64,000 nucleotides of DNA from an uncultured Poribacteria bacterium (GTDB lineage: Bacteria; Poribacteria; WGA-4E; WGA-3G), in the NCBI GenBank assembly GCA_958296135.2, contig CATQHZ020000001.1:2944001-3008000 (forward strand), given 5' to 3'. Both the position numbers and the translations under genes were made by a program. Position 1 is the stretch's first letter. Each line of letters begins with the position of its first letter. Below are positions 1 to 64,000 of the stretch, piece after piece. Below the pieces are notes generated by a model. The model was not told where the DNA came from. It saw nothing but the letters and a program-made list of their open reading frames with translations, and did no database searches.

Positions 1-32
1 CGGGCCAGAGGCCCTCGCTTCGCGATTCGCTT

Positions 33-2096
33 TTATTCCCTAGGGGCACTGAGGGCACCTGCCACCAAAACCAGATCAAGAATGTTGACAACGCCGTCTC
101 GGTTGACATCTGCTTCATTGGTGCCGGTTTGCCCGAACCGCGCGCTAACAAAGGCCATATCCGCGCGCGTGACACGGCCATCACGATTGACATCGGCGGC
201 GAGGTGTGGGGGTGCTAATGCCACGTCCCAGAAGAGAATTGTGCCGTCGGAGCTCCCACTGATAAGGGTATGGCCATCCGCGCTGAAGACAAGACTATTG
301 ACACTGTTTGTATGCCCGACGAGGGTGGTTTTGAGTTCGCCGGTTGCAACATCCCATAACCGCACCGTCCGATCTTTCCAACCGCCAGCACTTGCGAGGG
401 TGTGGCCATCCGCGCTGAAGACAAGACTATTGATACTGTTCGTATGCCCGACGAGGATGGCTTTCGGTTCACCCGTAATCGCGTTCCATAACCGCACCGT
501 TTTATCGTCCCGGCTCCCACCGCTGGCGAGCGTGCGTCCATCGAGACTAAAGGCGATAGCGAGAACCCAGTCTGTATGTCCAGTGAGCGCAGCTTTCTGC
601 TCCGCCGTTTCAACATTCCACAGCCGCACCGTCTTGTCCCTACCGCCGCTGGCAAGTGTCTGTCCGTTCGGGCTGAAAGCGATTGCAGTGGCCCCGCTGT
701 GCCGTAGCGTCGCTTTGTGAGTGCGCCCGGCATGCCACAGCCGCACGGCGTTGTCTCCAATAGTACTTGCAAGGAGACTGCCATCGGGGCTATAAGCGAG
801 GGTATAACCGCCGCCCGAAGACGAAAAAGAATTCTCTGTAAACCCTTTGGAGGTGCCTTTGAGGTATCGCCCGTCAACATCCCAGAAGTGGATATCCCTG
901 CCGAGACTTACAAGCGTCTCACCGTCCGGACTGAAGGCAACACAAAAAACCCACCAGTCATGCCCGCGAAGTGTGCCTTTGTGTGTGCCGCTTCCGGTAT
1001 CCCACAAATGCAGCTGGTTTGCCCCGCCTGCCGTTGCAAGCGTGCTCCCGTCCGGACTGATGGCGATATCAGAGACACTTGACGTATGTCCGGTGAGCGT
1101 CGCTTTGTGTGCGCCGCTGACAGTATCCCACAAATGCACTTCGCTGCCACCGCTACTTGCAAGGGTGCTACCGTCCGGGCTGAAGCTAACGCTATTCAGA
1201 TTGCCCAGGTGCGCGGTAAGCGCGGCCCAGTGCTCGCCTGTCGCTGCGTTCCAGAGATGCAACTCGCTGTCGCGCCCCGTCGCAAGCAGACTCCCGTCTG
1301 GGCTGAAAGCAAGCGTATAAGCCCCCATTCCATTGATGGAGAGGGTTGCTCTTGGTTGTTCACTGGCAACGTCCCACAGCACCACATTCTCCCTGCTCCC
1401 ACTGGCGATTGTGCGCCCATCGGGACTGTAACTCACGCCCCAGACGTTGTTTACCTGTCCATCGTTGTCTTTGTGGACAGCGAGCGTTGCTAGCCGCGCC
1501 CCCGTGGCGAGTTCCCATATCACCACATTCTGTTGACTCCCGGCGGCAAGCGTTTTCCCATCGGGACTGAAGGAAATCGAGGAAATCCAATCCTCTTCAT
1601 CCCCGGTGGTGAGCGGCGTTTGCTGTTGGCCTGTGGCGCTCTTCCGGCGCATCACCTGATGCCCATTCTCATAGGCGAGCGTGCTACCGTCCGGACTAAA
1701 GGCGATAGCATAAATAGAGCCGCCGCCCACTATGAATGTCGCTAGAGACTGTTGAGTCTCTGCATCCCACAACCGGACTGTTTCATCTCCGCCGCCGGTA
1801 GCAATAGTGCGGCCATCGGGACTGAACGCGATGCTAGAGACACCTTCGGTGTGCCCGGTGAGCAGCGCAAGTTCTTCGTAAGTATGTGCATCGTAGAGCC
1901 AAATCCCGATGGAACCGGCTACCGCGAGCTGACTGCCATTAGGAGAATACGCGAGTTCACTTATCCAGCCTTTCCCGATGCGCATCTGAACCCCTTCAGG
2001 CAACTTGAATTGCGGCGAATCCTGCGCCAAGGTCTGCGGTAGAAAGCAAACTGTGGCGACAAGGAGCGTTAATATCAAAAAGCGTTCCGTTTTCAT
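33..2096 (-). CDS. Secreted WD40-repeat (beta-propeller) protein with C-terminal dockerin type I-like domain
   Basis: N-terminal signal peptide; many GH...FSPDG..LAS..D..V.LWD repeats; C-terminal DVNRDGRV / DVNRDGVVNILDLV duplicated Ca-binding motif. Confidence 0.93.
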   Translation of the reverse strand: MKTERFLILTLLVATVCFLPQTLAQDSPQFKLPEGVQMRIGKGWISELAYSPNGSQLAVAGSIGIWLYDAHTYEELALLTGHTEGVSSIAFSPDGRTIATGGGDETVRLWDAETQQSLATFIVGGGSIYAIAFSPDGSTLAYENGHQVMRRKSATGQQQTPLTTGDEEDWISSISFSPDGKTLAAGSQQNVVIWELATGARLATLAVHKDNDGQVNNVWGVSYSPDGRTIASGSRENVVLWDVASEQPRATLSINGMGAYTLAFSPDGSLLATGRDSELHLWNAATGEHWAALTAHLGNLNSVSFSPDGSTLASSGGSEVHLWDTVSGAHKATLTGHTSSVSDIAISPDGSTLATAGGANQLHLWDTGSGTHKGTLRGHDWWVFCVAFSPDGETLVSLGRDIHFWDVDGRYLKGTSKGFTENSFSSSGGGYTLAYSPDGSLLASTIGDNAVRLWHAGRTHKATLRHSGATAIAFSPNGQTLASGGRDKTVRLWNVETAEQKAALTGHTDWVLAIAFSLDGRTLASGGSRDDKTVRLWNAITGEPKAILVGHTNSINSLVFSADGHTLASAGGWKDRTVRLWDVATGELKTTLVGHTNSVNSLVFSADGHTLISGSSDGTILFWDVALAPPHLAADVNRDGRVTRADMAFVSARFGQTGTNEADVNRDGVVNILDLVLVAGALSAPRE

Positions 2097-2451
2097 GGGT
2101 GTGTCCTCCTCACTACTACATTATTAGCAAATATGATGCCAATTGCGCATGAGACGAATGTGCGGAGAAACTGCACAAAAACGGGCATGGATAGCGTGAT
2201 TCTGCACGATATGGGGTATATTTGAAGCATCAGGCGAGCTCGCCCTACAGCGGATGATTGGGCATCGCAATAAGGTAGTTCGCCAAATCGTTAAAAAATG
2301 GGGTGGGTTGTCCAGAATGTGAACACTTTCGCCGTGCCGTAGCTGCATTGCGAGGGAAAACGGATGTTCCGAGGTTGCGGGCACTTGCTGTACGGATTTG
2401 GCGTGGCGAGGGACAGGCTCTCCCTCGCCCTACGGTTGGAGGGAGAAACAC

Positions 2452-3300
2452 TCAGGACCAGACGAACACTTCGTCATCATCCGGGGAGTAGCCGATGAAA
2501 ACGGCTAGGACAATGCGGGCGCGATTGCCCGCAACAGGCGGCACCTCGTGGATGCAGCGCGTGTTGAAAAAGTAAAGGTCGCCCTGCGCCAGTTCAACTT
2601 GACAGTTCTCTATTCCGTTCTCTGCGGCGTATCTGTCAAAAGTCTCCTCGGCGATATGCGGCTGAATTTCTTCAGACCAGAGGCACCGGTGCAGAATAGC
2701 CTGCGTGCCTTTCCCTTTCTCATCCGCGTTCTGGACGCACAGCACACCGGCGAATTGATGCTCAAACCGGTAAACGGCGTAGTCGGTGCGTTGTTCGCGG
2801 TATTTGACATGATCGATGTGCGGTTTGTAGCTATGCGTTTCGTAATGCACTCGGAAGATGGCGGGGCCGTAGAGCGCGCCATCGGGCTCGCGCGCGACCT
2901 TCACCTCTTTCCCCGGTGAAAGTGCTGCTAGCGATTCGTAGATGAGTTCGACCGGATTATCAAGTCCGTTGAACAGGAAGCTGAAAAGGCGGTGTGTCTC
3001 TTGAGCGTGCGCCAAGAACCGGGGTTTATCGCTGCCCCGGTTGCCGAGACTGGTGCCGATGTCGATGCGGGTGCGCTTGTCGGCGGAGTTGATGTCCGCT
3101 TCGTCGCGCATCAGGCCCATGTTAGTAAATCGGTGGATGAGCCCGTGGCATTGCGCGGGCGAATAGGCGTTTCGCAAGATGATTGCTGGCATCTCCGCCT
3201 GCGAGAGCGCGTGAATCGGGTTAGGGTAGCTCTGGCAGATTGCCTCGAAGTCTGGTTCAGCGGGCATCCAATTGGTTTTCGTGTGCATAATCGTCCCCAT
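2452..3300 (-). CDS. 2OG-Fe(II) oxygenase superfamily protein
   Basis: HxD (PHIDH) plus distal H in GDLYFFNTRCIHEV and downstream Arg, the DSBH facial-triad pattern. Confidence 0.7.
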   Translation of the reverse strand: MGTIMHTKTNWMPAEPDFEAICQSYPNPIHALSQAEMPAIILRNAYSPAQCHGLIHRFTNMGLMRDEADINSADKRTRIDIGTSLGNRGSDKPRFLAHAQETHRLFSFLFNGLDNPVELIYESLAALSPGKEVKVAREPDGALYGPAIFRVHYETHSYKPHIDHVKYREQRTDYAVYRFEHQFAGVLCVQNADEKGKGTQAILHRCLWSEEIQPHIAEETFDRYAAENGIENCQVELAQGDLYFFNTRCIHEVPPVAGNRARIVLAVFIGYSPDDDEVFVWS

Positions 3301-3330
3301 GATGTGTGCGTTTTCTATCCGTTGTCTCCT

Positions 3331-4155
3331 CTAAAACTTCGGGTTGAAGAGGTAATCGTCCAGGGGTGCGTCCACAAACTCGGCGTTCGCGTCTAAGTCG
3401 CTGTTTTCAAAGGCGGCTTCGCATCCGGTCTGATATTTGAGGCGACGGTTGGAACGGAGCCATCGGACGCGGTGAATCATCGCAATCATGTGGCGCGGTT
3501 CATCGGACAAGTTGGGGATACCCCGGTGCCAGAGGCGCATGTCCCGAATCAGCGCGCTGCCCTTCTTCGCATTGCCGCGGATGGGCGGCGCGATTTCGCG
3601 GCGAGCGGCTTCGTGTTCTGCGTCTATCCGCCGACTGCTGACATCCAAATGCGAGCCCGGCCAGAGCTCCACACTGCCGTTCTCTTCCATTGTATCCTGC
3701 GGCGAGATGTTGACGACAACCTCCGCTGTCGGATGCGCGACCTCCTGCGCTGGCCAGAGATGGTCTGCATCTCTGTGCAGGGGTTGCGTGGTGCTGCCGG
3801 GGCAATTCGTGTTGCCGTTGTAAAAATTGTTGTAGAGCCCGGGCCCGAGCAGTGCCTTCGTCACCTGCACGAGCCAAGGGTTCGCGACGATGTCTCTGAA
3901 AATGTAGGGCGCGAACGGGGGAGGCCCTTGCTGAAGGTGCCCTTTGAGTCTCCCCGCGCCGCCCCACTTCTCTGCTTCAATCAGGATTTGTGCGTCGGCA
4001 TCCATTCGTTCGCGCAGGATGTCAAGATGTTCATGATTGACGACGTTCTCCAAAATCACATACCCATCAACGCGGATGGCTGCCACGGCTTGCTTGACAT
4101 GTGCTTCGGTGAGTTCGCCTGCGGCTAATTCTTGGGGTTGAACGGTAATTTCCAT
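3331..4155 (-). CDS. Phytanoyl-CoA dioxygenase (PhyH) family protein
   Basis: DGYVILENV, QPLHRD (HxD), ENGSVELWPGSH, DMRLWHRG motifs; ATG at 4155 chosen over TTG at 4170. Confidence 0.9.
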   Translation of the reverse strand: MEITVQPQELAAGELTEAHVKQAVAAIRVDGYVILENVVNHEHLDILRERMDADAQILIEAEKWGGAGRLKGHLQQGPPPFAPYIFRDIVANPWLVQVTKALLGPGLYNNFYNGNTNCPGSTTQPLHRDADHLWPAQEVAHPTAEVVVNISPQDTMEENGSVELWPGSHLDVSSRRIDAEHEAARREIAPPIRGNAKKGSALIRDMRLWHRGIPNLSDEPRHMIAMIHRVRWLRSNRRLKYQTGCEAAFENSDLDANAEFVDAPLDDYLFNPKF

Positions 4156-4156
4156 A

Positions 4157-5518
4157 TTAAGCTGTTCCAAAAAATTCGTGATATAGGGCGCGCACCCCGG
4201 TCTCCATATCTTCGGATTTGATGCCGAACATCATGCTGACTTCGTTGGAGCCTTGGTTAATCATTTCAATATTAACTTCGGCGCGTGCCAATGCGTTGGT
4301 TGCGCGTGCTGCAATGCCGACGGTGCAGCGCATGCCCTCGCCGACAACCATGATGAGCGACAGCCCGCGTTCTACTGTGACATCTTCGGGGGCGAGTTTC
4401 TGGCGGATCTGCTCAACAATCTTTTTCTCTTTCTCCGCCGACAGGCTCTCTTCGCGCATGATGATGGACATGTTGTCTATCCCAGATGGCATGTGCTCAA
4501 AGGAGATGTCCTCCGCCTCCAAGACTTGCAACAGCCGCCGCCCGAATCCGATCTGGCGGTTCATCAGATACTTGCTGAGGTAAACGCAGCAGACACTCCC
4601 CATCGCGGCGATGCCTACCACGGGCAACTCTCCATTCGTTGCACGCGTTGGAACGATGCGCGTGCCTGCAGCCTTCGGGTTGTTCGTATTTCGGATATGC
4701 ACCGGCACCTGCGCGCGATACACCGGTTCTAACGCTTCATCGTGGAAGACGGAGAATCCGGCGTAGGAGAGCTCGCGCATCTCGCGATAGGTGAGCGCCG
4801 CTATCGCCGCAGGGTTTTCGGCAATAGACGGGTTCGCGGCGAACACGGAGTCAACATCCGTGAAATTCTCGTAGACCTCGGCGCGCACCGCGCTGGCGAG
4901 AATCGCGCCGGTAATGTCCGAACCGCCGCGCGAGAACGTCACGACGTTCCCCTCTTTAGCATATCCGAAAAAGCCGGGGAAGATGGTGATACCGGGCCGC
5001 TCGCGGAGTTCGCGCAGATGGGTGTATGCCTCAGGTAAAACCTGCGCATTCCCCGGTTCGTCGGAGAGCAACAACCCTGCGTCTTTTGGGTTAACGTAGT
5101 GTGCCTCTACGCCGAGTGCCTGTAGGGCTTGTGCGATGAGCCGGGCGCAGTTGTCTTCGCCGCCTGCCTTCATCGTATCCATGTATAAATCGGCGTTTTC
5201 GGTGCTGTTTTCCAGCCGTTCTGTCAGATCGTGCGCAATGGCATCGATAGCCTCCGCAGGCAGTTTGAGTTCTGCCGCGATGCTTCTGTAACGTTCAATC
5301 GCCTCTGCGCATTCGGATGCACCGATTTTGCCCATGAGCCGCTCTGACGCTGCAGCGATAAGCAGGTCGGTGACTTTGATGTCTTGGCTGTATCGTTTCC
5401 CGGGTGCGGAGACGACGATGATGCGCCGTCCCGGGTCTTCGGTGATAATATCGCAGACTCGGCGGACTTGCTCCGCTGTTGCGAGGGAGCTTCCGCCAAA
5501 TTTTGATACTTTTAACAA
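4157..5518 (-). CDS. lysC: Aspartate kinase with two ACT domains
   Basis: KFGGSSLA, VVSAPGK, FSRGGSDITG, ENFTDVD motifs; C-terminal ACT repeats. Confidence 0.93.
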   Translation of the reverse strand: MLKVSKFGGSSLATAEQVRRVCDIITEDPGRRIIVVSAPGKRYSQDIKVTDLLIAAASERLMGKIGASECAEAIERYRSIAAELKLPAEAIDAIAHDLTERLENSTENADLYMDTMKAGGEDNCARLIAQALQALGVEAHYVNPKDAGLLLSDEPGNAQVLPEAYTHLRELRERPGITIFPGFFGYAKEGNVVTFSRGGSDITGAILASAVRAEVYENFTDVDSVFAANPSIAENPAAIAALTYREMRELSYAGFSVFHDEALEPVYRAQVPVHIRNTNNPKAAGTRIVPTRATNGELPVVGIAAMGSVCCVYLSKYLMNRQIGFGRRLLQVLEAEDISFEHMPSGIDNMSIIMREESLSAEKEKKIVEQIRQKLAPEDVTVERGLSLIMVVGEGMRCTVGIAARATNALARAEVNIEMINQGSNEVSMMFGIKSEDMETGVRALYHEFFGTA

Positions 5519-5559
5519 TCGAGAACCTCCAATAAACTAGTTAGGCTTCGTGGCCGGGC

Positions 5560-5662
5560 GATCGCGAGGGGAACCCTCGGCGATTCGTGCTCGCCGGGTT
5601 TTCCCTCGCGCTACGGTGAAAAGTGCCTCGCGAGGGACAGGTTTTCCCTCGCGCTACGGGCT
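5560..5662. repeat. REP-like palindrome cluster (cgcgaggg...ccctcgcgctac family)
   Basis: Two copies of ttttccctcgcgctacgg with complementary cgcgaggg arms; related copies near 2402, 6911, 45105 and 60258. Confidence 0.75.
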
Positions 5663-5890
5663 GCGAGACGTTTCAAAAAGATATGATTAGAGTTTAACAC
5701 AAATCGGATATGGATGTCAAACTTTTTTAAATTTGACGTGACTTTATCGGAAGAATGTGGTATACTCAATAAGACAAGACTTCCGCTGGGTGCCCCCGTG
5801 GGCGCGGTTTGAAGGCGCGCCGCCCGGTTGGTGAGTGCTCTCGCGCAATTCTTGGGACATTATCTTATTTATATCAGGAGTTTGATTTTG

Positions 5891-6826
5891 ATGAAAAACG
5901 AATGGGTTGTTTATGAAGGAAACGAGGGGCCCGGCAGGGGCAAACATATTGTCCTCGTCAGCGGCGATGAGGAGTATCGTTCGGAAGAAGCCCTGCCGAT
6001 GCTTGGAAAAATTCTTGCTACGCACCACGGGTTCCGATGCACCGTGCTGTTTGCCATTAACCCAGAAACCGGCGAAATCGATCCGGAGGTGCAGACGCAT
6101 ATTCCGGGGCTCCATCATCTCGATTCGGCGGATATGATGGTGCTGTTCACCCGTTTCCGCGAGCTGCCCGATGAACAGATGAAGCACATCGTGGATTACA
6201 CGAATGCGGGGAAGCCTGTCATGGGGCTCCGGACGGCGACGCACGCTTTCAGTTATAGCCGAAACCTCGATAGCCCCTACGCCAAATATAGTCATAATAG
6301 TGAGGCGTTCGATGGCGGCTACGGCAGGCAGGTGCTCGGCGAGACGTGGGTGAATCACCATGGGCACCACGGCAAGGAGAGCGCGCGCGGTGTCATTGAC
6401 GATGCGATGAAGGGACACCCTATCCTGAAAGGCGTTGCGGATATTTGGGGGCCTTCCGATGTTTACGGCATTACCGAGTTAACGGGCGATGCACAGGTGC
6501 TTGTTCACGGGCAAGTACTGGTAGGTATGGAGCCCACCGATGCGCCGAAACAGGATACCCTCACGATGCCGATGGTGTGGATTAAAACCTACACCGGCGA
6601 TGAAGGCAACACCTCGCGTATCTTCAACACAACGATGGGCGCGTCTGTCGATTTGGAGAGTGAGGGATTTCGGCGGCTTCTCGTCAACGGTTGCTATTGG
6701 TGCATGGAGATGGAGGATGCTATCCCCGAAGAAAGCGTTGTCGCTTACGTGGGCGAATACGCGCCGACGTTCTTCGGTTTCGGCACGTTTAAAAAAGGCG
6801 TTCGTCCCGAAGACCACGGGCTGTAG
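5891..6826 (+). CDS. ThuA-like (class I glutamine amidotransferase-like) domain protein
   Basis: HIVLVSGDEEYRSEE, GLRTATHAF, RIFNTTMG motifs; AGGAG RBS at 5876-5880. Confidence 0.85.
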   Translation: MKNEWVVYEGNEGPGRGKHIVLVSGDEEYRSEEALPMLGKILATHHGFRCTVLFAINPETGEIDPEVQTHIPGLHHLDSADMMVLFTRFRELPDEQMKHIVDYTNAGKPVMGLRTATHAFSYSRNLDSPYAKYSHNSEAFDGGYGRQVLGETWVNHHGHHGKESARGVIDDAMKGHPILKGVADIWGPSDVYGITELTGDAQVLVHGQVLVGMEPTDAPKQDTLTMPMVWIKTYTGDEGNTSRIFNTTMGASVDLESEGFRRLLVNGCYWCMEMEDAIPEESVVAYVGEYAPTFFGFGTFKKGVRPEDHGL

Positions 6827-7131
6827 TGCAGACTCGGGCGAGAACCGTCAGGTCCCGAGCCTGGCGCGGGACAGGCCCGCGCCCTACGGAGACGCGTTTT
6901 AATTTTCACCGCAGCGCGAGGGAAAACCTGTCCCTCGCGAGCAACTGAGGCGAAAGAGGACGTTCCTAGCCCCCGAAAATCGAGACACATCGTGATAAAA
7001 GCGGATTTATCGTGATAAACGCCAACATAAGTGCTATACGAAGTGTTTCGGTATGTCCTCCCGTCTACGGGAGATACAAACCTTTTGCCCACCTTATGAT
7101 ATAGGCGACACACAGCATACGGGAACACACG

Positions 7132-8211
7132 ATGAAAACTCATCATATTGCCTTGCGGCCCTCTGTGGCGCAGGTTCAACAATTCCATCAGCATGCCGGA
7201 TTCCGACGCTTCGTCTATAACTATGCTTTGTCCGATTTCAAAGCGGGCTTGACAGCAGGCGAATGGCGGAACGGCCGCACCCTGCGCGCTAGGTTTAATG
7301 CGGTAAAGGATACGCAGTTTGCGTGGCAGAAACGGCTCATCGCCCGCGTGGCATCACATGCCTTCGATGATTTTAACACTGCCTGTCAACGGTGGAAAAA
7401 CAAGCTGTCCAAGTTTCCGAAGTATAAGCGGAAGTCGGGTAAACAATCGTTTCGCGTTGACAATAAACGCAATGCGATAAAATGTGAAGGTAAACGGCTT
7501 TACCTGCCGAAGATAGGCTGGGTGCGGACGTTTGAAGCGTTGCGGTTCAAAGGTGACGTGATGCGCGTAGTGATTAAGAAGCGAGGCCCTCGTTGGTTTG
7601 CATCGGTGCTCGTCGAAACCACGCCCCGAGCCAAACCCGATTTACGCGGGTTGCCTCCCGTGGGTATCGATGTAGGTATCAACACCCTCGCCACTTGCTC
7701 TGATGGACGCACCTTTGGAAACCCACGCGCCTTGGCCCGTTATCAGCGTCAACTCCGCCGTGCGCAACGCGCCCTAAGTCGTTCAGTCTATCGCAGTCAG
7801 AATTGGTGGAAAAAGAAGGAACGTGTTGTCCGTATCCACTATCGTATCGCTTGCATCCGCGAAGACGCGCATCACAAAGCCAGCACGGCGATTGTGAAAG
7901 GTGTCTCAGCAATCGGTATCGAATCTCTGAACGTGAAAGGCATGATGAAAAACCGCCGGATTGCGAAGGCATTATCAGACGCAGCACTCGGGGGATTTCT
8001 TACCAAGTTAAAGACGAAGGCGGCGGCACTCGGCGTGCATATTGAGGAAGCATCTCAGTGGTTCGCTTCATCGAAGACGTGCAGTGCTTGTGGACATAAG
8101 AAGGATACCCTCACGTTATCGGAACGTGACTATCACTGCAGTGACTGTGGGTTGCGCATCGACCGAGACCGGAACGCTGCTATAAATTTAGAACCCTCGC
8201 CGCTGGTTTGA
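7132..8211 (+). CDS. tnpB: RNA-guided endonuclease TnpB
   Basis: N-terminal HTH (AGFRRFVYNYAL); RuvC VGIDVG / IGIESL / IDRDRNAA all intact; zinc ribbon CSAC...CSDC. Confidence 0.96.
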   Translation: MKTHHIALRPSVAQVQQFHQHAGFRRFVYNYALSDFKAGLTAGEWRNGRTLRARFNAVKDTQFAWQKRLIARVASHAFDDFNTACQRWKNKLSKFPKYKRKSGKQSFRVDNKRNAIKCEGKRLYLPKIGWVRTFEALRFKGDVMRVVIKKRGPRWFASVLVETTPRAKPDLRGLPPVGIDVGINTLATCSDGRTFGNPRALARYQRQLRRAQRALSRSVYRSQNWWKKKERVVRIHYRIACIREDAHHKASTAIVKGVSAIGIESLNVKGMMKNRRIAKALSDAALGGFLTKLKTKAAALGVHIEEASQWFASSKTCSACGHKKDTLTLSERDYHCSDCGLRIDRDRNAAINLEPSPLV

Positions 8212-8363
8212 CGGAGAGGAAAAACGCCTGTGGAGCTCGTGTCAGACCTCATTGTAGGCACACCTGGTGTGACTCGGAGGCGGTGAGTGCTGAAGCAGGA
8301 ACTTTAGAAATCGGACAGACTCATACGGACTTGTCCAGATATGTCTCGATTTCAGGGAACAGG
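8195..8363 (+). ncRNA. Putative TnpB omega-RNA (reRNA) scaffold; guide would start at ~8364
   Basis: Typical acgcctgtggag ... gaagcaggaa motifs between the tnpB 3' end and the right end; boundaries approximate. Confidence 0.65.
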
Positions 8364-8368
8364 TTAAA

Positions 8369-9478
8369 ATGGTTAACACGACGAGGGTTCAGCGCGCGCA
8401 AGCACGGATGAGACAGCAGGGCATCGATGCCTATCTCATCCTCACGCACGACGACTACGTCTACTTTTTCGGCGAAGACCGGTATCAGCCGCGCGCCATT
8501 ATCCCAGGGGAAGGCGTGCCTATTGTCGTCACCTTTACGGGTGAGGAAGCCGAGGTGCGAGCGTCCCTCGGTGTGGAAGATGTGCGGGTTTTCGGTTCCG
8601 TTGGGCAACAGATTAAAGACGTGGTGCAGGTGATGCGCCAGATGAGAGGCACGCAGCAGAAACTCACCATCGGAGTCCAGATGTGGTTTTCAACCCCGGC
8701 ATTCTTGCTGAATCTCTTCCAAAAAGCGAATCCACACGTCACGGTGGTGGACATTGCCCCGGTGATGGATGAGCTCCGTATGGTGAAAGATGCTGCCGAG
8801 GTCGCGCTCATGCAACGCGCGGCTGATATCGCGGCTATCGGCATGGAGACGGCGGTGAGAACGCTCGAACCGGGTGTTACGGAAAATGACGTGGCAGCCG
8901 AGGTGGAATACGCCATGCGGAAAGCCGGTGGACACGGAGTGGCAACACCGGTGTTCGTGAACTCCGGCATCCGGTCGGGCTGGCTGCACGGCACTGCGAC
9001 AGACAAACCGATTGAATCCGGCGACCTGGTAGTCCTCGATCTGGTGCCGCGTTACAAAGGTTACTGCGCGAACCTCTGCCGCGCGTTCGTCATTGGCGCG
9101 CCAACGGCGAAGCAGCAGGAGCTATTTGATACCTATAAACGCGCGCAGGCCGCGGGTATCACCGCACTGAAGCCGGGGGCGCGGATGCGTGACATCGATG
9201 CGGCAGCCAAGCAGGTTTTCGAGGAAGCCGGCTACGGCGCATTCTATGTTGCGGGTATCAGCCACAGCATAGGGCTCGGCTTTGAGGAAACGCCCGCGCC
9301 GACTATCCACCCCGGCGATTCGGGGATGCAGATTCGTGAAGGGATGACGGTGACAGTGGGGCACCCCGTGCTTTCTGTCCCCGGCATCGGCGGCGTACGG
9401 CTGGAGGATACGTTCCATATTGCGTCAGGTGAGGCGAAACCGCTGACAAATTTCCCGACAGCGTTTCGCATTGTCTGA
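8369..9478 (+). CDS. Xaa-Pro peptidase, M24 family
   Basis: Creatinase-N domain; LRMVKD..E, DLVVLD, HSIGLG, GVRLED motifs. Confidence 0.9.
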   Translation: MVNTTRVQRAQARMRQQGIDAYLILTHDDYVYFFGEDRYQPRAIIPGEGVPIVVTFTGEEAEVRASLGVEDVRVFGSVGQQIKDVVQVMRQMRGTQQKLTIGVQMWFSTPAFLLNLFQKANPHVTVVDIAPVMDELRMVKDAAEVALMQRAADIAAIGMETAVRTLEPGVTENDVAAEVEYAMRKAGGHGVATPVFVNSGIRSGWLHGTATDKPIESGDLVVLDLVPRYKGYCANLCRAFVIGAPTAKQQELFDTYKRAQAAGITALKPGARMRDIDAAAKQVFEEAGYGAFYVAGISHSIGLGFEETPAPTIHPGDSGMQIREGMTVTVGHPVLSVPGIGGVRLEDTFHIASGEAKPLTNFPTAFRIV

Positions 9479-9537
9479 GTATTTTGTGCGTCTGTGAACT
9501 ATCAGATGCTTCTAGAGGCAACAGGAGGCGACACAAC

Positions 9538-11039
9538 ATGAGAAATGCCCTCTACTTTGGCGATAACCTCCAGGTGATGCGCGAGATGCAAACCGCACGC
9601 TACCACACCTGTTATCTCGATCCGCCGTTCAACAGCGGCCGCAAGTACAACATCTTCCTCGCCGCGTCTAAAGCGCACCGCAAGGCGTTTGACGATATCT
9701 GGCGGTGGGACGACGCGGCGCGCGAGAATCAAGACGCTGTCCTTCACTACGATGGACGGCATCCTGAATTAGTTGAGACGATGGACAATTTATCAGATTG
9801 TTTATCAGGATTTAACTATTGGTTAAGGGGGGGGGTAAAGCAGAAGAATCGATGCGCGCCTATTTGGCATTCATGGCCCCGCGGTTGGCAGAGATTTGGC
9901 GGTTGCTGACACCGACGGGGAGCGTCTTTCTCCACTGTGACCCGCACGCGAGCCACTATCTGAAATGCATGATGGATGCGATTTTTGGCGCGTCGAATTT
10001 CCGGAACGAGATTGTGTGGTGTTATACCGGGCCGAGTAATACCAAACGCTGGTTTCCTCGGAAACACGATATCCTGCTCTTTTATGCGAAGGGGCAAGCG
10101 AGCACCTTCCACCGAGACGCGGTCCGCATTCCTTACAGCGATGCCTTCGTGGCGCGCAGGAAATATGCTGAGGGTGAAAGCGGCATTACTGCCGGGTATT
10201 CCGATGGCAGAGACGACGCAGCGGTGACTGCGTCTTTCGGCAAAGGCAAAGTCATCGAGGATTATTGGACAGATATTCCTGCAGGCGGACAAATATCTAA
10301 GCAAGAACTGCTTGGCTATCCGACGCAGAAGCCGCTCGCGCTTTTGGAACGGATTATCAAAGCCGCTTCCACTCCCGGTGATATTGTCTTCGATCCGTTT
10401 TGTGGCTGCGGCACGGCGTTAGATGCCGCACACGGCCTCAATCGGCATTGGGTAGGCATCGATTTGACGGTGCTCGCTTTGGAACCCATGGAGCGGCGGC
10501 TGCGCGAACGGCACGGGCTTGTCCCCAAAGTGGACTACGCCATTGAGGGATATCCGACAACGTGTCAGGATGCTATTCTCCTCGCCGAGCAGAACCCACA
10601 CGATTTTGCAAACTGGGCTGTCACCCGATTGGGACTTGCGCCGACAGCGAACAGCAACGATGGCGGGTTCGATGGCACGGGGAAGGTGCTGCTTTGGGAA
10701 AACAGCAGCGCGGCGACGCAGCTGCCGGTTATCGCGGAGGTAAAATCGGGGAGGAGTCTGTCCCCCAATCAGGTGCGCGCGTTCCGCACGGCGATGCAGG
10801 ATGCGAACGCCGCCATCGGCATTTTCATCACCTTGCACCCTGTCACGCGCGGGATGCGGCATCTCGCCGAGGCAGCAGGTGCAATTGAGCATAACGGGAA
10901 ACGATACCCGCGCTTGCAATTTTGGCAGTTAACGGATGCGTATTTTGAGGCGGGCATCATTCCCGTGAACTTGCCGTGGCAGGTAGATGAACGTCCAAAG
11001 GCAGTGCGGCATTACGGTGAGGAGCAGACCTATTTCTGA
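9538..11039 (+). pseudogene. Site-specific N4/N6 DNA methyltransferase with C-terminal Mrr-like endonuclease domain, frameshifted at a G9 tract
   Basis: 5' frame has LYFGDNL and YLDPPFNS; 3' frame has GYPTQKP, FDPFCGCGT and DGGFDG...AEVKSG; the frames join if G9 (9827-9835) becomes G10. Confidence 0.85.
9827..9835 (+). repeat. Poly-G (G9) homopolymer at the frameshift
   Basis: ttaa-ggggggggg-taaag. Confidence 0.95.
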
Positions 11040-11194
11040 ATTCGGGGAGCGGGCGGAAACGATAGACATCCGCTCTGACACGCACTGCGCATGCCCGCTT
11101 GCCGAAAATGCCCTCTTAATTACTGAAACTTCAGGCGAGTTTGCTCTATGAAGGGACGCGCCAATTTTAAAACTGGCTCGCTCTGGAAAAAACA

Positions 11195-11224
11195 TTGACA
11201 TTTCAGATTGACTTCTGTTAAAAT
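11195..11224 (+). promoter_or_regulatory. Putative sigma70 promoter
   Basis: TTGACA-N18-TAAAAT upstream of the 11413 gene. Confidence 0.5.
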
Positions 11225-11412
11225 AGTTCAGAGATGTTTCCAAGGCGGGATGCCCGCTTGTTGGCATTGCCAAAAAAAGTTTTTTCTTGGAACTTTCTTA
11301 TGACTTAGGTGTTTATTGTAAGTAATAAGCATTGTTGGGCGGCGTTTCGCCCACGTTTTTATTTATTCAACCCGGTATTCCTTGGAAGGAATGCAAACGA
11401 GAGGAACAGACA

Positions 11413-11802
11413 ATGAAAAACTCAAATGTGCTGACTCTGCTCAGCGTTATGGTGCTGTGCGCGATGGCGTTTACTGCCACAGTGGTGTTCGCGCAAGGCT
11501 TCAATCTTCAGGAAGCGCAACAGCAAGCTCAAGAGAGACGCGAGCGCATTGATAGACACTGTCCTGCCGATGATTTGCGAGCTGCCGTGGGGGCATACAT
11601 TTTGGCCAACCAGGCTGTTGATGATGCCCAGGATGCCTATGATAAGGCGGTAGCGGCAGGCTCCACAGTGGATATTGTTAATGCTACACTCAGTTTAGCC
11701 ATCGCTAAGGCGGCGGCAGTGATACGCTTCAACGAAGCCGTCGCGGCCTCTCGGGCGTACTCGGCGTGCTTAAGCTCAATCGGCATCACTGACAGACAGT
11801 AA
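11413..11802 (+). CDS. Hypothetical secreted Ala-rich helical protein
   Basis: GAGGA RBS; signal peptide MKNSNVLTLLSVMVLCAMAFTATVVFA; two Cys in the mature part. Confidence 0.75.
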   Translation: MKNSNVLTLLSVMVLCAMAFTATVVFAQGFNLQEAQQQAQERRERIDRHCPADDLRAAVGAYILANQAVDDAQDAYDKAVAAGSTVDIVNATLSLAIAKAAAVIRFNEAVAASRAYSACLSSIGITDRQ

Positions 11803-12017
11803 CAGCTGGCGGTACACGCCGCCGCGAACTCCCGGTGGGCGAGGGGTTGCCCCTCGCCCCACGCATAGCCATCAGTCCCAGGGCCCAGCAGAACCCGCGG
11901 TCTACCGAAACTTTACCGTGCAAAGGCATACCTCTCTAGTATCTGCAGCATTGCTCTTCAACACAGTTCTTCAACACAGAGAGGTGTGCCGTTCAATTCT
12001 TGAGAAAGGAGCCATTT

Positions 12018-12644
12018 ATGAGACGAAGTACCTACGTATTTTCAGGGTTGGCTTTACTGTTAATCGCGCTCGGCGTGCACTACTTCTTCCTTCGGGAAAA
12101 ACTGGAGGCACCGGCGACGAGGAAGTATAGCGCGACACCCGCGAAATCGGATACCCAGAAAGAGAAAACGTCTGCATCTTCTGAACTCCAGATGGATTCA
12201 GAGGGGGAGCTATTTGATGAGGAAGATGGAGAGACGCTTTCGGGTTCAGACTTGAGTGACCTCGAAGGTGAGGATGCCGATGCAACCGCAGGAGAGTCAG
12301 TTTTCACCGGCGGTGGCGAGGAACAGACTGGGTTTACGGAGGCAGAGATAGCCGAGGTGAAAGCAGAGATGGCGGCGGTAGAAAAGACGTTAGCGGAAGG
12401 CGAGGTCTTGTTAGAGAGGGCTCAGCAGTCGCTGGACGCGTCAATTCCTATCGTTTTAGCACATCTCAACAAACTGTCGCCCGAAGAACAGCGCGACTTT
12501 TTGGCGCAGGTTCGGAACTCACTGTACAACAAATTACCCCCCGAGGTCGCGGCACTCGTGGATGAAGACCCGGAAATTTTAGATGAGGCGGTGGAGCAGT
12601 ATTTAGAGCGGCTTTTTCAAGCGGGGTATGAGCTGCCAGAGTGA
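12018..12644 (+). CDS. Hypothetical membrane-anchored acidic protein
   Basis: AAGGAG RBS; N-terminal TM helix; D/E-rich linker; helical C-terminus. Confidence 0.75.
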   Translation: MRRSTYVFSGLALLLIALGVHYFFLREKLEAPATRKYSATPAKSDTQKEKTSASSELQMDSEGELFDEEDGETLSGSDLSDLEGEDADATAGESVFTGGGEEQTGFTEAEIAEVKAEMAAVEKTLAEGEVLLERAQQSLDASIPIVLAHLNKLSPEEQRDFLAQVRNSLYNKLPPEVAALVDEDPEILDEAVEQYLERLFQAGYELPE

Positions 12645-12719
12645 GAATGGATGCGGCTTCGTGCTTAACGCCCGGGTCGTGTAGAGTAGGGCGCGGTTGG
12701 AAAGCGCGGTTTGTGTGAG

Positions 12720-13484
12720 TCAGAGTGACAAAATTCCGCCTTCAACTAGCATCGGTGCCCCGGTCATGTATCTTGACTCATCGGCGGCGAGATACACCGC
12801 GGCCCAGGCGATGTCCTCCGGTTCGCCGATACCTAACGGGTGCATCTCCTCGATTTCCTTGTTTATCGCCCCCGGGTCTGGCTGCTGCGCCAAGAATTCT
12901 TGATAGAGTTCGGTGTTAATCGTGCCTGGGCACAGGCTGTTGACACGGATGTTGTCTGCCGCGTACCGTACTGCCATGCTGCGCGTGAGATGCACGACGG
13001 CGGCTTTGGAGGAGGTATACGCTGGGTGCATCGGGAACCCGACGAACGCGGATTCGCTGCCCATGTTGATGATGGAGCCGCCGTCTGCATCTCGCATCAG
13101 CGGGATTATCGCGCGGGAGACGAGATAGATGCTCTTCACATTGACAGCGTATTGCCGTTCCCAGTCTGCCTCAGAAATCTCTTCCAGTTCCCCAATAACA
13201 GCGATGCCTGCGTTGTTAAAGAGGACGTTGGGTGTGCCGAGTTCTGTCACTACTTTGGCAACAGCGCGCTCAATTTGCGCGGCATCGGTTACGTCGCATT
13301 GACAGAACAGCACTGTGCCGCCTGCCGCTTGAATCGCGTTTGCGGTGGTTTGCCCGCGTTCAGCGTTGAGATCCCAGATGGCGACAGCGGCTCCTTCTTG
13401 TGCGAAAAGCTGCGCGCTTTTCGCGCCGATGCCGCGCGCGGCCCCTGTGATAATCGCAATCTTGTTTTTTAATCGGTTTGCCAT
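12720..13484 (-). CDS. SDR family NAD(P)-dependent oxidoreductase
   Basis: TGAARGIG, NNAG, YTSSK motifs. Confidence 0.95.
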   Translation of the reverse strand: MANRLKNKIAIITGAARGIGAKSAQLFAQEGAAVAIWDLNAERGQTTANAIQAAGGTVLFCQCDVTDAAQIERAVAKVVTELGTPNVLFNNAGIAVIGELEEISEADWERQYAVNVKSIYLVSRAIIPLMRDADGGSIINMGSESAFVGFPMHPAYTSSKAAVVHLTRSMAVRYAADNIRVNSLCPGTINTELYQEFLAQQPDPGAINKEIEEMHPLGIGEPEDIAWAAVYLAADESRYMTGAPMLVEGGILSL

Positions 13485-13666
13485 AGCGTTGTGCAGTCCT
13501 CGCCGGTAGGCGCGCTTTGTAAAGCGTACCTACCGGTGTTCTCGTTCAGGCTCTGTAGGGCGAGCGCGCGTGAAGATGGAAGAAATAAACAGGCGGAAAC
13601 CATAGCCATCGGCCCTGACACGCTCGGCACTCGGGCTGGCCCGAGCCCAAATTATAGGAAAAGCGT

Positions 13667-14470
13667 CTATAGTTCTCGCAAGAGAGAAACCCACCGTTCC
13701 CACGCCGCTTGCACGGCGGATTTCTGCGCGTCGTTGGCATCTGCTGCCATGCCGCGTCTCAGGAAAGCGTGGCCGACTCCCTCATAGATTACCGGTTCGT
13801 AGGTGACGTTTGCGGTATCCGCCGCCGCTTTGGTGGCATCAATTGTTGCGTTAATGCGGTTGTCACTCTCACCGTAAAACCCGTAGACTGGTGCTGACAC
13901 TTTCGGGACATCTTCCACAGGCGGCGCGGAGCCGTAGAACACGAAAGAACCGGCTACTTCATCGGAATGGACGGCGTAACTGAACGTCTGTTTTCCGCCC
14001 CAGCAGAACCCAGAAACCGCGACTTTCTCGTTGGTTGAAGGCAAAGCGCGGGCGTATTTCTGGACAGCATCCAGAGCAGCGTGAACTCTCTCGGCGGAGA
14101 GTTCTCTGATTTTGCGTCGGACCTCGTCCCCGGAGGCGAAGCTGTTTGTCCCGCCGCCCTCGGGTCCCATGCCCGAAAGCAGGTCTGGGCAAAGCGCGAC
14201 AAATCCTTCGGCGGCGAGCCGGTCGGCGACGAGCCGAATCCAATCGGTGAGTCCGAAGATTTCGTGGATGACGATGATCGCGGTTGCTGCCTCCTTTACC
14301 TCCGGATAGACGACGAACGTATTGACGACATGTCCATCGGCGGCGGTGATTTTCTCCCACTCGCCGTGGCGCGGTGATTTCTCGAGTTCTGCCTTCGGGG
14401 TGTCAGCAGTGGTGTTCCCTGCAAGCAGCATGCCGGTGGCGATGATGCTGAGCATAACGGTTTTTAGCAT
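13667..14470 (-). CDS. Dienelactone hydrolase family protein (secreted)
   Basis: HEIFGL, GFCWGG, GVGHAF motifs; signal peptide; GAGGAGG RBS. Confidence 0.92.
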   Translation of the reverse strand: MLKTVMLSIIATGMLLAGNTTADTPKAELEKSPRHGEWEKITAADGHVVNTFVVYPEVKEAATAIIVIHEIFGLTDWIRLVADRLAAEGFVALCPDLLSGMGPEGGGTNSFASGDEVRRKIRELSAERVHAALDAVQKYARALPSTNEKVAVSGFCWGGKQTFSYAVHSDEVAGSFVFYGSAPPVEDVPKVSAPVYGFYGESDNRINATIDATKAAADTANVTYEPVIYEGVGHAFLRRGMAADANDAQKSAVQAAWERWVSLLREL

Positions 14471-14548
14471 ATTTTCCTCCTCATTCAGGTTCCGTTTCTC
14501 TGGTAGGCGCGCTTTCAAAGCGCGCCTACCGGGCTCGTTCGGCCTCCC

Positions 14549-15583
14549 TCATTTCTCTTTTACGTCGCGGGTGATGATAGATTTGACAACCTTCAGTTTT
14601 TCGGGAGACGGGACTGCGCCGTATAAGAAAAAGACGATGTCGGCGCGGGACCAGATGAAGACATCCTCATGCCCGCGTTTGTGTCTGTAGAGAGTCGTTC
14701 CGCCGATGTCGATTTTCTTGCCGCGCCGGTCTCCTCTCATTCGGCTTCCTATTGTCTCAAAAATCGAGAATCCCAGCAGGCCGTCAGTGTAGGTAAGGTG
14801 AATCGCGCGCTCTCTGTCTTTAATCCAACGAAGTTCTAACAGTTGGAAGCCGGCTGGCAGGTATGCCGGCAGGACGAGTTTGCCATTTAGTAATGCGTTT
14901 GCATTTTCATACGAAATCGGTTGGCTGCGCCGTGGTGCGACATGAATCTCATTCTGGTATTTCTGCCATTGGGTTTGGACAACTTCCGGATCGAAGCTGA
15001 GTCGGGTGTAGGCGAACATTTCCCGTAGCGTGCCCTCCGAATCCAGGTCTTTCACCTCCAAGATAACTCCGTTTTTGCGTGCGAAGGTGATGTATTTAGC
15101 AGGTCTGCCGGGTAGTTTGGGCTTAATGGCTAAGAGGGCTGTTTCGTAGTTCAAGGTTTTGTCGCTCAAATGTTCCAATTCCAGTTGGTAATTTTGGGAG
15201 AGGAGTTCAATCTCTTTTTTCGAGAATTGGCTCCGATTGCGTTCCCATTCGCCGAGTTTTCTGGCTCTGTCCCGGTTTCTGCTTCTGCGGCGGCGATTTT
15301 TTTCGTGTGTGCCGCGTCCCTGTTCCCTTTCTACGGGCTGTTTCTCGCCGACGATGGATAACACTTTCCGGTAGGAGTGCTCTGCGCTTTTATGGATGAC
15401 GAGTACCTCCATCGTTCTGGTGCCGTTGGAGGTGCCGATTGTCTTGAGCCGCACGCCGACATAACTGACATCGCGTTGCGCTTCGGCGATGCGGCAAAGC
15501 GTGTCTACGTCAGCAAACGGGAGGTTAGCCGGTGAGAGCCAAAAGGTTAGAATTGAGAGGCAGATGAGGTTGAGATACTTCAT
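14549..15583 (-). CDS. MucB/RseB-like periplasmic sigma-E regulator
   Basis: Signal peptide; LolA-like N-terminal domain; PAYLPAGFQL and HLTYTDGLLGFSIFE motifs; follows the anti-sigma gene. Confidence 0.75.
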   Translation of the reverse strand: MKYLNLICLSILTFWLSPANLPFADVDTLCRIAEAQRDVSYVGVRLKTIGTSNGTRTMEVLVIHKSAEHSYRKVLSIVGEKQPVEREQGRGTHEKNRRRRSRNRDRARKLGEWERNRSQFSKKEIELLSQNYQLELEHLSDKTLNYETALLAIKPKLPGRPAKYITFARKNGVILEVKDLDSEGTLREMFAYTRLSFDPEVVQTQWQKYQNEIHVAPRRSQPISYENANALLNGKLVLPAYLPAGFQLLELRWIKDRERAIHLTYTDGLLGFSIFETIGSRMRGDRRGKKIDIGGTTLYRHKRGHEDVFIWSRADIVFFLYGAVPSPEKLKVVKSIITRDVKEK

Positions 15584-15629
15584 AAAAAAGTTCAATGGCC
15601 CGTGGTGCGAGGGCCCGTTCTTCGCAATC

Positions 15630-16199
15630 TTATTCCTCTAAGTAGAGGTCGAACAGTTCAGCGTCATCGAGGGTGTCGATTGGATTTATCATGTCACTGC
15701 TGAGCGGGGTGCCGACGTTTGAGCTCAACGGGCTATCCGCCACCTGCTCCGTGTGGAGTCCGAAGTAGAAATCAAGTGCTTCTTCATAGTGAGTTCCGGT
15801 CGGATAGAGGTAGAGGAACCCGACGGTGAGCGCGAGCGTCAAGACTGCACTTGCTCCTGCGGTTATGGGTTGGAAGACCCATGGTTTTGTTTTCTTCAGT
15901 GCTTGCGCGCCTTCGCGCAGGGAAAGCACGGCATTTCTGAAGAGGATGCCGATGCGTTGTGACACGGTTACGGGCGGCAGTGCGGCTTGCGCGCGGACCT
16001 GTGTCATCACCGCCGCCTTTATCGGCGGCACGGGCCTCGCGAGTGCTGCAATGTGACGACGGTTCCGCTGGAACGTGGCGAGCAGCTGCCGACACTCAGT
16101 GCAGCCGCGTAGATGCGCCGCGACTTGCTCTTGCGTCGCTGGCGATAGTTCATCGTCTAAATAGGCGGATAATTCGTTTTGGATACGTTGATGGTTCAT
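15630..16199 (-). CDS. Zinc-finger (zf-HC2) anti-sigma factor with TM helix
   Basis: LSAYLDDEL...HLRGCTEC; one TM segment. Confidence 0.88.
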   Translation of the reverse strand: MNHQRIQNELSAYLDDELSPATQEQVAAHLRGCTECRQLLATFQRNRRHIAALARPVPPIKAAVMTQVRAQAALPPVTVSQRIGILFRNAVLSLREGAQALKKTKPWVFQPITAGASAVLTLALTVGFLYLYPTGTHYEEALDFYFGLHTEQVADSPLSSNVGTPLSSDMINPIDTLDDAELFDLYLEE

Positions 16200-16385
16200 C
16201 TGAATTTTGGATTTCCTAGTGGGCGTTTTACATTGCCTCTGAGCGTAACTCCGCCCTTACCAGGCCGAACTCACGTTGTGAGTTCTTGCAAAAACTTATC
16301 AAAGGCACACCCCGCGTCAGCCGAGACGCATCGGATTTCTCCCTGCGAAACCGCGTTGACCGGACGCTTGGCGGTGCTACTAAAA

Positions 16386-17018
16386 TTACCACTCGTAGTC
16401 AAACTTCTCTAATTCCGCTTTCAACGCCTTTCGGGCTTCATGCAACCGGGATTTGACGCGTCCGAGCGTGCAGCCGAGGACTGCAGCAATTTCGTTATAG
16501 GAGAGTTCTTGGAGTTCCCGCAGGACCAGGATAGTCCGATGGTTCTCCTTGAGCTTGGCGAGCGCGGCATGGACAAGCTGCTTGCGTTCCTCGTAGAGTG
16601 CGAGTCGTTCTGGGGTTTCCGTGTCAAGCGGCACCCACGGCTGTGTATCGTCAATCTCCATCGGATCGGTTTTGCGGCGCTGCCGCTGATCGAGCAGATT
16701 GAGTGCCTTGTTTTTCACGATGCGGTAGAACCATGTGGAAAACCGGGACTTGAATTTAAACTGTCCGATGTTTTGCCACGCGGAGAGGAATGCGTCTTGC
16801 GTGACATCCTGCGCGTCTTCGTGATGGCTGAGGAGGCCGTAGGCGATGTTGTATGCCCACTGTTGGTAGCGAATCACGAGGACTTCCATTGCGTCGGCAT
16901 CGCCGTTTTGGCACTGCAAGACGAGTTCGCGTTCTTCCTCGAGGTCAAAATCTTCTATCGAATCGCTTTCAACCTCCGAGTAGGTATCTATATAGGCTGT
17001 AAAAGTAGCAACAGACAT
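16386..17018 (-). CDS. ECF RNA polymerase sigma factor (sigma-70 family)
   Basis: DAQDVTQDAF, FSTWFYRI, LSYNEIAAVLGCTLGRVKSRL motifs. Confidence 0.95.
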   Translation of the reverse strand: MSVATFTAYIDTYSEVESDSIEDFDLEEERELVLQCQNGDADAMEVLVIRYQQWAYNIAYGLLSHHEDAQDVTQDAFLSAWQNIGQFKFKSRFSTWFYRIVKNKALNLLDQRQRRKTDPMEIDDTQPWVPLDTETPERLALYEERKQLVHAALAKLKENHRTILVLRELQELSYNEIAAVLGCTLGRVKSRLHEARKALKAELEKFDYEW

Positions 17019-17029
17019 TGTTTTCTCCT

Positions 17030-17122
17030 AGGGCTTACGCGGAAAGCCTTCGGTAGGTGCGCGTTCCACGTGCGCGCCAACGTCTGCGCCTACCGGCGGG
17101 AAACTTAAATTGCGTAAGTCCT
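17030..17122. mobile_element. MITE-like element with 11-bp terminal inverted repeats enclosing a REP hairpin
   Basis: agggcttacgc ... gcgtaagtcct (1 mismatch); internal ggtaggtgcg...cgcctacc; another gcgtaagtcct end at ~24359. Confidence 0.55.
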
Positions 17123-17333
17123 GCTCCAAGGGCTATTTTTTCCGTTCGTATTGATGCAATCGCGGCTCTTATTGCATTAGACGTTCAATGCAACAAAAGG
17201 TTCGTTTTTTCTTGAAAAACGTGAAACATATCTGATATTATTAAGATATCTGTGGTGCGTGCGTATTATCCGCGGCAAACGGCCGCGTTCGCGCGCCGCT
17301 TCACAATACGGGGTGCCGGTCTCTGGAGAAAAT

Positions 17334-18017
17334 ATGAATCTACAAAAATTGCAAGACATTCTCTTAGACCGGTTGGACCGGGGCGAGAAACATACCGATG
17401 CACGGTTTGACCGGAATGAAAAGCACACTGCCGAACGCTTCGAGCAGAGTGAAAAGCATATAGCGGAGTTACTCGCGCAGGTTCTCGCGCGATTCGCGGA
17501 TAGCGAGCAGCACACTGCAGCACTTTTCAAGCAGAGTGAAGAGCATACCGCAGCACTCTTCAAGCAGGTGCTCGCGCGATTCGCGGATAGCGAGCAGCAC
17601 ACTGCAGCACTTTTCAAGCAGAGTGAAGAACACGCCGCAATGCTCTTCAAGCAGAGCGAAGAACACGCCGCAGCACTCTTCAAGCAGGTTCTCGCGCGAT
17701 TCGCGGATAGCGAGAAGCACACCGCAGCACTTTTCAAGCAGAGCGAAGAGCATACCGCAGCACTCTTCAAGCAGGTGCTCGCGCGATTCGCGGATAGCGA
17801 GAAGCACACCGCCGAACGCTTTGACCAGGGCGACGCTCACTTCGATCGCCAAGACGAGCAAATCGCGCTTCTCGTTAAAATTGTCATGGAGCTTCGCGAG
17901 GAACGAGCGGAACGCCAAGGCGAACGCGCCTTTTCCAAGCGGTTCTGGAAACACGCTGCGTGGATTGTTCCTACCCTTATCGCATTCGCTGCGTTCCTCA
18001 AGTCCTACTTTGGTTAG
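17334..18017 (+). CDS. Repetitive coiled-coil protein with C-terminal TM anchor
   Basis: 11- and 7-residue modules (HTAALFKQSEE / VLARFAD) in tandem; hydrophobic C-terminus; GGAG RBS. Confidence 0.75.
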   Translation: MNLQKLQDILLDRLDRGEKHTDARFDRNEKHTAERFEQSEKHIAELLAQVLARFADSEQHTAALFKQSEEHTAALFKQVLARFADSEQHTAALFKQSEEHAAMLFKQSEEHAAALFKQVLARFADSEKHTAALFKQSEEHTAALFKQVLARFADSEKHTAERFDQGDAHFDRQDEQIALLVKIVMELREERAERQGERAFSKRFWKHAAWIVPTLIAFAAFLKSYFG

Positions 18018-18030
18018 GCGGTGAAGCGGT

Positions 18031-18111
18031 ATCGGGACCGGGAGGTTCCTCCTACTGCATCGGGACCGGGAGGTTCCTCCTACTGCATCGGGACCGGGAG
18101 GTCCCTCCTAC
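18031..18111. repeat. Tandem 28-bp REP-type repeat x3
   Basis: atcgggaccgggaggttcctcctactgc units between convergent genes. Confidence 0.9.
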
Positions 18112-18164
18112 CCCGGTTTGAAACCGCGCCTACCGGGCGGCCCACTATTAGATGCGCTCAAATC

Positions 18165-20630
18165 CTATTTGAGCTTGTTTTCTTCGCCCGGTGTCATTTT
18201 TATCTGCCTGAGGGTGCCGGTGCCGTTAGGCCATCTGCCGAGGGCGGCATCCTTCTCTTGTTTGTCAAAGGCTACTTTGTCAAGCACCTGATTCCCCCGC
18301 GCATCGGTATCCACTAGCACGATGGTTTCCCCGCTTCTCGATAGTTTGAAGTTGGCGTGGAGTCCTTCGGGTGCCTTGCCATCTTCATCTAACCACACAA
18401 TGAGATACCCGCGCGCCGGAATAGCCGTGTTTTCGGGAAATTCCCACTTCGTGAGATTGTCCGTTTTGTCTGTCAGATACATCCCGGCTAGGTTCACCGT
18501 GTTATCGGTGACGTTGTGCAGTTCGAGCCAGTCTTCGTGCTGGCCCTGCGGGTCGGCGATGCTGTTCGTGTTGGCGGCCATCAACTCGTTAATGACGATG
18601 GTGCTCTTTTTCGCAACGGTAGTCCCGACGCGGTAATGTGCTGCGCCGCGTTCAGCGCGCGCGGGCCAAAAAGTCGTCGTGCCGTGGGTTGCTACCGCGT
18701 TCGCCTCAACGTAATAGTAGACTGTGGTGCTTGCCGGAAAAGCAGGGATTTCGCCGCGGGCTTCATCAGAGTCGGATGCGCCGCCCACAGGTTCCATTGC
18801 GACGTGATTGAAAACGCCGTGCCGGTTTGTGCCATAATACAACAAGACTGAATCTATTGCAACGGATTTATCCAGTTCCGCCTTAATTTCTACCGGCTGA
18901 TTCGCGATGGGTTCAGAAAGCGGTTTGGAGACGGCGATAATCTTCGGGACCGGTTTTTTCAATTCGGGATGATTGAGCAGATAGTTGCGTCTTTGTGTGA
19001 CGAAAGTTTTGATGCTTGGGGTGCCTCTGCCTGCAAAACCGTTTTCCTCGCCGCTGCTGAGCGCGTTCTCGAAGTCTTGATAGGCGTAGAGTTTCTTATC
19101 ATCTTCCCGTACTGCAGCGTCAATAAGTTCGTGATACTCGGTGACGACAGGTTGAATTACCTCCCAATCAAGCCATTCCTCAATAACGGTGCGGACGTGC
19201 GCGATATATCGGGCGCGCCAGTGCGGATGTGAAAGCAGTCGGTTGATGACGGGCCGTGCCGGATTGTTTTGATGCGTGACAGGCGATACCATGCCGCCGT
19301 CTATATCGCCCCATGTCCAGCCGCCTCCGGGTCCGCCCCGTCCGCCGCCTCTCGCGAATCGGAAGCTCTCATTGTTATCGTGCGATATCAGGTGGAATCT
19401 GCCGGTGATATCCTGATAAATGGCGTAATCGCCGCCTTTGTGGATGTAGCTGTCGTCATCCATGAAGACGTTTGCAATAGCAAGCTGCCACAGTGCACCG
19501 TCAATGTTGAAGACTAGGGCGAATCTTTCATCCAACACTGTATCCGGTGTTCCGCTGTCAAGGATTTGACAGAGCGCGATGAGGGATTTCCAAGAATCGT
19601 CGGCGTTCTTGGTTTTGAGTTGGTAATTCTCTTGGTAGGCTTGCAGGTTATCGCCTGAATAGACGAGCGCGCCACCGCCGGGGCCGACCTTCCATCGCAC
19701 GCCGGCTTTCGTGTCAAACCACTCGGCTAGAAAATCCTTGTTATACTGCTGTAGGTTGATGTAGATGCCCCAGTTTTCGCCGTTGATTACCAATTTGACA
19801 AAGTTGGATTTCATGGCGGGGATGTAATCGCGCGCGATGCGATTGTAAAGCACCTCGCGGAGAAAAGAGGCATCGACATGCCCGTTGAGCAGGTTAAGCG
19901 TTTTGTAGCCGTCGAGCCGCTGTCCATCAGTGCCGTAGTCAACGGCGATGTTGAACGACTTTTTCTCCGACTCCACCGTGAAGTAGGAGGACGAGCCGCG
20001 GAAGTGGACACCGACGTTCGGGTACACCTTCCCATCGACAACGAGTTCGGCGGGTACCTCCACGTCGGTGCGATAGAAGGCGTTCATCTGTTCGTACCAA
20101 TCTTCGTCGTGGAAGCGGAGATAGAAGGTGCGCAGTGTATCGCTATTATAGAGTGATGGTGAACCTTCAGGTTTTGCGTCGCGACTTGCGGCTACGTCGC
20201 TCTGGATATCGCCGCTCGGGGTGGCGGGGTTCAGCCGCTTGAGCTCGCCATCGAGGCGTGTGCTGAGTGCGGCTGTTCGTTCGCTACCGGTGAGTTTTCC
20301 ATCGCCATTGGTATCAAACTGCTCAACGATTTTTACTGCGGGCCCGGGCCCGCGCCGCCGGCCGCCAAATCTCGGCATTCCGCCGCGTCTGTCGCCATCT
20401 CTTTCCGCATTGAGGGTGCGATTGACATCCTCAATATCTTGGCGTGTGAATTTGTCGCCGGTGAACGCTTCGAGTCCAGTGACACGCAGCATGAGTTCAT
20501 CTTCTTCGGGGCTCAGTGTGCCGTTTCCATCCAGGTCGAACCGTTTCTGTTCGTCTGAAAGTTTGGCGTTGACGTTCATTGCGGCGGCGAGGCTAAGCAC
20601 GATGAGTGCCATTAAAGTGATGCGTTTCAT
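18165..20630 (-). CDS. CotH kinase family protein with EF-hands and C-terminal lamin-tail domain
   Basis: Signal peptide; DLDGNGTLS and DTNGDGKLT EF-hands; VGVHFRGSSS..KKSFNI, FLREVL, HDNNESF; LTD motif IVINELMAAN...DWLELHN. Confidence 0.9.
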   Translation of the reverse strand: MKRITLMALIVLSLAAAMNVNAKLSDEQKRFDLDGNGTLSPEEDELMLRVTGLEAFTGDKFTRQDIEDVNRTLNAERDGDRRGGMPRFGGRRRGPGPAVKIVEQFDTNGDGKLTGSERTAALSTRLDGELKRLNPATPSGDIQSDVAASRDAKPEGSPSLYNSDTLRTFYLRFHDEDWYEQMNAFYRTDVEVPAELVVDGKVYPNVGVHFRGSSSYFTVESEKKSFNIAVDYGTDGQRLDGYKTLNLLNGHVDASFLREVLYNRIARDYIPAMKSNFVKLVINGENWGIYINLQQYNKDFLAEWFDTKAGVRWKVGPGGGALVYSGDNLQAYQENYQLKTKNADDSWKSLIALCQILDSGTPDTVLDERFALVFNIDGALWQLAIANVFMDDDSYIHKGGDYAIYQDITGRFHLISHDNNESFRFARGGGRGGPGGGWTWGDIDGGMVSPVTHQNNPARPVINRLLSHPHWRARYIAHVRTVIEEWLDWEVIQPVVTEYHELIDAAVREDDKKLYAYQDFENALSSGEENGFAGRGTPSIKTFVTQRRNYLLNHPELKKPVPKIIAVSKPLSEPIANQPVEIKAELDKSVAIDSVLLYYGTNRHGVFNHVAMEPVGGASDSDEARGEIPAFPASTTVYYYVEANAVATHGTTTFWPARAERGAAHYRVGTTVAKKSTIVINELMAANTNSIADPQGQHEDWLELHNVTDNTVNLAGMYLTDKTDNLTKWEFPENTAIPARGYLIVWLDEDGKAPEGLHANFKLSRSGETIVLVDTDARGNQVLDKVAFDKQEKDAALGRWPNGTGTLRQIKMTPGEENKLK

Positions 20631-20729
20631 TAAATGAATTCTCCCTCCCGCGGACTGTAAAGACAGGTACCTATATCCGTCCATTTTCTGCGGGTGTAGT
20701 GGGCGGCAACCCTAGATATCCGCCCTTCG

Positions 20730-21419
20730 TTATTCCTTGTCTAATTTTATGTCGGTGACATTTTCGATTTCTGACAGTGCGTTAAAAAAGGTGAGCCATT
20801 CGTCAGGTTTTGCCAATTTCACGCGGAATGTCAGTTCAACTTGCCCAGCTCTCTTAATCCGTTTTTCAAGGAGGCGTTCGTAAACGAGATGCTTCTGAAA
20901 AACGGTGCGGTAAACGGTTTCGGCTCCCGGGTCAGGTGGCAGGCAAAATTCGAGGCTAAATTCGTTATCGTCGCCGAGCCGCTGGTGCCAGTGGTGCATC
21001 CCGAGGATGATGATGCCGATGAGGAAGGTAGCCAAGATTGCAACAGATGGGTTTCCTGCTCCGACTGCCATGCCTACGGCGAGTGCATAAAACACGAAGG
21101 CGATATCACGCGGGTCTTGCACCGCGGTCCGAAATCGGATGATAGACAGTGCGCCGACGAGGCTAAACGCCCGTGCGATGCTGTCTCCGATGATTACCAT
21201 TACGACAGAGATGAGCATGCAGAGGATGATAAGCGTGTCGGTAAACGATTTTTGCGGGACTTTGGTGTGCGTCCATTGGTAAATCTTAACAACAAAGGTG
21301 CCGAGCGCGAATGCGAGGAGCAGTCTGAGTGCATCTGCGCCGAGCGCTATGAGCGGCGGCAGTGTTAAAAATTCGGTTAAGATGTGCATGCCGTTTTGCC
21401 AATCAAGAGTCTGTGCCAA
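20730..21419 (-). CDS. DUF4956 domain membrane protein
   Basis: IARAFSLVGALSIIRFRTA..DPRDIAFVF motif; start codon uncertain. Confidence 0.88.
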   Translation of the reverse strand: MAQTLDWQNGMHILTEFLTLPPLIALGADALRLLLAFALGTFVVKIYQWTHTKVPQKSFTDTLIILCMLISVVMVIIGDSIARAFSLVGALSIIRFRTAVQDPRDIAFVFYALAVGMAVGAGNPSVAILATFLIGIIILGMHHWHQRLGDDNEFSLEFCLPPDPGAETVYRTVFQKHLVYERLLEKRIKRAGQVELTFRVKLAKPDEWLTFFNALSEIENVTDIKLDKE

Positions 21420-21597
21420 TTATATCATGATTAGACAAATTTGTGTAGAAAATGTTTGAAAATTATGATAGGATGGGCGCAAGTTCCTAAGATGCTTTTT
21501 CGGTAGGCGCGCTTTGATGCGGATAAAGAAAAGAGCTGGGTAATTTTTCGCGCGGGCTGCGGGCGGATATGGACATCCGCCGTTACAGGCGGTATTC

Positions 21598-23106
21598 TTA
21601 TCCCTGCTTACGAAGGACTACGCCCACAAACGCCGCCGAAATCAACAGCATTACGAGGGCGTAAGGTGCTCCCTCGGCAAACATCGCTTCTGTTGTGTAG
21701 CTCCATACATTCAGTGCCAGCGTCTCATAGCCAGCTGGCGATAGGAGCAATGTGAGCGGCAATTCCTTCATTGTTGCGAGGAAAACGAGGGCGGTGGCGG
21801 TTAGCATGCCGCGGATGAGGAGCGGGAAGAGGGTTCGGAAGAACGCCTGTATTGATGAATATCCGAGTGAGCGTGCTGCTTCTTCTAAGTGCGGCGAAGC
21901 CTGATAAATCGAACTTCGCACCGGTCCAACCGCCTCTGCCAAGAAGTGTAAGGTGCATGCGTAGATAAGTACCGGCAACGTCTTATAGATAAACGGCATG
22001 CTGTTGAGGACGAAAAAGATGAGCGAGAGCGCGAACGCGAGCGGCGGGAGTGCGTAGACGATGTAGGCGATGCGTCCTAGCGTGTCTGATAGGCGCGATG
22101 GGTGCCGCACGTTCAGATAAGCGAACGGCACGGCTATCACTGCACAGAGTGCTCCTGTCGGAAGTGCGATGGACAGCGAACCGATGAGGCCTTTTATCAG
22201 CCCGGGGGTTATCTGTCCATCTCCTTGTCCCATCCAGAAGAGAATGCTTCCTATAGGGATGGCGACGGTGACGAACCCCAGTAAGCTGAGAAAAAAATAG
22301 GCGGCGGTGCGCCCCGGTCCGCCGAGCGATACAAGCGATAGGTGTCGTGCGGTGCCGCGTCCCGCGCGGTGGAGCCTCATCCGTTTGAGGAGTCGTGCTT
22401 CAAGAGCGAGGAGGCTGGCAGTAAAGGCGAGGAGCATCAGTGCGAGCCATGCTGCGGAAATGTGCTCAAATGAGAGCATGTATTCGGTGTAAAGTGCGTA
22501 ACTGAAGGTTTCGTAGCGCATCAGGGACACGACACCGAAGTCGCCAAGCACGTGTAGACTGATGAGCAGCCCGCTTGCGTAGAAGGCGGGCCGCAGCTGC
22601 GGGAGGATGACGTAGAAGAAAACTTCGCGATACCGATGGCCGAGGCTTCGCGCGGCTTCCTCTAAGCTCGGGTCGAGTCCCAACAGCGCGCTGCGCAGAT
22701 TGAGGAAGAGATAGGGGCTCGTGTAAGCACTGAGCGCGATGAGCGCGCCCCAGTAGCCGCTGAGTCGCGGGAAGCGCGCGCTTAGCGGAAAAAGTTGGGC
22801 GACAATACCGTTGTTGCCGCCAAGCGCGAGCAGCGCATAAGCCATCACGTAGCCGGGGATGGCCAGCGGCAAGACGCACAGCACCGTCCAAAAGCGTCTG
22901 GCGCGGAGATTCGTCCGGCTCGTCAACCAGGCTGCGGGCATTGCTAGCAAGATGTCAAGCGTCAGCACGCCGATGGCTAGCAGCAGCGTATTGAGGAAGA
23001 GCTCCCCGTTTCGCCAGCGGAAGACGATGTCTGAAAGGACGGTGGCTTCTGCGGAGAAGGCTTTGGCAAACAGATAGCCGAGCGGCATGAGCCCGCCACT
23101 CCCCAC
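21598..23106 (-). CDS. Fe3+ ABC transporter permease (FbpB/SfuB-like)
   Basis: Two EAA motifs (LEEAARSLG); multiple TM helices; start codon uncertain. Confidence 0.92.
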   Translation of the reverse strand: MGSGGLMPLGYLFAKAFSAEATVLSDIVFRWRNGELFLNTLLLAIGVLTLDILLAMPAAWLTSRTNLRARRFWTVLCVLPLAIPGYVMAYALLALGGNNGIVAQLFPLSARFPRLSGYWGALIALSAYTSPYLFLNLRSALLGLDPSLEEAARSLGHRYREVFFYVILPQLRPAFYASGLLISLHVLGDFGVVSLMRYETFSYALYTEYMLSFEHISAAWLALMLLAFTASLLALEARLLKRMRLHRAGRGTARHLSLVSLGGPGRTAAYFFLSLLGFVTVAIPIGSILFWMGQGDGQITPGLIKGLIGSLSIALPTGALCAVIAVPFAYLNVRHPSRLSDTLGRIAYIVYALPPLAFALSLIFFVLNSMPFIYKTLPVLIYACTLHFLAEAVGPVRSSIYQASPHLEEAARSLGYSSIQAFFRTLFPLLIRGMLTATALVFLATMKELPLTLLLSPAGYETLALNVWSYTTEAMFAEGAPYALVMLLISAAFVGVVLRKQG

Positions 23107-23230
23107 GGCGATTGCAATGGCGAAAAAATAGCGGTGGATTCCGACAGGCCCACCCAGTTTTAGCGATTTGATGTCCTACCTACCTTATTTTCACCGGCGC
23201 GCGGCAGCTTGTCCCCGTGTGGTTTTCTCG

Positions 23231-24238
23231 CTATAAAATGCCGACCTTCCGCAATAACGCGAGGGTTCCCTCGAGGTCATCCATCTCATTCAGATCGAAC
23301 GTTGGCACAAGTTTGAGCAGTGCCGGCAAGGGTATTAAGTTTGCATTCGGAATTACGCCGTCAATCACCGGATATTCAAAGACTTCGCTGACGAAGAACT
23401 GCTGCGCCTTCGCCGAGAGCAAGAACTCCACGAATGTCAGCGCGGTCTTCTGATGCTTGCTACTTTTCAGTATCCCGATGCCTGCGACGTTGACGAGGTT
23501 GCCCGGGTCGTTCGCCTTAAAGAAGGTTTGCGCGACAGGGAAATTGGCGTTGCTCTTTTTGAAACGGAGCAAGTAATAGTGGTTCGGTAGCCCGATGTCT
23601 ATTTCCCCTGCGGCGAGTGCTTCAATGATAGGGGTATTTTTCGCGTAAGTCTTCGCGCCGTTTTCCTTCATCCCGCGGAGCCATTCTTCTGCGCGCGTCT
23701 CGCCGGCTTGCATCCGCATTGCGGTGACAAACGCTTGGAAGGAGGCGTTGCGCGGTGCCCAGCCGATTCTGTTCTTCCACATCGGCTGCGTTAGTTCAAA
23801 CACACTTTTGGGAAGTTGCTCGGTAGTGATGCGTTCTGGGCTATAGGCGAGGACGCGCGCCCTGCCGCTCGTCGCGACCCAGGAGCCGTCGGCGTGGCGG
23901 AAATTCGCTGGAACTTTTTCCTGAATAGCCTCGGGTAGTTTGGCAAACAGTCCCTTTTTGCTGACGGCACCGAGTGCGCCGGCATCTTGTGCCCAAAACA
24001 GCGCGGCGGGGCTTTTCTCTCCCTCAGTCATGAGGGCGGCGGCGAGTTGGGTGGTATTGCCGTAGCTGACTTTCACGGTAATGCCGGTTTCCTTCTCAAA
24101 CTGCTGGATGAGCGGTTGGACGAGGCTTTTGCTTCTGCCGGAATAGAGTGTCAGTTCCTCAGCTGCGTCTATGTTCCCGCTGATGGGAAATAAGAGCAGC
24201 GCGGTTAATAAAACGTAAGTCATTGCGTGTTTAAACAT
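23231..24238 (-). CDS. Fe3+ ABC transporter substrate-binding protein (FbpA/FutA-like)
   Basis: LTLYSGR, FEKETGI, NHYY iron-ligand motif, FEYP. Confidence 0.92.
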   Translation of the reverse strand: MFKHAMTYVLLTALLLFPISGNIDAAEELTLYSGRSKSLVQPLIQQFEKETGITVKVSYGNTTQLAAALMTEGEKSPAALFWAQDAGALGAVSKKGLFAKLPEAIQEKVPANFRHADGSWVATSGRARVLAYSPERITTEQLPKSVFELTQPMWKNRIGWAPRNASFQAFVTAMRMQAGETRAEEWLRGMKENGAKTYAKNTPIIEALAAGEIDIGLPNHYYLLRFKKSNANFPVAQTFFKANDPGNLVNVAGIGILKSSKHQKTALTFVEFLLSAKAQQFFVSEVFEYPVIDGVIPNANLIPLPALLKLVPTFDLNEMDDLEGTLALLRKVGIL

Positions 24239-24433
24239 TATTATCTCCTTTTTTTATCGTACGGAAACAGTAGGCCGGTGCCGTAGGCGCGCTTTGCAAG
24301 CGCACCCTAGTTCCTGCGCGGTTGGAAACCGCGCCTACCGGTGTGAATGACAGTCTTGGCGTAAGTCCTGTATGGAAATCTGTCCTTCCCAACTTTGACA
24401 GGAATGCTGCCAATAAGTTTGGATAAAGTGATG

Positions 24434-25456
24434 TTAACGCTTTGGGACGACTTTCCAACGCGTCAACATTCCTGCGGTAATATGGTCAGCGACGTGACAG
24501 TGATAGAGCCAATTTCCCGGCGTTTTGGCAATCATATCGACGGTAATCATGGTGCCAGGGAGGAGTTCTACCACGTCGGTGCGTCTGCCGGCGTTCAGTA
24601 CGGTTTGGCCGTGCCAATGCGCCGTGTGCATGTCAACTTCGGTGCCTAAACCGATGAGGTGCCAGCGTACTCTGTCGCCTTGTTCGACTTCCAATCCCTG
24701 CAGGTTTCCGAAGATGAACCCGTTAATAGCGTGTTTAAGATTGCCTTCTTCCTCTTCTTCGGGGGATTCATATTCGGTGCGCTGTCCACTTTTGACAATC
24801 TCCCTGCCGTTTTCATTGAAAATCAGGAAGAGAGTGGTAAACGCCTTGTCAATGTCCGTTGGCCGCGAGTCTGCCTTGGAACGTTCCATGCCCTTTTTAG
24901 TTACCACGATAGTTCCGATTAGGCCATCGTAGACTTCAGTCACCGCGTCGACATGCGAGTGATAAAGCCAGACGATAGACGACGGATCGGCGGGTCCTGG
25001 CGCGGCATCGGTATTCGCTTCCCAATGGTAGGTGAAGGTGCCGCCCGGTGGTACGGAGGCCCCAGAGCCCTTCATATCTGCGCCTTCGTTTTCTTCGTCA
25101 TATTGCAATCCATGGACGTGGATGCTGAGCGGTTTGTCGGCGTTGTTGCGGAAATGCACTTTGACGCTATCGCCTTCCACGGCGCGCAGTTGCGGCCCGA
25201 GGATGCCCATCCACAGGGGCTGTTCGACCTGGGTGGTGTAGGTATCATCGGTGTACTGAATGTAGCGATATTTCTGATAGACGAGTGCCTTCCCCCAAAC
25301 GTCCAGTCCCATCGCCTGGCGGATGAGGTTTTGTCCGCTGGGAGCGTAGTTCCATTCCACTTTCTCTGCGGCGAGCCAGTATTCCCGCGTGGCGGCATCG
25401 ACATGCGCCGCACTGATGCAGAGCAACAGCGCGACCGTGGTTCTTAGTGTTATCAT
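24434..25456 (-). CDS. Two-domain multicopper oxidase, ceruloplasmin/hephaestin-like
   Basis: SIHVHG, WLYHSH, HTAHWHG, WLYHCHVADHITAGM copper motifs; signal peptide. Confidence 0.9.
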   Translation of the reverse strand: MITLRTTVALLLCISAAHVDAATREYWLAAEKVEWNYAPSGQNLIRQAMGLDVWGKALVYQKYRYIQYTDDTYTTQVEQPLWMGILGPQLRAVEGDSVKVHFRNNADKPLSIHVHGLQYDEENEGADMKGSGASVPPGGTFTYHWEANTDAAPGPADPSSIVWLYHSHVDAVTEVYDGLIGTIVVTKKGMERSKADSRPTDIDKAFTTLFLIFNENGREIVKSGQRTEYESPEEEEEGNLKHAINGFIFGNLQGLEVEQGDRVRWHLIGLGTEVDMHTAHWHGQTVLNAGRRTDVVELLPGTMITVDMIAKTPGNWLYHCHVADHITAGMLTRWKVVPKR

Positions 25457-25475
25457 GATATTGAGTCTCATTTTC
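25457..25475. promoter_or_regulatory. Putative Fur box
   Basis: GATATTGAGTCTCATTTTC matches GATAATGATAATCATTATC at 14/19 and abuts the oxidase start codon upstream of iron-uptake genes. Confidence 0.6.
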
Positions 25476-25594
25476 AAAAATACACAAGGTTATGCAACGA
25501 GTTCTCGCCAAAAAACGAGTTTGGCATAAATTTGCTATCAATTATACCACAAAAAACGCGGTTTGTCAAAACAATTTTCTATTGCCTAAAAAGG

Positions 25595-25624
25595 TTGACA
25601 ACAAAGTGTGATTAAGTGTATAAT
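25595..25624 (+). promoter_or_regulatory. Putative sigma70 promoter
   Basis: TTGACA-N18-TATAAT. Confidence 0.65.
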
Positions 25625-25684
25625 TAAAAACAAGTTGAGGAAGCATCATCAAATCTGGCTTTCCTCTTCAGGAAGGAGCAGACC

Positions 25685-26365
25685 ATGGAATTTAGTTTCG
25701 TGACTTTTAGTCTCATTGACATAGGATTGCTCAGCATTAGTGTGCTAGGCCTCTTAGTATTGCTGCGGAGGAACAAGGCCTTAAAGGCAGAAATTGAGGT
25801 GCTAGAGGCAGAAATTGAGGTGCTAAAGGCAGCAAACAAAGCGCAGACGGAGGAATTTGCGGCTTATCGACAAGAGGCAGATCTCCGGTATAACGCGCAG
25901 ACGGAGGAATTTGCGGCTTATCGACAAGAGGCAGATCTCCGATATAACGCGCAGACGGAGGAATTTGCGGCTTATCAACAGGACGCAGATCTCCGGTATA
26001 AAGAACTTCAAAGCACCTCGGATCGGCGATACAACACGTTCAAGCAGGAAGCCGCCGAACGTCAGAGTGCATCAGAGCGGCAATACGACGCGTTCAAGAA
26101 GGAAGCCGCCGAACGTCAGAGTGCATCAGAGCAGCAATACGACACGCTCAAGAAGGAAGCCGCCGAACGTCAGAGTGCCTCGGATCGGCGATACAACACA
26201 CTCAAGGAAGAAAACGCGGGCCTCCAGAAAGAAGTCGGCGAACAACGACGGGAAATCGTTACCCAAGCCGGCATCCTTGAGGAGCTCAAAATCGGGTTCC
26301 ATCAGTTGCGCGGGCGATACGACGAGATCAAAGAACTTTTGATGAAACTCCTTGACAAAATCTAA
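25685..26365 (+). CDS. Membrane-anchored coiled-coil protein with 18-aa tandem repeats
   Basis: N-terminal TM; AQTEEFAAYRQEADLRYN x3 and KKEAAERQSASE.QYD-type x3 (54-bp units); AAGGAG RBS. Confidence 0.8.
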   Translation: MEFSFVTFSLIDIGLLSISVLGLLVLLRRNKALKAEIEVLEAEIEVLKAANKAQTEEFAAYRQEADLRYNAQTEEFAAYRQEADLRYNAQTEEFAAYQQDADLRYKELQSTSDRRYNTFKQEAAERQSASERQYDAFKKEAAERQSASEQQYDTLKKEAAERQSASDRRYNTLKEENAGLQKEVGEQRREIVTQAGILEELKIGFHQLRGRYDEIKELLMKLLDKI

Positions 26366-26385
26366 GCATCGGGAATACGAAGTTT

Positions 26386-26829
26386 ATGAACATTCTTGTT
26401 ATCCACGGCCCCAATCTGCATCTTTTAGGCAAACGTCAGCCAGAGATTTACGGGCATCAAACGCTGGAAGACATCAACGCCGCGTTGGACCGGCAGGCCG
26501 CCGCTTCGCCTCACGACGTGATGCTGAAAATCTTCCAGTCAAACCACGAAGGCGAAATCGTCTCCGTTATCGGGGGACATATCAATTGGGCAGATGGTGT
26601 TCTGATTAATCCGGCGGCGTATACGCATACCAGCATCGCTATCCGCGATGCGATATCTACCGTGGCGTTGCCCGTCATCGAAATCCACCTCTCTAATATC
26701 TATGCGCGCGAAGCATTCCGGCACCACTCTTACATCTCTGCTGTTGCGCTCGGCGTGATAGGCGGTTTCGGCGCGCAGAGTTACACGCTCGCGCTTGAGG
26801 CGATGATCCAACACTTGCAAGCAGGATAA
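26386..26829 (+). CDS. aroQ: Type II 3-dehydroquinate dehydratase
   Basis: HGPNL.LLG.R.P.IYG, QSNHEG, INPAAYTHTS, EIHLSNIYARE motifs. Confidence 0.97.
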   Translation: MNILVIHGPNLHLLGKRQPEIYGHQTLEDINAALDRQAAASPHDVMLKIFQSNHEGEIVSVIGGHINWADGVLINPAAYTHTSIAIRDAISTVALPVIEIHLSNIYAREAFRHHSYISAVALGVIGGFGAQSYTLALEAMIQHLQAG

Positions 26830-26840
26830 AGGAATTGTTT

Positions 26841-27986
26841 ATGTCGAAGAACCGTTTTATACCCTTCAGCCGGCCGTGGATTGACGAAACCGAGATAGCC
26901 GCGGTTAGCGAAGTGCTTGCATCTCAATGGATTAGCACGGGTGCTAAGGTACGCGAATTTGAACGCGCTTTCGCCGAATACATCGGTGTCAAGCACGCAA
27001 TCGCTGTGAGTTCCTGCACTGCAGCGTTGCATCTCAGCCTCGTCGCGACGGGGATAGGCAGCGGCGATGAGGTGATTACTACGCCTTATACCTTCACCGC
27101 CACCGCCGAGGCGATTCGGTATGTCGGCGCGCGGCCGGTTTTTGTTGATATTGACGAACGGACGTTGAACATGGACATCGCCAACATCGAAGCGGCGATA
27201 ACCCCACGCACGAAGGCAATTCTGCCGGTTCATATTGCTGGACTTCCGTGTGACATGACCGCGTTGCAGGCCTTATGCCGCAAGCACAACCTCGCCCTCA
27301 TTGACGATGCCGCGCACGCTATCCCCGCGGCATATAATGGACGCTACATCGGTTCCCTCGGCGACGTTTCTGCCTTCAGTTTCTACGCGAATAAAAATCT
27401 GACGACAGCGGAAGGCGGTATGATTACGACGAACAGCGACGCGCTCGCGGCACCGCTCCGCACCATGCGCCTCCACGGTATTGATAGAGATGCGTGGGCG
27501 CGTCAATCGCGCCGCAGCATCTGGCGTTACGATATCACCACCGAAGGCTACAAATATAACATGACGGACATTCAGGCGGCGATGGGGCTGTGTCAATTGA
27601 TGAAACTCAATAAACAGCACGAACGCCGGCGGCATTTCACGCAAATCTATCAGACTGAATTGGCAAAGTTTGCCGAGATCAGGCTACCGTTTTTTCCGGC
27701 TAATCCGAGGGAGCACGCGTGGCATCTCTATATCATCCAGCTCCTTTCTCACGACCGGGATGCGTTTATTGATGCGATGCGCGCGGCAGACATTGAGTGT
27801 AGCGTCCACTACATCCCGCTGCACCTCTTCCGATTTTATCAAGAACAATACGGGTATCGCGAGGGCGATTTCCCGCGCGCCGAAGCGGCGTTTGAACGGG
27901 TTGTGAGTCTGCCGCTCCATCCCGGTTTAACGGAAGCGGACGTGCGTGCCGTGATTGCGGCCATTTGTAAATTTCTGGGTGGTTGA
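26841..27986 (+). CDS. DegT/DnrJ/EryC1/StrS PLP aminotransferase
   Basis: SSCTAALH, DDAAHA, SFYANKNLTTAEGG motifs. Confidence 0.95.
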   Translation: MSKNRFIPFSRPWIDETEIAAVSEVLASQWISTGAKVREFERAFAEYIGVKHAIAVSSCTAALHLSLVATGIGSGDEVITTPYTFTATAEAIRYVGARPVFVDIDERTLNMDIANIEAAITPRTKAILPVHIAGLPCDMTALQALCRKHNLALIDDAAHAIPAAYNGRYIGSLGDVSAFSFYANKNLTTAEGGMITTNSDALAAPLRTMRLHGIDRDAWARQSRRSIWRYDITTEGYKYNMTDIQAAMGLCQLMKLNKQHERRRHFTQIYQTELAKFAEIRLPFFPANPREHAWHLYIIQLLSHDRDAFIDAMRAADIECSVHYIPLHLFRFYQEQYGYREGDFPRAEAAFERVVSLPLHPGLTEADVRAVIAAICKFLGG

Positions 27987-28011
27987 GCCAATCGGCTAGC
28001 GGAGGAATGAT

Positions 28012-28497
28012 ATGACTGTTATGCAGCTCTGCTTCTCATTTCAAGGGCGAATCAGCAGAAAGACGTATTGGGTGATGCAATGCATCTTGTTTGCCCTTAC
28101 CGTCATTTTGTACGTTATCGTCAATAGGATTACCGTTCCCGCTGAGGCTTATTACGATCGGATTCAGTCCCTCGGAGATTTGCTAGATGTCACTGTGCTA
28201 CTATTGATGCCGACAGTTTATGTCAACTTAGTCGTTATTGGAATAATTGTCGCTCCTGTTGGCACTTTGACATCTCTCGCGTCCTCATCAGGTTTCTTCT
28301 TTCTGCTGCTAGCACCAGTTTTGGTAAACTTTGCCATTTTGGTGAAACGTTGGCATGACAGGAACAAATCGGCGTGGTGGGCATTCATTCATCTCGTCCC
28401 AATTATCGGTTCCGTTTGGACATTCGTTGAATGCGGCTTTTTCAGAGGCACGACCGGCGAGAACCGTTTCGGCCACGACCTCTTACAACTCCGATGA
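28012..28497 (+). CDS. DUF805 membrane protein
   Basis: FSFQGRISRKTYW, VKRWHDRNKSAWW, GTTGENRFG motifs. Confidence 0.9.
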   Translation: MTVMQLCFSFQGRISRKTYWVMQCILFALTVILYVIVNRITVPAEAYYDRIQSLGDLLDVTVLLLMPTVYVNLVVIGIIVAPVGTLTSLASSSGFFFLLLAPVLVNFAILVKRWHDRNKSAWWAFIHLVPIIGSVWTFVECGFFRGTTGENRFGHDLLQLR

Positions 28498-29051
28498 AAA
28501 ATCGACTCCACCAAATCATCCCGAACGAAGTCTGCTTTTCGTGCGATGTGTGCTGTCGGTTTTTAGATGCCGACAGCCCCCTCGCTCCAGTCTTCACCGC
28601 TGTGGAGCGCGAGCGCGTCATATCGCACGGGGTGGATGCGGCGTTGTTTCGTCCGCAGGTGGATGGAAAAAGCGCGCGGATTGTTTTGGAAGCATCGCGC
28701 GTGGCAAGCGCGCCTACCGGATACATCTGCCCCTTTTTTGATGAGGAGACAAGCCACTGCACCATCTATCCGATCCGGCCGTTGGACTGTCAACTCTATC
28801 CTTTCGCGCTGATGTTCAACGAAGATAGGAGTCAAGTGGTGCTTGGTGTAGATAGGCTCTGTCCTTTCGGTGAGGCGCAGCTGGAAACGGAAGCGTTTCA
28901 GCGACACATCCGCCACGTCATTGCTTACGTTGAGTCCGAAGCAGTTCTCGCGCAGATTGCAGAGAATTGGAGCCTTATCGGCGACTATCAGGACACGGTG
29001 AAAATCGTGCATCTGTTGGATAAACTAGAGCCATGCACCTTCGGCCGCTAA
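28494..29051 (+). CDS. YkgJ-family cysteine-cluster protein
   Basis: CFSCDVCC, CPFF...CTIYPIRPLDCQLYPF motifs. Confidence 0.88.
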   Translation: MKNRLHQIIPNEVCFSCDVCCRFLDADSPLAPVFTAVERERVISHGVDAALFRPQVDGKSARIVLEASRVASAPTGYICPFFDEETSHCTIYPIRPLDCQLYPFALMFNEDRSQVVLGVDRLCPFGEAQLETEAFQRHIRHVIAYVESEAVLAQIAENWSLIGDYQDTVKIVHLLDKLEPCTFGR

Positions 29052-29983
29052 CCCTTAAGGACAAACCGCTTTTTGACGTATACGCGCGCCGAATGGACAT
29101 CTCGCTTTCCAATTACGCCTTCGCGCCGCTCTATATCTGGGCAGACCATTTTGACTTTTACTGCGCACTATTATCTGACTATTTCTGCGTGTTTGCGAAG
29201 CAAGCCGCTGACTATTTCATGCCGATTGGCCCGGTAGGCGCGAGCTCCGGTTCGCGAGGTTCTGACATTCACTCCTACCTGAACGTCGTTCGCGAGGCAT
29301 ATCAGTTTATGTTGGAAGCAAATCGGAATCCGCAGATTGCGCGCATCGAAAATGTGCCGTGCGAGATGCTCCCTTTTTTTGCGGCTGAATCTCAATATGG
29401 ATATGGAAATCCGCCCTTACAAACTGTATTGAAAGAGAAGGAATACCTCTATGAAACTGAGGCACTTGCTGAGTTAAAGGGCAATCGTTATAAGAGCCAG
29501 CGGCACGCCTACAACGCTTTCGCGGCGCGGTATCCATCTGCAAGCCTGGGCCCATATTCTCCCGCAGACCGCGGCGAATGTCTGGCTCTTTATGATACGT
29601 GGCATCAATCGCGAGCGGCGAAATGCGATGATGCCATCTACCGTGCGATGCTTGAGGACTCCCGATGCGCGCACCGAATCGGATTGGCACACGCGGACGC
29701 ATTAGGGCTCATCGGCAGAGTTGTCCGCGTCAATGGGCACATCCGCGGCTGGACTTTCGGGTATCCGCTCAATAGTGAGACGTTCTGTGTTTTGTTTGAG
29801 GTAACCGACTTAAAAACAAAGGGGCTGGCGCAGTTTATCTATCGCGAATTTGCACGGGAACTTGGCAACGCTTACAAGTGGATTAACGCGATGGGCGATT
29901 CAGGGTTAGCGAATCTGAAGCGCGTCAAACGTTCCTATCATCCAACGCGGTTGATTCCGTCCTATACCATTCAATTCTCATGA
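29033..29983 (+). CDS. DUF2156 / aminoacyl-phosphatidylglycerol synthase C-terminal-like (GNAT-fold) protein
   Basis: YLYETEALAELKGNRYKSQR, KGLAQFIYREF, WINAMGDSGLANLKRVKRSYHP motifs. Confidence 0.8.
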   Translation: MHLRPLTLKDKPLFDVYARRMDISLSNYAFAPLYIWADHFDFYCALLSDYFCVFAKQAADYFMPIGPVGASSGSRGSDIHSYLNVVREAYQFMLEANRNPQIARIENVPCEMLPFFAAESQYGYGNPPLQTVLKEKEYLYETEALAELKGNRYKSQRHAYNAFAARYPSASLGPYSPADRGECLALYDTWHQSRAAKCDDAIYRAMLEDSRCAHRIGLAHADALGLIGRVVRVNGHIRGWTFGYPLNSETFCVLFEVTDLKTKGLAQFIYREFARELGNAYKWINAMGDSGLANLKRVKRSYHPTRLIPSYTIQFS

Positions 29984-30753
29984 GAAACGTTCCCGCTCTC
30001 ATCTTCCTCAACGGCTATTACGACGCGCGCCATCTCGATTTTTATCGGCAAGAAATTGAGGCTGGCGTTGCACAAGGCTCTCCGCTCATCTGTGCGGATG
30101 GCGGCTTACGGATATTCCACCAATTCGACGGGGATGCGCATGAAAAGCCACTCTACCGACCGGATATCCTCATCGGTGACCTGGATTCGGTGGAAGATTC
30201 AGAGACGAAGATTGCTAAACATATCGTTCAGGCATGGGTAGGACAAACCGACAAAGATTATACTGATGGGCAACTTGCTGTCGCTTACGCGTTAGAACAC
30301 TACGGCTGTCGGCATCTTATCATCTACGGCGGTTTGCCGCGGCCGGAGGCATACGAAACAGATCAGTTTTTGGGAAATCTGAAGTTGATGCGTTTTGGTG
30401 ACTATAAGTTGAAACAACGTGGTGGGCGCGCGTGCGTGGAAAGCGCGCCTGGCGGGGGGAAATGGGGCGGGGCTGAAATGCGGGATGCGCGCCAGACTAT
30501 CCATTATGTGGTATCCGAAGTGCGGTTGACTCGGAAGAATAGCGGGATGCAGCGCGTTTCGCTCATCGCCGAAGAACCGAACGTCGTCGTGGCCGAGAGC
30601 CAAAACCTGCGGTGGGATTTGGCATCGCGGCAGATCGATCCGGATTTAACGAACGCGCTCCGCAATGAATTTGTGGCAGACGCGGATTACGCAAGCATCC
30701 GATTGACTGCGGGCTCCTCGCCAGTCTACGTTATCCATAACTGGTATGATTAA
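29980..30753 (+). CDS. thiN: Thiamine diphosphokinase
   Basis: LICADGG, PDILIGDLDS, DKDYTDGQLA motifs. Confidence 0.82.
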   Translation: MRNVPALIFLNGYYDARHLDFYRQEIEAGVAQGSPLICADGGLRIFHQFDGDAHEKPLYRPDILIGDLDSVEDSETKIAKHIVQAWVGQTDKDYTDGQLAVAYALEHYGCRHLIIYGGLPRPEAYETDQFLGNLKLMRFGDYKLKQRGGRACVESAPGGGKWGGAEMRDARQTIHYVVSEVRLTRKNSGMQRVSLIAEEPNVVVAESQNLRWDLASRQIDPDLTNALRNEFVADADYASIRLTAGSSPVYVIHNWYD

Positions 30754-31745
30754 TCACCTGCGCGGTTGTAGGCGGGTTCTCCCGGGCCCGATGCCTCCGC
30801 GAGCACCGATTTGAGCGTCCCCGTGTCTACATTGCCGCCGCTCATCACCATGACGACGTTTTTGCCCGCGAGCGTGTCGGTTAGTTTGTGGGCGGCTGCA
30901 ATCGGTGACGCGCCTGCACCTTCTGCCAAGTTGTGCGTGTATCGCAGAGCCAAGCGGATGCCTTCGCGCAGTTCTGACTCGCTGAGCAAGACAATGGTGT
31001 CAATACCTTCTTTGATAAGAGAAAAGGGCAGCGCGAACGGCACGCGCGTCGCGAGGCCGTCCGCCACCGTGTCACAGGAATCCGTTTGAATATGTTTCCC
31101 TGCCTTCCAAGACAGATAGATGGCGGGTGCGTTTTCGGCTTGCACGCCGATAATCTGGACCGCGGGGTTTATCGCCGCCGCGACGGTGATGGCACCACAA
31201 ACGCCACTCCCGCCACCGATGGGCACGATGATGGCATCAACATTCGGGAGACTCTCGAAGATTTCAAGTGAATAGGTGCCAACGCCGTGGAAAAGAGGGG
31301 CCTCCATGCACGGATGGACGTAATAGAGCCCACGTTCGGTTTGGAGTGTCTCGCACAATTCACGTGCCTCGTCAAAATCAACGCCGTGTTCAATGAGCTC
31401 TGCGCCGTAAGCACGCATCGCGCTATTTTTCTCCCGGTTGTTCCCGTGCGGCACGACGACTGTCGCTTGGACACCGAACTTCCCCGCCGCATACGCAATA
31501 GATTGCCCGTGATTCCCGCGCGTCGCTGTGACGACACCGCGGCATTCTGCATTAAAATGATGCATGAAATTCAGGCCGCCGCGCACTTTAAAACAGCCGG
31601 TCGGCAGGTGGTTCTCGTGCTTGATGTAGGCGTGAAAACCGAGCCGTTCGGATAATTCGGGGTAGTGAATGAGGGGTGTCGGTTGTAAAAACTGCGCGAC
31701 AACGCGCCGTGCAGCAAGAATACCTTGAAATGTTACAGATGTCAT
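30750..31745 (-). CDS. Threonine/serine dehydratase family PLP enzyme
   Basis: KHENHLPTGCFKVRGG, TRGNHGQS, PIGGGSG, SGGNVD motifs. Confidence 0.92.
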   Translation of the reverse strand: MTSVTFQGILAARRVVAQFLQPTPLIHYPELSERLGFHAYIKHENHLPTGCFKVRGGLNFMHHFNAECRGVVTATRGNHGQSIAYAAGKFGVQATVVVPHGNNREKNSAMRAYGAELIEHGVDFDEARELCETLQTERGLYYVHPCMEAPLFHGVGTYSLEIFESLPNVDAIIVPIGGGSGVCGAITVAAAINPAVQIIGVQAENAPAIYLSWKAGKHIQTDSCDTVADGLATRVPFALPFSLIKEGIDTIVLLSESELREGIRLALRYTHNLAEGAGASPIAAAHKLTDTLAGKNVVMVMSGGNVDTGTLKSVLAEASGPGEPAYNRAGD

Positions 31746-31809
31746 AGATGTCCCTAAAATTGTGTCTTGCCAACGTAAAAGAGGTATGTTAATATGATAA
31801 CATATCTTC

Positions 31810-31902
31810 GCAAACGTATCAATAGGATTGAGAAGAACCGAGGCATCGAGACGCGGGAGGGCTCTCCTACAAGCGAGAGCAAACGTATCAATAGGATTGA
31901 GA
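31810..31902 (+). repeat. 24-bp direct repeat flanking a REP unit
   Basis: gcaaacgtatcaataggattgaga at 31810 and 31879, with tcgagacgcgggagggctctcctac between. Confidence 0.9.
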
Positions 31903-31912
31903 GGAAACGCGC

Positions 31913-32863
31913 ATGGCACACGAATTTTCATCGACACACATAACACTTGACGAAACCGATGACCTGGTTGAACGCTGTTATCAGCAGGGATGGACAGATG
32001 GCCTCCCTGTTGTTCCGCCGACACCGGAACGCGTTGAACGGATGCTGAGTGGCACAAACCGAGGTGCGGCCGAACTCATCGCGCCTGTCCCGCCGAAGTG
32101 GGGACGCGCTACCGTGGAAAAAATCGCGATTAACGCTGTGATGGCAGGTTGTGCTCCTGCCTATTTACCGGTTGTCCTCACGGCGGTGGAGGCGATGACG
32201 GCGGCGCAGTTTAACCTGCACGGCGTTCAGGTGACAACTTCACACGTAGCACCGATGCTCGTCGTCAATGGGCCTATCCGAAAACAGTTGGACATCAACG
32301 ACGGTTTTAACCTTTTTGGGCAAGGGTGGCGCGCGAACGCGACGATCGGACGCGCGGTGCGACTCGTCTGCACCAATATCGGCGGTGCACTGCCGGGTGA
32401 ACTCGACCGGGCTGCCTTCGGACACGCCGGTAAATACACCTGCTGCATCGCTGAAAAAGAGGAAGAAAGCCCGTGGCTGCCGTTGCATGTTGAACGCGGT
32501 TTTCAGGCGGATGAAAGCACAGTAACCGTCTTCGCCGGTGCCAGTCCACAGAGTATCAATGACCACGGCAACAACACGGCAGCGGGTATTCTGGACACTA
32601 TCTGTGCAAGTTTGACTGCGCCCGGCAACAGCGGCGGCGAAACCCTACTCGTCATTGGGGTTGAGCACGCGAAGACGATGTCTGACGATGGCTTTAGCAA
32701 AGCGGATGTGCGGGAGTATATCGCGGAAAAAACGGAGCAGCAGTATCGTGCGGATGCTCTGATGCTGATGGTGGCAGGCGGTCCCGCCGGACGATGGACT
32801 ATCGCCGTGCCCGGGTGGGGTTCGCCGTCTTCGCGCGCGATGACCCTCGTCGTGAAGGGTTAA
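31913..32863 (+). CDS. Conserved hypothetical protein (WTDGLPVVPPT family)
   Basis: GWTDGLPVVPPTPERV, ATVEKIAINAVMAGC, RANATIGRA motifs; function unknown. Confidence 0.75.
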   Translation: MAHEFSSTHITLDETDDLVERCYQQGWTDGLPVVPPTPERVERMLSGTNRGAAELIAPVPPKWGRATVEKIAINAVMAGCAPAYLPVVLTAVEAMTAAQFNLHGVQVTTSHVAPMLVVNGPIRKQLDINDGFNLFGQGWRANATIGRAVRLVCTNIGGALPGELDRAAFGHAGKYTCCIAEKEEESPWLPLHVERGFQADESTVTVFAGASPQSINDHGNNTAAGILDTICASLTAPGNSGGETLLVIGVEHAKTMSDDGFSKADVREYIAEKTEQQYRADALMLMVAGGPAGRWTIAVPGWGSPSSRAMTLVVKG

Positions 32864-32911
32864 TCCTATATCGCCCCCAGACGCGGGCAATTGCAGGAAA
32901 TGAAATTTTTC

Positions 32912-32940
32912 TTGCAAACGCGCCCAAAATGTGGTATACT
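32912..32940 (+). promoter_or_regulatory. Putative sigma70 promoter for CBS-CBS-korAB
   Basis: TTGCAA-N17-TATACT with extended TG. Confidence 0.55.
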
Positions 32941-33002
32941 ATAATAATTAAGAAACTAGAGCCCGGTTTTAGACGTTATTTTTATTGAGAGGAAACCCAG
33001 CA

Positions 33003-33440
33003 ATGGACGCGAGAACGTTGTCTCTACCGATTAGCACTCTTAACTATAATCAGCCCACCACTGTGCAAGTTGGCAGTCCTGTGTCCGAGGTTATTGATGT
33101 GATGCAGGAAGGTGGGTTTGGATGTGTTCTCATCGTTGACCATGAACAACGGCTGTCGGGCATTGTCACAGAGCGCGACCTGCTTGTTCACGTAAGCGGG
33201 CGGCGGTTGTCCCCCGGGGATACACCGGTTGAAGAGGTGATGACAAATGAACCGGAAGCATTGCGCGCGAGCGACCCGATTGCATTTGCCTTGAACCTGA
33301 TGCACCTTGGACACTTCCGGCACGTGCCGCTCTGTGTGTGGGATGACCGGGGTGATGCCTATCCTGTCGGAGTCATTTCAACGCACGATATCTTGCAACA
33401 CGCCGCAACATTCTTGGAGAATCAGGGGAAGGGGGCCTAA
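33003..33440 (+). CDS. CBS domain-containing protein
   Basis: GIVTERDLL, VEEVMT, FRHVP motifs. Confidence 0.9.
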   Translation: MDARTLSLPISTLNYNQPTTVQVGSPVSEVIDVMQEGGFGCVLIVDHEQRLSGIVTERDLLVHVSGRRLSPGDTPVEEVMTNEPEALRASDPIAFALNLMHLGHFRHVPLCVWDDRGDAYPVGVISTHDILQHAATFLENQGKGA

Positions 33441-33442
33441 CC

Positions 33443-33979
33443 ATGCTGTATGACTTGGCGATTGACGAAGAATTAGAACAAATGGAGGCCGATGCCGCGT
33501 TGAGAGCCTGGGATGCGCACGAGATCCAGATCCCCCTCCGGTTGCTAATGCGTCCCGTTGTCACGATTCACATCGGCAGCAGCACGCAAACAGCCATCGA
33601 GCTGCTGATAGAGCACCATGTTGGCGCGGCACCTGTAGTTGACGACGAAAACCGCCTCTGCGGCATTTTCAGTGAGCGCGACGTGCTACGCAAAATTCTC
33701 AATAGAACGGTGGGAGACCTCGGGGCCATCGGGGTTGAACACTTCATGAGCACTACCCCGCAGACCGCGCAACAGGAGGATATGCTGGATACCGCGATGC
33801 TTTACATGGCCCGCGGTGGCTACCGACATATCCCTATCGTGGACGAACAGCACCAGCCTATCGGGATGGTATCGATTCGGGACGTTATCTCGCATCTCGT
33901 GGATGAATTTCCGCAGGAAGTACTGACGTTACCGCCGAGGCCTGTCCGCGACGCGATGAAAGCGCGGGAGGGGGCGTAA
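33443..33979 (+). CDS. CBS domain-containing protein
   Basis: GIFSERDVL, YRHIPIVD, GMVSIRD motifs. Confidence 0.9.
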   Translation: MLYDLAIDEELEQMEADAALRAWDAHEIQIPLRLLMRPVVTIHIGSSTQTAIELLIEHHVGAAPVVDDENRLCGIFSERDVLRKILNRTVGDLGAIGVEHFMSTTPQTAQQEDMLDTAMLYMARGGYRHIPIVDEQHQPIGMVSIRDVISHLVDEFPQEVLTLPPRPVRDAMKAREGA

Positions 33980-33981
33980 AG

Positions 33982-35859
33982 GTGAAAACTACAGAGGAAT
34001 CGATTCTGATGCGCAAGCCAATAGAGCAAATTGAGGCGGCGACTATTCTGTTTGCAGGCGACTCCGGTGACGGCTCGCAGACGATTGGTGCCCAGATGAC
34101 TGAAACAACTGCCCTCGTCGGCAATGATGTCGCGACGCTCCCCGATTATCCTGCGGAGATTCGTGCTCCGGCCGGGTCATTGGCAGGTGTCTCTGGGTTC
34201 CAACTCCACTTCTCAAGCGAACAAATTCATACCCCCGGCGATCTCTGTGATGTGCTGGTAGCTATGAACCCGGCTGCCCTAAAGGTTCATCTTCAAAAAT
34301 TGAAACCGGGCGGCATCCTGATTATCAACTCGGACAATTTCGCGCGCCGAAATCTGCGTCTCGCGGGTTACGAGCAGGACCCGCTCACAGACGGTTCGCT
34401 CACAAAATACCAGGTCTTTCCTGTCGATTTGACGCGGCTCACCCGAAAAGCACTTGAACATACGGAACTTACCATCCGGGAAATCGACCGGTGCAAGAAC
34501 TTTTTCGCGCTCGGCATGATTCTGTGGCTTTACAACCGCCCCATGGACTATACCATGAAGTGGATCAAGACGAAATTCGCGACAAAGCCGCAGTATGTTG
34601 AGTCCAACATTCTTGCGCTCCGCGCGGGCAATATCTACTGCGAGGCCACCGAGCAGTTCGCTACGTCTTACAATGTAAAGCCTGCTGAATTTTCGCCTGG
34701 TACCTATCGGAACATTGAAGGCAACATGGCGACGGTGCTCGGTTTAGTCGCCGCTTCGCATCAGTCTGGTTTGCCGCTCGTTTACGGCAGTTATCCGATA
34801 ACGCCGGCTAGTGATATTCTCCACGGGCTTGCGCAGTATCGTAACTTCGGTGTGGTGACGATGCAGATGGAGGATGAAATCGCCGCGGTCGGCGTGGCAA
34901 TCGGTGCGGCGTTTAGCGGTGCGCTCGGTGTTACCGGCAGCAGCGGGCCTGGGCTTGCGCTGAAATCTGAGGCGATTAATCTTGCGATGATTGCGGAGCT
35001 GCCCCTCGTGATATGCAATATCCAACGTGCGGGCCCTTCCACCGGTATGCCGACGAAGACAGAGCAGTCCGATCTGTTGCAAATGCTTTACGGGCGCAAT
35101 GGCGAGTCACCGATACCTATTGTCGCCCCGACGCGTCCCTATGACTGCTTTGACACCGTCTATGAGGCGTGCCGTATCGCCGTGAAATACCGTACGCCGG
35201 TCATTTTTCTCTCCGATCTTTACGTTGCGATGGGCGCGGAGCCTTGGAAGATTCCGAGACTCTCGGAGTTGCCCACTATTGAGCCCGATTTTGCGAAAGG
35301 GTTCTCGCAGAACGGAAACGATGGCGACGCGTTTGAACCGTATCTACGGGATGCGGAAACGTTGGCCCGTCCTTGGGCGAAGCCGGGGACATCGGGGTTG
35401 GAACACCGCATCGGTGGCCTTGAGAAATCGGATGTCACGGGCAATGTCAGTTACGATGCCGAGAACCACGAGAAGATGGTGCATCTTCGTGCGGAGAAGG
35501 TTGCGCGCATCGCTCAGGACATTCCTCCGACTGAGGTATTCGGTGCAGAATCAGGCGAGCTGCTCCTCCTCGGCTGGGGTGGCACTTACGGGCCCATCCG
35601 CACTGCTGTTGAAAATTGTATTGCTGATGGTGCTTCCGATGTGGCTCATGTCCATATCCGCCACCTGAACCCGTTTCCGCGCGACCTCGGGGAGGTGCTA
35701 GCCCGGTTCAAAAGGGTTTTAGTTCCTGAGTTGAACAGCGGGCAGCTCCGCCAGCTCATCCGTAGCACTTATCTCATCGATGCAATAGGACTCAATAAAG
35801 TGCAAGGACAACCGTTCCACGTTTTCGAGGTGGAAGCGAAAATCAATGAGCTCTTGTAG
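33982..35859 (+). CDS. korA: 2-oxoacid:ferredoxin oxidoreductase alpha subunit
   Basis: FAGDSGDG, YPITPAS, EDEIAA, QRAGPSTGMPTK motifs. Confidence 0.95.
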   Translation: MKTTEESILMRKPIEQIEAATILFAGDSGDGSQTIGAQMTETTALVGNDVATLPDYPAEIRAPAGSLAGVSGFQLHFSSEQIHTPGDLCDVLVAMNPAALKVHLQKLKPGGILIINSDNFARRNLRLAGYEQDPLTDGSLTKYQVFPVDLTRLTRKALEHTELTIREIDRCKNFFALGMILWLYNRPMDYTMKWIKTKFATKPQYVESNILALRAGNIYCEATEQFATSYNVKPAEFSPGTYRNIEGNMATVLGLVAASHQSGLPLVYGSYPITPASDILHGLAQYRNFGVVTMQMEDEIAAVGVAIGAAFSGALGVTGSSGPGLALKSEAINLAMIAELPLVICNIQRAGPSTGMPTKTEQSDLLQMLYGRNGESPIPIVAPTRPYDCFDTVYEACRIAVKYRTPVIFLSDLYVAMGAEPWKIPRLSELPTIEPDFAKGFSQNGNDGDAFEPYLRDAETLARPWAKPGTSGLEHRIGGLEKSDVTGNVSYDAENHEKMVHLRAEKVARIAQDIPPTEVFGAESGELLLLGWGGTYGPIRTAVENCIADGASDVAHVHIRHLNPFPRDLGEVLARFKRVLVPELNSGQLRQLIRSTYLIDAIGLNKVQGQPFHVFEVEAKINELL

Positions 35860-36028
35860 TTTAAAATAACCACGCTATACCAAACTATGCTGATTCCGCT
35901 CGTCACTGTAGGTGGAGGTTCGCCGGATTTTTGGGCTCAGGCGAGTTTGAACTACAGCGGTGAATTTGGTATTATTGGGCGAAGATGTCAGACTTGACAG
36001 AAGATTCGTCCTGACGCTAGGCAAACCG

Positions 36029-37108
36029 ATGAAAAAGAAAAGACTCCAAAATAGAACAGCCAGAAAAGCGGCGGGGGAACCCCGAATGCCTGGGGCCGCT
36101 CCTACCCTCACCCGAAAGGATTTTGAATCCGACCAGGATGTGCGCTGGTGCCCCGGCTGTGGGGACTACTCTATCCTCGCGCAGACGCAGCGGATTATGC
36201 CGGAGCTGGGTATCCCGCGCGAGAATATCGTCTTTATCTCCGGAATCGGATGTTCCAGTCGGTTCCCCTACTACATGAATACCTTCGGGTTTCATACGAT
36301 TCATGGTAGGGCTCCGACTATCGCGTCCGGTGTGAAAATCGCCAATCCAGACCTCTCTGTTTGGGTAGTCACGGGTGATGGCGATGCGCTCTCGATCGGC
36401 GGCAATCATTTCATCCACTTGATGCGCCGCAATTTTAACATCAACATGCTGCTTTTTAATAACCGTATCTACGGCCTTACGAAGGGGCAATATTCGCCCA
36501 CCTCGGAGCAGGGGAAGCGGACGAGGTCTACGCCGCTTGGTTCATTAGATACGCCGTTTAATCCGATTAGCCTCGCGTTGGCATCGGGGGCGACGTTCGT
36601 GGCGCGTTCGTTAGACCGGGATCCGAACCATTTGCGCACGGTTATCAAGCAGGCGTTTGAACATAAAGGCACCTCCTTCATCGAAATCTACCAAAACTGC
36701 AATGTGTTCAACGACAAAACCTTTTTCGCATACACGGAGAAAGAGACGAAGGCTGAAAACACAGTCTTTCTTGCGCACGGCGAACCGCTCCTCTTCGGAA
36801 GAGAATTGGATAAAGGGATTCGGCTGAACGGCTTCCAACCCGAAGTCGTGGATACGACGAACGGGGATTACACACGCGCAGACCTCATCGTCCACGACAG
36901 GTATGCGGAGAATACGACGGCAGCCAACTTTCTCGCGCGGATGAGCGATACGCCGGGTATGCCGCATCCTGTCGGTATCTTTCGCAGCGTCACGCACCCG
37001 TGTTACGAAGATCTGATGACGCATCAGGTAGCGTTTGCGAAGGAACGCATGGGTGAAGGCAATTTGGAGGCCCTGCTGAACGCGGGAGAAACCTGGACGG
37101 TGACATAA
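36029..37108 (+). CDS. korB: 2-oxoacid:ferredoxin oxidoreductase beta subunit
   Basis: WCPGCGD, SGIGCSSR, GDGD...NN TPP-binding motif; start codon uncertain. Confidence 0.95.
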   Translation: MKKKRLQNRTARKAAGEPRMPGAAPTLTRKDFESDQDVRWCPGCGDYSILAQTQRIMPELGIPRENIVFISGIGCSSRFPYYMNTFGFHTIHGRAPTIASGVKIANPDLSVWVVTGDGDALSIGGNHFIHLMRRNFNINMLLFNNRIYGLTKGQYSPTSEQGKRTRSTPLGSLDTPFNPISLALASGATFVARSLDRDPNHLRTVIKQAFEHKGTSFIEIYQNCNVFNDKTFFAYTEKETKAENTVFLAHGEPLLFGRELDKGIRLNGFQPEVVDTTNGDYTRADLIVHDRYAENTTAANFLARMSDTPGMPHPVGIFRSVTHPCYEDLMTHQVAFAKERMGEGNLEALLNAGETWTVT

Positions 37109-37236
37109 AAAAAACGGTGCGATTCGGATTTCGCTCTTCCCGGTAGGCGCGGTTTCAAACCGCGCTTACTGCTCGGGTGCGGTGAGCGTGCAGACCGCCC
37201 GCAATTGAAAACGAAATCGTTTTGCGAGAGTCAACC

Positions 37237-40200
37237 ATGTCAAACGATAATTCAGGAATTCGGGACAACCAGAGGCGCGGCACAGTCGCCAACTTTCTCC
37301 AGCAGGAAATCGAGGCTGGTTCGTCGCTTTCCATCGTATCGGCGTATTTCACGATTTACGCATTTGAGCGGTTGAAACATACCCTGAGCGACATCAGTGA
37401 ACTTCGGTTTCTGTTCGGTGAGCCGAATTTTATCAAAAGTCTTGACCCGAGCCTTGAGGGGAAAAAAGCGTTCGCGCTTACGGACGAAGGCTTGCAACTG
37501 CGTCAGCAATTCCGCCAGAAGCAGGTCGCGAGGGACTGTGCCGAGTGGATAAAAGAGAAGGTGCAAATCCGTTCAACTCGGGAATCAAATTTTCTCCACG
37601 GGAAAATGTATCACATCGCCACGGGCGGCATAGAAAAGGCGATTCTCGGCAGTTCCAATTTCACTGTGCGCGGACTTGGGCTGGGTAAGAGAGGAAATAA
37701 CGTTGAGCTCAATCTGGTGGTATCCGATGACCGGGACCGGAAGGCTCTGAAAGCGTGGTTCGATGAGATTTGGAACGACGAAAAACGGGTTGAAGACGTA
37801 AAAGAAGCAGTGCTTGCCGCGCTGAACAAAATTGGGAAGGACCACGGCCCAGATTTCATCTATTTCAAGACGCTCTATGAACTTTTCCGGGGCGAGATAG
37901 AGTCGAGAAGGGACAATGAGCGGCAGCTTGAAGACACGCACCTGTATGATACCCGCATTTGGGATGCGTTGTATGAGTTCCAGAAAGAAGGCACGAAAAG
38001 CGTCATTGCGCGGCTGTTGCGGCACAACGGCTGTATTCTCGCCGACAGCGTTGGGCTCGGGAAAACCTACACAGCGTTGGCGGTTATCAAGTTTTTTGAA
38101 TTGCGAAACGAACGCGTGCTTGTGCTGTGTCCAAAGAAGTTGCGCGAAAACTGGTCCCTCTATCTTGCGCATACCGCGCAGGCGAACAACCCTTTCCTTG
38201 ATGACAAGTTCGGTTATGCGCTGCTCTCGCATACCGATCTCTCTCGTTACAGCGGCACATCTGGTGATGTTTCGTTGGAAGGCTTCAATTGGGGCAATTT
38301 CGATCTGGTAGTCATCGACGAGTCGCATAATTTCCGGAACGACACCAACCCTCGCCGTGACGAAGACGGCGCTCTTATCCGCCACAGTCGTTACTCACGG
38401 TTGTTGGAGGAAGTTATCAAGGAAGGCACGCAGACGAAGGTGTTGATGCTCTCGGCTACCCCGGTAAATACCTCCCTGACAGATCTGCGCAATCAGATTT
38501 ACCTGATGACAGAGAAGCGCGAGGATGCTTTTCAAGAGCACTTGGGCGTGGGCGACATGAGGGCCATGCTGGGGCGAGCGCAAAAGGCGTTTAAGAAATG
38601 GGAGGAGAGCCCAAACGAGGATGGCAGCAGAGACAAGTCTGAGTTGTTAGCAACCTTGGGTGCGGATTTCTTCAAGCTGCTCGGCGGCGTTTCTATTGCC
38701 CGTTCTCGGCGGCAGATTGAGAAGTTCTACGCCGACGAAATGCATCGCATTGGCAAGTTCCCGCAAAAGCCTTCACCGGAAAACTGCCACCCGAAAACAG
38801 ATCTGACCGGCGCGCTCTCCTATGAAGCGTTGGCGGAACAGATTGGGAAATTCGCCCTATCCATCTATCGACCCTCCACTTACGTAATCGGCGAGTCTGC
38901 CAAACAGCGGCTAGCAGCCGAGAAACAACGGTTCCGTTTCAACCAGGAAGACCGGGAGCGGTTCCTCATCGGGATGATGCAGACGAACTTTCTAAAGCGG
39001 TTGGAGAGTTCCGCGCGCTCCCTCGCACTGACGCTTGAACGCACCATCAAAAAAATTGATAACATGCTGGAAAAGATTGAGCGGTTTGAACGGAATCAGC
39101 AGGGGCAGAACGCGCGAGCTGACATCCTTCCTGATGACGACGAAGACGATGAGGAGTTCCTCGTCAATCGCGCACGTCATCCGTATCATCTCCGCGAGTT
39201 GGATTGCAACCGTTGGAAGCGTGCTCTTCTCAAGGATAAACGCATCCTGCAGACAGCGTGGGATAAAGTCAGAGCTATCGGAGCGGAACGCGACGGTAAA
39301 CTGAAGGAGCTCCGAGCACATATTCGGGACAAGGTGCAAAACCCGACGAAGGACAAGGACGGCAGGACGAACCGCAAATTGCTGGTGTTCACCACTTTCA
39401 AGGATACAGCCCTCTATCTTTACGAAAATTTGGAGGCACTTGGTGCGGAATTAGGCGTGCAGATGGCATTCGTCTCGGGGGATGCGACGCGCACCACCTG
39501 CGGCGAAAACAACTTCAACGCTATTTTGACGAATTTCGCTCCACGGGCGCGAGGCAGGAGCAGTGATAGCCCCTCCGGCGAGATTGAGTTGCTCATCGCT
39601 ACAGACTGTATCTCCGAAGGGCAAAACCTGCAGGATTGCGACACGGTGGTGAACTACGATATTCATTGGAATCCGGTGCGTATCATCCAACGTTTCGGCC
39701 GGATTGACCGGATTGGCAGCCGTAACAAGGCGGTGCGGATGATAAACTACTGGCCCACCGAAGACATGGAGGTCTACTTGCGGTTGCAGAGTCGCGTTGA
39801 ATCGCGTATGGCTCTCGCCGATATGGCGGCGAGTGGTGACGATGACCCGCTGAACGAATTCACTTATGAACATGCCCAGATGGAGTTGAATTTCCGGGAC
39901 GAGCAATTGAAGCAGCTGCGCGAAGATGTCTTGGACTTGGACGCGCTCTCCGATGGGGTTGTCCTCAGCGATTTCACGCTTGACTATTTCTTCACCCAGT
40001 TGCTGCAGTATCTTGAAAAGAATAGGGCAGAATTAGAATCAACACCGAACGGCGCGTATGCCATCACCGACAACGGGATTCATCCGACAGAAACGGGTGT
40101 CATCTTTTTGCTGCGGCAGCGCAACGCCGACACGAGTGATAAACAGCGCAAAACGGCGAGTCCGATTTATCCGTATTACGCGGTGTATATCCGCGATAAC

Positions 40201-40518
40201 GGCGACATCCGCTATGGTTGCACTAACACGCAGCAGGTGCTGACTCTGTTTGAATCAGTGGCTGTCGGAAAGACGGAACCGTTGCAAAACCTGTGTCTCC
40301 AATTTGAGCAGGAGACTCGGAACGGCCAAGACATGGCGCGTTATGAAAAGTTGTTGGACGCGGTTATTGCGCATATCGGCAAGGCGCATACGACGACGCA
40401 GACGCAACATCTGGGTATTGACGGCACGCGAGGTTTCAAGTTAACGCCGAGTACCGAGGTTCCCAGAGGCACCGACGATTTTGAGTTGGTGACGTGGTTG
40501 GTTATCACGCCCTCATAG
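37237..40518 (+). CDS. PLD-nuclease domain + SNF2-like SF2 helicase (restriction-associated)
   Basis: HGKMY...GSSNFT (PLD); ADSVGLGKT, DESH, SATP, SEGQNLQ, QRFGRIDR helicase motifs. Confidence 0.92.
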   Translation: MSNDNSGIRDNQRRGTVANFLQQEIEAGSSLSIVSAYFTIYAFERLKHTLSDISELRFLFGEPNFIKSLDPSLEGKKAFALTDEGLQLRQQFRQKQVARDCAEWIKEKVQIRSTRESNFLHGKMYHIATGGIEKAILGSSNFTVRGLGLGKRGNNVELNLVVSDDRDRKALKAWFDEIWNDEKRVEDVKEAVLAALNKIGKDHGPDFIYFKTLYELFRGEIESRRDNERQLEDTHLYDTRIWDALYEFQKEGTKSVIARLLRHNGCILADSVGLGKTYTALAVIKFFELRNERVLVLCPKKLRENWSLYLAHTAQANNPFLDDKFGYALLSHTDLSRYSGTSGDVSLEGFNWGNFDLVVIDESHNFRNDTNPRRDEDGALIRHSRYSRLLEEVIKEGTQTKVLMLSATPVNTSLTDLRNQIYLMTEKREDAFQEHLGVGDMRAMLGRAQKAFKKWEESPNEDGSRDKSELLATLGADFFKLLGGVSIARSRRQIEKFYADEMHRIGKFPQKPSPENCHPKTDLTGALSYEALAEQIGKFALSIYRPSTYVIGESAKQRLAAEKQRFRFNQEDRERFLIGMMQTNFLKRLESSARSLALTLERTIKKIDNMLEKIERFERNQQGQNARADILPDDDEDDEEFLVNRARHPYHLRELDCNRWKRALLKDKRILQTAWDKVRAIGAERDGKLKELRAHIRDKVQNPTKDKDGRTNRKLLVFTTFKDTALYLYENLEALGAELGVQMAFVSGDATRTTCGENNFNAILTNFAPRARGRSSDSPSGEIELLIATDCISEGQNLQDCDTVVNYDIHWNPVRIIQRFGRIDRIGSRNKAVRMINYWPTEDMEVYLRLQSRVESRMALADMAASGDDDPLNEFTYEHAQMELNFRDEQLKQLREDVLDLDALSDGVVLSDFTLDYFFTQLLQYLEKNRAELESTPNGAYAITDNGIHPTETGVIFLLRQRNADTSDKQRKTASPIYPYYAVYIRDNGDIRYGCTNTQQVLTLFESVAVGKTEPLQNLCLQFEQETRNGQDMARYEKLLDAVIAHIGKAHTTTQTQHLGIDGTRGFKLTPSTEVPRGTDDFELVTWLVITPS

Positions 40519-40673
40519 GACTTCCGCCGAGCAAGCCTTGTAGGCGCGTATTTCTATATCCGCCCGTGGCCGGCCATTTTGGTGCCAAGAAAACGCCGCC
40601 CAGTAGGAGAGCCCTCCCAGTCTCAATATCGCGTGCATTGGGTAAAAGAGCCCTCTTTGGCGAGAATACAGAC

Positions 40674-41879
40674 ATGAAAGACTCAACCTTTATCACCAGA
40701 GTTATCCTCAAAAACTATAAGAGCATTGCGGCGTGCGATGTGCGGCTGGGGCCGCTGATGTTCCTTGTCGGCCCGAACGGCGCGGGCAAGAGCAATTTTC
40801 TGGATGCGCTGCGCTTTGTGGCCGACGCTTTGAATTCATCGTTGGACCACGCTTTGCGTTCTCGAGGCGGCATCAACGATGTTCGCCGCCGCTCCCGTGG
40901 ACATCCGAACCACTTCAGCATTCGGCTGGAGTTCACTTTGCCAGAAGGGGTTACTGGACACTACGCCTTCCGCATCGGTTCTCGTCCACGTAGGGGATAC
41001 GAAGTTCTCACCGAAGAGTGTAGCCTTCGGGAGAAATTTTTCGCGCCAAGGGAATACTTCAGTGTTGTGAATGGCGAGGTTGAAACAAGCGTGGAGGTGG
41101 CTCCGGCGGCTTCAAAAGATCGACTCTATTTGGTAAACGCTTCCGGGCTCCCCGAATTTCGCGCGGTTTACGATGCGTTTTCTCGGATGGGATTTTACAA
41201 TCTCAACCCCGATAAAATCCGAGAGCTCCAAGACCCAGATCCGGGTGTACTGCTCATTCGTGATGGGAGCAACCTTGCGAGTGTCCTCGCTCAGCTTTCA
41301 CCTCCGGTGAAACGACGCATCGAGGAATATCTGGCGAACGTTGTTCCCGGTGTGCAAGGGGTAGAGGTTAAAGAAATTAGACCCAAGGAGACATTGGAGT
41401 TCAGGCAGGATGTCGCCGGTGACAAGTACCCGTGGCGATTTCTGGCAAACAATATGTCCGATGGCACGCTCCGGGTGCTAGGGATTCTCGTAGCACTGTT
41501 CCAGGAGAATCAAGAGACACAAAAGCACGTATTACTCATCGGAATTGAGGAACCAGAAATCGCGCTGCATCCGGCAGCAGCAGGCGTGCTGCTTGATGGA
41601 CTTCGGCAAGCCGCCAACAAGACTCAGGTGCTCATCACCAGCCATAGTCCGGATCTGCTTGATAACAAGGACTTGGATGTAGAGTCAATTCTTGCAGCTG
41701 AAGCGCGCGATGGGAATACGGCAATAGGCCCTGTGGACGAAGTCGGCAGATCTGTGGTGCGAGACCGGCTGTTCACAGTTGGGGAGCTTCTCAGCATCAA
41801 CCAATTGCAACCAGATCTGGCGCATGTCTATCCGACTGCAAAAGTGAGACAACTCGGTCTGTTTGAAGACGAAAAATAA
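40674..41879 (+). CDS. ABC/AAA_21-type ATPase
   Basis: LKNYKSI, GPNGAGKSN, MSDGT signature, IEEPE..LHP, ITSHSP. Confidence 0.92.
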   Translation: MKDSTFITRVILKNYKSIAACDVRLGPLMFLVGPNGAGKSNFLDALRFVADALNSSLDHALRSRGGINDVRRRSRGHPNHFSIRLEFTLPEGVTGHYAFRIGSRPRRGYEVLTEECSLREKFFAPREYFSVVNGEVETSVEVAPAASKDRLYLVNASGLPEFRAVYDAFSRMGFYNLNPDKIRELQDPDPGVLLIRDGSNLASVLAQLSPPVKRRIEEYLANVVPGVQGVEVKEIRPKETLEFRQDVAGDKYPWRFLANNMSDGTLRVLGILVALFQENQETQKHVLLIGIEEPEIALHPAAAGVLLDGLRQAANKTQVLITSHSPDLLDNKDLDVESILAAEARDGNTAIGPVDEVGRSVVRDRLFTVGELLSINQLQPDLAHVYPTAKVRQLGLFEDEK

Positions 41880-41892
41880 TGGAAAAACCCAG

Positions 41893-42492
41893 ATGCCAGT
41901 CAAAATCGGTTGCATTGTTGAAGGGCATGGCGACGTGGAGGCAGTCCCAATCCTTATTCGGCGTGTCGCGACAAACCTTTACCCAGAACTGACGATTAGC
42001 ACGTATCCCACGCGTGTTCCTAGGACTAAACTTGTTAAAGTCGACAGCCTTGAGAGGACTATCGAATTAACGGTTCGGAGGATTGGTAAGCAAGGTGCTA
42101 TATTTATCATCTTGGATAGCGACGATGACTGTCCAGCGGAACTGGGGCCAGAGTTGCTCCAGCAAGTGGTAAAAATTCGGAGCGACTTGCCGATCTCTGT
42201 TGTGCTCGCGAAATGTGAGTTTGAAGCGTGGTTTCTCGCTGCAGCCGAGTCGCTGCGCGGACAGAGAGGGCTAAAAAACGATCTTCAGTCCCCGAGCAAT
42301 CCAGAGGGAATCCGTGACGCAAAGGGATGGCTGAGCAGACAGATGGAAGACAACAGAACGTATGATGAAAGAAACGACCAGCCGGCCTTCGCAGCGCGTT
42401 TTGATTTTGAACAAGCGCGAAACGCCGATTCGTTTGACAAATGCTACCGGGACATCGTTCGGCTCCTCTGCGAGTTGCAAGACAACCAATAA
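41893..42492 (+). CDS. DUF4276 family protein (TOPRIM-like)
   Basis: IVEGHGD, LDSDDDCP, EFEAWFLA motifs; directly follows the ATPase. Confidence 0.8.
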   Translation: MPVKIGCIVEGHGDVEAVPILIRRVATNLYPELTISTYPTRVPRTKLVKVDSLERTIELTVRRIGKQGAIFIILDSDDDCPAELGPELLQQVVKIRSDLPISVVLAKCEFEAWFLAAAESLRGQRGLKNDLQSPSNPEGIRDAKGWLSRQMEDNRTYDERNDQPAFAARFDFEQARNADSFDKCYRDIVRLLCELQDNQ

Positions 42493-42507
42493 ACGGGAAC
42501 AACGCGC

Positions 42508-45500
42508 GTGAACATTGAACACATCAAATCCGCTTTGGCGGCAATATCTACCGGCGATTTCCTCGAAACATCAACAGCACTGCTCGCAGCTTTGGGATAC
42601 CGTAGCGAACTGACTCTCGAACTGTCGGGGACGATGGCGGACTTCTTGCATGCATTTCCTGCACCGAACCCAAACACGCGAACCGAGCAGGCATTCCAAA
42701 ATGCTGTTGACTCAGCGCGGCTCATCTTCCAATTTACTCCGGATGAAATCGCTAGCAGCACGCAGCAGACGCTCGATTTCCTCCAAGAGGGATACGCGGA
42801 CAGTTTTCTTTTCTTCGCTGTTGAACTGAAACAGGACAACTATCCGCGAAGCAAATACGCCGAATTCACGCGGGAAATCAACAAACGCCTCCTCGCGCCT
42901 ACCATCGTGCTCTTCCACGCAGGAAACCATCTGACGATAGGGTTTGCCGGCCGCCGGCCACACCACTATGACGCGAACCGAGACGTGTTGGAGAAAGTGA
43001 CGCTCATCAAAGACATTCGGTTGGAGAAACCGCATCGGGCGCACCTTGATATCTTGGCAAACCTCTCGCTGACAGCATGCGTCAACTGGATAGCGGACAA
43101 CAATCAACCGAAAAATTTTGACGGCTTACTCGCGGCATGGCTCGCTAAATTGGATACGGAAGAACTCAACAAGGCGTTTTACCGGAGGTTGTTCAACTGG
43201 TTTGAATGGGCTGTTGAAGAAGCCACATTCCCGACGAACGAGACGGTGACGTTAACGCCGCAAGAACATGTCATTCGCCTCATCACGCGCCTGCTATTCG
43301 TATGGTTCCTCAAGGAAAAGGGGTGGATTGCGGACGCGCTGTTTCATAAGACGCAGATTGGCCCCCTCCTGAACGATACCGATGACTCCTATTATCGCGC
43401 CGTGCTCCAAAATCTGTTCTTCGCCACACTGAATACCGCGATAGACACGCGCGGGTTTAGCAAGGGCACCCACGCCGAGCATCGCAATTTCTCACGTTAT
43501 CGCTACGCAAACGAAATTCGCGACCGCGAGAAACTGTTGGCTCTCTTCGCGCAAACACCTTTTATCAACGGCGGCCTGTTTGAATGCTTGGATAGTGAGA
43601 AAGGAACAAACGAAGGCGGCTACCGCATCGATTGCTTCTCCGATGTCCACTTCCACAAGGTGTCTATTCCCAACCGCCTCTTTTTTGACGCGCAGCGCGG
43701 GCTGTTTCCGCTGTTGAAGCACTACAAATTCACCGTTGAGGAGAATACGCCGATAGAACAGGAAGTCGCGCTGGACCCGGAGCTCCTCGGCAAGGTGTTT
43801 GAAAACCTCTTGGCGGCCTACAATCCAGAGACCGGCGCGACGGCGCGCAAGCAGACCGGCTCTTTCTACACCCCGCGCGAAATTGTGGATTACATGGTAG
43901 ACGAAGCACTCGTGGCCGTCTTCACGCAAAAATGCACGCCGACCGGGGGCGAGCCGAAGTCGTGGGACAAGCGGCTGCGCGACTTGCTGGACTATGCGCA
44001 GACTGATGCAAACGAATCGTTTGATGCAGAAGAAACCGATAGCCTTGTGCGAACCATCTCCGAACTCAAAATCCTCGACCCGGGTGTCGGCTCCGGTGCG
44101 TTTCCGATGGGTATGCTGCATAAACTCACCCTCGTGCTGCGGCGGCTGGATGCCGATAACAGCCGCTGGGAGAGATTGCAGAAGGAACGCGCACAACAAC
44201 GCGCAGCCGCCGCCTTTGATACCACAGATGACGACACGCGGCGTGAAGAACTACTTGAAATTGACAAGACCTTCAAGCGTTACCGCGATTCCGATTTCGG
44301 CAGGAAGTTGTATCTCATCCAGAACTGCATCTACGGCGTGGACATCCAACCCGTGGCGTGCCAGATTGCGAAACTCCGCTTTTTCATCTCGCTTGCCATT
44401 GAGCAAGAGCCGGATAGCGAAGCGGAGAACTTCGGCATCCGTCCTTTGCCGAATCTGGAGACGCGCTTCCTCGCGGCGAATACGCTGCTCGGATTGACAG
44501 GCGAATTGATGCTCACGAGCGAGGCCACCCGAGACTTAGAACGAAAACTGCGCGACAACCGAGAGCGGCATTTTCATGCAACGACGCGCAAACAAAAACG
44601 CGCGTGCAAGGAACAGGACGAAGCGTTACGCGCGGCGTTATCTGCGGAATTAGAGACGATAGGGATGCCCGCTGAGGATGCCGAGAAAATCGCCCACTGG
44701 CATCCTTATGCTCAGAACACCACCGCCGATTGGTTTGATGCGGAACGGATGTTCGGAATTCGGGAGGGGTTTGACATCGTCATCGGTAACCCGCCGTATG
44801 TCCAGTTGCAGAAAAACGGCGGCGCACTCGGCAGGTTCTATCAAAATGCTGGTTTTGAGACCTTCGCACGCACCGGCGACATTTACTGCCTCTTCTACGA
44901 ACGCGGCATCCGCCTCCTCGCCAGCGATGGGCATCTCTGCTACATCACCAGCAACAAATGGATGCGCGCCGGTTACGGAAAAGCGTTACGGCACTTCTTC
45001 GTGGAGAACGTCCACCCGATAAAGTTGTTGGACCTCGGGCCCGACATTTTCGATGCCACCGTGGATACCAACATCCTCCTCTGCAGCAGGACCCGCACTT
45101 CCCCCGTAGCGCGAGGGGTAGCGCGAGGGCCTGTCTCTCGCGGTGCAGCCACTCCCACTGTACCCGTAGCGCGAGGGCCTGTCCCTCGCGGTGCAGCTAC
45201 CCCCACTGTACCCGTAGCGCGAGGGCCTGTCCCTCGCGAGGCTATCGCCTGCACCGTCAACGAAAAATATAAACACACCGCAACCACCCTCGCCGCATAC
45301 ACGGCAGAAAACGGAGTCCATTTCCCGCTGCCAGAGCCGGGCGCGCAATGGGTTATCCTATCGGACATTGAGCGTCAGATTCATGCGAAAATTGAGGCAG
45401 TCGGCACGCCGCTTAAGGACTGGGATATTTCCATCTATCGGGGAATCGTCACCGGTTACAACACCGCTTTTCTCATTGACGACGAGACGAAGGAAGCATT

Positions 45501-46170
45501 AGTAAAGGCAGACCCCAAGTCGGCAGAGATTATCAAACCTGTTTTGCGCGGCAGGGATGTTAATCGGTATCACGCGAAGTGGGCAAACCTGTGGCGGATC
45601 GACACGCATAACGGGTATGGCGATGTGCCGGCAATTGACGTGAACAATTACCGAGCCGTTAAAGCACATCTGGATGCGTTCTATCCGCGACTTGAAAAGC
45701 GTCACAACAAAGGAAACACGCCCTATAACCTTTGCAATTGCGTTTACCACGCAGAATTTGCAAAGCCGAAGGTTATTTATCCCGAAACGACGCATGCCGC
45801 CAACTTTTTCTACGACGATGGGAAATATTTCATCGAGAAAACCTGTTTCATGATAACGGGGCGCGATTTGAAAATCTTGGTAGGGTTGCTAAGTTCCACC
45901 TTGCTGACGTTCGCTTACAAGCGATTTTATAGTGGCACCGTCCTCGGCAAGAAGGGGTATCAGTATAACAAGCATTCGCTGGAGAGGCTGCCTGTCGTGC
46001 AGATTCCTGTGGCGGAGCAAGCGTCTTTTATCGCTTTGGTGGATGCGATTCTTGCTGCCAAAGCTGCGGATTCGGGTGCGGAGACGGCGGATTTGGAGAA
46101 AAAGCTTGACGAACGAATCTATGCATGGTATAATTTAACACAAGATGAGATTTCTGTTGTGGAGGGGTAA
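42508..46170 (+). CDS. Eco57I/type IIG-like restriction-modification methyltransferase with TaqI_C-like TRD
   Basis: GSFYTP, LDPGVGSGAF, YGVDI, IGNPPY, YITSNKW motifs; in-frame REP insertion at 45103-45240. Confidence 0.92.
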   Translation: MNIEHIKSALAAISTGDFLETSTALLAALGYRSELTLELSGTMADFLHAFPAPNPNTRTEQAFQNAVDSARLIFQFTPDEIASSTQQTLDFLQEGYADSFLFFAVELKQDNYPRSKYAEFTREINKRLLAPTIVLFHAGNHLTIGFAGRRPHHYDANRDVLEKVTLIKDIRLEKPHRAHLDILANLSLTACVNWIADNNQPKNFDGLLAAWLAKLDTEELNKAFYRRLFNWFEWAVEEATFPTNETVTLTPQEHVIRLITRLLFVWFLKEKGWIADALFHKTQIGPLLNDTDDSYYRAVLQNLFFATLNTAIDTRGFSKGTHAEHRNFSRYRYANEIRDREKLLALFAQTPFINGGLFECLDSEKGTNEGGYRIDCFSDVHFHKVSIPNRLFFDAQRGLFPLLKHYKFTVEENTPIEQEVALDPELLGKVFENLLAAYNPETGATARKQTGSFYTPREIVDYMVDEALVAVFTQKCTPTGGEPKSWDKRLRDLLDYAQTDANESFDAEETDSLVRTISELKILDPGVGSGAFPMGMLHKLTLVLRRLDADNSRWERLQKERAQQRAAAAFDTTDDDTRREELLEIDKTFKRYRDSDFGRKLYLIQNCIYGVDIQPVACQIAKLRFFISLAIEQEPDSEAENFGIRPLPNLETRFLAANTLLGLTGELMLTSEATRDLERKLRDNRERHFHATTRKQKRACKEQDEALRAALSAELETIGMPAEDAEKIAHWHPYAQNTTADWFDAERMFGIREGFDIVIGNPPYVQLQKNGGALGRFYQNAGFETFARTGDIYCLFYERGIRLLASDGHLCYITSNKWMRAGYGKALRHFFVENVHPIKLLDLGPDIFDATVDTNILLCSRTRTSPVARGVARGPVSRGAATPTVPVARGPVPRGAATPTVPVARGPVPREAIACTVNEKYKHTATTLAAYTAENGVHFPLPEPGAQWVILSDIERQIHAKIEAVGTPLKDWDISIYRGIVTGYNTAFLIDDETKEALVKADPKSAEIIKPVLRGRDVNRYHAKWANLWRIDTHNGYGDVPAIDVNNYRAVKAHLDAFYPRLEKRHNKGNTPYNLCNCVYHAEFAKPKVIYPETTHAANFFYDDGKYFIEKTCFMITGRDLKILVGLLSSTLLTFAYKRFYSGTVLGKKGYQYNKHSLERLPVVQIPVAEQASFIALVDAILAAKAADSGAETADLEKKLDERIYAWYNLTQDEISVVEG
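45103..45240 (+). repeat. In-frame 48-bp REP tandem repeat within the MTase
   Basis: cccgtagcgcgagggcctgtccctcgcg...; encodes PVARGPVPRGAATPTV, about 3 copies. Confidence 0.9.
46013..46165 (+). repeat. 153-bp direct repeat, copy 1 (MTase 3' end)
   Basis: Near-identical to 47568-47720. Confidence 0.92.
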
Positions 46171-46336
46171 TTTTTCTCAAGTAAACGGAAAGTTCGCTAT
46201 AATCATGAAAAACCGCTCTAGCTGCCAAGCGGGCGGATTTTGATGCGGATAGGTCCGCGCTTGAAGCCGCTCTGGATCGAGAGGTTGTCCGCGCTTTACG
46301 GAATTTTGAATGGATAACTTTTTGTAGTAAATTTTC

Positions 46337-46366
46337 TTGACATCCATTCGCTGGATATGTTATAAT
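46337..46366 (+). promoter_or_regulatory. Consensus sigma70 promoter for the TIR-TPR gene
   Basis: TTGACA-N18-TATAAT with extended TG. Confidence 0.7.
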
Positions 46367-46460
46367 AAAAAATCAGGGGAGTCACCCGCTATCGTCAGGA
46401 GGCTGATTTCCCTTATTTTGAAGCATCGCGTTGCTTCGTTCTATTCGGTGCTGAGAGGAG

Positions 46461-47231
46461 GTGAGAAGAGTGAACAGAGTTTTTATTTCTTATGTTCGTC
46501 AAAATAGGGAAAAAGTAGACCGGCTGTGCCAAGAACTTGGAGAATACGACATTCAAGTTTGGCTGGACCGGAATGAAATTAGGCCGGGTGCCCGATGGAA
46601 GGTGGAAATTCGGCGGGCTATTCGCGACGGGGCTTTCTTTATCGCGTGTTTCTCGAGGGAATATGAGATTCGCGCTAGGACGTACATGAACGAGGAACTC
46701 AGGGTTGCAATTGGGGAACTTCGTCAGTTTAACTCGGAACGAATATGGTTTATACCGGTTAAATTGAACGAATGCGAAATTCCTGATCTTGAGATTGGTC
46801 CAAACGAAACGCTCCGAGACGACATCCAGTCTGTCTCACTCTATGAAGACTGGGCCGATGGTATTCGACGCATCCTTGAGGTCATTCCGCCTGGATTATC
46901 CGATCCTGTTATAGGTGAAGAAATAAGACGTGATGATTTTGTTGCCTATAACAATCGCGGCTTGAATTACCTCAATAGAGGAGAGTATGACAGGGCCGTT
47001 GAACTTTTAAGCACGGCCATACAACTCAATCCCGATTATGTTCTAGCTCATAACAACCTCGGTCACGTTTATCTACGGATAGGAGAGTATGACAGGGCCA
47101 TTGCAAGCTATAGGAGGGCACTAGAGTTGAGGCCTGGTGATGCCAAAACTTCTCTCTACCTCAGGAACGTTTCCCACTTGAAGGAGGCAGGCCTTTATCC
47201 AGAGGATGTAGGTAATCCAAGGAACATATAG
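46461..47231 (+). CDS. TIR domain + TPR protein
   Basis: VFISY, VWLD..I.PG..W..EI..AI, YMNEEL; two C-terminal TPRs (AYNNRG, AHNNLG). Confidence 0.9.
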   Translation: MRRVNRVFISYVRQNREKVDRLCQELGEYDIQVWLDRNEIRPGARWKVEIRRAIRDGAFFIACFSREYEIRARTYMNEELRVAIGELRQFNSERIWFIPVKLNECEIPDLEIGPNETLRDDIQSVSLYEDWADGIRRILEVIPPGLSDPVIGEEIRRDDFVAYNNRGLNYLNRGEYDRAVELLSTAIQLNPDYVLAHNNLGHVYLRIGEYDRAIASYRRALELRPGDAKTSLYLRNVSHLKEAGLYPEDVGNPRNI

Positions 47232-47567
47232 GCCTCTGTCATCAACCACGGGCATTGTGTTTCGGGTGCACCGTTCGGACTTCTTTCGTTTTCAGCGAAG
47301 AGCAACATCCGAAAAGGCACCCCCTCTTCAGGTCCGTTAGGTCCTTAAGGTATCCTGACTCCCTCCGCTGTCTGCCGTTCCCTCTGACGTGAAAGCGTCA
47401 CACCTCTGTAGTGCAAGATCTCCCGTTCTTGACCTGTTCGGGCTCAGGCGATCCTGCCCTACAGAAGTTAATTGGGAATAACGCCTCTGTATCCCGATAG
47501 GCTGCGATGCGCCCAAACCGCTATCATCCTGAAAATCCTATAATCTTGTCCATCCTGATTCAGACAC

Positions 47568-47720
47568 CGGAGCAAGCGTCTTTTATCGCTTTGGTGGATG
47601 CGATTCTTGCTGCCAAAGCTGCGGATTCGGGTGCGGAGACCGCGGATTTGGAGGAAAAACTTGACGAACGAGTCTATGCGTGGTATAATTTAACGCAAGA
47701 TGAGATTTCTGTTGTGGAGG
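47568..47720 (+). pseudogene. 153-bp direct repeat, copy 2: orphan MTase C-terminal fragment
   Basis: Encodes EQASFIALVDAILAAK...YNLTQDEISVVE, as in the MTase C-terminus. Confidence 0.88.
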
Positions 47721-47727
47721 AGGAAAA

Positions 47728-49092
47728 GTGATGTCTGGACTGAGTTCGCGAATCATTGGAACCTATCCCGACTGGGGCCGCTTTTCTGATGCTAGCACAA
47801 GTGAACGAGATGGGGCTATTGCGCAATACGTAAAGTTAATAGAGCCGCAGCCTGATAATGCCTCAGTCTATAACACCCGCGGCATTGTTTACAGCGAAAG
47901 CGGTGAACCCGATAAAGCGATTGCCGCCTTTACCAAGGCGATAGAATTGAATCCAGAGTTCGCCGAGGCACACTATAATCGCGGCATTGTTTACAGCGAA
48001 AGCGGCGAACCCGATAAAGCGATTGCCGCCTTTACCAAGGCGATAGAACTGAAACCGGATTTTGCTGATGCCTACCTCATGCGGGGTATCACTTACAAGA
48101 AAAAAGGCCGCGTCTACAAAGCCCTTAACGACTATCATGCGGCGATAGAATTGGCTCCGCAGTTTACCAAAGCCTATTACACCCGCGGTACGGCTTACGA
48201 GCAAAGTGGTGATTACGCTCTTGCCGTTGAGGATTTTAGCAAAGCGATAGCGTTGGATCCAGAGTTTGCCGAAGTCTACGCCTACCGAGGCCTTGCTTAC
48301 GTCAAAGATGCCGAGATTGAGGGAGTTTTGGAACGCTATCACATCCCGGTGGGTTTGAACTCGGAACCCATCGGTTACGGGGAACCTTCTCGCAGCGAAA
48401 CGAGTCGAGACCGGGAGGTCTCTCCTACTGAAACTTCAGGTTACGGGGAACCTTCTCGCAGCGAAACGAGTCGAGACCGGGAGGTCTCTCCTACTGAAAC
48501 TTCAGGTTACGGGGAACCTTCTCGCAGCGAAACGCTGATAAACGCGGCTATTGAAGACTACAATACTGCAATTGCGCTCAAACCCGATGTCGCTGAGGTT
48601 TATATTTTCCGCGGCATCGCTTACCAGCGTCACGGCGATGTTGAACACGCTGTTGCGGATTACAACACGGCGATAACCCTCAATGCCAATTATGCCGAGC
48701 TCTATTACAATCGCGGCGAAGCGTGGTTGCATTTGCAGGAATGGCAGAAGGCAGAGGCAGATCTGACTACCGCCAAGGACAGGGGCGTGGATATCGTCGC
48801 AGAGTTCCAGCACGACTACAAGAACGTTGCCAATTTTGAACAACAGACCGGCATTAAGCTGCCCGAAGATATCGCCGCGCTGTTGACTTCCGAAAAAGCA
48901 CCTGTAGAGTGTGAAAGGGACACTCGGTTGGCATTAGCGTTGAGATATTATGAGAGCGGCGAGCTCAGCACTGGGCTTGCGGCGCGTCTGGCCGATGTTC
49001 CGTATTCCGAGTTTCTTGTGCTTATCGGGGAGCATGGGCTCTCCCATTTTGGGACGGTTGACGAACTTGAAGAGGATTTTGAGAGTGCTTGA
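47728..49092 (+). CDS. TPR-repeat protein fused to a C-terminal UPF0175 domain
   Basis: About 8 TPRs; C-terminal LALRYYESGELSTGLAARLADV...ELEED; internal 22-aa repeats. Confidence 0.85.
   Translation: MMSGLSSRIIGTYPDWGRFSDASTSERDGAIAQYVKLIEPQPDNASVYNTRGIVYSESGEPDKAIAAFTKAIELNPEFAEAHYNRGIVYSESGEPDKAIAAFTKAIELKPDFADAYLMRGITYKKKGRVYKALNDYHAAIELAPQFTKAYYTRGTAYEQSGDYALAVEDFSKAIALDPEFAEVYAYRGLAYVKDAEIEGVLERYHIPVGLNSEPIGYGEPSRSETSRDREVSPTETSGYGEPSRSETSRDREVSPTETSGYGEPSRSETLINAAIEDYNTAIALKPDVAEVYIFRGIAYQRHGDVEHAVADYNTAITLNANYAELYYNRGEAWLHLQEWQKAEADLTTAKDRGVDIVAEFQHDYKNVANFEQQTGIKLPEDIAALLTSEKAPVECERDTRLALALRYYESGELSTGLAARLADVPYSEFLVLIGEHGLSHFGTVDELEEDFESA
48373..48534 (+). repeat. In-frame 66-bp tandem repeat containing a REP
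   Basis: About 2.5 copies of GYGEPSRSETSRDREVSPTETS; contains tcgagaccgggaggtctctcctac. Confidence 0.9.
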
Positions 49093-49588
49093 AAAACCAG
49101 TCATCGTCAATAATAGCCCACTTGTTCATCTCTTGACACTCGACCGCCTTTCGTTGCTGCGGGCTCTTTACACAGTGGTGTGGATTCCACAGGAAGTTGA
49201 AGATGAGTTCCTCGCGACAGATCCGGAAGTTCGCAAAGATGCCCTTAAAAATGCCCCGTGGATACGGACGTTTCACCGCCAAGCCGAGGAACCCTCTGAT
49301 TCCACGCAGCGAGGGCACTCTATGCGGCCAAAATTATCTGGCGAAGACGCTGTGATAGCTCTCGCTCAAGAACTCAATGCACGTCTCATCATTATTGACG
49401 ATCTGAAAGCACGTCGGCGCGCGAAGCATCTCAAACTGCCGCTTAAGGGAGTTCTTGGCGTTTTAATCGAGGCAAAACGCGCTGGGGTCGTTGATGATAT
49501 TGGACCACTTATAAGTGTGTTGTCGGAAAACGCGCGTCTGGGACAGGAGGTTATTGATAAAGTGTTGCGAGCGGCAGGGGAGGCTTAA
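49085..49588 (+). CDS. DUF3368 PIN-domain protein
   Basis: IVNNSPL, IPQEVEDE, GEDAVIALA, IIDDLKARR, GVLGVL motifs; overlaps the UPF0175 gene end. Confidence 0.88.
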   Translation: MLEKPVIVNNSPLVHLLTLDRLSLLRALYTVVWIPQEVEDEFLATDPEVRKDALKNAPWIRTFHRQAEEPSDSTQRGHSMRPKLSGEDAVIALAQELNARLIIIDDLKARRRAKHLKLPLKGVLGVLIEAKRAGVVDDIGPLISVLSENARLGQEVIDKVLRAAGEA

Positions 49589-49623
49589 CGGTACTTCAAC
49601 CGCGCTATCGCTGTCAAAGGCAC

Positions 49624-49659
49624 CTACGGCGTATACCGCGCCCGGTCAGTATTTCCGCC
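49624..49659 (+). repeat. 36-bp direct repeat of the DUF4159 gene 3' end (50236-50271)
   Basis: ctacggcgtataccgcgcccggtc(a/t)gtatttccgcc, 1 mismatch. Confidence 0.9.
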
Positions 49660-49745
49660 CTGCTCTGCGGTGGAGATAAATCACGACAGCACCGTGACAT
49701 TCAACGCGCAAAAGCCTATTGGCAAGAATACAAGGAGGCACACCC

Positions 49746-50105
49746 ATGAGAAAAATGGGAGACTGGCGAGAATACCTCATCAAAGAGTTTACCGAAGACC
49801 GGGAGGAAGCACTCGGTTACCTCCAGGCTGCATTGGAATGCTACCAACTCTATGGGAATACTGGCATCTTCTTAGCGGCAGTCGAAACTGTTGTTGCGTC
49901 GCAAGGCGGCGTGGCGAAATTGGCGGAGCAAATGCAGCGGCCGCCGGAAGTGCTGGCGCGTCTGCTGGATAGCAACAATGCACCGCCGTTTGACCTTCTC
50001 GTAACCCTCCTCAAGGCACTCGGATGCAAACTCACGCTTGAACCGTGCGCCGAGGCGACACCCGCCACCCAAACGGAAATGGAACGCGTCGAAAACGTGG
50101 CATAA
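49746..50105 (+). CDS. HTH addiction-module antidote-like protein (no toxin adjacent)
   Basis: EEALGYLQAALE...FLAAVETVVASQGGVAKLA...P.F..L..LLKALG; AGGAGG RBS. Confidence 0.8.
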   Translation: MRKMGDWREYLIKEFTEDREEALGYLQAALECYQLYGNTGIFLAAVETVVASQGGVAKLAEQMQRPPEVLARLLDSNNAPPFDLLVTLLKALGCKLTLEPCAEATPATQTEMERVENVA

Positions 50106-50235
50106 ACCGTGGACGATAGAGTGGGCACTCCGGGAGAACGCCCCAGTAGGAGAGACCTCCCGCGTCTCGATTTCCTTGCGCCCCAGTCTCGATTCCGTTG
50201 AAACATCAGGACCCGGCTGAATGTCTCTCGCACCT

Positions 50236-51558
50236 CTACGGCGTATACCGCGCCCGGTCTGTATTTCCGCCGTATTTGAGCGTGTAAATCAGCAGATTTG
50301 ACATAAACCGATAGACATCTGTCGAACGGCGGAGACGGAGCATCGTGCGGCTCTCAATCTCCGCCGTTTCCATTGCACATAGATAGTCCTTGCGGTTATA
50401 GACAACCGCCACCCGCTTGCCGATGATAATCCCTTTCTGATAACGGAACTGCGTTGGCTGCGCGTTGTTTTCATTGCCCCAAAACACGTCGCCGCCTGTC
50501 GGCGGTTTTGGGAGATGATAGTGGATGCGATAGAGTTCATGCTCATGCGGAATGATTTCAAGCGGGTACTCTGGAAAAATCTGGTTGAGTTCATCTGCGA
50601 CGATATTCGCGAACAGCCCGTTAAACCCGCAGTCGTCAAAAAAGAGTGTGCCGCCTCTCTCAAGGATATATTTTCGGAGAGCCGCTCGCTCAGTTGGCGT
50701 AAACCCAGTCGTCAAAGGTCCGTCCTTCGCAAGCGCGCGTCCGACGGTAATATCCTTGTCATGTCCTGTCATGATGATGAGCGGTGCGTCCATAATTTTC
50801 GTATCCGTGAGCGGTAAGGCTCCGCCTTCAAAACTCATATCTGCTCGAATGGGGGTGTGTGCCGCTAGCCATTTTGTCAACGCCGGGATTGCAGTCGGAT
50901 CTTGCCACCAATCCGAGAGGGAATGTTTAAGCCGAATCAGCCGAATGTAGCCGCGGAGTTCCTTCCCTTTGCCTTCGAGAATCCCGCCGAGTTGTCCTGC
51001 CGGCACTTTCACCGGAAAGGTGGCGGTATCAAACCCCTCTCCTAAACTTCGCGAAGGTAAGCCTCCCTCAAGAAACGCCGTGAGATTCGATGTGGTTTTC
51101 CCTGTGACAGGCGCGACCGGCGGCGCGCTTTTTTCTATGCGAGGGGCACTCTCCGGGGGTGTTGCACCGATAGACGCAGGAACAGTTGTCCCTGCAACTG
51201 GCGCAGCAGGTCCTGTTCCTTCTGTCGTAATCGACACGTCGGCGGGGTTTAACGCGGCGGCGTTGAATTCTGGTACTGGAGAGCGCACTTGCGTCTGACT
51301 GCGTGGAAGTTGATGCATGGCAGTAGGGTTCAATCGAGACTGGGGGGGCTCTCCTACAGGTGGATTGGGAGAGAGGAGCGTTCGGTGTGTTGGCCGGATA
51401 TCCATGTTCGTCCGGGCGCGAGTGACCTTGACAAATTCCGCTTCAAACGCATCCTCGTTCACCTCCGGCTGTTGGGATAACATCAGGGCGGCGATGAAGG
51501 CGAAGAGGAGGTGCAGTCCGATTGAGGCGAGCACGGCTCGGTAACGTTGGTGTTTCAT
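50236..51558 (-). CDS. DUF4159 domain protein with N-terminal TM and Pro-rich linker
   Basis: SIGLHL TM; DWWQDPTAI, LRKYILERGGTLFFDDC, VVYNRKD motifs. Confidence 0.8.
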   Translation of the reverse strand: MKHQRYRAVLASIGLHLLFAFIAALMLSQQPEVNEDAFEAEFVKVTRARTNMDIRPTHRTLLSPNPPVGEPPQSRLNPTAMHQLPRSQTQVRSPVPEFNAAALNPADVSITTEGTGPAAPVAGTTVPASIGATPPESAPRIEKSAPPVAPVTGKTTSNLTAFLEGGLPSRSLGEGFDTATFPVKVPAGQLGGILEGKGKELRGYIRLIRLKHSLSDWWQDPTAIPALTKWLAAHTPIRADMSFEGGALPLTDTKIMDAPLIIMTGHDKDITVGRALAKDGPLTTGFTPTERAALRKYILERGGTLFFDDCGFNGLFANIVADELNQIFPEYPLEIIPHEHELYRIHYHLPKPPTGGDVFWGNENNAQPTQFRYQKGIIIGKRVAVVYNRKDYLCAMETAEIESRTMLRLRRSTDVYRFMSNLLIYTLKYGGNTDRARYTP

Positions 51559-51788
51559 TTTTTCGTCTTAGCGCAAAGCGTTTGATAACGTCTGCTGTGC
51601 AATGACGTTTCTCTCCGTAGGTGCGCATGCGCCGTTGTTGCATGCTGCGTGCTTTATACCGTAGCGCGGGGGGCCGGCAGTCACTAACTGCCGAGGGTTG
51701 CAGTCACTAACTGCCGAGGGTTTCCCCCGCGAAGCCCGCGGCGAGCGACAGGTTTCCCTCGCCCTACGTGCCGTGGACAGCTATGGAA

Positions 51789-52340
51789 TTAAAGATGCCG
51801 TTGGATGAGTTGAAAACTGGGCGCATCCAACTTCTGATAATCGGGGATATCGTATCGGTTGCCGCGGACATCCGTGATGAAGAGCCGCGCGGGCGGCACC
51901 TGCTTGACGTTCTGGTTCAACCCGCGCACGGAGAACGTCACGCGCCCGCGCGCTGTCTTCACCTCCCATTCATGGATGCCGAACTGCTCTTTCACCCGAT
52001 AAATCTTCTCGATGACCGGGGTGAAGTAGCGTCGGTGGAGTTCTTCATTGAGGATGCGCCGACTTTCCGCATCCAATTGCGCGGGTTCAACGAGAATGCC
52101 GAGCTCGGTATCCTCATCGGCGGCGAGTGAAATATACCTTTCCGGATTGCTGAGCGGCATGAGCCGACGCGCGATGACGCGTAGGTGACACACCTCTCCC
52201 TGAATCTCAAGGCGCGGCGTGCCTACCGGTGAACGCGTCAACCTGAGCTTCGCTGCGTCCAAATAGCGCGGCGTGAAGTCATCGGCGGTGGGCATTTCCT
52301 GCGCGGTTTCTACGGCGACGATTTTGTCTGAGTTTTCCAT
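51789..52340 (-). CDS. DUF1854 domain protein
   Basis: RLMPLSNPERYISL, EELHRRYFTPVI, W.V.T.RG, DVRGNRYDI motifs. Confidence 0.88.
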   Translation of the reverse strand: MENSDKIVAVETAQEMPTADDFTPRYLDAAKLRLTRSPVGTPRLEIQGEVCHLRVIARRLMPLSNPERYISLAADEDTELGILVEPAQLDAESRRILNEELHRRYFTPVIEKIYRVKEQFGIHEWEVKTARGRVTFSVRGLNQNVKQVPPARLFITDVRGNRYDIPDYQKLDAPSFQLIQRHL

Positions 52341-52406
52341 AATTATTATTGATAAAGCGTCTGGTAGGCGCGGTTTCAAATCGCGCCTACCGGTGGGGTG
52401 TCCAGT

Positions 52407-54743
52407 CTACCTCTCTACGGCTTGTGCCGCTGCGCGGATATTCGCTGCTTCCCGCTGCGTTTCGACCAGCTTGTAGTAGATACCCTTTTCTGCCATCAGT
52501 TCTTCGTGAGAGCCGCACTCCACGCCGCGTCCCTTCTCAATCACGAAAAGCCTGTTGGCATTCCGCAGTGTGGAGAGTCGGTGGGCGATTGCAAAAGTGG
52601 TGCGGTTTTTCACAAGTCTGTCGATTGCCTGCTGGATTTTCTTCTCCGTTTCAACATCCACCGATGACGTGGCTTCGTCAAGGATGAGGATGCGCGGGTT
52701 GTGCAAGATGGCACGCGCTATCGAGATACGCTGTCGTTCGCCGCCGGAGAGGCGGCCGCCGCGTTCTCCGACTTCAGTGTCGTATCCATCGGGGAATTTG
52801 ACGATGAATTCGTGTGCGTTAGCCGCTTTCGCCGCGGTGAGAATCTCCTCCATCGTGGCATCGGGGTGCGCGTAGGCGATGTTCTCGGCGATGGTGCCGC
52901 TGAACAGATAAGGTTCTTGCAGCACTACCCCGATTTGTCTCCGAAGATCGCCGAGTTGAATTTTCTCAATTTCTACGCCATCGATTTCTAAGCGTCCGGC
53001 ATCCGGCGTATAGAACCGGCAGATCAGATTAATCAGCGTCGATTTCCCGGCCCCGGAATGCCCGACGAGCCCTATCATTTCCCCCGGCTTAACGTGGAGG
53101 TTAATATCCTTCAACACCGGCTTATGCGAGTCGTAGCCGAACGTCATATTGTGAAACCGCACTTCGCCGGTGATGTTCGGCATCGCCTCCAATGTGCCAT
53201 CGTCTAGCTGTTCCGGCGGGGAGTCGATTACCTCGAAGAGGCGTTCCGCCGCTGTCATGGCGCGGGATGCATAGTTGATGAGTGGGCTGATATAACGGAG
53301 CGGCTCATAAAACATCATTAAGTAACTTTGAAACGCCATTAGCGTGCCGAGTGTCATCGTGCCGCCAAGGATATCTAACCCGCCGACGTACCAGATGATG
53401 AGCGTGCCGAGCTGCACGGCGAACATCAGCGGCGGGTAGTAGGTTGCCCAGATAAGTTCTGCGTGTGTTTCGTAATCGCGCGCGTCGATGTTGGAGGCAT
53501 CGAACCGTTCCACCTCGTCGCGCTGTCTGCCGAAGGCGCGCACGACGCGGATACCAGAGACAGAGTCGTTGACTACGTCAAAAAGTTTCGATCTGCGCCG
53601 CCAAGCGCGGTGCCATAAGCTGTGCACCATCTTCCAAAACCATCCCGCGCCCAAGACGATGATAGGAATGGGAATCAGGATGAAGCAGGCGAGTTTCCAA
53701 TTCATCAAAAATAGCACAGCACCGATGCCGAAAAACTTTAAGAATTCGACAGCGAGAAAGGACAGCCCATCTAACAAGAAATCCTGGAGTCGTTCACTGT
53801 CCTCTGTGACATGCGAGATGACTGTGCCGGTTTTGCGCTTATCAAAGAACCGAATGGAGAGGTTGTGCAGATGCTGGTAGACGTGCGCCCGAATTTTTGC
53901 AGCGACGCGGAACGTCAGCCACGCACCCAACCGTTGTTGGAAGATGGTGACAATCCCGCTGATAACCATGGTCGCGAGCAGACAGCCAGCTGCAATAGCG
54001 AGGGCTGTTGTCACAGGCTGAATTGAACGAAACAGTGTGCCGAGCCGTGTCTCCGAGGGAACTTGCGCCGCTGCCGCCGCTTCGTTCAATCTCAGAATGT
54101 CGTCTATCAGGATGCGGGTGAAGTAAGGCGGCACGAGCGAGATCAGCGTGCCGACAATCACGAAACTGATGAAAAAGAGTGCCTTCGTGCGATACGGTTT
54201 GAGATATGTCAATATGCGCAGCATCACCTTATGTTTTTTGGTGCATGCCGGGCAGGGCGAAAATTCATCAGGCAGCAGTAACCCGCAGGATGCGCAGACC
54301 TGTTCTTCAACTTTATAGTCCCATATCGGTGCTTCGTCGCGTTTTCCGTCTCGGTGTTCAATTTCGTCGCCGATGAAGCGGGCCACGAAGCCGAACTTCG
54401 CCGCGCACCCGTTGGAATACCGAATCAGATCGACGGTGCCCTCGCGGGATTCTAACACCAGAACCCCCGCGTCTATCACCACTTCGGCGCGGATGCCAAG
54501 CACATTTTTATACGGGATGAAGTGTATCACAGTGCCATTACCGGCGACGGTAAAAACCGCCGCGTCTGTCATGACAAACCACTCCTCGCCGAAAACGCCT
54601 GAGGAACTGACATCGCTTCGGACAGCGAACCGAATCTGATCAAACCGAATCTCGAGGCTCTTCAGCGTTTTATCAATAAATGGGGGCAATTCGTCAATCG
54701 TGCCCCGCTGCGGTTCTGTTCTTTCGTTCTGCTCTTCGGACAT
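52407..54743 (-). CDS. ABC transporter, fused permease/ATPase (type often paired with DUF1854)
   Basis: GHSGAGKS, LSGGERQR, LILDEATS; TM domain; N-terminal extension. Confidence 0.93.
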   Translation of the reverse strand: MSEEQNERTEPQRGTIDELPPFIDKTLKSLEIRFDQIRFAVRSDVSSSGVFGEEWFVMTDAAVFTVAGNGTVIHFIPYKNVLGIRAEVVIDAGVLVLESREGTVDLIRYSNGCAAKFGFVARFIGDEIEHRDGKRDEAPIWDYKVEEQVCASCGLLLPDEFSPCPACTKKHKVMLRILTYLKPYRTKALFFISFVIVGTLISLVPPYFTRILIDDILRLNEAAAAAQVPSETRLGTLFRSIQPVTTALAIAAGCLLATMVISGIVTIFQQRLGAWLTFRVAAKIRAHVYQHLHNLSIRFFDKRKTGTVISHVTEDSERLQDFLLDGLSFLAVEFLKFFGIGAVLFLMNWKLACFILIPIPIIVLGAGWFWKMVHSLWHRAWRRRSKLFDVVNDSVSGIRVVRAFGRQRDEVERFDASNIDARDYETHAELIWATYYPPLMFAVQLGTLIIWYVGGLDILGGTMTLGTLMAFQSYLMMFYEPLRYISPLINYASRAMTAAERLFEVIDSPPEQLDDGTLEAMPNITGEVRFHNMTFGYDSHKPVLKDINLHVKPGEMIGLVGHSGAGKSTLINLICRFYTPDAGRLEIDGVEIEKIQLGDLRRQIGVVLQEPYLFSGTIAENIAYAHPDATMEEILTAAKAANAHEFIVKFPDGYDTEVGERGGRLSGGERQRISIARAILHNPRILILDEATSSVDVETEKKIQQAIDRLVKNRTTFAIAHRLSTLRNANRLFVIEKGRGVECGSHEELMAEKGIYYKLVETQREAANIRAAAQAVER

Positions 54744-54774
54744 ATATCTTTTCCTCTGTTATTTTCTTTTCCCC

Positions 54775-54914
54775 GTAGGCGAGACCTCCCGCGTCTCGAT
54801 GCACGCGCGGCGGTAGGCGAGACCTCCCGCGTCTCGATGCACGCGCGGCGGTAGGCGAGACCTCCCGCGTCTCGATGCACGCGCGGCGGTAGGAGAGACC
54901 TCCCGGTCTCGATG
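54775..54914. repeat. Tandem 38-bp GTAG-REP array, about 4 copies
   Basis: gtaggcgagacctcccgcgtctcgatgcacgcgcggcg units at 54775, 54813, 54851, 54889. Confidence 0.92.
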
Positions 54915-55202
54915 TGTGCGGTATCGGGACAAGGCTGTCCCGCCTACTGAAAATAAACGGATTTTAAACCTTTAACCCGTTTGTGGGAGTTTGATTCAAA
55001 ATTTTTTAGCAGAAAAATCGAAAACGCGTACCCCGCCCTGTCGGTATCGAGCCGTGGGAGGGCTCTCCTACCGGAATTATACCAGATTTGCTGAAATTCT
55101 GCACGGTGAAACTGACTTCCCGCGGCGTAGCAAAACGAAATCGTCCTGAATAATTCGGAAAAAACTTGACAACCACGACGCGTCTATGGTATCCTATTGT
55201 GT

Positions 55203-56216
55203 ATGGAAAACAGTATTCAGACACCTTTTGACTGGGACAACTTGCCCGCAGACCGGTACGATATTGCCGCAAAGCACGCGGCGGGTGCATTTCCAAACGA
55301 TATGTTGCGCCTGCTACTCGGCACCGCCGACTTTGAAATCATGGAGCATCTTGATATAGAACTCCCGGCACTAGAGGTGCGGCGCATGGATAGTTTGACA
55401 AAAATTCGCCTTGAAGGCAAACCGATGCTCATCCATCGCGAATACCAATTGCATGATAGTTACCCCATCTCCATTGCACGCCGAATCGCCGGTTACCGGG
55501 GGCAATGCTATCAAGAGACCGAGGTGCCTATCCGTTCGTATGTTATCTATTTTCAGCCCCCGGCCGGTCGCCGGGATCCGGGCGGCTTTTTTCAAAATGT
55601 CGATGTCCCCGGCCAACGGTTCATCTCGGAATACGAAGTGATTCGGCTTTATGAACTTGAAGGTGCTCCGCTTCTAGCAGCGCGCCCGCCGGGTTTGATG
55701 CCATTTCTACCGCTGATGCAACCACCGGCCGGGGTGGATAGCGTCACGTGGCTTCGGCAGTGCGTCGCGACAACACGGCAGCTGCCGCTTGACAGGGCGA
55801 GTATCGACAACTTACTGCTGTCAACGGGGATTTTTGGCCACCTCGCCTACGACATGGAGACACTCTTCACAATTATTTCGGAGGAAGACATGAGACATGC
55901 ATCTATTTTCCAACACCTCATGCAGCAGCCGTTGGAAGAAGCACGCAAAGAAGCACGCAAAGAAGCACGCAAAGAAGCACTCCAAGAGGGGAAAGAACAA
56001 GGTAGAGTGGAGGGCGTGCGAGAAAACGCCATCCACGCCCTCATGGAGGTTTTGGACGCACGGTTCCAAGACTGTGATGTGCAAATCTTAAAGCCGACGT
56101 TTGATGCCATCACCGATTTGCAACTCCTCAATCAACTGTTGCGCACTGCCGCACAAGCATCAAACATCGATGAAGTGACTCGGACGCTGGTGCACCATCG
56201 AAACAACGGTGCCTAA
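55203..56216 (+). CDS. Rpn family (recombination-promoting nuclease / PD-(D/E)xK transposase-like) protein
   Basis: YDIAAK, RRMDSL...IHREYQ catalytic-type motif, YEVIRLYE, LMPFLPLM; C-terminal EARK x3 and helical domain. Confidence 0.82.
   Translation: MENSIQTPFDWDNLPADRYDIAAKHAAGAFPNDMLRLLLGTADFEIMEHLDIELPALEVRRMDSLTKIRLEGKPMLIHREYQLHDSYPISIARRIAGYRGQCYQETEVPIRSYVIYFQPPAGRRDPGGFFQNVDVPGQRFISEYEVIRLYELEGAPLLAARPPGLMPFLPLMQPPAGVDSVTWLRQCVATTRQLPLDRASIDNLLLSTGIFGHLAYDMETLFTIISEEDMRHASIFQHLMQQPLEEARKEARKEARKEALQEGKEQGRVEGVRENAIHALMEVLDARFQDCDVQILKPTFDAITDLQLLNQLLRTAAQASNIDEVTRTLVHHRNNGA
55890..56216 (+). CDS. Putative intragenic small protein (RpnS-like) from an internal start
   Basis: GGAGG (55880-55884), 5 nt, then in-frame ATG at 55890. 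Confidence 0.6.
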   Translation: MRHASIFQHLMQQPLEEARKEARKEARKEALQEGKEQGRVEGVRENAIHALMEVLDARFQDCDVQILKPTFDAITDLQLLNQLLRTAAQASNIDEVTRTLVHHRNNGA

Positions 56217-56323
56217 CGCCAACCCCGAACGCAACAAACCGATGGCACTCCAGCCGCAGCGTTCGGGGCATCTCAAACCGCGCCGACTCAGTCAAGTCCG
56301 CGCGAAATGGATCGGAGCCCACC

Positions 56324-56614
56324 ATGCAACATGAATCGCTTCTCGACCTCCTCCTTGAAGAACCACTGGCAGAAGCCCGCCGTGCGGGGATTCAAGAGGG
56401 AAGAGAACTCGGCGTGCGAGAAAACGCCATCCACGCCCTCATGGCGGTCTTGGACGCACGGTTCCAAGACTGTGATGTGCAAATCTTAAAGCCGACGTTT
56501 GAGGCAATCACCGATTTGCAATTCCTCAATCAACTGTTGCGCACCGCCGCACAAGCATCAACCATCGATGAAGTGACTCGGACGCTGGTGCACCATCGAA
56601 ACAACGGTGCCTAA
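56324..56614 (+). CDS. Free-standing Rpn C-terminal-domain protein, copy 1
   Basis: GGAG RBS; last 66 aa differ from the Rpn C-terminus at 4 positions. Confidence 0.78.
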   Translation: MQHESLLDLLLEEPLAEARRAGIQEGRELGVRENAIHALMAVLDARFQDCDVQILKPTFEAITDLQFLNQLLRTAAQASTIDEVTRTLVHHRNNGA

Positions 56615-56722
56615 CGCCAACCCCGAAACGCAACAAACCGATGGCACTCCAGCCGCAGCGTTCGGGGCATCTCAAACCGCGCCGACTCAGTCAAGTCCGC
56701 GCGAAATGGATCGGAGCCCACC

Positions 56723-57013
56723 ATGCAACATGAATCGCTTCTCGACCTCCTCCTTGAAGAACCACTGGCAGAAGCCCGCCGTGCGGGGATTCAAGAGGGA
56801 AGAGAACTCGGCGCGCGAGAAAACGCCATCCACGTCCTCATAGAGGTATTAGACGCACGCTTCGACGACTCGGATGTAGAGCTCTTCAAACCTATATTTG
56901 AGGCCATCACCGATGTGCAACTCCTCAAGCAGTTACATCGCACCGCCCTTCACGTCCCAACTTTTGACGACGTGATACAGACCTTGCGGAACCATCGAAA
57001 CAACGGTGCCTAA
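56723..57013 (+). CDS. Free-standing Rpn C-terminal-domain protein, copy 2 (diverged)
   Basis: Same RBS and first 30 aa as copy 1; diverged C-terminal half; 399-bp period. Confidence 0.78.
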   Translation: MQHESLLDLLLEEPLAEARRAGIQEGRELGARENAIHVLIEVLDARFDDSDVELFKPIFEAITDVQLLKQLHRTALHVPTFDDVIQTLRNHRNNGA

Positions 57014-57118
57014 CGCCAACCCCGAAACGCGACCGTGCCACGGCGTTCGCACTCGGCGCATCTCAAACCACGCGGGCTCTGCCGAGCCCGCGCGACATGC
57101 CAAATGTTGCGGTTCGAT

Positions 57119-60100
57119 TCAAGACTTTTTTGCTTCCGCCTCGCGTTCCTCCTGCGCCTTTTTAAATTCGGCAGATGCATCCGGCAGCGGGATACCCCGC
57201 AGCTGCAGGTTCAATTGCTGCGTCGCCAATGCCGCGCTGTCATCGGGATAGCCGTGCTTTGCGGCCTCAACATCCAACTCGCAGATTGCCTTCTTCGTGC
57301 CTGCAATGCTCGGCTCGGCGGACAGCATTTCACGAAGCATCTGCATCGCTTCGTGGACAGCAGTATCCGTGATGCCGAATACCTCTGCCAGCAACTGCGC
57401 GTCAAGGATGTGTCTCCAAGCGTCCCAATGGGATTCGTTGTAGGGACGCATCCGCGCGCCCTGCAGTTCTGCCAGTATTCGATCCGCCGCGTCTAGCTGT
57501 TCTTTGGAGAGCTTGCGGACATCTAGCGTCGGAACGTTTCCCAAAGTCGTCAGTCTCAGCTGTCCCCTACCTTGCTGTTGCCTGCCTGCAGTTGTCCAAT
57601 GGCATAGCAGCCCGAATGTGGAGTTCGTCCACAATGTCCACGCAGCATCGTAGGATGAGTCCGTCAACTTCACGTTGGTAATCGACCTAATGCCTAGCGT
57701 GTGGGACTCCGTATAGGGTGCCAAGATGGAATTGGCGGAGAATCCCAACATCATGTGATAATGCGTTCGGCTATTATGCTCACGCAAAATCCGGTGTGCC
57801 TTTTCTACGTTAAACGGCTTGGTTTGCGCCTTGTAGTCTGGTACGGTTTGGATGGACCGCTGCGGTGTGATGTTCTCCGATTTGTAGATGGCATCATACC
57901 CTTCTTGCACGGCGGATTCACGTGCGTGCATCTCAAACGCGCCACGCTTACCCCTCTCCTTGATGTCCGGGTCGCTTGCCCCCACTTTCCCGACCTCGCT
58001 CAATAGACACATTGGGATTTCCAATGCGTCAGCTAAACCGGGTAACCGCAACTTTCCATAACGTAGTTGATAGGCAATCTGTCCCAACGACATTGCCTTC
58101 AAACGGGTCACTGTCCACTCGCCTTCATCAATCGGACAATCTAACGCACTCGCCACAGTTACGCTGCCAATTTTGAAAACGTCGCCACCGAGTGCCTCAT
58201 CTTCCAACCGGCGTGTAACGTGTTTGCACTGAATTTCACTCGCCAACGCTTGTGCGGCCAGTAGGCTGTCGGGACGTTCACTGAGGGATACGAATTTCGC
58301 CCTGCCGGTATTCTCGCCCACGCCTTTATCAGCGATGACCATGCACTCTGCTATACCCGTATCGGAGGAAAACGCGCTATCGTGAGCACTATTCTGCGCT
58401 ATCGTCACAACGGACACATTGTGATATTCCGTTGCCCACATCTCGCGCATTTTCTGAAACGACATAACTGTGAAAATCGATGCTGGCAAAATAAAAGCCA
58501 TCCGTCCACCGTCGCGCAACTTCAAATCGGCAAGTTCCACGAAATAGGAGTATGGGACTTTTCCATGTCCAACCCGGGTTTTCTTTTTTCCCAGTGCCTC
58601 AAGCATCAACTCCTGCTCTTCTTTACTGCGATACTGAGAACCGAACACCAGCTTCTGAGTCTTCGCATTAGTGTCCGCGCTGTTCGTCAGGAACGGAGGG
58701 TTCATGATGACGATGTCCATCTCACCGTCGGGAAACTCGCGCTTGAGTTCCGCTGTCGCTTCTTCAGTACCGCTTGCTTGCTTATCAAACGCATCTAGTG
58801 CATCAAATAGCATTTGGTTATCCAGCAGCTCTAGTGCCCCGGTCTTAAAATCGCCTTCCCCGACTTTACCACAAGGTGCTGTGATGACCCGGGTTGCGCC
58901 GAGTGTCACTTCGGGATGCGCGCTCGCCATCGCTGCGAACGTTAAGTGGGTGCAGTGTGTGAAGATGTCACAGCCTGCGAGATTATTCTCCAGCATGTGC
59001 CGATGGATGCCGACACTTGTCTCGCCTTTCCGCTCTTCCCACAGTTGCTGGATGCGTTTGTAAACGCCGTTCAGCAAGGCACCGGTGCCGCAGGCGTAAT
59101 CCGCTACTTTCGGCAGCGTTTCTAGGCTCAGTTCTTCAGGCAGGCTCGGACACGCTAGTGCCGAGATGAGCACCGCGCTCTCTGGCAATGTGTAGTTCGC
59201 CTTAACGTTCTTCCTGTCCACCAGCAGCTTTTGAAACACCTCACCCGCAAGTTCTTGGATTTGCGGGAGGTGGGACTCGAGCAGCGTGCAGGCAACATCG
59301 CACAGTTCGCGCAGCACCTTTTTCGCCATCGCCGCGTCGTAAGTAAACGCTCTGGACAGCATATCCCGCGCGCCGTAGAAAATCGGGTGGTAGTTAACTC
59401 CCAATATCGCATCCCAATCTGCCACCACCGATTTCAAATCGATGCCGTTCACTTGGTAGTAGGCAGGCGGTCGAACCGAGTTCATAAGCGGTTCCCCAGC
59501 CAGGGAGTTTTGGAACACGAATGCGTCCACAATTATCAAGCATGCTACCCGCGCCGCCTGCTCACTATATTCGCCCTGGTCTAAAATTTCCTTAAGTTCC
59601 TCGCCTATCGCGGCATTCTGGGATACGGCGTTGTGCAGGGCGCGTGCTGCGCCCTCAACGCCTTCTCGCATTTGTTTTGAGGCGGCTTGGATGCGCTCAC
59701 TCGGCACTGCGCCGACCCGGGTGGCGTTCGCCACATCCCTGAGACTGCCTGTTGCGAACCCCAAGCGCGGGAAGCGGTAATCAGTGCCTTTTGACCGGCC
59801 CACCAGCACATACTCAATGTCTTCGGCGTTAGGAAGAGCCTCCTGTAACTCCCATCTTTTCATACCGCGGAAGCGTTCGGGATACCGAATAACCATTACC
59901 GTATTCAATTCTGCACTGTTCCCGCGGAATTCGGAGATGAGCGTCTGCCCCCAGTATTTATCGCGGACAGATTGGAGTGCCTGCTCGCCGTCTCCACCCT
60001 GCCATTTTGCATCGATGCCGACTGTCTCGTGCCCGAGTCGCTTCACGACGATGTCGGGAGTCTTCGCGTTTCCATACAGCACGCTCTCTTGTTCCTCAAC

Positions 60101-60184
60101 TTCCCATCCTGCTTGGCGGGGTAACAAATGCGCCAGCACATCTACCACTGCACTCGTGACGACATTCTCTTTCTTTTGAGGCAT
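57119..60184 (-). CDS. Single-chain restriction-modification enzyme (type IIG-like): PD-(D/E)xK nuclease + N6-adenine MTase
   Basis: TPDIVV...VGIDAK; ADYACGTGAL; IVIMNPPF; GRMAFILP motifs. Confidence 0.82.
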   Translation of the reverse strand: MPQKKENVVTSAVVDVLAHLLPRQAGWEVEEQESVLYGNAKTPDIVVKRLGHETVGIDAKWQGGDGEQALQSVRDKYWGQTLISEFRGNSAELNTVMVIRYPERFRGMKRWELQEALPNAEDIEYVLVGRSKGTDYRFPRLGFATGSLRDVANATRVGAVPSERIQAASKQMREGVEGAARALHNAVSQNAAIGEELKEILDQGEYSEQAARVACLIIVDAFVFQNSLAGEPLMNSVRPPAYYQVNGIDLKSVVADWDAILGVNYHPIFYGARDMLSRAFTYDAAMAKKVLRELCDVACTLLESHLPQIQELAGEVFQKLLVDRKNVKANYTLPESAVLISALACPSLPEELSLETLPKVADYACGTGALLNGVYKRIQQLWEERKGETSVGIHRHMLENNLAGCDIFTHCTHLTFAAMASAHPEVTLGATRVITAPCGKVGEGDFKTGALELLDNQMLFDALDAFDKQASGTEEATAELKREFPDGEMDIVIMNPPFLTNSADTNAKTQKLVFGSQYRSKEEQELMLEALGKKKTRVGHGKVPYSYFVELADLKLRDGGRMAFILPASIFTVMSFQKMREMWATEYHNVSVVTIAQNSAHDSAFSSDTGIAECMVIADKGVGENTGRAKFVSLSERPDSLLAAQALASEIQCKHVTRRLEDEALGGDVFKIGSVTVASALDCPIDEGEWTVTRLKAMSLGQIAYQLRYGKLRLPGLADALEIPMCLLSEVGKVGASDPDIKERGKRGAFEMHARESAVQEGYDAIYKSENITPQRSIQTVPDYKAQTKPFNVEKAHRILREHNSRTHYHMMLGFSANSILAPYTESHTLGIRSITNVKLTDSSYDAAWTLWTNSTFGLLCHWTTAGRQQQGRGQLRLTTLGNVPTLDVRKLSKEQLDAADRILAELQGARMRPYNESHWDAWRHILDAQLLAEVFGITDTAVHEAMQMLREMLSAEPSIAGTKKAICELDVEAAKHGYPDDSAALATQQLNLQLRGIPLPDASAEFKKAQEEREAEAKKS

Positions 60185-60359
60185 TCTTGAATTCTCCATC
60201 GGTTTTTGATGACATTTACGAATCAAATCGGGTTATTTCCAAAATCATCCCCTTCCCGGTAGGGCGAAGGGCTGTCCCGCGCCGTGCTACTATCTTGGGG
60301 GACAGGCTCCCGCGCCCCGGGTCAACGGGGCGGGGAAGCGCGTCTACCCAGAGCGTCCG

Positions 60360-61199
60360 TTAAAAAGGCGCGTTTTGAGATTTCGATGCCTCAGTTTGCG
60401 GCGCGGCGGATGCCTCTTCCGTTGTCGGTTCCTCAGGCGTTGGCACCTCGCTCTGCTGGCTGGCCGTGGTTAGCTGCTTAATGCGGCCGCACAACTCATC
60501 CAGCAGCTTCGGTGAGGTTTCCGCGGCTTTGAGTTCCGCAGCAAGCTCTGTCCACTGCATCTCGGACATGTCGTTTCGGGATGCCACACTGTATCTGCGC
60601 TTGATGTAGTTCCACAGGTCTGCCTTGGAGATGCCTTTCTTTTCGAGAGGTGCGGCGAGCTGGTTTGCAATTGCGAAGGCGGCTTTCTGCGCGGTAGGGA
60701 TATTCCCGCCGCTTTGTCGCGCCTGCGGTTGCTGCGCGGCAGCACTCCCTTGCGTCTTCCGATGCAGGTAGAAGTTTAGCACCTCGCGTATCACCGGCAC
60801 CGGTATCAACTGTTTAATGGCGTTCCGCTGCGCCTTGTGAATCGCTTTGGTGAAGGCGAACGGGTCGGCGCGGCCCCCCATCATCTTCGCCTGTTCATAC
60901 GCGCCGTAGCGGGATGAACCCGTGATGGTATCTGTCGCTTTGGCGACAGCAATCCAGGAATGGTCGCGCTCTTCATACGTGACATCTTCGACCTGGATGC
61001 CGCCGCGCCGATTAGCAGCCTCGTTGATGCCCGCTAACGTCAAGCCTTCAACTGTGCGTCCACCCTGTTTGAAGGAGTAGACGTAATCCTGAATGGTTTG
61101 CCCTGTCATCAATTCAATAATCGCCTGGTCATCCACCTGATCGACGACTTCGTATTCGGCTGTGACGGGGACAACTTCGTTCTTTTTTTCTTCAGCCAT
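60360..61199 (-). CDS. Hypothetical protein, possibly Rad52/RecT-like single-strand annealing protein
   Basis: GGAGG RBS; beta-beta-beta-alpha pattern ending AFTKAIHKAQRNAIKQLIP; separate helical C-terminal domain; function call is tentative. Confidence 0.55.
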   Translation of the reverse strand: MAEEKKNEVVPVTAEYEVVDQVDDQAIIELMTGQTIQDYVYSFKQGGRTVEGLTLAGINEAANRRGGIQVEDVTYEERDHSWIAVAKATDTITGSSRYGAYEQAKMMGGRADPFAFTKAIHKAQRNAIKQLIPVPVIREVLNFYLHRKTQGSAAAQQPQARQSGGNIPTAQKAAFAIANQLAAPLEKKGISKADLWNYIKRRYSVASRNDMSEMQWTELAAELKAAETSPKLLDELCGRIKQLTTASQQSEVPTPEEPTTEEASAAPQTEASKSQNAPF

Positions 61200-61384
61200 G
61201 GTATCCTCCGAAAGTGAGTTATGTAACGTTAGTATACCCTATTTCGGCGATGGATGCCAAGAAAAAAGACCTGGGTTTTCATAACGAGTCCGTTTTCAAA
61301 TTAAGGACTTTTTGAGGGGATGCAATGTTCCTGGGCTGCAGCGCGAAAATATCCTATCGCCGAGACATCATCTGCATCGTCCCG

Positions 61385-62239
61385 CTATGCCGGCCGCGGG
61401 CTGCCCAACAAACGCAACAACCGCTCGCTGGCATTTTGGAGGGTATCCGCCGGCACCGGTACCCTATTGCAGAGGCTAAACCGCCAATATGCCCAGTAGG
61501 CGGCGTATTGCGATTGCAAAATATAGCGCGTCCTCCCTGAAACGTTCGGTGCGCCGCGGTGCCAACACTGCGGGTCCTGCAGGTAAATGTCTCCCGCCTT
61601 GCAGAAAACCGAGACAGGCGCGTTTCCTTCAAATTGAGGGTTCTCAGCATCGTTTGGATGCCTGCCGGAGTAGTGGCTCCCCGGGACATATTGCGTCGGG
61701 CCATGCTCAATTGAATCGATATCCGATAGTGCCATCTGCACGGTAAACCACATCACGGGCATCCGGAGCCTCGGGTCGTGGCGCGGCATCTCATCGGTAA
61801 CGGGGAAGTGGACGGAGCCGTCGACATGCCATCTATCAATCGAGAGCCCGGGCAAGTTCCGCAGCACATTTTGCCCGCAGAACTTACAATCTTCGCCGAC
61901 AATCGCCTCTGCGAGACTGAAGATCGGTTCTCGGAGGAGCATGTCTCGAAAGAGCGCGTCCAATTCGATAGTATTCCGCAAGATGAACGGCTGTTGCGCT
62001 CCTGATTCGGAATGTGTGCCCATCTGGATGTATCTCACATCGGCGAGATTTGGATTTGTTCTTTCGGCCAACTCTGGTTCTGCAAAAAGTTCATCGGTTT
62101 TCTCTCGGAGCGCGGTGACTTCTGCGTCTGTCAACACACCGGGAATATAGACGAACCCATCGCTGAAAAATTGTTCAGCGATTTGTGCCGTCTTCTCCGC
62201 GTTGAACGGTTCGCCTCGGAGGATTGGAGTGGTAGTCAT
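61385..62239 (-). CDS. Phytanoyl-CoA dioxygenase (PhyH) family protein
   Basis: DGFVYIPGVL, RWHVD, HGPTQYVPGSH, CWHRG motifs. Confidence 0.92.
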   Translation of the reverse strand: MTTTPILRGEPFNAEKTAQIAEQFFSDGFVYIPGVLTDAEVTALREKTDELFAEPELAERTNPNLADVRYIQMGTHSESGAQQPFILRNTIELDALFRDMLLREPIFSLAEAIVGEDCKFCGQNVLRNLPGLSIDRWHVDGSVHFPVTDEMPRHDPRLRMPVMWFTVQMALSDIDSIEHGPTQYVPGSHYSGRHPNDAENPQFEGNAPVSVFCKAGDIYLQDPQCWHRGAPNVSGRTRYILQSQYAAYWAYWRFSLCNRVPVPADTLQNASERLLRLLGSPRPA

Positions 62240-62340
62240 CGTGTTTGTGCCTCCTCTTGTCGTTGGAAGTTATTTTAGCGATTTTGGCATAATGTATCAA
62301 GAGGAAAATGCAGAATGACAGGAGCGCACAATGCATTTTC

Positions 62341-62369
62341 TTGACAATAAACGCGACTTGCGGTATCAT
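62341..62369 (+). promoter_or_regulatory. Putative sigma70 promoter for nagA
   Basis: TTGACA-N17-TATCAT. Confidence 0.6.
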
Positions 62370-62402
62370 AAACCTCAAATTCTGAACGCGGGACAAACGC
62401 CG

Positions 62403-63560
62403 ATGATACTCAGCGGATACAACGTTTTTGACAACACACCGCTAGAAATTGCTATTGACAAAGGGCGCGTGCGAGCTATTCGCGAAGCGGCAGCTGCCGA
62501 TAGCACGCTACTGATTGCGCCTTCCCTGATAGACACCCAGGTCAACGGCTTCATGGGGTTCGACCTGGGTGTTGCCGACGTTACGCCATCGGATGTCTGT
62601 GCGATAGTTCGCGCGCTGTGGCGTGTCGGGACCGGGTTTTTCTGTCCGACGGTGGTGACAGCCTCGTTTGAGCACATCGCGAACTCCCTGCGCGCGATTG
62701 TGGCGGCGTGCGCGAATGATTCGCAGGTTGCCCGTTCGGTTATCGGCATTCATGTTGAGGGCCCCTATATCTCATCGGAAGACGGCCCGCGTGGCGCGCA
62801 CCCGCGGAAACATGCCCGCGACCCGGATTGGGATGAGTTTCGGCGGTGGCAGGACATCGCCGAAGGCAAAATCAGATTGGTAACCCTCGCGCCGGAGCGA
62901 AAAGGGGCTATCCCGTTTATTGAAAAATTAGTTGAGAACGGTATCGTCGTTGCCTTGGGACACACGAATGCTTCCGAATCTGACATCCAGGCGGCGATTC
63001 AAGCAGGTGCGAAGTTATCCACTCATCTCGGCAACGGTGCGCATGCCGTTATCCGTCGGCACCCGAACTACATTTGGGAGCAGCTCGCCGCTGATGAACT
63101 TTGGGCAAGTCTCATCGTTGATGGCCATCATCTGCCGCCGGCGGTTGTCAAATCAATGATGCGCGCGAAGACGCTCGCGCGATGCTTGCTCATTAGCGAT
63201 GCCGTGGCGTTAGCCGGAATGACACCGGGGGTTTATCAATTCGCGGGGAGAAAGGTGGCGTTGACTGATGAAGCCAAAGTCTGCTTAGTCGGGACGGAGT
63301 ATCTCGCCGGTTCGGCGATTGAACTGATGCGCGGTGTCGAAAATAGCGTCTGCTTTGCCGGCATTTCGCTTGCGGAAGCATTTGCACTTGCTACGAGGCA
63401 GCCTGCGCGCCTCCTCGGTGTGGAAAAGCAAATCAGTTACCTTGCTCAGCCCGATTCGGCCAACCTAGTCTTCTTTCGGTGGAGTGTAGTAGACTGCAAA
63501 ATCAAGGTGCTAGCAACAATCTTCGATGGTAAATTGGTTTATGAGAACGCTGAACTGTGA
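62403..63560 (+). CDS. nagA: N-acetylglucosamine-6-phosphate deacetylase
   Basis: IDTQVNG, GIHVEGPYI, RGAH, LGHT, THLGNG, DGHH, ISDA motifs. Confidence 0.9.
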   Translation: MILSGYNVFDNTPLEIAIDKGRVRAIREAAAADSTLLIAPSLIDTQVNGFMGFDLGVADVTPSDVCAIVRALWRVGTGFFCPTVVTASFEHIANSLRAIVAACANDSQVARSVIGIHVEGPYISSEDGPRGAHPRKHARDPDWDEFRRWQDIAEGKIRLVTLAPERKGAIPFIEKLVENGIVVALGHTNASESDIQAAIQAGAKLSTHLGNGAHAVIRRHPNYIWEQLAADELWASLIVDGHHLPPAVVKSMMRAKTLARCLLISDAVALAGMTPGVYQFAGRKVALTDEAKVCLVGTEYLAGSAIELMRGVENSVCFAGISLAEAFALATRQPARLLGVEKQISYLAQPDSANLVFFRWSVVDCKIKVLATIFDGKLVYENAEL

Positions 63561-63693
63561 TAAGTATGAGACAACGCGGGCCGGACGCACTTTTCGCGCA
63601 ACCCCGGCAGGCTTGCTTTCTAAGCGAGCTCCGGACGGTGGGCACGCTTCCAAAGCGCGCTTACGGAGTCGGTTTTGCGTACCTTTACGACGA

Positions 63694-64000
63694 ATGTGTT
63701 GGTGTACCTGCATATTCATTGTTGCCTATTGCGGTATCGCGGGAGCGCAGGTATCCGAACCCTTCGCTCGGGGGATGCGCGCCATGGAGCTCGGCCTTTA
63801 TGCCGAGGCGGTGACAGCGTTCCAAAACGTGTTGCAACTGAACCCGCAGCACGCCGAGGCCTACTGCGAGCTGGGCGCGGTGTATCGGCTTCAAGACAAA
63901 ACTAACGACGCGGCGGACGCGTATCGTCACGCCTTGACACTTCAGGCTTCGCCAGAGACGCGCGGGGTTGCGCATCTCTCTCTGGCGCGAATTTACCACT
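63694..64000 (+). CDS. TPR protein, partial (runs off the window end)
   Basis: Manual translation: ...GLYAEAVTAFQNVLQLNPQHAEAYCELGAVYRLQDK...; absent from the ORF track because it has no stop; start uncertain. Confidence 0.8.
   Translation, partial: MCWCTCIFIVAYCGIAGAQVSEPFARGMRAMELGLYAEAVTAFQNVLQLNPQHAEAYCELGAVYRLQDKTNDAADAYRHALTLQASPETRGVAHLSLARIYH

Follow-up and report, generated by a model that had tools for sequence, protein, structure and literature searches.

IS607-family insertion sequences are described in PMC6188088 and PMC4058570 as elements that do not duplicate their target, that use a 2-bp overlap and that carry short subterminal repeats. In IS607 systems with a GG overlap, the TAM is GGG or TGGG (PMC10711439 and bioRxiv 10.1101/2023.11.20.567912). 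Ren et al. 2024 measured the TAM 5'-AGGAG for IS607 TnpBs of 18 out of 22 strains and GAGGG for 4 (PMC11061315), and this is repeated in a 2026 review (PMC13565253). The words ribosome and Shine-Dalgarno have no occurrence in the main text of Ren et al. 2024, and no paper among the main texts that we searched ties TnpB or IS607 to a Shine-Dalgarno sequence, a ribosome-binding site (RBS) or a start codon. While the AGGAG TAM of IS607 TnpBs is known already, its identity with the RBS and the resulting insertion bias are undiscussed in this literature; what is added here is a divergent, tnpA-less member of the group with natural empty sites and an internal control.

The element described here resembles the ISFba1-type systems with a RAGATH-18-derived reRNA (PMC11061315; structure 8iaz) in that AGGAG is the TAM core there and RGAG the target here (AGGAG at four of eight copies), the right end finishes in ...CAG, TnpB has a D-E-D triad and the insertion sites lie just before start codons. 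It differs from them in that RAGATH-18 is not detected and tnpA is absent. With canonical IS607, ISXfa1 and CboIStron, as presented in PMC6188088, PMC10711439 and bioRxiv 10.1101/2023.11.20.567912, it shares the lack of a target duplication, a 2-bp overlap at both junctions, short subterminal repeats and, as we read the flanks, a TAM that would equal the transposase target. However, the overlap is AG here and GG there, and our element shows a strong RBS bias, no intron and no tnpA. The locus was analysed within a window of 64,000 nucleotides from the genome of an uncultured Poribacteria bacterium, where the 1.4-kb element lies at 6959/6960-8362/8363 and is organised as follows.

6955..6958, + strand: host target AGAG, remnant of the peptidase Shine-Dalgarno sequence (GAGG before the insertion); from flanks and empty sites
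6959..7131, + strand: left end of the element with its leader, starting G-ACGTTCCTAGC, with the motif GAAAATCGAGACA, the direct repeat ATCGTGATAAA twice and a variable spacer up to tnpB; from the alignment of eight left ends
7132..8211, + strand: tnpB, 359 aa, intact, with RuvC residues D180/E264/D346 and a zinc ribbon; from the ORF, Pfam and alignments
8175..8362, + strand: candidate scaffold of an omega-RNA (reRNA), starting within the 3' end of tnpB; from RNAalifold on eight copies
8361..8362, + strand: AG at the right end, where the overlap dinucleotide occurs for the second time; from eight copies and the contig branch point
8363..8382, + strand: putative guide-encoding flank of ~16-20 nt, comprising 6 nt of spacer and then the peptidase ATG (8369); from its position, as in the TnpB systems of PMC10711439 and PMC11061315
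8369..9478, + strand: M24 peptidase gene, intact, 369 aa; from Pfam Peptidase_M24 and Creatinase_N

The initial annotation had placed a TnpB element without tnpA at this position, and the sequence reads as it described, with the boundaries now fixed by eight copies in the same genome, each 1391-1597 bp long and 84-95% identical in DNA sequence. None of the eight copies carries tnpA, and the interior offers no room for a transposase gene. In the window copy, 6960-8362 runs from ACGTTCC to GGAACAG, between the 5' flank ...gcgaaaGAGG and the 3' flank gttaaaATG with the M24 peptidase start, and the junction letters read ...cgaaagagg/acgttcc...ggaacagg/ttaaaATG (slashes here and below mark junctions or insertion points). 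All eight left ends have GAGG followed by ACGTTCCTAG and all eight right ends finish in GGAACAG, while the base right after GGAACAG varies over the copies (g, c, g, g, t, a, a and a). The right boundary is matched by contig branch points in the assembly graph at 8362/8363 (four runs of one sample). Every left flank ends in GAG followed by G-ACGTT and the base preceding GAG is a purine (R) in all eight; over the eight copies, the target 5-mers are AGGAG (4), GGGAG (2), AAGAG (1) and GAGAG (1). We infer from these flanks that the target and TAM are RGAG, or AGGAG-like. The junction dinucleotide is AG at both ends of all eight copies. GG is possible as junction letters only in the three copies, the window copy included, whose right flank begins with G, and the other five, with a different base after ...AACAG, are incompatible with a strict GG overlap.

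Direct evidence for the uninterrupted target is provided by empty sites, which were found in relatives at three other loci (mutS, the TPP-enzyme gene and the macro-domain gene). All three are present without the insertion in two genomes of the same genus, giving six out of six sequences with flanks 81-91% identical to ours. The empty sites read ...ctgaaaggag/aacgctATG and ...cataaggag/aacactATG at mutS, ...ctacaaggag/acaccccATG and ...caataaggag/aaaaaccATG at the TPP-enzyme gene, and ...cgcggag/aaacaaaccATG and ...ccacggag/aaacaaaccATG at the macro-domain gene. At all six, GGAG abuts the right flank directly and is followed by the spacer and the ATG, indicating that G-ACGTT...AACAG was added with no target duplication. 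Comparison of empty and occupied sites further identifies AG as the letters common to the target and the right end, that is, a 2-nt overlap. The initial annotation had proposed GG as the crossover core and a GAGG-like TAM. Neither survives: AG is found instead at both junctions of all eight copies and in the empty sites, the GG reading fits the window copy only because its right flank happens to start with G, and the last G of GAGG is the element's own in five of the eight copies, leaving RGAG as the probable TAM. Two further loci were uninformative in the congeners, since at one (L005) the site is not conserved and at the other (L004) the flank is absent. The peptidase gene is missing from both congeners and its orthologues elsewhere are only 69-76% identical, so that no empty site is available for the window locus itself. 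Its insertion-free state would be gaaaGAG/gttaaaATG, which is the string that had been predicted in the initial annotation and has the same form as the real empty sites at the three other copies. As a separate candidate, an IS605-style target with insertion after GAGG was rejected by the empty sites.

Because RGAG, or AGGAG, is the core of a Shine-Dalgarno sequence, the element lands between the Shine-Dalgarno sequence and the start codon. Five of the eight copies are located there, ahead of a Pfam-confirmed gene and co-oriented with it. The five genes encode the M24 peptidase, an ABC ATPase, a TPP enzyme, a macro-domain protein and MutS, and all are intact. For counting, we used the fixed criterion of an ATG 4-9 nt past the right end as the start of an ORF of 100 aa or more. 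Six of the eight right ends are followed by such an ATG, the sixth of which (L004) more likely breaks a 244-codon frame. The three copies not assigned to an RBS thus consist of two that interrupt open frames (L003 and L004) and one that is ambiguous (L002); the frames interrupted at these three gave no match to Pfam. By impression only, the frame at L003 looks HicB-like.

Expected fractions were computed on contig C1, which holds 5.01 of the 5.19 Mb of the genome. By the same count, 3.2% of all RGAG sites precede a start codon in this way (P for at least 5 of 8, 1.7e-6), as do 8.4% of RGAG sites outside long ORFs (P = 1.9e-4). The earlier suggestion that the element favours RBSs is supported by these numbers, with five of eight copies at a Shine-Dalgarno sequence versus the 3-8% expected for RGAG sites and P ranging from 1.7e-6 to 0.019 by background. 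More telling than any expectation from site frequencies is a control within the same genome. Two IS607 families with a GG overlap, B and C, have a start codon at this distance after only 4 out of 26 right ends (3/14 and 1/12). Their TnpBs fall into the same broad clade as that of the element described here, at 44-54% amino acid identity, and these families mostly lack tnpA and have a similar right-end RNA region, but their overlap is GG, their left flanks end in GG and their right end is ...GCGG.

We also examined what the insertions do to the Shine-Dalgarno sequence. Peptidase orthologues from 40 relatives, 69-76% identical, start at the same Met, and GGAG(G) is found 6-8 nt upstream of the start in five of the six orthologues with a placeable start, the sixth having GGCG. 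Anti-Shine-Dalgarno pairing was predicted for the 22 nt ahead of each start codon against the 16S rRNA 3' end of the same genome (...CACCUCCUUUCU). At the window copy, predicted pairing drops from -9.9 to -6.3 kcal/mol upon insertion, and at the other four RBS copies starting values between -7.4 and -12.7 kcal/mol come down to -4.9, which is about background; random 22-mers of the genome have a mean of -3.9 kcal/mol, with 38% reaching -4.5. It had been proposed that the right end of the element rebuilds the RBS. Judged against the random 22-mers, the rebuilt AGGT is real at the window copy but weak, and it cannot be generalised to the right end of the family: it occurs at only three of the eight copies, where the flank begins with G, and predicted pairing is lowered at all five RBS copies. 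The host gene keeps its ORF yet loses most of its predicted Shine-Dalgarno pairing.

The loss of pairing bears on the strongest of the competing explanations, according to which there is no true RBS preference: the element would hit any RGAG, copies in genes and promoters would be purged, and the survivors would collect at Shine-Dalgarno sequences. The motif is just 3-5 nt long and two or three copies do lie within open frames, both in its favour, and when the background is restricted to AGGAG sites outside long ORFs, 23% of which are placed like a Shine-Dalgarno sequence by our count, five of eight gives P = 0.019. On the other hand, an insertion between Shine-Dalgarno sequence and ATG should itself be costly, given the predicted loss of pairing, yet this is the commonest location, and the GG-overlap families, exposed to the same genome and the same selection, show the arrangement at so few of their right ends. 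Unrelated genomes are alike in this respect: among relatives with a RAGATH-18-type right end, the right end lies 6-8 nt before a start codon in 7 out of 11, and an ATG is found 4-10 nt downstream in 13 out of 20 distinct junctions. We consider purging without preference rather unlikely.

To place the element in a family, we compared its TnpB and its ends with those of relatives. The nearest TnpBs outside the genome are 32-41% identical, with no relative above 41% identity in 80 genome and 80 metagenome loci, and consequently no autonomous member of the exact family is known. In 37/80 genome and 49/80 metagenome loci of these distant relatives, the gene immediately upstream of tnpB is a serine (IS607-type) tnpA. 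Among Firmicutes, the relatives that have a serine tnpA are arranged like our element: AGGAG precedes the left end, and the right end finishes in ...GGCAG. Long terminal inverted repeats are absent from the ends of our element, which carry short subterminal repeats instead: ATCGTGATAAA is present twice in the left end, and GAAATCG(A)GACA is found once in the left end and again on both arms of the terminal stem of the right end. The direct repeats and the recurring motif, together with the lack of a target duplication and the 2-bp overlap, fit the published description of IS607. Within the genome there is no serine tnpA with matching ends, the existing ones (L045, L046 and L047) belonging to other families; one copy of family B or C still holds a frameshifted serine tnpA. 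Based on these features, the element is filed as a putative non-autonomous, tnpA-less derivative of the IS607 family, in agreement with the IS607-like assignment originally made, which the serine tnpA of its relatives indirectly supports.

The empty sites are just as compatible with an IS200/IS605-type single-strand element, GACGTT...AACAG, placed 3' of GGAG by a Y1 (HUH) transposase, as with the AG-overlap model, and the TnpB is equally similar to ISDra2 TnpB of IS605 (E 4e-48) and to ISFba1 TnpB of 8iaz (E 4.7e-47). We nevertheless consider this origin very unlikely. Y1 tnpA adjoins tnpB in only 2/80 genome and 4/80 metagenome loci, far behind the serine gene, and no IS200-like Y1 gene is found beside any tnpB of the element's own genome. 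Moreover, direct repeats mark the left end, where no strong subterminal hairpin is present and only a 6-bp AT hairpin is visible by eye, and a 2-bp crossover would leave just such an AG at both junctions of all eight copies.

Returning to the IS607 assignment, the right end of the element may encode a guide RNA scaffold. In the predicted fold, the last ~190 nt, which end in ...AGGGAACAG, form nested stems plus a terminal stem of 11 bp, GAAATCGGACA/TGTC-CGATTTC. RNAalifold on the eight copies gave 42 pairs, three of which have compensatory changes, with apical loops that differ in length; the predicted fold is conserved in all eight copies. A search of window positions 6500-9000 against Rfam returned no family at E<=1, and RAGATH-18 (RF03064), when sought downstream of tnpB, remained below the gathering score at this element, whereas it scored 69-75 bits in four relatives scanned alongside (L089, L094, L095 and L105). 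Loci with a RAGATH-18-type right end or match have 32-36% best-segment tblastn identity to the TnpB studied here. With the scaffold ending at ...CAG, the guide would begin at the next base and take in the spacer, the ATG and the first host codons. Because copies differ in the base past the right end, that base probably opens the guide, unlike in ISXfa1, where it belongs to the scaffold. The initial annotation had the guide spanning the host start codon, which agrees by position with this putative flank and the ATG at 8369. It had also suggested that the omega-RNA and the peptidase mRNA leader may be one transcript, and the scan for terminators showed none separating the two. On the + strand, a strict scan with a weak tool gave no match to a sigma-70-like promoter. 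Contigs of four DNA-like runs from one sample showed no excised form or element-skipping joint, which is uninformative.

The TnpB ORF is intact in all eight copies and, in the window copy, matches the Pfam domains OrfB_IS605, Cas12f1-like TNB and HTH_OrfB_IS605. Two CxxC pairs (zinc ribbon) are found beside the RuvC triad D180/E264/D346, which aligns with the catalytic residues both in ISDra2 TnpB and in 8iaz, the D371A structure of ISFba1. As claimed for the window copy from its sequence, the RuvC residues are retained, and we find the D-E-D triad in all eight TnpBs. Across 28 TnpB pairs, median dN/dS is 0.10 (dS 0.11-0.58), and all eight TnpBs are under purifying selection. That TnpB, outward transcription or both have been domesticated to drive or regulate the downstream host genes, with the elements now immobile, might be read from this selection, from the five intact downstream genes, from the lack of a cognate transposase in the genome and from the lack of a terminator-like site between tnpB and the host ATG (as judged by a weak tool), but it is the least probable of the explanations and extremely unlikely, because no copy has lost its RuvC triad, in contrast to inactivated exapted TnpB homologues (PMC10705468), the insertions are missing from both congeners at 3/3 informative loci and are therefore recent, and the guide would be sense, not antisense, to the mRNA.

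The reading that we favour, and consider quite likely, is that of a non-autonomous IS607-type insertion sequence, consisting of tnpB and a right-end guide RNA, that enters over an AG overlap, lands at Shine-Dalgarno sequences and may be retained with the help of TnpB. Entry would take place by serine-recombinase-style exchange over the 2-bp AG overlap, AG being common to the joined ends (...GGAAC-AG-GACGTT...) and to the host RGAG, and the transposase must, by this model, act in trans or have been lost. By analogy to characterised IS607 TnpBs, TnpB with a scaffold that ends in ...ACAG and a guide of ~16-20 nt of flank would cut an uninterrupted RGAG-plus-flank site. The right end has ACAG in place of the RGAG of the target, so that the occupied site would be spared, and TnpB may in this way help to keep the copy in place. 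A comparable mismatch between right end and TAM at position -3 is described for CboIStron (TCGG and TGGG there, ACAG and RGAG here), and would likewise spare the occupied site.

A more far-reaching version, which we think quite improbable, is that IS607 elements with an AG overlap are dedicated colonists of translation-initiation regions. One transcript would then serve as both omega-RNA precursor and host mRNA, TnpB, by binding or processing at the right end, would compete with ribosome loading, and outward transcription from the element would offset the lost Shine-Dalgarno sequence and so let the insertion be tolerated. If true, the output of host genes, mutS included, would be tied to transposon activity.

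The empty sites are natural, base-pair-resolved evidence for a branch of IS607 whose crossover point is the AG within GGAG, so that Shine-Dalgarno sequences are split from their start codons. With mutS among the genes so affected, the question is raised of how genes are translated after losing their Shine-Dalgarno sequence to a transposon. These results also extend RBS landing to a divergent TnpB lineage (<=41% identity outside its own genome) with a guide RNA that lies beyond the RAGATH-18 model. The likeness to ISFba1 continues in the protein, where an approximate phmmer mapping of the TAM-contact positions shows N61->N56, K80->R72 and N121->N111 as kept or conservative, while K83->S75 and N122->K112 differ in the TnpB described here.

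Distant TnpB relatives whose right ends are of the RAGATH-18 IS607 type (...TTTGAGTGGCAG), found at loci L094-L135 and L171-L233 in Firmicute genomes and metagenome contigs, have these ends positioned shortly before start codons. Among the genome loci, 7 out of 11 right ends lie 6-8 nt upstream of the start codon, and in the metagenome contigs an ATG follows 4-10 nt downstream in 13 of the 20 distinct junctions. Enterococcus copies with GG ends are likewise preceded by AGGAGGG, with an ATG 6-7 nt beyond the copy, in two out of three cases.

Within the genome of the window (G000), one sister copy of the element is located at mutS:

G000:C1:1521762-1523152, element copy (L008) separating the mutS AAGGAG from the mutS ATG

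The predicted Shine-Dalgarno pairing of mutS weakens from -12.7 to -4.9 kcal/mol with the element present, and a putative mutator state caused by this insertion is possible. Two other copies (L003 and L004) appear to interrupt open frames rather than occupy an RBS. At L004 a frame of 244 codons runs unbroken over the insertion site, and at L003 the interrupted frame is open for 125 codons as far as the insertion site. A Pfam search of these two interrupted frames gave no match for either.

Alignment of the left ends revealed, in four of the eight copies, a further insert of ~190 bp that follows the left end and precedes tnpB:

L003-L006, ~element positions 89-305, nested insert

The beginning of this insert is similar to the left end of families B and C (GGGCTCGGT..GCAGTG), and the assembly graph branches at window position 7047 as well. 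The nested insert may represent a miniature IS607 derivative within another IS607. Immediately left of the element in the window is a GC-rich REP-like palindrome (6902-6942, also 6838-6890), which is found at no fewer than 17 sites in G000 with 85-100% identity. G000 has two matches to Y1_Tnp (PF01797), neither adjoining any tnpB; these two genes may encode REP-associated transposases.

A tblastn search of G000 with the TnpB of the element gave 36 matches, corresponding to ~30 or more genes, for example L009-L018 and L045 on contig G000:C1. Families B and C have the usual GG overlaps and ends of the form GCTCGGTGCAG.../...GCGG. The family C copy at L045 retains a serine tnpA, the HTH portion of which is out of frame with the remainder. 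Two near-identical IS607-type units are also present:

L046, 342-2058, minus strand, IS607-type unit
L047, 363-2061, minus strand, IS607-type unit

Both pair a serine TnpA of 207-208 aa with a TnpB-like ORF that, at 517-523 aa, is unusually long.
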